Virus record (IMG/VR): IMGVR_UViG_3300042879_005846
From: an uncultured virus (IMG/VR IMGVR_UViG_3300042879_005846)
Taxonomy: Duplodnaviria > Heunggongvirae > Uroviricota > Caudoviricetes
Direction: 5' to 3' (one strand)
Length of the DNA stretch: 20,000 nucleotides
Of this stretch, positions 1 through 20,000 are shown in pieces. The position numbers and the translations under genes are program-made. The notes beneath the pieces were generated by a model that saw nothing but the letters and a program-made list of their open reading frames with translations, was not told the origin of the DNA and did no database searches. Every line of letters starts with the position of its first letter. Position 1 is the stretch's first letter.

Positions 1-336
1 GTGGATAAAAGTGGTGGTAGGGAGAATCCCGATACACTTGAATTTGATATTTATTGGTCCTTTGATGATAATACAAAAAGTTTGGATATAAATGTAGAAG
101 TAAATTATGGAGATTTAACAGCATGTCAGTTCTCCATAGAAACTCCAAATAAAGTGGATGTCATAGTATATACTTCATTACACTCAAAAGATGATCCCTC
201 AAACACAGTTTTTGCACTTGATGATGAAAGTTTGCAGTCTTTTTGTAATTACATCAATAGATGGGATCACGAATTTAATCTAAACAGAGAAGATTTGAAA
301 TTTATGGATAAGTATGATAATTACTTACCCACTTGA
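1..336 (+). CDS. hypothetical protein (probably 5'-truncated by the window edge)
   Basis: ORF open from base 1 to TGA at 334-336; acidic protein with no recognised motif. Confidence 0.7.
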   Translation: MDKSGGRENPDTLEFDIYWSFDDNTKSLDINVEVNYGDLTACQFSIETPNKVDVIVYTSLHSKDDPSNTVFALDDESLQSFCNYINRWDHEFNLNREDLKFMDKYDNYLPT

Positions 337-1569
337 TTTATCCCAAGTTTCAATTCCAAGAATGTGATAAACCTTATCTTTTACATCCTCTTGCACAACC
401 CTCCTTATTGAAAGTTCCATGAGTAACAATTCCATTTCATCTTCTAAATTATGGTCTTTCAAGTCATAATTCTCCATAATAGATATGGCAACAAAAGGAT
501 CTTTGGAAAATTTGCTAAGTATTGTCTCAAATGATTTTAGTTGATTTGAGAGACTAAGACCTTTAAGGTTTCTATTAGTGTTGGGAGCGTGTACTACTAG
601 TCTATGAAGTTTATCTATAACTTCATCAGATGGTTCAATATCCAAATAATCTTTTAATGACATAGAAGAATCCATTATAGGATGTAACTTAAACCACAAT
701 TTTTCATTAGTTTCATTATTAAGGATGTTTCTAACATAAAAAAGGAAATCCTTTGATAAAAAAACACCAGTAATCTCTCCTTTTATGATATCAAGTTCAA
801 TGTTCTTGGGTTCTAATGTCCAAATTAAGTCATGTACCCCCAGATTATTCCTTAAATATTCCTCTATTTCTTCATCACGTACCAATTTGAAATACCTATT
901 CAATTCAAACTCATACCTTTTGTACATATTAGCGTATCTTTCTTTGAATCTGAACTTTTGTGAGTCCATAAACTTGATGTTTTGCATTGCATAACAAATT
1001 ATATCAAGTTCTATCTTTGGCAGAGTGGCTCCAAGATCATTTTTCTTTTTAACTAACCTCATGGCTGAGTGTGCTGGTGAAGTTAGATTTGTTAGTCTTA
1101 ATTCTTCAGTTTCTAAAAACAGTTCAAAATCTTTAGACCAAATGAATTTATCATTTTTTATATCATAACCCAATTGACAACAATTGATATCAAAAGATTC
1201 AAGTACAATACTTGGATCCTCAGTAGAAGACTTATATTCAATAATATTAAAAATACCATTTACTGAAACCTTTTCAATTGTATACCAACCCCTTTGCTGG
1301 TATCCAACATTTAATCCAGTATAATCTTCATAAACCCACTTCACATTTTTGGTAAAGTGTTGCTTTTCTTTCATTTCCCTTGTTGATATTGATTTTTTTA
1401 CCTCTGATAAATGATAAATATCCAAATCATTTATTGGAGCTTCCTTACCTTTGAGTATATTCCAAGCCACATTTGCAATAGACCCACCAGCTAGGAAACC
1501 AGTTGTTGGTAATTCCCATTTTGACTTTATTTGGTCAAGTGCTTGTCTAAAAATTTTATTGTATTCCAT
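325..1569 (-). CDS. putative nucleotidyltransferase (Pol-beta superfamily, poly(A) polymerase/CCA-enzyme-like head domain)
   Basis: 414 aa; GFLAGGS followed by DLDIY (hGG...DxD metal-binding motif) and FDINCCQ, resembling the RDFTIN motif of class II NTases. Confidence 0.65.
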   Translation of the reverse strand: MEYNKIFRQALDQIKSKWELPTTGFLAGGSIANVAWNILKGKEAPINDLDIYHLSEVKKSISTREMKEKQHFTKNVKWVYEDYTGLNVGYQQRGWYTIEKVSVNGIFNIIEYKSSTEDPSIVLESFDINCCQLGYDIKNDKFIWSKDFELFLETEELRLTNLTSPAHSAMRLVKKKNDLGATLPKIELDIICYAMQNIKFMDSQKFRFKERYANMYKRYEFELNRYFKLVRDEEIEEYLRNNLGVHDLIWTLEPKNIELDIIKGEITGVFLSKDFLFYVRNILNNETNEKLWFKLHPIMDSSMSLKDYLDIEPSDEVIDKLHRLVVHAPNTNRNLKGLSLSNQLKSFETILSKFSKDPFVAISIMENYDLKDHNLEDEMELLLMELSIRRVVQEDVKDKVYHILGIETWDKSSG

Positions 1570-1585
1570 AATGAAAATATTTTTA

Positions 1586-1616
1586 CAAAAGTATTAAAAA
1601 AATTACAAAAAACAAA
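1586..1616 (-). promoter_or_regulatory. Bacteroidota sigma-A-type promoter for the nucleotidyltransferase
   Basis: Minus strand reads TTTG-N19-TACTTTTG, matching TTTG-N19-21-TAnnTTTG, 16 nt before the ATG at 1569. Confidence 0.7.
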
Positions 1617-1649
1617 GATTTTCACCAATAATCTCAATATATACACCAT

Positions 1650-1814
1650 ATGAAAACTAATGATAAAAAATTAAATAATGGTATGAAAATATTGGGCGCA
1701 AGTTTACTTTTTTTGGCCATACCTGGTTCTGCTATTGCTTTACCATGGATTATTTGGAATTATAGGAAAAAGTTAAAAAAAGAACCGTCAGAAGATACAG
1801 TTCTTGGAATATAA
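1650..1814 (+). CDS. small single-pass membrane protein, 54 aa (not in ORF track)
   Basis: Translated by hand: MKTNDKKLNNGMKILGASLLFLAIPGSAIALPWIIWNYRKKLKKEPSEDTVLGI; hydrophobic stretch followed by a basic patch; AATATATA 6 nt upstream; fills the intergenic gap. Confidence 0.7.
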   Translation: MKTNDKKLNNGMKILGASLLFLAIPGSAIALPWIIWNYRKKLKKEPSEDTVLGI

Positions 1815-1889
1815 AACCTAAAATTTGGACTAATAATTTAAACTTGTAAATATTATTATTATAAAAAGTAATAAATCTAATTTAAAATT

Positions 1890-2360
1890 ATGAAGACTAC
1901 TCAAGAATGGTTTAACCTATTGAAAGACGAGCACAAAGACAAAGCCTTAAAAAACATGAAAAATGCAAAAACTGAACATTATAGTTTAGCTGGAGCTATT
2001 TCCAATGGATTTACTTGGGAAGAAACACCAGAGGGTAAAGACTATTGGAATAAAGTTTTTAGGGAAGTTATGTATGGTGAAAAATTTGAACAAGGAATTG
2101 AAGTTAAGAAACAAACTGAACCAATTCAAACACCAAAAAATGAACCACAAACTCAACCTACTATTCAGTATGTTTCACAAAATCAAATACAATCATCTAC
2201 TAATCAAGTAGAAGAATTAATTGATGAAAATAAATCAGATAATCTTTTTGAACAATACAAGAAAGAAACATCAAATCCAGTAGATAATGTTGTTGAAGAT
2301 GGAGAACCTGATAACCTATTCAAACAGTATAAATTAGAACAAGAAAATTATTCAAAATAA
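1890..2360 (+). CDS. hypothetical protein (N-terminal FTWEETPEGKDYW domain, Q/E/N-rich tail)
   Basis: 156 aa ORF; FxWxxTPEGxxYW-type motif; DNLF(E/K)QYK occurs twice in the tail. Confidence 0.8.
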   Translation: MKTTQEWFNLLKDEHKDKALKNMKNAKTEHYSLAGAISNGFTWEETPEGKDYWNKVFREVMYGEKFEQGIEVKKQTEPIQTPKNEPQTQPTIQYVSQNQIQSSTNQVEELIDENKSDNLFEQYKKETSNPVDNVVEDGEPDNLFKQYKLEQENYSK

Positions 2361-2398
2361 TTTTCAAACTTTTTTTTCACAAAACACTATATAAAATT

Positions 2399-2725
2399 AT
2401 GTTTTACTTTTTAATTTATACATGTATCCTTATACTTTTGAACTCACTCTGGTCACTTAAAAACTTTAGTAAAATTCAAAAGGTTTATAATAATTTGAAA
2501 TTCTATAGGTTCAAAACTCATGGAAGTTTGATTATAGCTAATGAGGGTAGTAAAGATGAGTTTGTGGTTGTTAATGACTGGAACTTCAGACTACCCAATG
2601 ACCAAAATTTACACTTTGACATATGGACATTGGTTGATTTTCATCGATTATATTGGTTAATAAAATTCCACAACCAGTTTAACAAAGATAAGACAGATAC
2701 TGGATCTCATATCTTATTTTTTTGA
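2399..2725 (+). CDS. hypothetical protein with N-terminal membrane anchor
   Basis: 108 aa; hydrophobic N-terminus; TATATA 5 nt before the ATG. Confidence 0.7.
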   Translation: MFYFLIYTCILILLNSLWSLKNFSKIQKVYNNLKFYRFKTHGSLIIANEGSKDEFVVVNDWNFRLPNDQNLHFDIWTLVDFHRLYWLIKFHNQFNKDKTDTGSHILFF

Positions 2726-2908
2726 TTCTGAACTCTTTATTATTTCATTCATTTTATAGGAAACTAAATTGGTCAAAGATTCTATCCTCTGATTGAGTTT
2801 CTTATTTTCTTGCATCAACTGCATATAGATATATAAACTTAAGAGTATCAAAATCAATGGTAGTAGTTTACTTAACATTGACAAAATGCTTTCAAAAAAT
2901 TTTCTCAT
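2714..2908 (-). CDS. small membrane protein with coiled-coil tail
   Basis: TM segment LLPLILILLSLYIYM followed by heptad-like QENKKLNQRIESL; ATG at 2908 preferred to TTG at 2920. Confidence 0.65.
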   Translation of the reverse strand: MRKFFESILSMLSKLLPLILILLSLYIYMQLMQENKKLNQRIESLTNLVSYKMNEIIKSSESKK

Positions 2909-2970
2909 AATGTAAATCAATCCTTTATATAACTATATATTATGTTATAATACACTAATGATATATATTA

Positions 2971-4299
2971 TTGAATTATTTTAAGAATGTGAAGCTATTT
3001 CTAAAATATATTTTTTCCCTACTATTTTCAACTTGTTGGTTGCTTATAAGTGTTTATTTATCCTATCCTTGGGTTTGTGAAATTGCAAATTATATTGGAT
3101 TTTTCTTAGCTTGGACTGTAGTACTTGGTATATCATTACTACCAGGTGTAGCTCTCTCATTTGTGGGTATTTCACTTTATATTGATAATAGACCAAGACA
3201 CAAATTAGAAAAAAATCAACTACCACCAATCTCAATTCTGATAGCAGCTTATAATGAAGAACAAACTATTTATTCAACTTTACAAAGCATTTACTCCCAA
3301 AAATATCCAAGCGATTTTGAAATTGTTATAGTTAGTGATGGTTCCAAAGATAAAACAATTGAGTTTGTGAAACTCTTTGAAAAAAATAATGGTTGTAGAA
3401 ATTTAATAATCATTGATAATGAGGAAAACAAAGGAAAAGCTCTTGTATTAAATCAGGGATTAGAATATTGTAAATATGAACTAATTGTTGGTGTAGATGC
3501 TGATTCAATGTTACATGATTTAGCTCTTGAAAAAATAATACAAACAATGGTTGGGTCTGATGAAGATTATGCTGCTGTTGCTGGAACCATTCTTTGTAGA
3601 AATTACAAAAAATCATTCATTGCTAGATTACAATATTGGGATTATTTGATAGGTATTTCCTCAATCAAAAGAATACAATCAATGTACCAAGGCACATTAG
3701 TAGCTCAAGGAGCTTTTTCTGTTTATAAAAAATCTATACTAAAAGAAATTGGAGGTTGGCCTAATAAAATAGGTGAGGATATTGTTCTAACTTGGAATAT
3801 TTTGGACAGAAACCACAAAGTTGGTCACTCAGAACATGCTATTTGTTTTACAAATGTACCAGAAACCTATAAGGGGTTTTATAATCAAAGAAAAAGATGG
3901 TCAAGAGGATTGATTGAAGCTTTTTTTTCCTACCCAAAATTATTATTTAAAAAAAGAAAGTCTACATTTTTTATATGGTATAATTTGTTTTTCCCATTTA
4001 TAGATTTTATTTTCATGTTTGTATTTTTTCCTGGTGTGATTGCAGCATTATTTTTCAAATTTTACCTGGTTGCTGGAATTATTACCATACTACAAATCCC
4101 ATTAGCTATTATTTATAATGCAACTATATTTTTCATCCAAAAACAAAGTTTAAAAGAGGAAAAACTCAGTTTACCAAGTGGTATGTGGTTGACTTCTATA
4201 GTTTATATTATTATTTATCAACTAATAATGACACCAGCTACGCTGGATGGATACTTATCAGAATTATTGAATAAAAAGAAAACTTGGGGCGATGAATAA
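2971..4299 (+). CDS. processive GT2 glycosyltransferase, PgaC/IcaA (poly-beta-1,6-GlcNAc synthase)-like
   Basis: N-terminal TMs; IAAYNEE, DGSKD, GKA.VLN, DAD, GED, QRKRW (D,D,D,QxxRW signature); C-terminal TMs; ends KTW. Confidence 0.85.
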   Translation: MNYFKNVKLFLKYIFSLLFSTCWLLISVYLSYPWVCEIANYIGFFLAWTVVLGISLLPGVALSFVGISLYIDNRPRHKLEKNQLPPISILIAAYNEEQTIYSTLQSIYSQKYPSDFEIVIVSDGSKDKTIEFVKLFEKNNGCRNLIIIDNEENKGKALVLNQGLEYCKYELIVGVDADSMLHDLALEKIIQTMVGSDEDYAAVAGTILCRNYKKSFIARLQYWDYLIGISSIKRIQSMYQGTLVAQGAFSVYKKSILKEIGGWPNKIGEDIVLTWNILDRNHKVGHSEHAICFTNVPETYKGFYNQRKRWSRGLIEAFFSYPKLLFKKRKSTFFIWYNLFFPFIDFIFMFVFFPGVIAALFFKFYLVAGIITILQIPLAIIYNATIFFIQKQSLKEEKLSLPSGMWLTSIVYIIIYQLIMTPATLDGYLSELLNKKKTWGDE

Positions 4300-5206
4300 G
4301 TTATTGTTTTTACTTATCTTTTTTATTCCAATAGAAGTATTTTCACAAAGAGAGTTTTTCTCAAGTTCATTTATTTCAGTTGATAATGAAAATCAAATAA
4401 ATATTAGTTCTAATCAAGGTATTTCAACAGAACTTGACTCATTATTCAAGAAGGATTCAATATTTATAAAAAGGAAAACTTTTGTTGGTATATCAAATGG
4501 AATCAGATATTATAAAACTAATATAAATGAACCCACTTATTACTTCAATGAGTCAAAAATTTACATAAAATCAACACCATTCAAAAGATTTACAACAATT
4601 TTCAATCCATCATTACTTATATCTAAAAACTTCTCAACATTTTCATATGAGTTTTCATCAAGCTATCAAATAAAAAAGTTTTATTTTGAAGCTTCTTCTG
4701 AAAGAGATTTAGTTGGAGCAAGAGCACTTATGGTCAACTTGGTTTCAAACTATTATGGATTATCTGTTGATTATAATTTCTTTAAAGGATTTACTTTGGT
4801 AGGTGGATACCAATATAATTACATAAATGACAATAATAAAAGACATTTTTTACTTAGTAGACTAATTTATACTTTATCAAATGAAAAAATATACTTTGAT
4901 TTTAGAACAAAAGATATGAGAGGTGGTACTTGGAGTCCTTATTATTTCAGTCCAGAAAAAATATCCCAAAGACAAATTGGATTTGGATTTAATGATAGTT
5001 TTTTCCAAGATAAAATGGCTTTTGGTGGATATTTAGGTACTGGAGTACAAACAATTGATACACAGTCTATGTATTTATTGGTGGTTGATTTCAAATTTAA
5101 AAGTAGAATAACAAAAAAGTTAGTTTCAGAAGGAAACTTTGGTGTTAGAAATTTCAATAAATATATTTATGGTTTTACAAACTTAAAACTAAAATATATT
5201 TTCTAA
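4292..5206 (+). CDS. putative outer-membrane beta-barrel protein (PgaA/YaiO-like export pore)
   Basis: Signal peptide MNKLLFLLIFFIPIEVFS; alternating aromatic amphipathic strands; YYFSP motif; C-terminal LKLKYIF beta-signal; overlaps the GT2 stop by 8 nt. Confidence 0.6.
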   Translation: MNKLLFLLIFFIPIEVFSQREFFSSSFISVDNENQINISSNQGISTELDSLFKKDSIFIKRKTFVGISNGIRYYKTNINEPTYYFNESKIYIKSTPFKRFTTIFNPSLLISKNFSTFSYEFSSSYQIKKFYFEASSERDLVGARALMVNLVSNYYGLSVDYNFFKGFTLVGGYQYNYINDNNKRHFLLSRLIYTLSNEKIYFDFRTKDMRGGTWSPYYFSPEKISQRQIGFGFNDSFFQDKMAFGGYLGTGVQTIDTQSMYLLVVDFKFKSRITKKLVSEGNFGVRNFNKYIYGFTNLKLKYIF

Positions 5207-5571
5207 TGTATAATATAATCAAATTTTTTATTATGGGTGATATAGACTATTTTATTGGGCAAGTAATGTGGACAAATTTTATAATGTTCATATGGTTCAA
5301 TACAGATGCTTTTGTGGACTATCTGTCTTGGACAAAAAAATTTAAATTAAAAGAGTATAAAGAATATACACAGTTAAATAAAAGACTTCCATACCCAGAT
5401 TTTCTTTTTTTAACTAAACCATTCTTTATAACGAAATTATTAAGTTGTAGACCATGTTTACATTTTTGGATAGTCTTATCCACTGGTCTATATTTTAATT
5501 TTTCTTCATTAGCTGGTGTTTATATAACATCTTATGCAATTTATAAGTTACTTCAAAAGTATGTCTATTAA
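5206..5571 (+). CDS. membrane protein with CxxCxxFW motif (DUF1360-like)
   Basis: LLSCRPCLHFW between hydrophobic segments; the start may be at 5233. Confidence 0.65.
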   Translation: MYNIIKFFIMGDIDYFIGQVMWTNFIMFIWFNTDAFVDYLSWTKKFKLKEYKEYTQLNKRLPYPDFLFLTKPFFITKLLSCRPCLHFWIVLSTGLYFNFSSLAGVYITSYAIYKLLQKYVY

Positions 5572-5863
5572 TGCAGAAGTTGTGAGAAAATCATTGATGG
5601 ATTCACACCATCAATTTTATAGATTTATTAAAAACCAACCTGATTTATTGGAAAGATACACTGAATTCAAAATTTTCAATGACCACATTTTCCTATCCAA
5701 GAATGGGTGTCCCTGTAATACAGAAGAACATGAAAAAGAAGCCACTGATATTTACAAACAATTTGACAAGATGAACCAACAAGCATTCACTGAAATAAAA
5801 CAAATCATGAAATGTTCAGGAATAATTTTCAAACTTAATGGTGAATTTCTTTTTGAATTGTAA
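5561..5863 (+). CDS. hypothetical protein with GCPC motif
   Basis: ORF; ATG at 5561 (MSINAE) preferred because it gives a short overlap with the upstream gene. Confidence 0.7.
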   Translation: MSINAEVVRKSLMDSHHQFYRFIKNQPDLLERYTEFKIFNDHIFLSKNGCPCNTEEHEKEATDIYKQFDKMNQQAFTEIKQIMKCSGIIFKLNGEFLFEL

Positions 5864-5882
5864 AAAATTATTTTTACCTTTG
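5852..5882 (+). promoter_or_regulatory. Bacteroidota sigma-A-type promoter
   Basis: TTTG (5852-5855)-N19-TACCTTTG (5875-5882), immediately before the ATG at 5887. Confidence 0.7.
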
Positions 5883-5886
5883 TACT

Positions 5887-6108
5887 ATGTTAACAAATAG
5901 AGAATTAGCAAAACACATTTATGAAAGAGTTCTTAATATAGGTAATAAAAAGATGGAACCAAACAATGATATAAATGATATAAATGAAATAAGTTATATT
6001 CAACACTTGATTGAGTTACATTTTGACTCTGAAGAACACCTTGGTTCTAAAGGATTTATGTCAATAAGTAAAAATATTGATGACAAAAGAATTGGTTACG
6101 GATGTTAA
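5887..6108 (+). CDS. hypothetical protein
   Basis: 73 aa ORF behind a consensus promoter. Confidence 0.7.
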   Translation: MLTNRELAKHIYERVLNIGNKKMEPNNDINDINEISYIQHLIELHFDSEEHLGSKGFMSISKNIDDKRIGYGC

Positions 6109-6127
6109 ACTTTTAAAAACTTAGAAA

Positions 6128-6349
6128 ATGAAAAAATACGATGTTAAATCAGCCTCAATTGTTTATGTTGTTTGGTGTATTATGTCTTACTTTGTAGCGT
6201 CCTTCTATGTTTGGCAATGGAACCCAGGTCTTTGGCCACAAGAACACAGGGATGTTATGACTATGTTTGGACCTATCTTTGGGATTTTTATTTTCCTAAG
6301 TGTACTTTTCTGGGATGAAATCTTCAAAGAAGAAAGTCCTGAAATCTAA
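6128..6349 (+). CDS. small two-TM membrane protein
   Basis: Two hydrophobic segments flanking WQWNPGLWPQEHR. Confidence 0.75.
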   Translation: MKKYDVKSASIVYVVWCIMSYFVASFYVWQWNPGLWPQEHRDVMTMFGPIFGIFIFLSVLFWDEIFKEESPEI

Positions 6350-7055
6350 TAATACTTTCTTTGACTATATCAAAGAATTCTTTATCAAAATCCTTCATGT
6401 CTTTTTTGTAGCCAGCTTTGGTTTCATCTTTAACATCATCAGTCCATTGATAAGACCAAAATAAATCTTTGGGGGTTTTAAATCCAAAAAAATCTAAAAC
6501 CTCCTTTTCATGATCCACAGCTTGTTTACCATTCCAATTGTGACCAACTGAAATAACACCACAATCTATATTTTTTATGATATTAGATTCACCTAAAGTA
6601 GCGTGTCTGTTTTCCAACCAAGTCAATCTCTCAATTAATTTAGCATATACTGCATTCATTTTACCCCATCTAATTGAACCAAAGAAAATAACAGCATCAG
6701 AATCTAATAATTCATTGACAACTTTATACAATTCATCATCTTCATTGTTAAATGAAGCCCAACATCTGTGTTGACCAGTTTTGTCCTTACCATTTTTAAG
6801 TAAAGCTTCTTTTATACCACAGTGATTTCCAGTTTTTGAACTAACATTACCTTCACATTCATATATTTTTAGTTTAGAAACATCAATTATTGTTACTTTA
6901 TTTGGTCCAAGTCTTTCTTGTAACCAATAAGCTAATGATGAAGATTTTGGAGTATCATCTTTATGACCAGACCATCTGTTTGATGTCAATAGAAATAGAA
7001 TTCTTTCCTTGTTTTCAAGGTACTTTAAGGTTTTATCCAATTTTTGTTTTGACAT
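6324..7055 (-). CDS. flavodoxin-like NAD(P)H-dependent FMN reductase / iron-sulfur flavoprotein-like protein
   Basis: LLTSNR phosphate-binding loop; Cys motif CEGNVS..CG...RCW; DAVIFFGSIRWG; LIERL. Start moved to 7055 (MSKQKL), which has AATATATA 5 nt upstream and avoids overlap with the divergent gene. Confidence 0.8.
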   Translation of the reverse strand: MSKQKLDKTLKYLENKERILFLLTSNRWSGHKDDTPKSSSLAYWLQERLGPNKVTIIDVSKLKIYECEGNVSSKTGNHCGIKEALLKNGKDKTGQHRCWASFNNEDDELYKVVNELLDSDAVIFFGSIRWGKMNAVYAKLIERLTWLENRHATLGESNIIKNIDCGVISVGHNWNGKQAVDHEKEVLDFFGFKTPKDLFWSYQWTDDVKDETKAGYKKDMKDFDKEFFDIVKESIIRFQDFLL

Positions 7056-7056
7056 A

Positions 7057-7088
7057 TTTGTATATATTAAATAAAAGTTATATATTTG
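7057..7088 (+). promoter_or_regulatory. Bacteroidota sigma-A-type promoter overlapping a divergent AATATATA motif
   Basis: TTTG (7057-7060)-N20-TATATTTG (7081-7088), before the ATG at 7093. Confidence 0.7.
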
Positions 7089-7092
7089 TGGT

Positions 7093-7278
7093 ATGGAAAT
7101 AACAGAGAAAATTGAACTCAATAAAAAAATAAAAAATTATTCTGGTGATAATAATTTTTTATTATCTTTACAGAAACAATTAAAGACAAGTAAATATCTT
7201 CAAAAAGTTGAAGTTGGTAGCAAGTCTTTCAAAATTCTTAGTGAAAAACAATATTTAGTTTCAAAATCTTTACTCTAA
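7093..7278 (+). CDS. small basic hypothetical protein
   Basis: 61 aa Lys-rich ORF behind a consensus promoter. Confidence 0.7.
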   Translation: MEITEKIELNKKIKNYSGDNNFLLSLQKQLKTSKYLQKVEVGSKSFKILSEKQYLVSKSLL

Positions 7279-7284
7279 AATATT

Positions 7285-7737
7285 ATGATATACAACACTG
7301 ATAACCTCCTTTGCTTCCACCTAAACCTGTTCAACACTTTTGAACAAGTTGAAAAAATGATTTCAGACAGAAACCTGACTGATCTTGACCCATATATCAT
7401 TTGGGATTCTAAACAAAATGGTAGACTAAAAATATGGATTGACTCTGAAACCCATAATATTCTTTTTTGGACCCAAAAAGGCGACAAAAGAGGAACAATT
7501 TGTATGAGTTCTCACTATCTCACACAAATCAATAACATGAAATCTATTGTGTATGACAAAAAAGTAAAAGTTCAAGCAGTTACTGAATCCAATATTTCTC
7601 AACCAATTGGTAAAAATCTTAATTCCACTGAAATTAATCAATCTATACTCAATGTTATCCTTGATAAAATTTCAAGTAAGGGTATTGATTCACTAAACCA
7701 AATGGAAAGGGATTTCTTGGGTAAATTCTCAGACTAA
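7285..7737 (+). CDS. hypothetical protein with C-terminal DUF6576-like motif
   Basis: ILDKISSKGIDSLNQMERDFL resembles the LDKIxxxGxxSLxxxExxFL motif. Confidence 0.7.
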   Translation: MIYNTDNLLCFHLNLFNTFEQVEKMISDRNLTDLDPYIIWDSKQNGRLKIWIDSETHNILFWTQKGDKRGTICMSSHYLTQINNMKSIVYDKKVKVQAVTESNISQPIGKNLNSTEINQSILNVILDKISSKGIDSLNQMERDFLGKFSD

Positions 7738-7928
7738 TCTCTTCTATATTTATTCTTGAATTGTAAACTATTGTAATATAAATACCTCTTTTGGTTTTCT
7801 TGACCAGAAGTGGCTTTTATTCTTTTATACTGGTCCATTTCAGTTTTACTTGGTTTTGTCATTACATCAATATATTTCCTTTTTGACACACATGAAAACA
7901 ACAATAAAACTAATAACATATACCTCAT
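7734..7928 (-). CDS. small putative lipoprotein
   Basis: MRYMLLVLLLFSC lipobox-like signal; AATATATA 4 nt upstream. Confidence 0.7.
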   Translation of the reverse strand: MRYMLLVLLLFSCVSKRKYIDVMTKPSKTEMDQYKRIKATSGQENQKRYLYYNSLQFKNKYRRD

Positions 7929-7945
7929 AAGGTATATATTTTTAC

Positions 7946-8644
7946 TTAAACATAATCATTTGGACTTGCAATCCTAGAATCAATTGATTTCATAAGAGAT
8001 TGGTGGTCTACTAACCCATTATTATTTGATACCATAATATCATGACATATCAATTGTGGCCATAAAGCTATGGAATTTCTTTGTTGCTGTACTTGTGTAA
8101 CAAAATATCTGTCTATCTCCATAGGAAAAGAATCATTATATAAATCAATCATTTCTCTCATAAGGTTAGTGCTTGGTGAATAAGCGTAAAGTCCCCAAAG
8201 GTTCTTTGAATGAATTGTATTATTTGTTATGAATCTATCTTGTATTATTTCATAAGTCCACATTGAACAATCATCATTCAGAGGTATCCAACCAAAATAT
8301 AAAAGATCGTAATTATCTGGGATTAATTGTTTAAAATTTTGAAAAAGTCCTTGAATATTTTTATGTGGCTTGATATCATCTTCTAAAATTAAGATTCTTT
8401 TGAATCCTCTTGAAAGCGCATCATTGTAAATAGAAAGGTGTGATATAGAACAAGCAACATAGTTTTGTGTAGTGAAATGACCGTTATCTAATTTTTTCCA
8501 CAGGTGGTTTAGTACTTGACCATCACAAGCATCAAAAAACTCAAAATCAATTCCAACTCTACCCAATCTTTCTGTAATTAAGGACCTTCTATCAACATTT
8601 CTTTTTAGGGAAAGAACATAGATTTTATCAAAATAATCATTCAT
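7946..8644 (-). CDS. glycosyltransferase family 25
   Basis: IYVLSLKRNVDRR, FFDACDG, ACSISH, LILEDD, DLLYFG, AY motifs. Confidence 0.9.
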   Translation of the reverse strand: MNDYFDKIYVLSLKRNVDRRSLITERLGRVGIDFEFFDACDGQVLNHLWKKLDNGHFTTQNYVACSISHLSIYNDALSRGFKRILILEDDIKPHKNIQGLFQNFKQLIPDNYDLLYFGWIPLNDDCSMWTYEIIQDRFITNNTIHSKNLWGLYAYSPSTNLMREMIDLYNDSFPMEIDRYFVTQVQQQRNSIALWPQLICHDIMVSNNNGLVDHQSLMKSIDSRIASPNDYV

Positions 8645-8654
8645 GTTAATTATT

Positions 8655-8718
8655 ATATTCTTAAACTATAAAAGGTTAATTAACTATAACATTATTATGA
8701 GTATTGAACTAAAATACT
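8655..8718 (+). repeat. direct repeat copy A (thyA upstream region and first codons)
   Basis: 56/64 identical, without gaps, to 9554-9617. Confidence 0.9.
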
Positions 8719-8729
8719 GTTATAATTGA
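8697..8729 (+). pseudogene. remnant of a thyA 5' end (MSIELKYCYN*)
   Basis: ATG is in register with the thyA ATG in the repeat; MSIELKY versus MNIELQY. Confidence 0.6.
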
Positions 8730-8748
8730 AATAAAAAAAAATATAATT

Positions 8749-9480
8749 ATGAGCTTAGATATATCACAACTCAAACACTTCAGATGTTATTCCAGAAATG
8801 ATAATTTTCCAGATTTATGGGGCAAATCCATAGAAATAATTTTCGATCAATTTATGGAATTAGTAAAAATCAATGGTTTCAATTTTGAAATAAGTGATCC
8901 CAAATCTTTAGAATCCAGTAGGTTAGATGAATTTGCAAATTCATTTAATGAAAAGGGTTCTGATAAAACTGGACATGGATATCACTATGTATATAGTTGG
9001 ATTTTTGACCAAATAAATATAAATAACTTCATGGAGATTGGTTTGGGCACAAATAATCCCACATTGGTATCTTCGATGGGAGCAGATGGTAAACCAGGAG
9101 CTTCATTAAGATCTTTTAAACAATTAATTCCATCTTGTCAAATTTATGGAGCTGATATTGATAGAGATATACTTTTTGAAGAGAGTCAAATAAAAACTTT
9201 TTTTGTTGACCAATTGGATTACAACACTTTCAATAATTTACCAAATATCAAATATGATTTGATTATTGATGATGGTTTACATCAAATTGGAGCAAATTTT
9301 AACACCCTTCTCTGGTCAATGAAACACCTCAATAAAGATGGATTTATTGCAATTGAAGATATTATTTTTGTAGAACCTTGGATTACAATATCATATATTA
9401 TACAGCAGAACACCGATTTTATTTGTAAAATCTATAAGTGCAATATGTGCTATTTATTTTTAGTAAAAAAAGTAAACTAA
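8749..9480 (+). CDS. class I SAM-dependent methyltransferase (sugar O-methyltransferase-like)
   Basis: SDK..HGY...Y, MEIGLG, IYGADID, VDQ, DLIIDDGLH, GFIAIED motifs. Confidence 0.85.
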   Translation: MSLDISQLKHFRCYSRNDNFPDLWGKSIEIIFDQFMELVKINGFNFEISDPKSLESSRLDEFANSFNEKGSDKTGHGYHYVYSWIFDQININNFMEIGLGTNNPTLVSSMGADGKPGASLRSFKQLIPSCQIYGADIDRDILFEESQIKTFFVDQLDYNTFNNLPNIKYDLIIDDGLHQIGANFNTLLWSMKHLNKDGFIAIEDIIFVEPWITISYIIQQNTDFICKIYKCNMCYLFLVKKVN

Positions 9481-9553
9481 TCTATTTTTATCATAGTTTC
9501 AAATAAATTTTGATTCTTTTTAGACATCAATACACTTTATAAACATTTGTTTC

Positions 9554-9617
9554 ATATTCTAAAACTATAAAAGGTTAAGTAAGTATAATATTATTATGAA
9601 TATTGAATTGCAATACT
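9554..9617 (+). repeat. direct repeat copy B (functional thyA upstream region and start)
   Basis: 56/64 identical to 8655-8718; offset 899 bp. Confidence 0.9.
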
Positions 9618-10678
9618 TAGAACTTCTTAAAGATATATTAGAAAATGGTTGTTCGAAAGGTGATAGGACTGGAACAGGAACTATCTCAGTCTTTGGAAGA
9701 CAAATCAGACACAAAATGTCAGAAGGATTTCCACTTCTCACAACTAAAAAAATGTATTTCAAAGGGGTTATTACAGAACTTCTTTGGTTTTTGAGAGGTG
9801 ATACAAATATCAAATATCTTTTGGACAATGATTGTCATATTTGGGATGGTGATGCTTTCAAAAACTTTATGACTAAAAGTGAAGGAGATCCTGATTTGAT
9901 TTGGAATAAAGAACAATTTATTTTGAAAGTCAAAAATGAAAAGGATTTTGGTAAAAAATGGGGCGAATTGGGCTCCGTGTATGGCGCACAGTGGAGAAGT
10001 TGGAAACATATGGGACCTAAATCTCAACAAGAGATGTTAGATGAGAATACCAATTGGCCTTGGAAAACAACAGAAATAGACCAAATTTCAAACCTAATTA
10101 ACGACCTTAAAACAAATCCTGATAGTAGACGATTAATGGTTTCTGCTTGGAATGTAGGTGAATTAGATCAAATGGTACTCCCACCTTGTCATTATGGATT
10201 TCAAGTTTATACAAGAGAGTTGAGTGCTCAAGAAAGATTAGAATGGGTTAAGGTGAATTTTCCAAACCTTGATGTGAACGGTTTTGTTAATAACGATGAG
10301 TATAGTCATAAGTGGGTAGAAACATTAAGTGGCAATATACCAACCAGAGCAATCTCTTTAATGTGGTCACAAAGATCGATCGATAGTTTGCTCGGCTTGC
10401 CGTTTAATATAGCTTCTTACGCAACCCTACTTGAAATCTTAGCAAAAGAAGTTAATATGGTACCAGATGAACTTATTGGGAATCTTGGAGATTGTCACAT
10501 TTATAGTAACCACATTGAACAAGTAAAAGAACAGATTTCAAGAACACCACATAAATTACCAACCCTAAAATTCGAAGTTACAAATCTACTTGAAAATTTA
10601 ATGGATTGGAAACCATCAGATTTTTCAATATTAAATTATGAATCTCACCCAGCTATAAAAGCCCCACTTAGTAACTAA
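9596..10678 (+). CDS. thyA: thymidylate synthase
   Basis: DRTGTGT, FPLLTTKK, ELLWF, YG.QWR, DSRR, LPPCH (catalytic Cys), QRS.D..LGLPFNIASY, GDCHIY.NH; contains in-frame insertions. Confidence 0.97.
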   Translation: MNIELQYLELLKDILENGCSKGDRTGTGTISVFGRQIRHKMSEGFPLLTTKKMYFKGVITELLWFLRGDTNIKYLLDNDCHIWDGDAFKNFMTKSEGDPDLIWNKEQFILKVKNEKDFGKKWGELGSVYGAQWRSWKHMGPKSQQEMLDENTNWPWKTTEIDQISNLINDLKTNPDSRRLMVSAWNVGELDQMVLPPCHYGFQVYTRELSAQERLEWVKVNFPNLDVNGFVNNDEYSHKWVETLSGNIPTRAISLMWSQRSIDSLLGLPFNIASYATLLEILAKEVNMVPDELIGNLGDCHIYSNHIEQVKEQISRTPHKLPTLKFEVTNLLENLMDWKPSDFSILNYESHPAIKAPLSN

Positions 10679-10681
10679 AAC

Positions 10682-10710
10682 AAAAAACCCACTTTAAAGT
10701 GGGTTTTTTT
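10682..10710. terminator. bidirectional intrinsic terminator
   Basis: Perfect palindrome AAAAAACCCACTTT/AAAGTGGGTTTTTT between convergent genes. Confidence 0.9.
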
Positions 10711-10711
10711 A

Positions 10712-11020
10712 TTATCCTTTCATTTCTGATATTTTATCATCAACCATTGAATGAATTTCATCTTTTTTCTTATCTCTACAACTATATTCTAGCATATCAT
10801 ATATGTTATCAGATTCACCTTGAGTTATTTCATCTTCCTCTACTTTAGATGCTAAATAATCACTCAAAATATCAGCAGTATTTCCAAAAAATTTACCAAC
10901 TTTTCTAAATATTTTATCAGCAGTTTTGGAACCAATTCCACCACCTTCACCTTTAGCGCTATAACCATGGAATAATTCTTCGTTTTTGGAAAATTCTTTG
11001 AATGTTACTATCTTATTCAT
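10712..11020 (-). CDS. hypothetical protein
   Basis: 102 aa; starts MNKIVTFKEF; AATATATA upstream. Confidence 0.75.
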   Translation of the reverse strand: MNKIVTFKEFSKNEELFHGYSAKGEGGGIGSKTADKIFRKVGKFFGNTADILSDYLASKVEEDEITQGESDNIYDMLEYSCRDKKKDEIHSMVDDKISEMKG

Positions 11021-11072
11021 ATCAATTAATAATTTTATATAATACTATATATTTAATAACAAAACTCTTTTT

Positions 11073-11519
11073 TTAAATTTTCCAATATTCTAACTTATAA
11101 GCAAAAGTTTTCAAAATTTTGGGTAAATGTTTCATTCTAACATCTTGCCAAATGAATATTTCATTACCACCAGTTAAACCATCCATCCTTATAAAGAACT
11201 CAATAAACCCATCTTCCCATTGTTCCCAGGGATTCATTTTCCAAGTTGGGTAGTGGTTTATTTTCATACCACATTTAATGGCAGTTGGCGCATTATGAAT
11301 AACTTCTTCAAACTTTAATTTTGATTCTCTTCTAGCCATACCACTGAGTTCTTCAACTCTTTCATACTCACAGAGTTTATGACCCAATCTCATAAAATCT
11401 TCATTGAACTTTTCATCAATTACTTCAACTTGGATTGGGTGATGAACATTCATTGCTTGGTGGGCAACTGAATAATCAATGAACTTTTTATAATCATCTT
11501 CTAAAATAACCGTTTGCAT
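11073..11519 (-). CDS. hypothetical protein
   Basis: 148 aa; AATATATA 4 nt before the ATG. Confidence 0.8.
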   Translation of the reverse strand: MQTVILEDDYKKFIDYSVAHQAMNVHHPIQVEVIDEKFNEDFMRLGHKLCEYERVEELSGMARRESKLKFEEVIHNAPTAIKCGMKINHYPTWKMNPWEQWEDGFIEFFIRMDGLTGGNEIFIWQDVRMKHLPKILKTFAYKLEYWKI

Positions 11520-11556
11520 ACTTTATATATTAGTTATGGTTTATTTAAATCATTAT

Positions 11557-13314
11557 TTATCCTATTTTTTGTATAATAAATTGAGTGTTCAAGTCACCTC
11601 TAATATACTCACCATTCAATGCATTAGTAGAACTAGTAGTTCTGATTTTAACATCGATAGTTGTACTTGCAACATAGATAAAATCTAAATCTCCGCTACT
11701 TACATTATTACTACCGCTTGTTGGTTGAATCTGTTCAACTGTAGGACCCAACTGATTATTAGAACTATCAAAACATGAATATTGTATCAAATATGTAGCA
11801 CCAGCTGACCAAGCTAATCTTGCTGTTATTCTGTAGGTACCTGATGTTAATGTAGCTCTACCAGTTGAGGTGTTATATGTTATATTATTTGCAACTACCG
11901 AATTATTAAAAATTATATCTTGGCTAGCCCAGTTACCAGAAGGTATTGTTTGATTGGTATTTCTTGTAACATAAAGCCAAGCATTTGGCGATATATTTGT
12001 TGCAACACCAGCACCTTGCGTAGTTATATCAATATAAGCACCTCTAGCCGAACCCCCACTTTCAAAGAAACGTAACCTATTTTGGTAAATGTCAATAGTA
12101 ACACCAGTATTAATAGATGTATTAGTCACTGCCTTATTGAAGAACATTTCACCACCTTCGTCCCCACTTTGATAGTTTAATTTTAAAGTTGCTCCGTCAT
12201 AAATGAGAGTAGATTCAACAGAAACATTAGGAGAAGAACCATTAAGAGTTAGAATACCGTTATCAGTACTTCCGGTTAATGATAGAGCACCAGTAGATCC
12301 TTGTACTCCTTGGAAACCTTGTGGACCAGTTGGTCCTTGTACACCTTGAAATCCTTGATTGCCTTGTGGACCAGTCCCACCCTGCACTCCAGTAGCTCCA
12401 GTAGGCCCAAGTTGGGTATACATTACTTGTTGAACAGTCAAAATTATCGAAGGTATGGCGGGTCTTGTTGGATTTGATTGTGTACCTCTTGTTAATATTC
12501 TAACATCAGTATCGTTGGAGTGCCAGTATAATTGAAAATAGTCACCAGAATTAAAACTCAAAACAAAGTTCCAAGCAGCAACTAATTCAGTATTATTACC
12601 CACAATTTCCAAAGTAGTCGATGAGTCTGGCACATTTATTCCATTTTTAGACAACCATATTTCAACTTGGTCTGCACCACTATCAGTTTTATCAATTTGA
12701 GCTGAAAATTGTATATTGTAAACACCTGAGTTTTGTATTAAAATCCTTGAACTCTGAGTGACTGAAATCCCATTAGCCTCTGATGTTGTGTTTATTGTAA
12801 ACGCGTTAGCAAAAGTTGCACCAGCATTTGTCTGAGTTGTTGTGTCATATCCACTGAAATAATACCCTAATGACCCACCAGTGCCAGTTGGACCAACTAA
12901 ACCTTGAACTCCTTGAGGACCAGTGTTTCCTTGATTACCAGTACCACCACCCAAAGAACCTTGAATACCTTGAAATCCTTGCGCGCCAGTATTTCCCTGT
13001 GGACCAGTAGCTCCTTGAACTCCTGTAGGTCCTGTCGAACCTTGATTACCCTGAAGTCCTTGTGGACCAGTAACACCTTGTGGACCTGTAAATCCTTGAG
13101 GACCAGTAACACCTTGTGGACCTGTAAATCCTTGAGGACCAGTAACACCTTGTGGACCTGTAAATCCTTGAGGACCAGTGAAACCTTGATTTCCCTGTGG
13201 ACCTTGGAATGTCAGTAAATTTCCATTACCATCATAAAATTTATTATTAACAACTTGTACCAATCTTGGAATAGTGTTTGGTACAATCTGAAATATCTTG
13301 TTGGGTAAGGACAA
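11557..13314 (-). CDS. collagen-like fibre protein with two globular beta (C1q/BclA-C-like) domains
   Basis: Two Gly-X-Y blocks (GPQ/GFT/GVT/GNQ); T/S/N-rich beta domains with [11 protein letters not shown] and [13 protein letters not shown] start. Confidence 0.85.
13058..13183. repeat. tandem repeat, 3.5 x 36 bp (alternating 18-bp units), encoding [12 protein letters not shown]
   Basis: CCTTG(T/A)GGACCAGTAACACCTTGTGGACCTGTAAAT repeated near-perfectly. Confidence 0.9.
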
Positions 13315-13378
13315 TTTATTAAATAGTTTTTTTTATATATTAAATTCAGTCAATTAGAAGAAAAATGATATAATAAGG

Positions 13379-13771
13379 ATGAAAGAATTATCATTTAAAA
13401 ATTCCTCAATTGAAATAGATCCATTGAAAAGTCATAAACCTTTATCAAAAGGAATGACTACTCTGGAAGGACAAATCCATAATAGTGCTGACCAACTATT
13501 AGAACAAATGGAAATTCTAGCAAAAAGAGCTAGAGATATACAAGAGAGAAAAAGGATTTCTAAAATAATATATGACTCTAAAATTGGATTTGACCCTTTA
13601 GTTAAAGGCATTTATCATCTTTATATTCTTAATAATTATCAATTTATATCATTAATTGGACCTAATGAATGGGGTAAGAAAAAAATGGATTATGTAGCAA
13701 CCATTCAGTTGGATTATGACCACACTTGGGAGATTTTAGAACTAAACAAAAAAGATTTCTTTAATATATAA
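13379..13771 (+). CDS. DUF2452-like protein
   Basis: Coiled coil followed by IY...FDP....YHLY...FISLIGPNEW...LDYDHTW pattern. Confidence 0.7.
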   Translation: MKELSFKNSSIEIDPLKSHKPLSKGMTTLEGQIHNSADQLLEQMEILAKRARDIQERKRISKIIYDSKIGFDPLVKGIYHLYILNNYQFISLIGPNEWGKKKMDYVATIQLDYDHTWEILELNKKDFFNI

Positions 13772-14049
13772 TAACCCTCCAAAGTTGCAGATTTAAGGAG
13801 TCAAAAAAATAAAAATGCGAGTTATAGGAGTTGGACATACTTATAACAGTTGCTGTTGCCTGTCAGCAAGATACCAAGTAACTATGGTTATATAATTTGG
13901 CAGTCCTGAAATAGCTCCTCAATGGATGGTTACTTAGTCACTAGCTCTTGGGTGATAAATTGAGGATACTTTTTTTTGGGATTATTATATATGGCCCAAT
14001 ATTAGTCAGTCCTGTTGTCCCAGAACAGTGAAGAGCGACTGACTTTTTT
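13772..14049 (+). ncRNA. candidate structured non-coding RNA (family not recognised)
   Basis: Longest stretch in the window without a substantial ORF; visibly GC-richer than its flanks; at least five local stems and two long-range complementarities; begins after AATATATA and ends in a stem plus T6. Confidence 0.6.
14004..14049 (+). terminator. terminator-like bulged hairpin
   Basis: AGTCAGTC/GACTGACT stem with inner CTGTT/AACAG, followed by a T run. Confidence 0.6.
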
Positions 14050-14069
14050 ATAAAAATAAATTTCATATT

Positions 14070-14264
14070 ATGAAAAAATTTCTCCTAATATATTTTTTAA
14101 CTTTTTTATTGATATATTCTGTAAGATTCTTTTTAGATAATCATTTTCTTGGTCTACCATTAAGTGATTTTTTTCTGGTTGATATTTATGATTTTTTTGT
14201 ATTAATTTTTGTAACTTACACAATTACTTATTTAATTTATCATAAAATTTATAATAAAAATTAA
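14070..14264 (+). CDS. small two-TM membrane protein
   Basis: 64 aa, very hydrophobic. Confidence 0.6.
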   Translation: MKKFLLIYFLTFLLIYSVRFFLDNHFLGLPLSDFFLVDIYDFFVLIFVTYTITYLIYHKIYNKN

Positions 14265-14299
14265 ATAACTTTTACTATATTTGATGATATTATACCACA

Positions 14300-14944
14300 A
14301 TGTTTAGCATAGTAATTCCCACTATTTGGTCACCACAAATCCAATCAATAGATAAACTAATTGAAAATTTATCTTTGAGTAGTCAAGTTTTAGAAATTAT
14401 CTTGATAAACAATAATCCTAATAAATATTCAAATAGATATATTGATAACCAAAAAGTTAAAGAACTTTGTTTCAATAACATTTATGTAAATGAGTCATGG
14501 AATGTTGGTGTTTTAGAAAGTAAATCAAATTCTATTTGTTTAATGAATGATGATATAGATTTCAATACAAGTATATTTAATTATATCATTGAAGTATTTG
14601 AAAACTCAGATGTTAAATTAATTGGTGTATCTAAATCTTGTTACTCATTAGAAAAAGATGAAGAATATAAATTACAAAAAGTTTCTATTAGGAATAGGGG
14701 TTGGGGGTGTTTGATTTTTACAAAAAAAGAATATTATAAACCAATACCAAGTGATTTGAGAATACATTTTGGTGATGATTATTTGATAAAACAGTTAGAA
14801 GGATATGTTTGGAAAGTAGAAGGATTGAGAATTAGTTCAGAAATCTCTACATCAGTAAATTCAAATCAAGAATTTCTAAATATTATACAACAAGATAATA
14901 TGAATTCTATAAAATACAACCTACCCTGGTCAAATGATTATTAA
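14300..14944 (+). CDS. GT-A fold glycosyltransferase (GT2-like)
   Basis: FSIVIPT, IILINN, YVNESWNVG, LMNDD, FGDD motifs. Confidence 0.85.
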   Translation: MFSIVIPTIWSPQIQSIDKLIENLSLSSQVLEIILINNNPNKYSNRYIDNQKVKELCFNNIYVNESWNVGVLESKSNSICLMNDDIDFNTSIFNYIIEVFENSDVKLIGVSKSCYSLEKDEEYKLQKVSIRNRGWGCLIFTKKEYYKPIPSDLRIHFGDDYLIKQLEGYVWKVEGLRISSEISTSVNSNQEFLNIIQQDNMNSIKYNLPWSNDY

Positions 14945-14946
14945 TT

Positions 14947-15165
14947 ATGTCAGATTATGTAAACTATCCAAATCCAAATAAACTTTATAGACACTATAAA
15001 GGTGGTCTTTATAGAGTTCTTTTTCTGTCTAAGCACACTGAAAGTGGTGAGATATTAGTGAATTATCAATCTGTGATTTTTGGATCTTATTATTCAAGAC
15101 CATTAGAATCATGGAATGGAAAAACAGATCAAGGTTTATACAGATTTCAAGAAATTATAGACTAA
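14947..15165 (+). CDS. DUF1653-like protein
   Basis: YRHYKGGLYRV...HTESGE.LVNYQ...SRPL...RF. Confidence 0.85.
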   Translation: MSDYVNYPNPNKLYRHYKGGLYRVLFLSKHTESGEILVNYQSVIFGSYYSRPLESWNGKTDQGLYRFQEIID

Positions 15166-15587
15166 TGAAAGATATTTTAGAACTAATAAAATTAGAAGGA
15201 GACCATAAGAAATGGTTATACACTTGTATAAATGGATTACAATTTGATTGTTCTATTTTCAGAAACCCAAGGGGTGGACATCTTTGTGGTTATGTTGCAT
15301 TGACTACAGACAATGATTTCTTTGGAAAAAATTATGATGATATTCCAGTAAGATGTCATGGTGGGTTAACTTACGCTTCTGAAAATGGTGATAATTGGGT
15401 AATTGGGTTTGATTGTGCTCATTATGAAGATTTACAACCATTCTATACTGACCAAGAGATATATAATGATAATAGAGTTTATAAAGATATGAATTTTGTA
15501 ACTGAGGAATGTGAATCTATCTGTGAACAAATTTCAGAAAAAAGTAAAGCCCACAAAAGAACAAAAAAAATAAATGAATTAATATGA
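15165..15587 (+). CDS. conserved phage-type hypothetical protein (HGGLTY/GFDCAH motifs)
   Basis: HLCGYV, CHGGLTY, IGFDCAH; start at 15165 (TAATG coupling) preferred to 15111. Confidence 0.8.
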   Translation: MKDILELIKLEGDHKKWLYTCINGLQFDCSIFRNPRGGHLCGYVALTTDNDFFGKNYDDIPVRCHGGLTYASENGDNWVIGFDCAHYEDLQPFYTDQEIYNDNRVYKDMNFVTEECESICEQISEKSKAHKRTKKINELI

Positions 15588-15775
15588 AATATTTTCTACA
15601 AACAGTTATGTTCCTAACAATTATAATATCAATCTTGTTTATAACAATAGGACTAAAATACTCTGAGTCAGCAGTACAAGAAGCATCAGCAGCAGGGTTT
15701 GCTTGTTTCTTTGGTATCTTGACCAGAATTTTACAAGCAGAAATCCACCAAATCAAAGAAACCCCTCAAGAGTAG
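15584..15775 (+). CDS. small two-TM membrane protein
   Basis: ATGA overlap with the upstream stop; two hydrophobic segments. Confidence 0.7.
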   Translation: MKYFLQTVMFLTIIISILFITIGLKYSESAVQEASAAGFACFFGILTRILQAEIHQIKETPQE

Positions 15776-15801
15776 GATAATAATCATGATGTTACATGAT
15801 G

Positions 15802-16473
15802 CTACTTCTCAGAAGCATACTTAACACCCATAATAGTACCAACTATACTGAAAGCATTGGTCAATAATATACCAATAATATTTGCCCATGTGGAAGAAAT
15901 AACAGCAGTATCTTTGTCAGTGAAAAGGGCCAACAGATAAACACCAGTTGTGACAAAACCAACACCAACTATAACATAAAGAGCAACCTTAACAATGGTA
16001 CCAATTAGTTCATTCTGAGTTTTACGTTGTAGAATATCCAAATCATTCTCAACTTTAGTCTTAGCAAGTTCTGCTTCTTCTCGAGCTGCTTCAGCTTCTT
16101 CTTTGGCAACTTCAGCGTCTTGTCTTGCAATTTCAGCTTCTTGTCTAAGATTTTCAGCTTGTTCTTTAGCAGATTCAACTTCTTGCATAGAAGATTGAAT
16201 CTGTTCTAAAGATTCTTTTAGACTTTGTTGGGAATACTCTAATTCTTTTTGGGATTCTAATAGTTCTTTATTTTGTAATTGGACTTGTTTGGTCATGTCC
16301 AATCTTTTTTTCCTAGATTCCTTGTCTTTTTCAATTGAAACTTTAATGTACTCCTCAAATTCAGGATCATTAGTAGTATCAATTAATTTTAGGATATTAC
16401 CTTCAATAGCAACTTTCTTATCTTCAAAAAGAGATATTAATTGTTTTTTGGATTTTGAATCAAATAAAATCAT
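15802..16473 (-). CDS. coiled-coil protein with two C-terminal TM helices, last gene of the signalling operon
   Basis: A(K/R)(Q/E)(E/D)AE heptads, then two hydrophobic helices; starts 3 nt after the receiver gene stop. Confidence 0.85.
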   Translation of the reverse strand: MILFDSKSKKQLISLFEDKKVAIEGNILKLIDTTNDPEFEEYIKVSIEKDKESRKKRLDMTKQVQLQNKELLESQKELEYSQQSLKESLEQIQSSMQEVESAKEQAENLRQEAEIARQDAEVAKEEAEAAREEAELAKTKVENDLDILQRKTQNELIGTIVKVALYVIVGVGFVTTGVYLLALFTDKDTAVISSTWANIIGILLTNAFSIVGTIMGVKYASEK

Positions 16474-16476
16474 AGA

Positions 16477-16908
16477 CTATTTATAAACTTTGAATGGTGC
16501 TTTTCTTACCTTATAACCATCATAATCCTTTTTAAAATCTTCAAGTCTTGGTTCAATATCATCTGATTTAATAATCCAAAACTGAGCACCAGCTTGCATT
16601 GCCCTAGTTTGTTCTTCTGGTTCATTTGAAGATGAAATAATTCCTATAACAACATTATTACCATAATCAAAGTTAATCTTTCTAATCAGTTCAATCCCAT
16701 CAACAGAAGAACCAATGATATTCAAATCAACAAATACACATTCTGGTCTTCCACTAGAATCTTTCTGCCATTTTTTAAATAATACCTCACACTCATCAGT
16801 GGTATTTAGTGTCTGTAAAGACAACGTGATGTCCAATAAGGAACATGCATCTTCGAAAACCAAATGAAAAAGGCTTTCATCATCAATTAATAACATAGAA
16901 TCAATCAT
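16477..16908 (-). CDS. single-domain response regulator (receiver)
   Basis: LLIDDE acidic pocket, VFVD61 phosphoacceptor, DGIEL, ISSS, AGA, IIK; no output domain. Confidence 0.9.
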   Translation of the reverse strand: MIDSMLLIDDESLFHLVFEDACSLLDITLSLQTLNTTDECEVLFKKWQKDSSGRPECVFVDLNIIGSSVDGIELIRKINFDYGNNVVIGIISSSNEPEEQTRAMQAGAQFWIIKSDDIEPRLEDFKKDYDGYKVRKAPFKVYK

Positions 16909-16911
16909 AAC

Positions 16912-17634
16912 TTATACGTAAATAAAATTTATTTTTTTTGTTTGCATCTTTCTCTTAAAATATGAATAACCCATTTCAATTGAATTTGCAGCTTCTTTTA
17001 AACTAGTATAAAAAATACCTGTCAGTACATTTAATACTAATTTAGCATTAGAATTTTCACCTAACTTTCTTTTGCCCTTTTTTGAGGCACTCATTTTTTC
17101 CTTTGATTCAGTTGAAAAAGATTTCCCCTTGTTCCATGAACTTCTACCTTTTGAATTCAAGGACATCTTAATCTTACTTTCTTCACTATGTGTTTTCCCT
17201 AACCTAGCTAGTCTGATATTCTCTCTATGATTTTCTGATTTTTTGACACCAATAGTAGAAAGACTCTGTTTTATTCTGGACTCTTCACTTCTTTTCTTAC
17301 CCCTATTACCAGTGCCCAATAAAAATTTAGTTTCATCAGTTATTACTTTATTGAAAGTCCCCTCACCACCATCAGTCATATTAGACAAAATACCAGTATT
17401 ATTATTAATTCTACCATAGTATTTTATCAAATCTTTCTCTATTTGACAAGCAATTTCCCAATCAATATCTTGGTGTAATATTTCCACTACTATTTCTGTC
17501 TTTTCGCTTATCCTATTCCAAATTTCATTTCTTTCTGATAATTTATTAGCTCTATAAAAATCCATGTCACTACCAATACCAATATAAAATGGTTGATTTT
17601 TATCTTTCCTTATATGTTGATAAACATAAGCCAT
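16912..17634 (-). mobile_element. free-standing GIY-YIG homing endonuclease with NUMOD3 repeats
   Basis: YVY...FYIG...R, E..LI..YG, N.TDGGEG; four G(K/V)xxSxExxxxxS/R repeats; C-terminal YTSLKEAA (NUMOD1-like). Confidence 0.85.
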
Positions 17635-17638
17635 TTAT

Positions 17639-19078
17639 TTATCTTATTTTTATTTTTAACTTTGTACCAACAGGTTCTAACTTTTCAGAAGTTATTGAGA
17701 ATCCATGCTCCTTCAAGATCGCTAAACTTATGTTCAAACCTATCCCATCACCAGTCTCTTTTTGACCTTCTCTTCTGACATAAGGTTTGGATAAGTGTAG
17801 AAACTCTTCTTGAGTCATACCCCTTCCATTGTCTTCTATACATATATATTCATCTTCTGAATAAATTTTTATCATTTTATTTTCAGAATCATTATATTTT
17901 AAACCATTCTTTATTAGGTGATCTATAGCTATATCAAATAAATAACCATTCATCTCTAAATTTGGTAAATTTTCTGATAATTCTACTTGGTTTTTGTATG
18001 CAGTAGTATCTAAAAATTTATCTAAAGAATCTTTAATATTTAAATTTTCTTTTTCTAAAACAGTTTCTCTTTTAACTAAATTAGAAAAGTTATAAATTTC
18101 TTTATAAACCTTTTGTGTATGACTCAAACCCTCTTTTAACATTTTTAAAGGTGCTTCAATCTTCAAGTTTTTAATATCTTCTTCTGTTAATCTTTTTTCT
18201 AAAGAACTTAAACCTCTTGGCATATAAGTGTTTATGCCAGAGTGCATATCATGTCTTATTAATCTAGCTGAGTATTCTAAGAAACCATTCTTAGATTGTA
18301 TATCATCAAATTGTTTTATTATTTCACTATTTAACTTATCAATTTTCCTCCTTTGTATTAAGTTTCTAGTAATCAATCCTATTATAGTAGATAATATAGT
18401 AATTAATAAAGCAACTAATATTAACCAGTTTTTATAAAGGTCAACTTCAATTTTCAAATCTTCCCTCTCAATAACAGTTTCTTGTAATTGTTTTTCCTTT
18501 TTCAATAAGTGAACTGCTCTTTCTTTAGCTTCTTTCATTGGTTTACTTTCAACAGAATCATTTTTTGATTCAGACAATAACTGATGTAATTGTTCATCAA
18601 CCATTTTCAGAGTTTCCTCAGCTCCTTCCTTCGATAAACCATGATAATTAATCTTGGAAAGGTTCCTAAGAATATTAGATGTTCTTGTACCAAGTGCTTT
18701 TTCCATTAAGGAATCACTTATTGGATCTGCAACTTTTTTCTTATTTTTATTTGATTCAAATCTAACTAAATCATCCTTTGCTAAACCCCTATAATAATAA
18801 GCATCTACATAATTTGGATTTATTTTTATTGCTTTACTGAAGTCTGATATAGCTCCTTTATAATCTTTCAATTTATGTTTAGCACAACCCCTATAAAAAT
18901 AAGCATCAGCGTAATCAGGATTAATTTTTATAGCTTTTGAGTAATCACTTATGGCAGCCTTATATTCATCTTTATTAGTTTCCTCAATACCATTATCAAA
19001 GTAAGTAGTATCATTCTGCGCATTTATATTTATAATAAAGAATGATAAAAATATTATAATCAGATTTATCTTAATCAT
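17639..19078 (-). CDS. membrane sensor histidine kinase with extracytoplasmic TPR repeats
   Basis: Signal peptide, about 2.5 TPRs (AISDYSKAIKINPDYADAYFYRG), TM helix, H-box RHDMHS, N-box HLIKNGLKY, G1 DNGRG, G2 GDGIGL. Confidence 0.9.
   Translation of the reverse strand: MIKINLIIIFLSFFIININAQNDTTYFDNGIEETNKDEYKAAISDYSKAIKINPDYADAYFYRGCAKHKLKDYKGAISDFSKAIKINPNYVDAYYYRGLAKDDLVRFESNKNKKKVADPISDSLMEKALGTRTSNILRNLSKINYHGLSKEGAEETLKMVDEQLHQLLSESKNDSVESKPMKEAKERAVHLLKKEKQLQETVIEREDLKIEVDLYKNWLILVALLITILSTIIGLITRNLIQRRKIDKLNSEIIKQFDDIQSKNGFLEYSARLIRHDMHSGINTYMPRGLSSLEKRLTEEDIKNLKIEAPLKMLKEGLSHTQKVYKEIYNFSNLVKRETVLEKENLNIKDSLDKFLDTTAYKNQVELSENLPNLEMNGYLFDIAIDHLIKNGLKYNDSENKMIKIYSEDEYICIEDNGRGMTQEEFLHLSKPYVRREGQKETGDGIGLNISLAILKEHGFSITSEKLEPVGTKLKIKIR
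18791..18967. repeat. 102-bp-period degenerate repeat encoding tandem TPRs
   Basis: 18791-18866 aligns with 18893-18967 (34-codon offset). Confidence 0.75.
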
Positions 19079-20000
19079 ATTTAATTTTTAATTTTGTACC
19101 TCCCTCCTCAAGTTTTTCAGCAGTTATTTCAAATCCATGTTCATCTAAAATAGCCTTACAAATGTTTAGTCCCAAACCAGTTCCTGTTTCTTTCTGACCT
19201 TCTTTTCTAACATAAGGTTTGGATAAATGTTCAAAATCTTTTTGATCTATACCCCTACCATTATCCTCAACCATAATATAATTATTACCGTCAATAACTT
19301 CTGAATAAATCTTTACAAATTTAGAATCACTATCATTATATTTTAATCCATTTCTTATTAAATTATCTACTGAAGTACAGAATAGTGCTTCATTAACTTC
19401 AATTGTTGGTAAGTTATCATCTAAAAGAACTTGTGACTTATAAGAAGTGCTTGATAAATAATCATTTAATATTCCTTTTATATTACATTCAGCCTTACTT
19501 AATAATACATCTTTCTTTACCAAGTTAGTGAACTCATAAACACCCTTATAAACTTTCTGCGCATGTTTAAGACCTTCTCTAATCATTCTCAAAGGTGCTT
19601 CTATTTTTAAATTATGTACTTCTTCATCACTTAACCTTCTATCTAATGAAGACATACCTCTTGGAATATAAGTGTTAATACCAGAGTGCATATCATGTCT
19701 CAAGATTTTAGCTGCGTGTTCAAGGTAGGTATTTTTCTTTTCTATTTCTTTAGATTGCAATACTTTTTCTGTTACATCTTGACAAATCTTCATTATTTTA
19801 TATGGTTTACCATCAAATCCAATAATAGGGTTATAAGAAGATTGTAACCAAACAATACTACCATCTGATTTTACCCTAGTACACTCACCAGTTACAAAAT
19901 TACCTTCCCTTAATTTTTCCCAGAACTCAATATACTCTTGAGATTTTTTATATTCTGTTTCCACGAACATAGAGTGGTGCTTACCTACTATATCTTCTTG
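19071..20000 (-). CDS. PAS/PAC-domain sensor histidine kinase (5'-truncated by the window edge)
   Basis: Frame stays open upstream of 19970 (QEDIVGKHHSMF, a PAS motif); FWEKL..G, DGSIVWLQSSYNPI, QDVT; RHDMHS, NLIRNGLKY, DNGRG, GTGLGL. Confidence 0.93.
   Translation of the reverse strand, partial: QEDIVGKHHSMFVETEYKKSQEYIEFWEKLREGNFVTGECTRVKSDGSIVWLQSSYNPIIGFDGKPYKIMKICQDVTEKVLQSKEIEKKNTYLEHAAKILRHDMHSGINTYIPRGMSSLDRRLSDEEVHNLKIEAPLRMIREGLKHAQKVYKGVYEFTNLVKKDVLLSKAECNIKGILNDYLSSTSYKSQVLLDDNLPTIEVNEALFCTSVDNLIRNGLKYNDSDSKFVKIYSEVIDGNNYIMVEDNGRGIDQKDFEHLSKPYVRKEGQKETGTGLGLNICKAILDEHGFEITAEKLEEGGTKLKIKYD

What the first reader, a model, noticed from the sequence alone, without database searches (positions are those of the whole stretch)
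13772..14049. Candidate novel multi-stem, pseudoknotted ncRNA
Seen local stems: GTTATAGG 13821-28/CTTATAAC 13840-47; TTGCTG 13850-55/CAGCAA 13864-69; TCCTCAAT 13916-23/ATTGAGGA 13959-66 enclosing TCAC/GTGA; TTGGG 13976-80/CCCAA 13995-99; AGTCAGTC 14004-11/GACTGACT 14037-44 with inner CTGTT/AACAG. Seen long-range pairs: AAGTAACTAT 13876-85 with ATGGTTACTT 13926-35 (10 bp, one G-U), and loop GCTCTT 13944-49 with bulge AAGAGC 14031-36. The element starts after AATATATA (13763-70) and ends in T6. I recognise no tRNA, tmRNA, SRP or ribozyme consensus. Inference: a separately transcribed structured RNA.
Basis: partly seen in the sequence, partly recalled or inferred. Interest (0 to 1): 0.75.

Follow-up and report, generated by a model that had tools for sequence, protein, structure and literature searches.

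The report
New structured phage RNA, function unknown
A roughly 270-base stretch between two genes of a lake-water huge-phage relative encodes a conserved RNA whose many-stemmed, knotted fold has been kept by evolution; it matches no known RNA family and its job is still unknown.

Summary
Folding energy gives no support: whole-element z = -0.9, and only the 3' hairpin stands out.

Comparative evidence is strong. Four metagenome contigs carry the element in the same gene order. Its nucleotide identity to two of them (81%, 79%) exceeds that of both flanking genes.

Of 351 pair cells in my 12-helix model, 97.7% pair. Eleven pairs change on both sides, which no shuffle of 500 reached; slid controls gave 0-4. 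One of the eleven is an alignment artefact.

There are 26 G-U and 0 A-C cells, so the + strand is the RNA. The small ORF is broken in two homologues.

No Rfam family, tRNA or tmRNA matches.

A 9-mer that elsewhere in the window sits only just upstream of start codons abuts the 5' end. A hairpin plus U-run closes the 3' end. Two contigs from an RNA library cover the core.

Best reading: a stand-alone, compactly folded ncRNA of a new family. A cis-acting leader for the downstream genes is the main rival.

The parts
13763..13771 (+). AATATATAA, a promoter-like 9-mer. It overlaps the last codons and the stop of the DUF2452 gene and ends 5 nt before the first covarying pair.
   Evidence: AATATATAM occurs 7 times in the window against 2.25 expected; 1 of 200 shuffles reached 7. 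The other 6 copies lie 3-22 nt upstream of a same-strand start codon. The copy at the element is invariant in all 5 sequences. Its role as a promoter is inferred.
13777..13800 (+). S1, pseudoknot stem: 13777-80 (CUCC) pairs with 13797-800 (GGAG), which lies in the loop of S2.
   Evidence: 4 pairs, all cells paired. The outer pair is C-G in 3 sequences, U-A in 1 and A-U in 1 (helix 1).
13785..13820 (+). S2 hairpin: 13785-89 with 13816-20, and 13792-95 with 13810-13, with an A-rich strand at 13801-09. Together with S1 it forms an H-type pseudoknot.
   Evidence: 9 pairs, all cells paired. Two pairs change on both sides (C-G to U-A; U-A to C-G in 2 sequences) and two change on one side (helix 2).
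13821..13847 (+). P1 hairpin, 13821-28 with 13840-47, with an invariant 11-nt loop AGUUGGACAUA.
   Evidence: 8 pairs, all cells paired. One pair changes on both sides and one on one side (helix 3). 0 of 11 loop columns vary in the 4 full-length sequences.
13850..13869 (+). P2 hairpin, 13850-55 with 13864-69.
   Evidence: 6 pairs that never vary in 5 sequences, while 4 of 8 loop columns vary. It is conserved, but covariation says nothing for or against it.
13871..13891 (+). P3 hairpin, 13871-76 with 13885-91, with loop AGUAACUA.
   Evidence: 7 pairs, 96.9% of cells paired, 3 pairs with changes on both sides (helix 5). The stems read ACCA/UGGU, GAACA/UGUUC, CGCCA/UGGUG and UGGAA/UUUCA in the different sequences.
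13892..13915 (+). Single-stranded linker with a conserved GUCCUG core.
   Evidence: 10 of 24 columns vary, but GUCCUG is kept. Seven listed differences of a second variant in an RNA-library contig fall here.
13916..13966 (+). P4 (13916-23 with 13959-66), enclosing the 3' strand of K1 and the P5 hairpin (13937-42 with 13951-56, loop AGCUCUUG).
   Evidence: P4 has 8 pairs, 3 of them changed on both sides: UCCUCAAU/AUUGAGGA against CCUUUAAU/AUUAAAGG. P5 has 6 pairs, 4 changed on one side, all cells paired (helices 7 and 8). Two broken P4 cells in L005 come from a 1-nt misalignment.
13877..13934 (+). K1, a loop-to-linker contact: P3 loop 13877-84 with 13927-34. The conserved core is 13878-83 with 13928-33.
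   Evidence: 8 pairs, 6 never vary, the 2 end pairs are broken in L005, and there is no covariation (helix 6). A run this long arose in 85 of 1000 shuffles of the unpaired segments. Plausible, not shown.
13944..14036 (+). K2, a long-range contact: P5 loop GCUCUU (13944-49) with AAGAGC (14031-36) in the internal loop of the 3' hairpin.
   Evidence: 6 pairs, all cells paired, and 2 pairs change U-A to U-G on one side (helix 9). Plausible, not shown.
13976..13999 (+). P6 hairpin, 13976-80 with 13995-99, with an AU-rich loop of varying length.
   Evidence: UUGGG and CCCAA are present in all 4 full-length sequences, with loops of 13-16 nt. The tool's 'change on both sides' and its 2 broken cells here are alignment artefacts (helix 10).
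14004..14049 (+). P7 (14004-11 with 14037-44) enclosing P8 (14012-16 with 14024-28), then a U-run at 14044-49. This is the terminator-like 3' end.
   Evidence: 13 pairs, nearly invariant, with one U-U cell in L005 (helices 11 and 12). It is the only sub-domain with a notable MFE z of -2.56, 3 of 200 shuffles. All 4 full-length sequences keep a run of at least 5 T after it.
13379..13771 (+). Upstream gene: a 130-aa protein with a DUF2452 match.
   Evidence: Pfam PF10504, E = 3.4e-10. It was used to find the homologous loci.
14070..14264 (+). Downstream gene: a 64-aa hydrophobic ORF that starts 20 nt after the U-run.
   Evidence: ORFs of 67 and 72 aa sit at the same place in L005 and L003. Nucleotide identity to the window is only 63-64%.

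Best explanation
The + strand of about 13777-14049 encodes a roughly 270-nt non-coding RNA of a family not yet described. It is carried by a small clade of lake-water relatives of huge phages.

What is shown: the RNA folds into a 5' H-type pseudoknot (S1/S2), three hairpins (P1-P3), a P4/P5 domain, a P6 hairpin and a branched 3' hairpin (P7/P8) followed by a U-run.

What is inferred:
- Two 6-bp contacts (P3 loop to the P4 interior; P5 loop to the P7 internal loop) tie the domains into one compact body.
- Transcription starts a few bases after the AATATATAA motif, so that the RNA begins at S1.
- Transcription ends at the P7 hairpin and U-run, giving a discrete stable RNA.
- That RNA acts as a folded RNA in its own right, for example as a protein-binding scaffold or decoy during infection. 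The invariant 11-nt P1 loop is the most likely contact surface.
- It does not act as a switch for its neighbouring genes.

My confidence that this is a genuine selected RNA structure is about 0.9. The figure given below is for the stand-alone reading as a whole.
For: Homologues: the element sits in the same gene order in 4 of the 6 metagenome loci found through the upstream protein. Three copies are complete and one is cut by its contig end.

Conservation: its nucleotide identity to L003 and L005 is 81.4% and 78.8%. The DUF2452 gene gives 78.9% and 73.4%, and the downstream ORF 64.1% and 63.1%.

Structure:
- 80 pairs, 351 cells, 97.7% paired.
- 11 pairs change on both sides. The shuffle mean is 5.6, and 0 of 500 shuffles reached 11. 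Sliding partners by 1-3 columns gave 0-4.
- The covariation score is 0.170, against 0.039-0.051 for the slid versions.

Where variation falls: 31 of 132 helix columns vary, against 62 of 125 unpaired columns.

Strand: 26 G-U cells and 0 A-C cells.

Not coding: the ATG at 13815 is ATA in L003 and is followed by a stop in L005. No open frame in any of the six frames is kept across the homologues.

5' end: the exact motif AATATATAM occurs 7 times against 2.25 expected. The other 6 copies are 3-22 nt upstream of start codons.

3' end: the hairpin has z = -2.56 and a conserved U-run. A canonical hairpin-plus-U terminator between convergent genes near 10682-10710 shows that such signals are used in this genome.

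No switch: I found no conserved alternative pairing for either P7 strand (read).

Expression: two contigs of an RNA-library run, representing two sequence variants, cover 13849-13945. The tool warns that DNA can be present in such a library.

Composition: G+C is 37% in the element against 29% for the window.
Against: - Thermodynamic stability is no better than shuffled sequence for the whole element (z = -0.89) or for most sub-domains.
- Full-length MFE folds of the homologues disagree with each other outside P1-P3.
- Only 5 sequences are available, 2 of them 98% alike, so there are about 4 lineages and no formal power for R-scape.
- The structure was derived from these same sequences, which inflates the share of paired cells.
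- One of the 11 compensatory pairs (in P6) is an alignment artefact.
- K1 and K2 have no two-sided covariation.
- The promoter role of the 9-mer is not shown. At the element it also encodes the conserved C-terminus (F-N-I-stop) of the upstream protein, so its conservation there is explained twice over.
- The downstream ORF starts 8-20 nt after the U-run without a 9-mer of its own. That would fit a leader function.
- No transcript ends have been mapped.
Confidence: 0.55

Rival explanations
1. The element is a cis-acting 5' leader, either riboswitch-like or a protein- or RNA-controlled attenuator. The folded domain senses a signal, and the P7 hairpin with its U-run then ends transcription or lets it pass into the 64-aa membrane ORF and the glycosyltransferase-like gene behind it.
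For: - The element is on the same strand as the downstream ORF and lies directly upstream of it. That ORF starts 8-20 nt after the U-run in the window, L003 and L005.
- That ORF has no exact AATATATAM motif of its own.
- The K2 pairing links the sensor-like P5 loop to the interior of the terminator hairpin.
- Terminated leaders also accumulate as short RNAs, which would fit the RNA-library contigs.
Against: - There is no conserved alternative (antiterminator) pairing. The only one I found, 13936-49 with 14031-44 (12 of 14 pairs in the window), is not kept in L003 or L005, where the changes preserve P5 instead (read).
- No riboswitch family matches, even at E up to 10.
- The downstream genes suggest no ligand.
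Confidence: 0.25
2. The element is the structured 3' untranslated region of the DUF2452 mRNA. It is co-transcribed with that gene and serves as a terminator and a block to exonucleases.
For: - The element begins 1 nt after the stop codon.
- The 9-mer at its edge can be explained by coding alone.
- The 3' hairpin plus U-run is terminator-like.
Against: - Twelve helices with conserved loops, among them an invariant 11-nt loop, are far more than a terminator needs.
- The element is better conserved than the gene it would serve.
- DUF2452 homologues in L006 and L007 lack the element.
Confidence: 0.12
3. There is no selected RNA structure: chance stems in a slowly diverging spacer, or a small protein-coding gene.
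For: - MFE z-scores are not significant.
- There are few sequences.
- A 26-aa ORF with an AAGGAG upstream exists in the window.
Against: - Compensatory changes exceed all 500 shuffles and all six slid controls.
- There are 26 G-U cells and 0 A-C cells.
- The ORF loses its start codon in L003 and gains a stop in L005.
- The spacer is more conserved than the coding flanks.
Confidence: 0.05

Closest known systems
Candidate structured RNAs of viruses and phages found by comparative genomics (Fremin, Bhatt and Kyrpides 2023, PMC10690425; I read only the abstract and outline)
   Same: An intergenic, covarying RNA structure in a phage genome, with no assigned function and only limited hints of transcription.
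   Different: That survey screened public viral sequence sets. Four exact or degenerate patterns taken from this element found nothing in IMG/VR. I could not check their motif list, so overlap is not excluded.
Large ornate phage-associated RNAs GOLLD and ROOL (Rfam families; properties partly recalled, and the abstract of bioRxiv 10.1101/2024.12.08.627333 seen in the listing)
   Same: Phage-borne, many-helix, pseudoknotted RNAs with a stand-alone gene, complex tertiary contacts and unknown function. A lake-water origin is shared with GOLLD.
   Different: This RNA is about 270 nt, whereas those are roughly 2-3 times longer by my recollection. It matches neither Rfam model, and no tRNA genes are nearby.
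phi29-type packaging RNA (pRNA; properties recalled)
   Same: A phage-encoded, separately transcribed, stable structured RNA whose function depends on 4-6 bp loop-loop pairings.
   Different: No Rfam match of any kind. The phage type is different and the RNA is longer. Whether K1 forms within one molecule or between molecules is unknown.
Transcription-terminating riboswitches and attenuator leaders
   Same: A folded domain with a pseudoknot, followed by a hairpin, a U-run and a gene on the same strand.
   Different: No conserved antiterminator, no match to any known aptamer class, and downstream genes that give no hint of a ligand.

Membership tests
Any Rfam 15 family (4227 models) | A covariance-model score at or above the family's gathering threshold. 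| tested here: not met
   There were 0 matches at gathering score in the whole window. At E up to 10, the element gave one 16.9-bit minus-strand hit to a plant-virus leader, against a gathering score of 40. The homologous loci gave 4 hits, none of them consistent with one another.
tRNA / tmRNA | A cloverleaf or tRNA-like domain detectable by ARAGORN. | tested here: not met
   0 genes found in the window.
H-type pseudoknot (structural class) | Two stems in crossing topology, each supported independently. | tested here: met
   S1 (helix 1) and S2 (helix 2) cross. Both are 100% paired in 5 sequences, with 1 and 2 pairs changed on both sides.
Intrinsic (Rho-independent) terminator | A stable hairpin immediately followed by a U-run. 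| tested here: inconclusive
   P7/P8 has z = -2.56 and is followed by at least 5 U in all 4 full-length sequences. Termination itself was not tested.
Transcription-attenuating riboswitch | Conserved, mutually exclusive terminator and antiterminator pairings. | tested here: not met
   The only alternative partner for the 3' strand of P7 (13936-49) is specific to the window. L003 and L005 break it while keeping P5 (read from the alignment).
Transcription-attenuating riboswitch | Specific binding of a small ligand by the aptamer. | not testable with these tools
   This needs in-line probing or ITC.
Independently transcribed small RNA gene | Its own promoter and mapped primary 5' and 3' ends. | tested here: inconclusive
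   A start-codon-associated 9-mer sits at the 5' edge. RNA-library contigs cover 13849-13945, but contigs cannot show ends or strand.
Base-pairing (antisense) sRNA | A conserved unpaired seed with complementary target sites. | tested here: inconclusive
   The complement of the P1 loop gives 13 matches at up to 2 mismatches, against 9.0 expected; 31 of 200 shuffles did as well. Only the 20-kb window could be searched, because no whole genome is held.
Small protein-coding gene | An open frame with a start codon kept across homologues. | tested here: not met
   The 26-aa frame starting at 13815 has ATA in place of ATG in L003 and a stop at codon 2 in L005.

The most novel reading that the evidence does not exclude
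The RNA is the founding member of a new class of compact, tertiary-locked phage RNAs with an activity of their own, rather than a passive regulator. It could be a new ribozyme. It could also be an RNA that assembles into homo-oligomers through the K1 and K2 six-base contacts formed between molecules, as recently seen for much larger ornate phage RNAs. It would be expressed from a late-type promoter together with structural genes.
Probability: 0.15. Interest if true: 0.85.

Novelty: new variant of a known kind. Interest (0 to 1): 0.6.

Why it matters
Huge phages and their relatives carry many genes that reshape host translation and metabolism, but their non-coding RNAs are almost uncharted. This is a small, well-delimited RNA with about twelve helices and a pseudoknot supported by covariation. 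It also has two candidate long-range contacts and an invariant 11-nt loop. It is short enough for direct chemical probing, cryo-EM and activity screens. If it proves to be a stand-alone RNA, it adds a new family to the short list of complex-folded phage RNAs whose functions are an open question. If it proves to be a leader, it would be a new regulatory RNA class with an unusual link between sensor and terminator.

Tried and rejected
**More homologues**
- Three exact or degenerate patterns and one 41-mer from the element found 0 matches in IMG/VR. One pattern found 0 in the genome collection.
- The P2 pattern found 33 viral loci and 120 genomic stretches, of which 80 were fetched. Covariance model R1 found no real match in any of the 113 fetched loci. 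The other 40 stretches were not seen.
- R1 found nothing in the two huge-phage records nearest to the window, in a Flavobacterium phage, or in the contig behind L001. The one hit, 13 bits over 31 nt, is a fragment.
- blastn against phage records gave one 28-nt chance hit.
- The neighbouring proteins gave no syntenic locus in IMG/VR or in phage records.

**Other dead ends**
- No whole genome is held for the window.
- Earlier notes of this scan held nothing on this element.
- The Mimivirus-type promoter AAAATTGA is not enriched: 5 found against 7.2 expected.
- RNAalifold's long-range helix 13779-83 with 13898-902 is not fully paired in 3 of 5 sequences and competes with S1, so I dropped it.
- The window-specific antiterminator-like pairing 13936-49 with 14031-44 is not conserved.
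- The 11-mer AGTCCTGAAAT recurs at 6335, but 37 of 200 shuffles had at least 2 matches.
- Whole-element MFE folds of the homologues were not consistent with each other.

**RNA run X20**
- No contig lay on the flanking genes.

**Literature**
- Two full-text searches turned up no description of this element. That does not show it is unpublished.

**Neighbouring proteins**
- PDB and PHROG searches of the neighbours gave no functional lead.

Full report
**The observation**

The region 13772-14069 is an intergenic gap. It lies between a 130-aa gene (13379-13771, +; Pfam DUF2452, E = 3.4e-10) and a 64-aa hydrophobic ORF (14070-14264, +). So are the AATATATA before the element and the T-run after it. 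The element has 37% G+C against 29% for the window, and its immediate flanks drop to 13-28%.

**The genome**

The window is AT-rich and phage-like.
- Its thymidylate synthase is closest to two uncultured huge phages of 635 and 642 kb, and to Flavobacterium phages.
- A 413-aa protein matches only those two huge phages, at 39-41% identity.
- A collagen-repeat protein matches tail-fibre PHROGs.
- No whole genome is held for the window.
- A lake-water run (X9) holds a 679-nt contig across the element, with 15 differences and 2 gaps.

**Known families and thermodynamics**

Rfam 15 gives no hit at gathering score in the window. It gives nothing meaningful at E up to 10 in the element or in the homologous loci. 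ARAGORN finds no tRNA or tmRNA.

Folding energy does not support a structure.
- The whole element gives z = -0.89 on the + strand and -0.79 on the - strand.
- Sub-domains give z between -0.03 and -1.5. The exception is the 3' hairpin, at -2.56 with 3 of 200 shuffles folding as well.
- Full-length MFE folds of the homologues agree only on P1-P3.

**Homologues**

Using the DUF2452 protein as bait, the single metagenome scan returned six loci. Four carry the element directly behind the gene:
- L002: 98% nucleotide identity.
- L003: 81%.
- L005: 79%.
- L004: cut by the contig end after about 130 nt.

The two more distant protein homologues, L006 and L007, have no element. Gene order is kept: collagen-like gene (-), DUF2452, element, small membrane ORF, glycosyltransferase-like gene, DUF1653.

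The element is better conserved than its coding neighbours.

| Region | Identity to L003 | Identity to L005 |
|---|---|---|
| Element | 81.4% | 78.8% |
| DUF2452 gene | 78.9% | 73.4% |
| Small ORF | 64.1% | 63.1% |

**Structure**

I read the helices from the alignment. I then built covariance model R1, re-aligned the five sequences to it, and counted pairs for a 12-helix model that includes three crossing pairings.

The whole-structure results:
- 80 pairs and 351 cells, 97.7% of them paired.
- 11 pairs with changes on both sides. The shuffled mean is 5.6, and 0 of 500 shuffles reached 11.
- Covariation score 0.170, against 0.096 for the shuffles.
- Sliding the 3' partners by 1-3 columns gives 34-45% paired, 0-4 compensatory pairs and scores of 0.039-0.051.

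The compensatory pairs are spread over several helices.

| Helix | Pairs changed on both sides |
|---|---|
| S1 | 1 (C-G, U-A and A-U all seen) |
| S2 | 2 |
| P1 | 1 |
| P3 | 3 |
| P4 | 3 |
| P6 | 1 (alignment artefact) |

The P6 case is an alignment artefact, because UUGGG and CCCAA are present in all four sequences. The honest count is therefore 10. Two of the 8 unpaired cells, those in P4 of L005, are also due to a 1-nt misalignment.

P2, P7 and P8 are almost invariant, so covariation says nothing about them.

Variation is concentrated outside the helices: 62 of 125 unpaired columns vary, against 31 of 132 helix columns. The 11-nt P1 loop does not vary at all.

The differences seen in further variants in sequencing runs, where listed, fall in loops and linkers. 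This holds for X9 record 20, X4 record 12 and the second X20 variant (compared with the model).

Three caveats apply. There are only five sequences, two of them near-identical. The model was derived from those same sequences. The shuffle test ignores phylogeny.

**Strand and coding**

The model has 26 G-U cells and no A-C cell, so it works only on the + strand.

The window has AAGGAG, an ATG at 13815 and a 26-codon frame. In L003 the ATG is ATA, and in L005 the second codon is a stop. The GGAG of that apparent ribosome-binding site is the 3' strand of S1, and it covaries to GGAA and GGAU together with its partner.

The 10-bp pairing overlaps P3. What survives is a contact between the P3 loop and 13927-34. 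Its 6-pair core is invariant and its two end pairs are broken in L005 (helix 6).

The GCUCUU/AAGAGC pairing is kept in all four sequences, with two one-sided U-A to U-G changes (helix 9).

I shuffled the unpaired segments to gauge chance. A run as long as K1 appeared in 85 of 1000 shuffles. Four or more 6-bp Watson-Crick runs appeared in 6 of 1000, though part of that count comes from A-runs pairing with U-runs. Both contacts are plausible tertiary links. Neither is shown.

**The ends**

The 9-mer AATATATAM occurs 7 times in the window, against 2.25 expected; 1 of 200 shuffles reached 7. Six copies lie 3, 3, 4, 5, 18 and 22 nt upstream of a same-strand start codon. The seventh ends 5 nt before the first covarying base pair of the element.

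One-mismatch versions show no such link to start codons. Only a subset of genes has the exact motif, and the collagen-like tail-fibre gene is among them. This fits a class-specific promoter with very short leaders better than it fits a general translation signal. That reading is an inference. At the element the motif also encodes the end of the upstream protein, so its conservation there has a second explanation.

At the 3' end, P7/P8 plus a U-run resembles an intrinsic terminator. A textbook bidirectional terminator sits between convergent genes near 10682-10710.

Two 99-nt contigs from an RNA-library run, representing two sequence variants, cover 13849-13945. Contigs show neither RNA ends nor strand, and DNA carry-over cannot be excluded.

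**Mechanism**

I looked for the signature of a switch and found none. The one alternative partner of the P7 3' strand (13936-49, 12 of 14 pairs in the window) is not kept in L003 or L005, where the changes preserve P5 instead.

Several features point to an RNA that functions as a folded object and is made as a discrete molecule:
- the constitutive-looking terminator;
- the involvement of that terminator hairpin in K2;
- the invariant P1 loop;
- the promoter-like motif at the 5' edge.

I put that reading at 0.55. A cis-acting leader for the downstream membrane ORF and glycosyltransferase-like gene is at 0.25. A structured 3' UTR of the DUF2452 mRNA is at 0.12. No function, or a coding function, is at 0.05.

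What the RNA binds or does is unknown. I found no enriched target for the P1 loop in the window.

**Comparison and novelty**

The element belongs to no known family that I could test; the membership table lists each test. In kind it resembles the many candidate structured RNAs reported from phage genomes (PMC10690425, abstract and outline only). In complexity it resembles ornate phage RNAs such as GOLLD and ROOL, but it is much smaller and unrelated by model search.

I could not find it in IMG/VR, in the nearest huge-phage records, or in two literature searches. I could not inspect published motif lists.

I rate it a new variant of a known kind: a new family of phage structured RNA. Interest is moderate to high because the fold is unusually elaborate for its size and can be tested directly.

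Noticed in passing
window 1636-1644(+), 7060-7068(-), 7078-7086(-), 7932-7940(-), 11523-11531(-), 13333-13341(-): The exact 9-mer AATATATA(A/C) lies 3-5 nt upstream of the start codon for four genes, and 18-22 nt upstream for two copies. This suggests a class-specific promoter that gives leaderless or near-leaderless mRNAs. The homologous loci carry it at the same two places.
   Followed up: partly
window about 10682-10710: A perfect hairpin flanked by an A-run and a T-run lies between the convergent thymidylate synthase gene and a 102-aa gene. It is a canonical bidirectional intrinsic terminator.
   Followed up: no
window 9596-10678: The thymidylate synthase is 360 aa but spans a 266-position Pfam profile end to end, so it carries an insertion of roughly 90 residues. 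The Flavobacterium phage homologues are longer still.
   Followed up: no
window 16477-20000 (-): Bacterial-type signalling genes in a phage-like contig: two adjacent paralogous histidine-kinase genes (one with TPR repeats, one with a PAS domain) and a response-regulator receiver gene. They are separated by a homing-endonuclease-like gene that matches only the NUMOD3 motif in Pfam.
   Followed up: no
window 15111-15587: The listed 158-aa ORF overlaps the DUF1653 gene by 55 nt. In L005 the homologue starts at the internal Met (MKDILELIK...) right at the stop of DUF1653. The true start in the window is therefore probably near 15165.
   Followed up: partly
window 6335-6345 and 13902-13912: The 11-mer AGTCCTGAAAT from the element's conserved linker recurs once on the same strand, where the ends of two ORFs (6128-6349 + and 6324-7121 -) overlap. 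This is compatible with chance: 37 of 200 shuffles had at least 2 matches.
   Followed up: yes
window 13967-13975; L003 and L005 at the equivalent places: A U-rich tract follows P4 in all full-length copies. The P4/P5 domain plus this tract could act as a second, internal terminator, giving a shorter RNA of about 200 nt.
   Followed up: no

Follow-up and report, generated by a model that had tools for sequence, protein, structure and literature searches.

The window analyzed here, a 20,000-nucleotide stretch of DNA, carries on its minus strand, between positions 15802 and 20000, a compact cluster of genes that by open reading frame (ORF) calls and Pfam searches encode a PAS kinase (19071 to 20000), a TPR-containing transmembrane (TM) histidine kinase (17639 to 19078), a stand-alone receiver (16477 to 16908), and a coiled-coil membrane protein (15802 to 16473). 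The initial annotation had named these four genes correctly but had not placed among them a homing endonuclease gene, also on the minus strand (16912 to 17634), that lies inside the cluster. Its spacings, an 8-nucleotide (nt) overlap and gaps of 3 to 4 nt, proved exact by ORF coordinates: the two kinase genes overlap at 19071 to 19078, and gaps of 4, 3, and 3 nt follow, with the 4-nt gap and the first 3-nt gap forming the two sides of the endonuclease gene. Recurrence of the same gene set in 84 distinct loci puts the cluster well outside what chance would produce. The neighborhood is also rich in envelope and glycan genes, including a GT2 synthase, a GT25 protein, and a secreted barrel-like protein.

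The endonuclease matches NUMOD3 in Pfam (E value of 5e-8) and the homing endonuclease family phrog_314 (E value of 3e-22). It is a free-standing GIY-YIG/NUMOD3 enzyme, a mobile passenger between kinase and receiver that stands outside the relay. The gene is missing from the kinase-receiver site in 82 of the 84 loci and otherwise occupies that same site only in L014, where the protein is 67% identical. Contigs from a second lake-water run are identical to the window over 16537 to 17298.

Kinases, receiver, and membrane protein

The kinase at 19071 to 20000 is cut at its 5' end by the end of the window, so that the PAS kinase of the initial annotation is a kinase of which only the C-terminal half is seen: 309 amino acids comprising the last PAS domain (PAS_3, E value of 1.5e-8), DHp, and CA (HATPase_c, 64.6 bits against a cut-off of 26.4). 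It is 75 to 77% identical to the full-length GAF-PAS-PAS kinases of L004 and L003, and because of the 75% identical relative in L004 we assign it to a kinase of about 650 amino acids with that architecture, the missing part probably being GAF-PAS. Its motifs lie at 19680 to 19700 (H box, RHDMHSGINTY), 19332 to 19352 (N box), 19251 to 19265 (G1), and 19167 to 19184 (G2). The kinase at 17639 to 19078 has a signal peptide, a periplasmic TPR domain (TPR_11, E value of 4.6e-17, and TPR_1), and one TM helix, followed by a DHp/CA core (HATPase_c, 41.9 bits against the same cut-off of 26.4) with its H box at 18236 to 18256. The two cores are 60% identical to each other with an identical H box, and both contain NGLKYND, DNGRG, and GxGLGL. 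Across relatives, 18/18 aligned cores retain all four boxes (H, N, G1, and G2), and RHDMHSGINTY occurs in 105 of 110 kinase ORFs, the remaining 5 being truncated. The core aligns best to kinases of the HK853/EnvZ/QseC class (E values of 2e-12 to 8e-11), and the invariant H-box histidine stands about 40 residues ahead of the stretch aligned to DHp helix 2 of HK853. The H box is atypical, and neither window kinase matches Pfam HisKA. Both proteins are thus predicted to be HATPase_c-type histidine kinases with intact catalytic motifs.

The receiver, at 143 amino acids, scores 34.2 bits against Response_reg (cut-off, 30.2), and the Pfam domain search found no second or output domain and no DNA-binding domain, in agreement with the initial description of a stand-alone receiver lacking such an output. 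Residues D9, D10, D61, S92 to S94, and K114 are invariant in 26/26 aligned receivers. In an alignment to the solved response regulator 3ilh, D61 (codon at 16726 to 16728, the aspartate of VFVDLN), already named as the acceptor, falls on the phospho-aspartate position and is the predicted phospho-acceptor. By all sequence criteria applied, the protein belongs to the CheY-like single-domain class.

The 223-residue coiled-coil protein encoded 3 nt downstream was modeled by AlphaFold2 as a small N-terminal domain, a long helix (residues 37 to 185), and a second helix (residues 189 to 220), with a mean pLDDT of 84.8. Conservation follows this layout, in that the N-terminal domain (residues 1 to about 90) is conserved, the stalk varies in length, and the juxtamembrane segment plus hairpin (residues 141 to 220) is nearly invariant. 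Pfam, PHROG, and PADLOC assigned no family, Pfam giving only a weak alanine-zipper match, and a BFVD search returned a single uncharacterized relative; no holin family was matched in any of the four. Typical holins are small and have a highly charged C-terminal tail, whereas this larger protein, with two TM helices in the model, ends in the weakly charged KYASEK. An i-spanin (Rz-like) identity was rejected: those proteins have an N-terminal TM domain and a periplasmic coiled coil, and here the TM helices are C-terminal. A total of 6109 database proteins match the hairpin protein at an E value of 0.001 or less, its Atlas clusters are 94 to 100% viral, and a search with the hairpin segment by itself hit 92 representative clusters, every one of them of this C-terminal-hairpin type. 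Judged from these matches, the protein is phage only.

Viral context and conserved linkage of the module

The receiver is present on at least 492 IMG/VR contigs, and the module is 74 to 87% identical to copies on IMG/VR phage contigs. Five near-complete relatives of 290 to 322 kb (CheckV completeness, 91 to 100%) all encode a terminase, and one has direct terminal repeats. The relatives thus have the terminase and the length of more than 200 kb that define a jumbo phage; the contig that contains the window measures 78.6 kb. The sequence evidence points to an uncultured lake-water giant phage as the source, with a viral context for the module, which supports the virus-encoded circuit proposed initially. 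That the window is instead part of a cellular chromosome, with the cluster an ordinary bacterial operon, we consider scarcely credible. The window contains no terminase or capsid gene, and seven contigs from metagenome-assembled genomes (MAGs) carry the receiver, the only loci with the receiver pattern in 185,579 species genomes. Those seven are spread over five different phylum labels, however, and five of them carry the phage-type trio and look like misbinned phage; the window itself has a collagen-like tail-fiber gene, the homing endonuclease, and many ORFs without a family match. The two other MAG contigs, both labeled Bacteroidetes (L091, a 967-kb contig, and L092), hold a kinase-receiver pair. 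These pairs have the H box of the phage module (RHDMHSGIN), sensors with multiple PAS domains, and a free-standing receiver (61 to 64% identical), and they differ in having no hairpin gene and in lying among cellular genes. L091 has a TetR-like gene nearby; the neighbors in L092 are T9SS-tail proteins and CreD, and an ordinary HisKA kinase follows its receiver. The receiver can therefore have other partners. The H-box pattern was found in 1 of 401 sampled Bacteroidetes genomes, and that one is the query genome itself. The closest syntenic homologs are accordingly viral, as anticipated, with the two Bacteroidetes pairs as the cellular exception. The family occurs in lake-water metagenomes of several studies and was not found in 50,697 deposited phage records.

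In 84/84 distinct loci, the hairpin gene comes directly after the receiver gene, mostly with a 1- or 4-nt overlap. Of the 76 loci whose upstream DNA extends for 700 nt or more, 75 have a kinase gene directly upstream, and of the 60 with 4.2 kb or more, 19 show the two-kinase form. Among the five near-complete relatives, the module receiver was detected in four; none has a second receiver or an Hpt protein, and their HATPase_c genes are the module kinases only, apart from one extra in G008. In other phages, the sensor is fused directly to the hairpin. The P0121 protein is a PAS-PAS-hairpin, its PAS domains 47 to 49% identical to that of the window kinase and its hairpin 64% identical to the window hairpin, and further representative clusters are GAF-hairpin (P0126) and PAS-hairpin (P0148 and P0162). 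Because the fused forms carry GAF or PAS on the N-terminal side of the hairpin protein, we place that side in the cytoplasm, which is a second ground for rejecting an i-spanin. Neither a kinase nor a receiver was found in any of 80 fused loci, and therefore the hairpin is the likely output of the relay.

The 84/84 adjacency and the GAF- and PAS-hairpin fusions back the early guess that the coiled-coil membrane protein is what the receiver acts through. The co-fold suggested in the initial annotation, run three times with the receiver and residues 1 to 160 of the hairpin protein, gave weak support: two runs scored 0.56 and 0.58 and the third 0.01 (median, 0.56), and the best of 3 controls scored 0.00. 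The mark used was reached by 116/157 solved complexes and 2/215 mismatched pairs, and scores of 0.60 or under account for 18 of the 157 solved complexes among those that passed and for both passing mismatches. At least 15% of contacts are shared between the runs, and the partner pLDDT is at least 84.

Lysis genes near the module and the proposed relay

Peptidoglycan hydrolase genes of three types (PG_binding_1 with GH19, Peptidase_M15_3, and Amidase_2) recur near the module. One lies in the fetched flanks of 53/84 relay loci, directly adjacent in 32/84, on either side and either strand; for the fused form, the corresponding figures are 65/80 in the flanks and 30/80 within 100 nt. The flanks of 31/84 relay loci and 15/80 fused loci contain none, and these counts are not independent events, because the loci belong to related phages. 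In G001, G007, and G008, the PG_binding_1 gene that abuts the module is the only one, or the strongest, of the whole genome. Several loci have small two-TM holin-like ORFs between the hairpin and GH19 genes, so the hairpin protein may have a regulatory part in lysis, or some other task, instead of making the hole itself. The 15.8 kb downstream in the window contain no endolysin or recognized holin, the upstream side being cut, and L004, the window's closest relative, likewise has no adjacent lysis gene. Lysis timing, one of the functions suggested initially, is thus the option best supported by the gene neighborhoods of relatives and not by that of the window.

An intact relay is locked to a hairpin that sits by lysis genes in related phages, so it probably times host lysis. 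From the observations above we infer the phosphotransfer, the binding of the receiver to the hairpin protein, the sense in which the effect runs, and whatever part the module has in lysis. A cytoplasmic GAF-PAS-PAS kinase would read a host-internal or metabolic cue and the periplasmic TPR kinase an envelope or external one. Both would phosphorylate D61 of the single receiver, an expectation based on their almost identical phospho-acceptor helices. Like CheY or DivK, the receiver would work through protein contact, its docking site being the hairpin protein's N-terminal domain on the cytoplasmic side; the change would travel along the stalk of about 110 residues to the two-helix hairpin, which would act as, or on, a holin, with release of the endolysin advanced or delayed. 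That the module is a phage His-Asp relay with two inputs, and that its output, a membrane hairpin protein specific to phages, belongs functionally to the lysis machinery, seems to us an evenly balanced prospect. Somewhat less probable is the fuller reading, in which a large and widespread clade of freshwater jumbo phages times its burst by its own His-Asp phosphorelay, with GAF/PAS cytoplasmic and TPR periplasmic inputs acting posttranslationally on coiled-coil hairpin holins or antiholins of a class not yet described, and in which sister phages fuse the same sensors to the hairpin.

The relay and hairpin could be real and yet control a membrane process other than lysis, such as superinfection exclusion, membrane potential or transport during infection, or envelope remodeling, the hydrolase linkage then reflecting a shared late-gene position. 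The window and L004, with no adjacent lysis gene, the envelope and glycan genes around the window module, and the lack of fit to any holin family all speak for this, but in two architectures the hairpin gene keeps its place by hydrolases of three unrelated types, whichever the side or strand, and the PG_binding_1 genes that abut the module, as described above, are seen in 3/5 near-complete genomes; we regard it as unlikely, though a serious contender. It is improbable that the hairpin is no output at all and serves as a kinase scaffold, a feedback regulator, or a receiver tether, the true target being a host or phage protein encoded elsewhere. Single-domain receivers are often shuttles or sinks (Spo0F, CheY-type sinks), the cellular kinase-receiver pairs do without a hairpin, and the co-fold support is weak. 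Against this, the fusions lack kinase and receiver, which puts the action of the hairpin after the sensor and not on the kinase, and the near-complete genomes offer neither an Hpt protein nor a second receiver. More improbable again is interference with host signaling, in which the host would be reprogrammed, either because its regulators are phosphorylated by the phage kinases or because a host kinase loses phosphate to the phage receiver. The two Bacteroidetes contigs, with the same H box and a similar receiver, make cross-talk conceivable; the H-box and receiver patterns are so sparse among cellular genomes, however, that a matching host system must be rare, and the phage module is self-contained and coinherited with its own receiver and hairpin.

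Comparison with known signaling and lysis systems

In the CheA-CheY-FliM and DivJ/PleC-DivK pathways, a single-domain response regulator acts by protein contact. The arrangement proposed here resembles them in that one or more kinases feed a receiver of about 120 to 140 amino acids without an output domain, several kinases converge on one receiver, and the output is a protein rather than DNA. Unlike those pathways, the module is virus encoded, its kinases are HisKA-like with the atypical RHDMHSGINTY and not of the CheA type, and its proposed target is a phage-only coiled-coil hairpin protein of no known family. The kinase core aligns through DHp helix 2 and CA with the HK853-RR468, EnvZ, and QseC structures (4jas, 3dge, and 3jz3), N, G1, and G2 boxes included, and it departs from that class in having an H-box helix without a Pfam HisKA match, no HAMP domain, and a cognate regulator without a DNA-binding domain.

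Two-component signaling is regarded as an invention of cells, and the timing of phage lysis is put down to the holin clock or to antiholins. Lysis inhibition in T4 involves the holin T and the antiholin RI (PMC11413866), with superinfection sensed via the periplasmic antiholin and without phosphorylation. Set beside that system, the proposed module would likewise delay or permit lysis in response to a signal, through contact on a membrane lysis protein with a large soluble regulatory domain, although its putative regulatory domain would be cytoplasmic and fed by a His-Asp relay, and the proteins share no sequence similarity. The LytSR two-component system is coupled to the holin-like and antiholin-like CidAB/LrgAB (PMC5717393 and PMC3507848); the phage module would share the coupling of a two-component system to such membrane proteins, but LytSR is cellular and acts transcriptionally via a DNA-binding LytTR regulator, whereas the phage control would be posttranslational. 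A LytSR-type identity was rejected, the receiver having no DNA-binding domain and the kinases being of PAS and TPR types.

Our literature search found no description of such a phage relay-hairpin system, and a virus-owned, strongly conserved, complete relay with a phage-specific membrane output would be new. If the proposal is true, viruses process environmental and host-state information with their own phosphorylation circuitry, and signal-gated lysis control takes a new form. The family is abundant by the counts above, occurs in lake-water metagenomes, and is absent from the deposited phage records searched; a mechanism that is common in nature may therefore have been overlooked for want of any cultivated member. 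The idea is made directly testable by a natural series running from two kinases with receiver and hairpin, through one kinase with receiver and hairpin, to the sensor-hairpin fusion, and the same series provides compact modular parts (sensor, relay, and membrane effector) for synthetic biology.

Gene content and catalytic parts of the module

Reading frame calls placed five closely packed genes on the minus strand, running from position 20000 down to 15802. The first (19071 to 20000) encodes a kinase with PAS and HATPase_c domains recognised by Pfam. The initial annotation had named a PAS kinase here, and both domains are indeed present, but the reading frame covers only the C-terminal 309 residues, the start lying beyond the window end; a 75% identical relative on L004, the locus most closely related to the window, is a 649-amino-acid GAF-PAS-PAS kinase. 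The second kinase gene (17639 to 19078, minus strand) overlaps the first by 8 nt and encodes 479 amino acids with a signal peptide, TPR repeats, one transmembrane helix, and the same catalytic core (Pfam). Four nucleotides downstream lies a gene for a GIY-YIG/NUMOD3 homing endonuclease (16912 to 17634, minus strand; Pfam and PHROG), followed after 3 nt by a stand-alone receiver of 143 amino acids (16477 to 16908, minus strand; Pfam) and, 3 nt past the receiver, by a 223-amino-acid coiled-coil protein that ends in a two-helix membrane hairpin (15802 to 16473, minus strand). This last product, the hairpin protein, matches no family in Pfam, PHROG, or PADLOC. The tight minus-strand grouping of kinases, receiver, and coiled-coil protein proposed earlier was thus recovered, with gaps of 4, 3, and 3 nt and the 8-nt overlap; its gene list needs one amendment, in that the homing endonuclease, previously cited only as phage-like context, sits inside the cluster. 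NCBIfam gave just generic kinase and regulator matches under the cut-off, and the PADLOC matches (Cas1, E of about 1e-4) were rejected as weak coiled-coil artefacts. Sigma-70-type promoter sites in the window were not above chance (27 found against 26.8 expected), the coding strand shows no terminator, and the window has no tRNA.

The H-box RHDMHSGINTY is present in each of the two kinases, as are the N (NGLKYND), G1 (DNGRG), and G2 (GxGLGL) boxes. A profile built from 18 kinase cores matches structures of the HK853, EnvZ, and QseC class with E values of 2e-12 to 8e-11, the alignment beginning at the second DHp helix. The first DHp helix was not recognised by Pfam HisKA, so the histidine of RHDMHSGINTY is taken as the putative phospho-acceptor from its invariance and position. 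In the receiver, D9, D10, D61, S92-94, and K114 are invariant in all 26 aligned sequences, and D61 aligns with the phospho-aspartate position of the solved regulator 3ilh. The receiver is a single stand-alone domain and no DNA-binding regulator was found, in agreement with the earlier proposal of a receiver lacking a DNA-binding output.

Viral and cellular occurrence

Megablast of the whole window gave no match among deposited phages. Searches there by tblastn with the receiver or the hairpin protein were likewise empty, and all matches to the kinase core were below 33% identity and mostly in records resembling bacterial contamination, one of them being a hypothetical protein of a Microcoleus phage. 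Uncultured viral sequences gave a different yield. The first kinase matches seven IMG/VR contigs and the receiver profile at least 492. The hairpin protein matches 6109 database proteins at E of 0.001 or less, the best 120 of which are all at least 58% identical over 97 to 100% of the query, whereas some of the other matches may be noise from the coiled coil; atlas clusters of the protein are 94 to 100% viral. The window's own contig is 78,621 bases long, DNA nearly identical to the window is present in lake-water metagenomes of several studies, and a second sequencing run yielded contigs that match it without a difference over the receiver and homing endonuclease genes. No RNA run is among the sequencing runs listed.

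Five relatives of 290 to 322 kb have CheckV completeness of 91 to 100%, one with direct terminal repeats, and all five encode a large terminase. The module's receiver is the sole receiver in these genomes (detected in four of the five), and their HATPase_c genes are the module's kinases only, except for one extra in G008. A giant eukaryotic virus, which the low GC, the collagen repeats, and the glycosyltransferases might recall, was ruled out by the tailed-phage terminase of the relatives together with a UvsX-like gene and other phage genes, the UvsX-like and other genes being judged from translations on L004.

A cellular origin was weighed against species genomes. In a scan of 185,579 of these, which detects only close relatives sharing two short peptide patterns, the receiver pattern occurred at seven loci. 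Five of them, in metagenome-assembled genomes labelled Verrucomicrobia, Bdellovibrionota, and Alphaproteobacteria, carry the phage-type kinase-receiver-hairpin trio, and misbinned phage is the simplest reading of these; a sixth is a 2.2-kb fragment. L091, in a 967-kb Bacteroidetes contig, and L092, flanked by proteins with type IX secretion tails and by CreD, look truly cellular. Each encodes a multi-PAS kinase that shares the H-box, together with a receiver 61 to 64% identical, and neither has a hairpin protein. The back-translated H-box was found in one of 401 sampled genomes of the Bacteroidetes phylum, which was the query genome itself. Taken together, the receiver counts in IMG/VR and in species genomes and this single H-box match indicate that the relay is overwhelmingly phage-borne, with rare cellular cousins. 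The nearest homologues of the module are viral, the cellular ones being the two Bacteroidetes loci, and the virus-encoded circuit suggested by the initial annotation is borne out by the terminases and by the breadth of the receiver in viral contigs. We regard it as almost certain that the relay is intact and virus-encoded.

Two of these loci have further features of their own. On L090, an 89-kb contig from a genome labelled Bdellovibrionota, the trio has a higher GC content (0.48) and adjoins a PrkA-DUF444-SpoVR operon as well as genes of the Fpg, NUDIX, and Dam-like types; this contig may be either phage or cellular. The kinase of L091 (L091:5032-7998) is split into two ORFs with long, nearly identical PAS-PAS repeats, which would fit either repeats collapsed in assembly or a recent duplication within the gene.

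Arrangement of the relay and its probable output

We compared 84 distinct relay loci, namely 83 contigs and the window, four duplicate fetches having been left out. The hairpin gene directly follows the receiver gene in all 84 (in L058 it is cut by the contig end), at gaps of -68 to +5 nt that are mostly overlaps of 1 or 4 nt. A kinase lies directly upstream of the receiver in 75 of the 76 loci for which 700 nt or more of preceding sequence was available; in the remaining one, L083, an Amidase_2 endolysin takes its place. Where at least 4.2 kb of upstream sequence was available (60 loci), 41 have one kinase and 19 have two, so the TPR kinase of the window would be an optional second input. The receiver is the best-conserved part, with 74 to 87% identity versus 57 to 77% for the kinases; the hairpin protein is conserved at its N-terminal domain and its juxtamembrane-hairpin region, with a stalk that varies in length and sequence. 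Many two-kinase loci encode, in a gap of about 600 nt between the kinases (L005:10867-11469 and equivalents), a secreted protein of about 200 amino acids belonging to no family, which may be a periplasmic co-sensor of the membrane kinase; it is absent from the window, where the kinase genes overlap.

The homing endonuclease stands between kinase and receiver in only 2 of the 84 loci, the window (16912 to 17634, minus strand) and L014:3518-4240, where the two enzymes are 67% identical and occupy the same intergenic site. It is a mobile element inserted in an operon that is seamless in other respects, and the reading frames on both sides are intact. A plausible target for homing is the start of the receiver gene, which is highly conserved. 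One low-depth contig in the sequencing run X1 joins 16908 to 19080 with 13 other letters between, omitting the TPR kinase and the endonuclease. This joint would connect the first kinase directly to the receiver, but with just 21 letters on the shorter side it may stem from a co-occurring one-kinase relative. It was left out of the evidence, as were the uncovered stretches around the homing endonuclease in runs X3 and X4.

Other neighbours of the module in relatives include a full Hsp70/DnaK (L015:2493-4382), a NusG-like factor (L036:5077-5622), a class II tRNA-synthetase-like protein (L013:9962-10819), and an SprB/PKD protein with a CHU_C type IX secretion sorting domain (L067:3411-5738). Type IX secretion is generally regarded as specific to Bacteroidota, and the CHU_C/SprB domains encoded beside the module in L067 point to Bacteroidota as the putative host of these phages.

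An AlphaFold2 model of the hairpin protein (mean pLDDT of 84.8, from a 40-sequence alignment) consists of a small N-terminal domain, a single helix entering the membrane (residues 37 to 185), a tight turn, and a second helix (189 to 220). A BFVD fold search yielded a single, uncharacterised member of the family and no annotated protein, and atlas structure neighbours outside the family (dynein stalk and TraM) were dismissed as long-helix look-alikes with TM of 0.40 or less. A search for longer proteins bearing the hairpin region revealed P0121, a 393-amino-acid protein composed of PAS-PAS, a short coiled coil, and the hairpin, in which the PAS domains are 47 to 49% identical to the PAS of the window's kinase and the hairpin is 64% identical to that of the window. 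When 1.84 billion representatives were searched exhaustively with the 84-residue hairpin, 92 clusters matched, among them GAF-hairpin (P0126), PAS-hairpin (P0148), and PAS-PAS-hairpin (P0162) proteins. With few exceptions the hairpin lies in the C-terminal part of these proteins. The fused form matched 160 viral stretches, and in the 80 loci fetched neither a kinase nor a receiver was found. The types of sensor that head the window's kinase can thus be wired directly to the hairpin, and the kinase, the receiver, and the N-terminal domain of the hairpin protein would then form an exchangeable relay between the two.

The initial annotation had suggested that the receiver acts through the coiled-coil membrane protein, an idea now favoured by the invariant adjacency of the two genes and by the sensor-hairpin fusions. 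Co-folding of the receiver with residues 1 to 160 of the hairpin protein gave scores of 0.56, 0.58, and 0.01, against 0.00 for the best of three controls; at least 15% of contacts are shared between the runs, with partner pLDDT of at least 84. Of 157 solved complexes, 116 pass the mark used, as do 2 of 215 mismatched pairs; at scores of 0.60 or under, only 18 of the solved complexes passed, alongside both of those mismatches. The co-fold therefore lends weak support and, combined with the invariant, translationally coupled gene pair, modestly raises the odds of direct binding. In our judgment the hairpin protein is probably the output of the relay.

Lysis genes near the module and comparison with known systems

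Evidence on the function of the hairpin comes entirely from gene neighbourhood. A peptidoglycan hydrolase of the PG_binding_1+GH19, Peptidase_M15_3, or Amidase_2 type is found in the fetched flanks of 53 of the 84 relay loci, directly adjacent in 32 and at most one gene away in 41. Its placement varies: downstream in the same direction, or upstream in either the same or the divergent orientation. Several loci have, between the hairpin gene and GH19, a small holin-like ORF with two transmembrane segments. The sole or strongest PG_binding_1 gene of the approximately 300-kb genome abuts the module in three of the near-complete relatives (G001, G007, and G008) and does not in G005 and G006. Loci of the fused form, an independent architecture, have a hydrolase in their flanks in 65 of 80 cases, within 100 nt in 30. 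These counts are not independent, as the phages are related, and no hydrolase was found in the fetched flanks of 31 relay and 15 fused loci; the recurrence of three unrelated hydrolase families with two architectures and in several orientations nevertheless argues for a functional tie of the hairpin to lysis. Lysis timing had been offered as one possible role, and the linkage in relatives speaks for it, but the window's own neighbourhood does not: neither the window nor L004 has a hydrolase by the module, and downstream of the window's hairpin gene lie a convergent phrog_2164 gene and then glycosyltransferase-like, collagen-fibre, thyA, and unmatched genes.

What kind of lysis factor the hairpin protein could be is narrowed by its topology. 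Because the GAF and PAS fusions require a cytoplasmic N-terminal part, where the predicted topology places the long N-terminal part of the hairpin protein, an i-spanin is excluded. The protein matches no holin family in Pfam, PHROG, or BFVD, and it may be a holin, an antiholin, or another lysis-linked membrane factor. For the whole chain, from relay to lysis control, we see the balance as even. A 63-amino-acid ORF in the window (15584 to 15775, plus strand), with two hydrophobic segments and a charged tail, is convergent on the hairpin gene and ends 27 nt away; its shape is holin-like and it was considered as a holin, but it has no family and no homologue among the ORFs of the fetched loci.

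CheA-CheY-FliM and DivJ/PleC-DivK are pathways with single-domain regulators, and functionally the module would work likewise. In T4 lysis inhibition (PMC11413866), a soluble regulatory domain conveys a sensed signal to a membrane lysis protein; the module is alike in logic and has no sequence relation to T or RI. Cellular LytSR-Cid/Lrg similarly pairs a two-component system with holin-like proteins; the module has no DNA-binding regulator and no sequence relation to Cid or Lrg. The module belongs to none of these systems. Searches of the openly available full-text literature gave no description of a histidine kinase-receiver system encoded by a phage or virus, nor of phage lysis under kinase control. 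The agr genes known from a Clostridioides phage include an AgrC-type kinase but are not known to include a regulator, and phaeoviruses carry hybrid kinases; neither resembles the module. A jumbo-phage survey (PMC7824862) reports just a divergent receiver, never linked there to histidine kinases.

Elsewhere in the window, the region 2971 to 5206 (plus strand) encodes a 442-amino-acid family 2 glycosyltransferase with transmembrane segments on either side (Glycos_transf_2, E of 5e-29; Chitin_synth_2, E of 2e-14), and the end of its gene overlaps by 8 nt the start of a gene for a 304-amino-acid secreted protein with a barrel-like end (...KLKYIF). The pair looks like a phage-borne exopolysaccharide synthase and its putative outer-membrane partner. 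The thymidylate synthase (9596 to 10678, plus strand) has 360 amino acids versus a 266-position profile and thus about 90 residues of insertions. Finally, a 585-amino-acid collagen-repeat protein (11557 to 13314, minus strand) has two G-x-y tracts and matches phage tail-fibre families, and the GC content at its gene is 0.395 versus about 0.29 elsewhere in the window.
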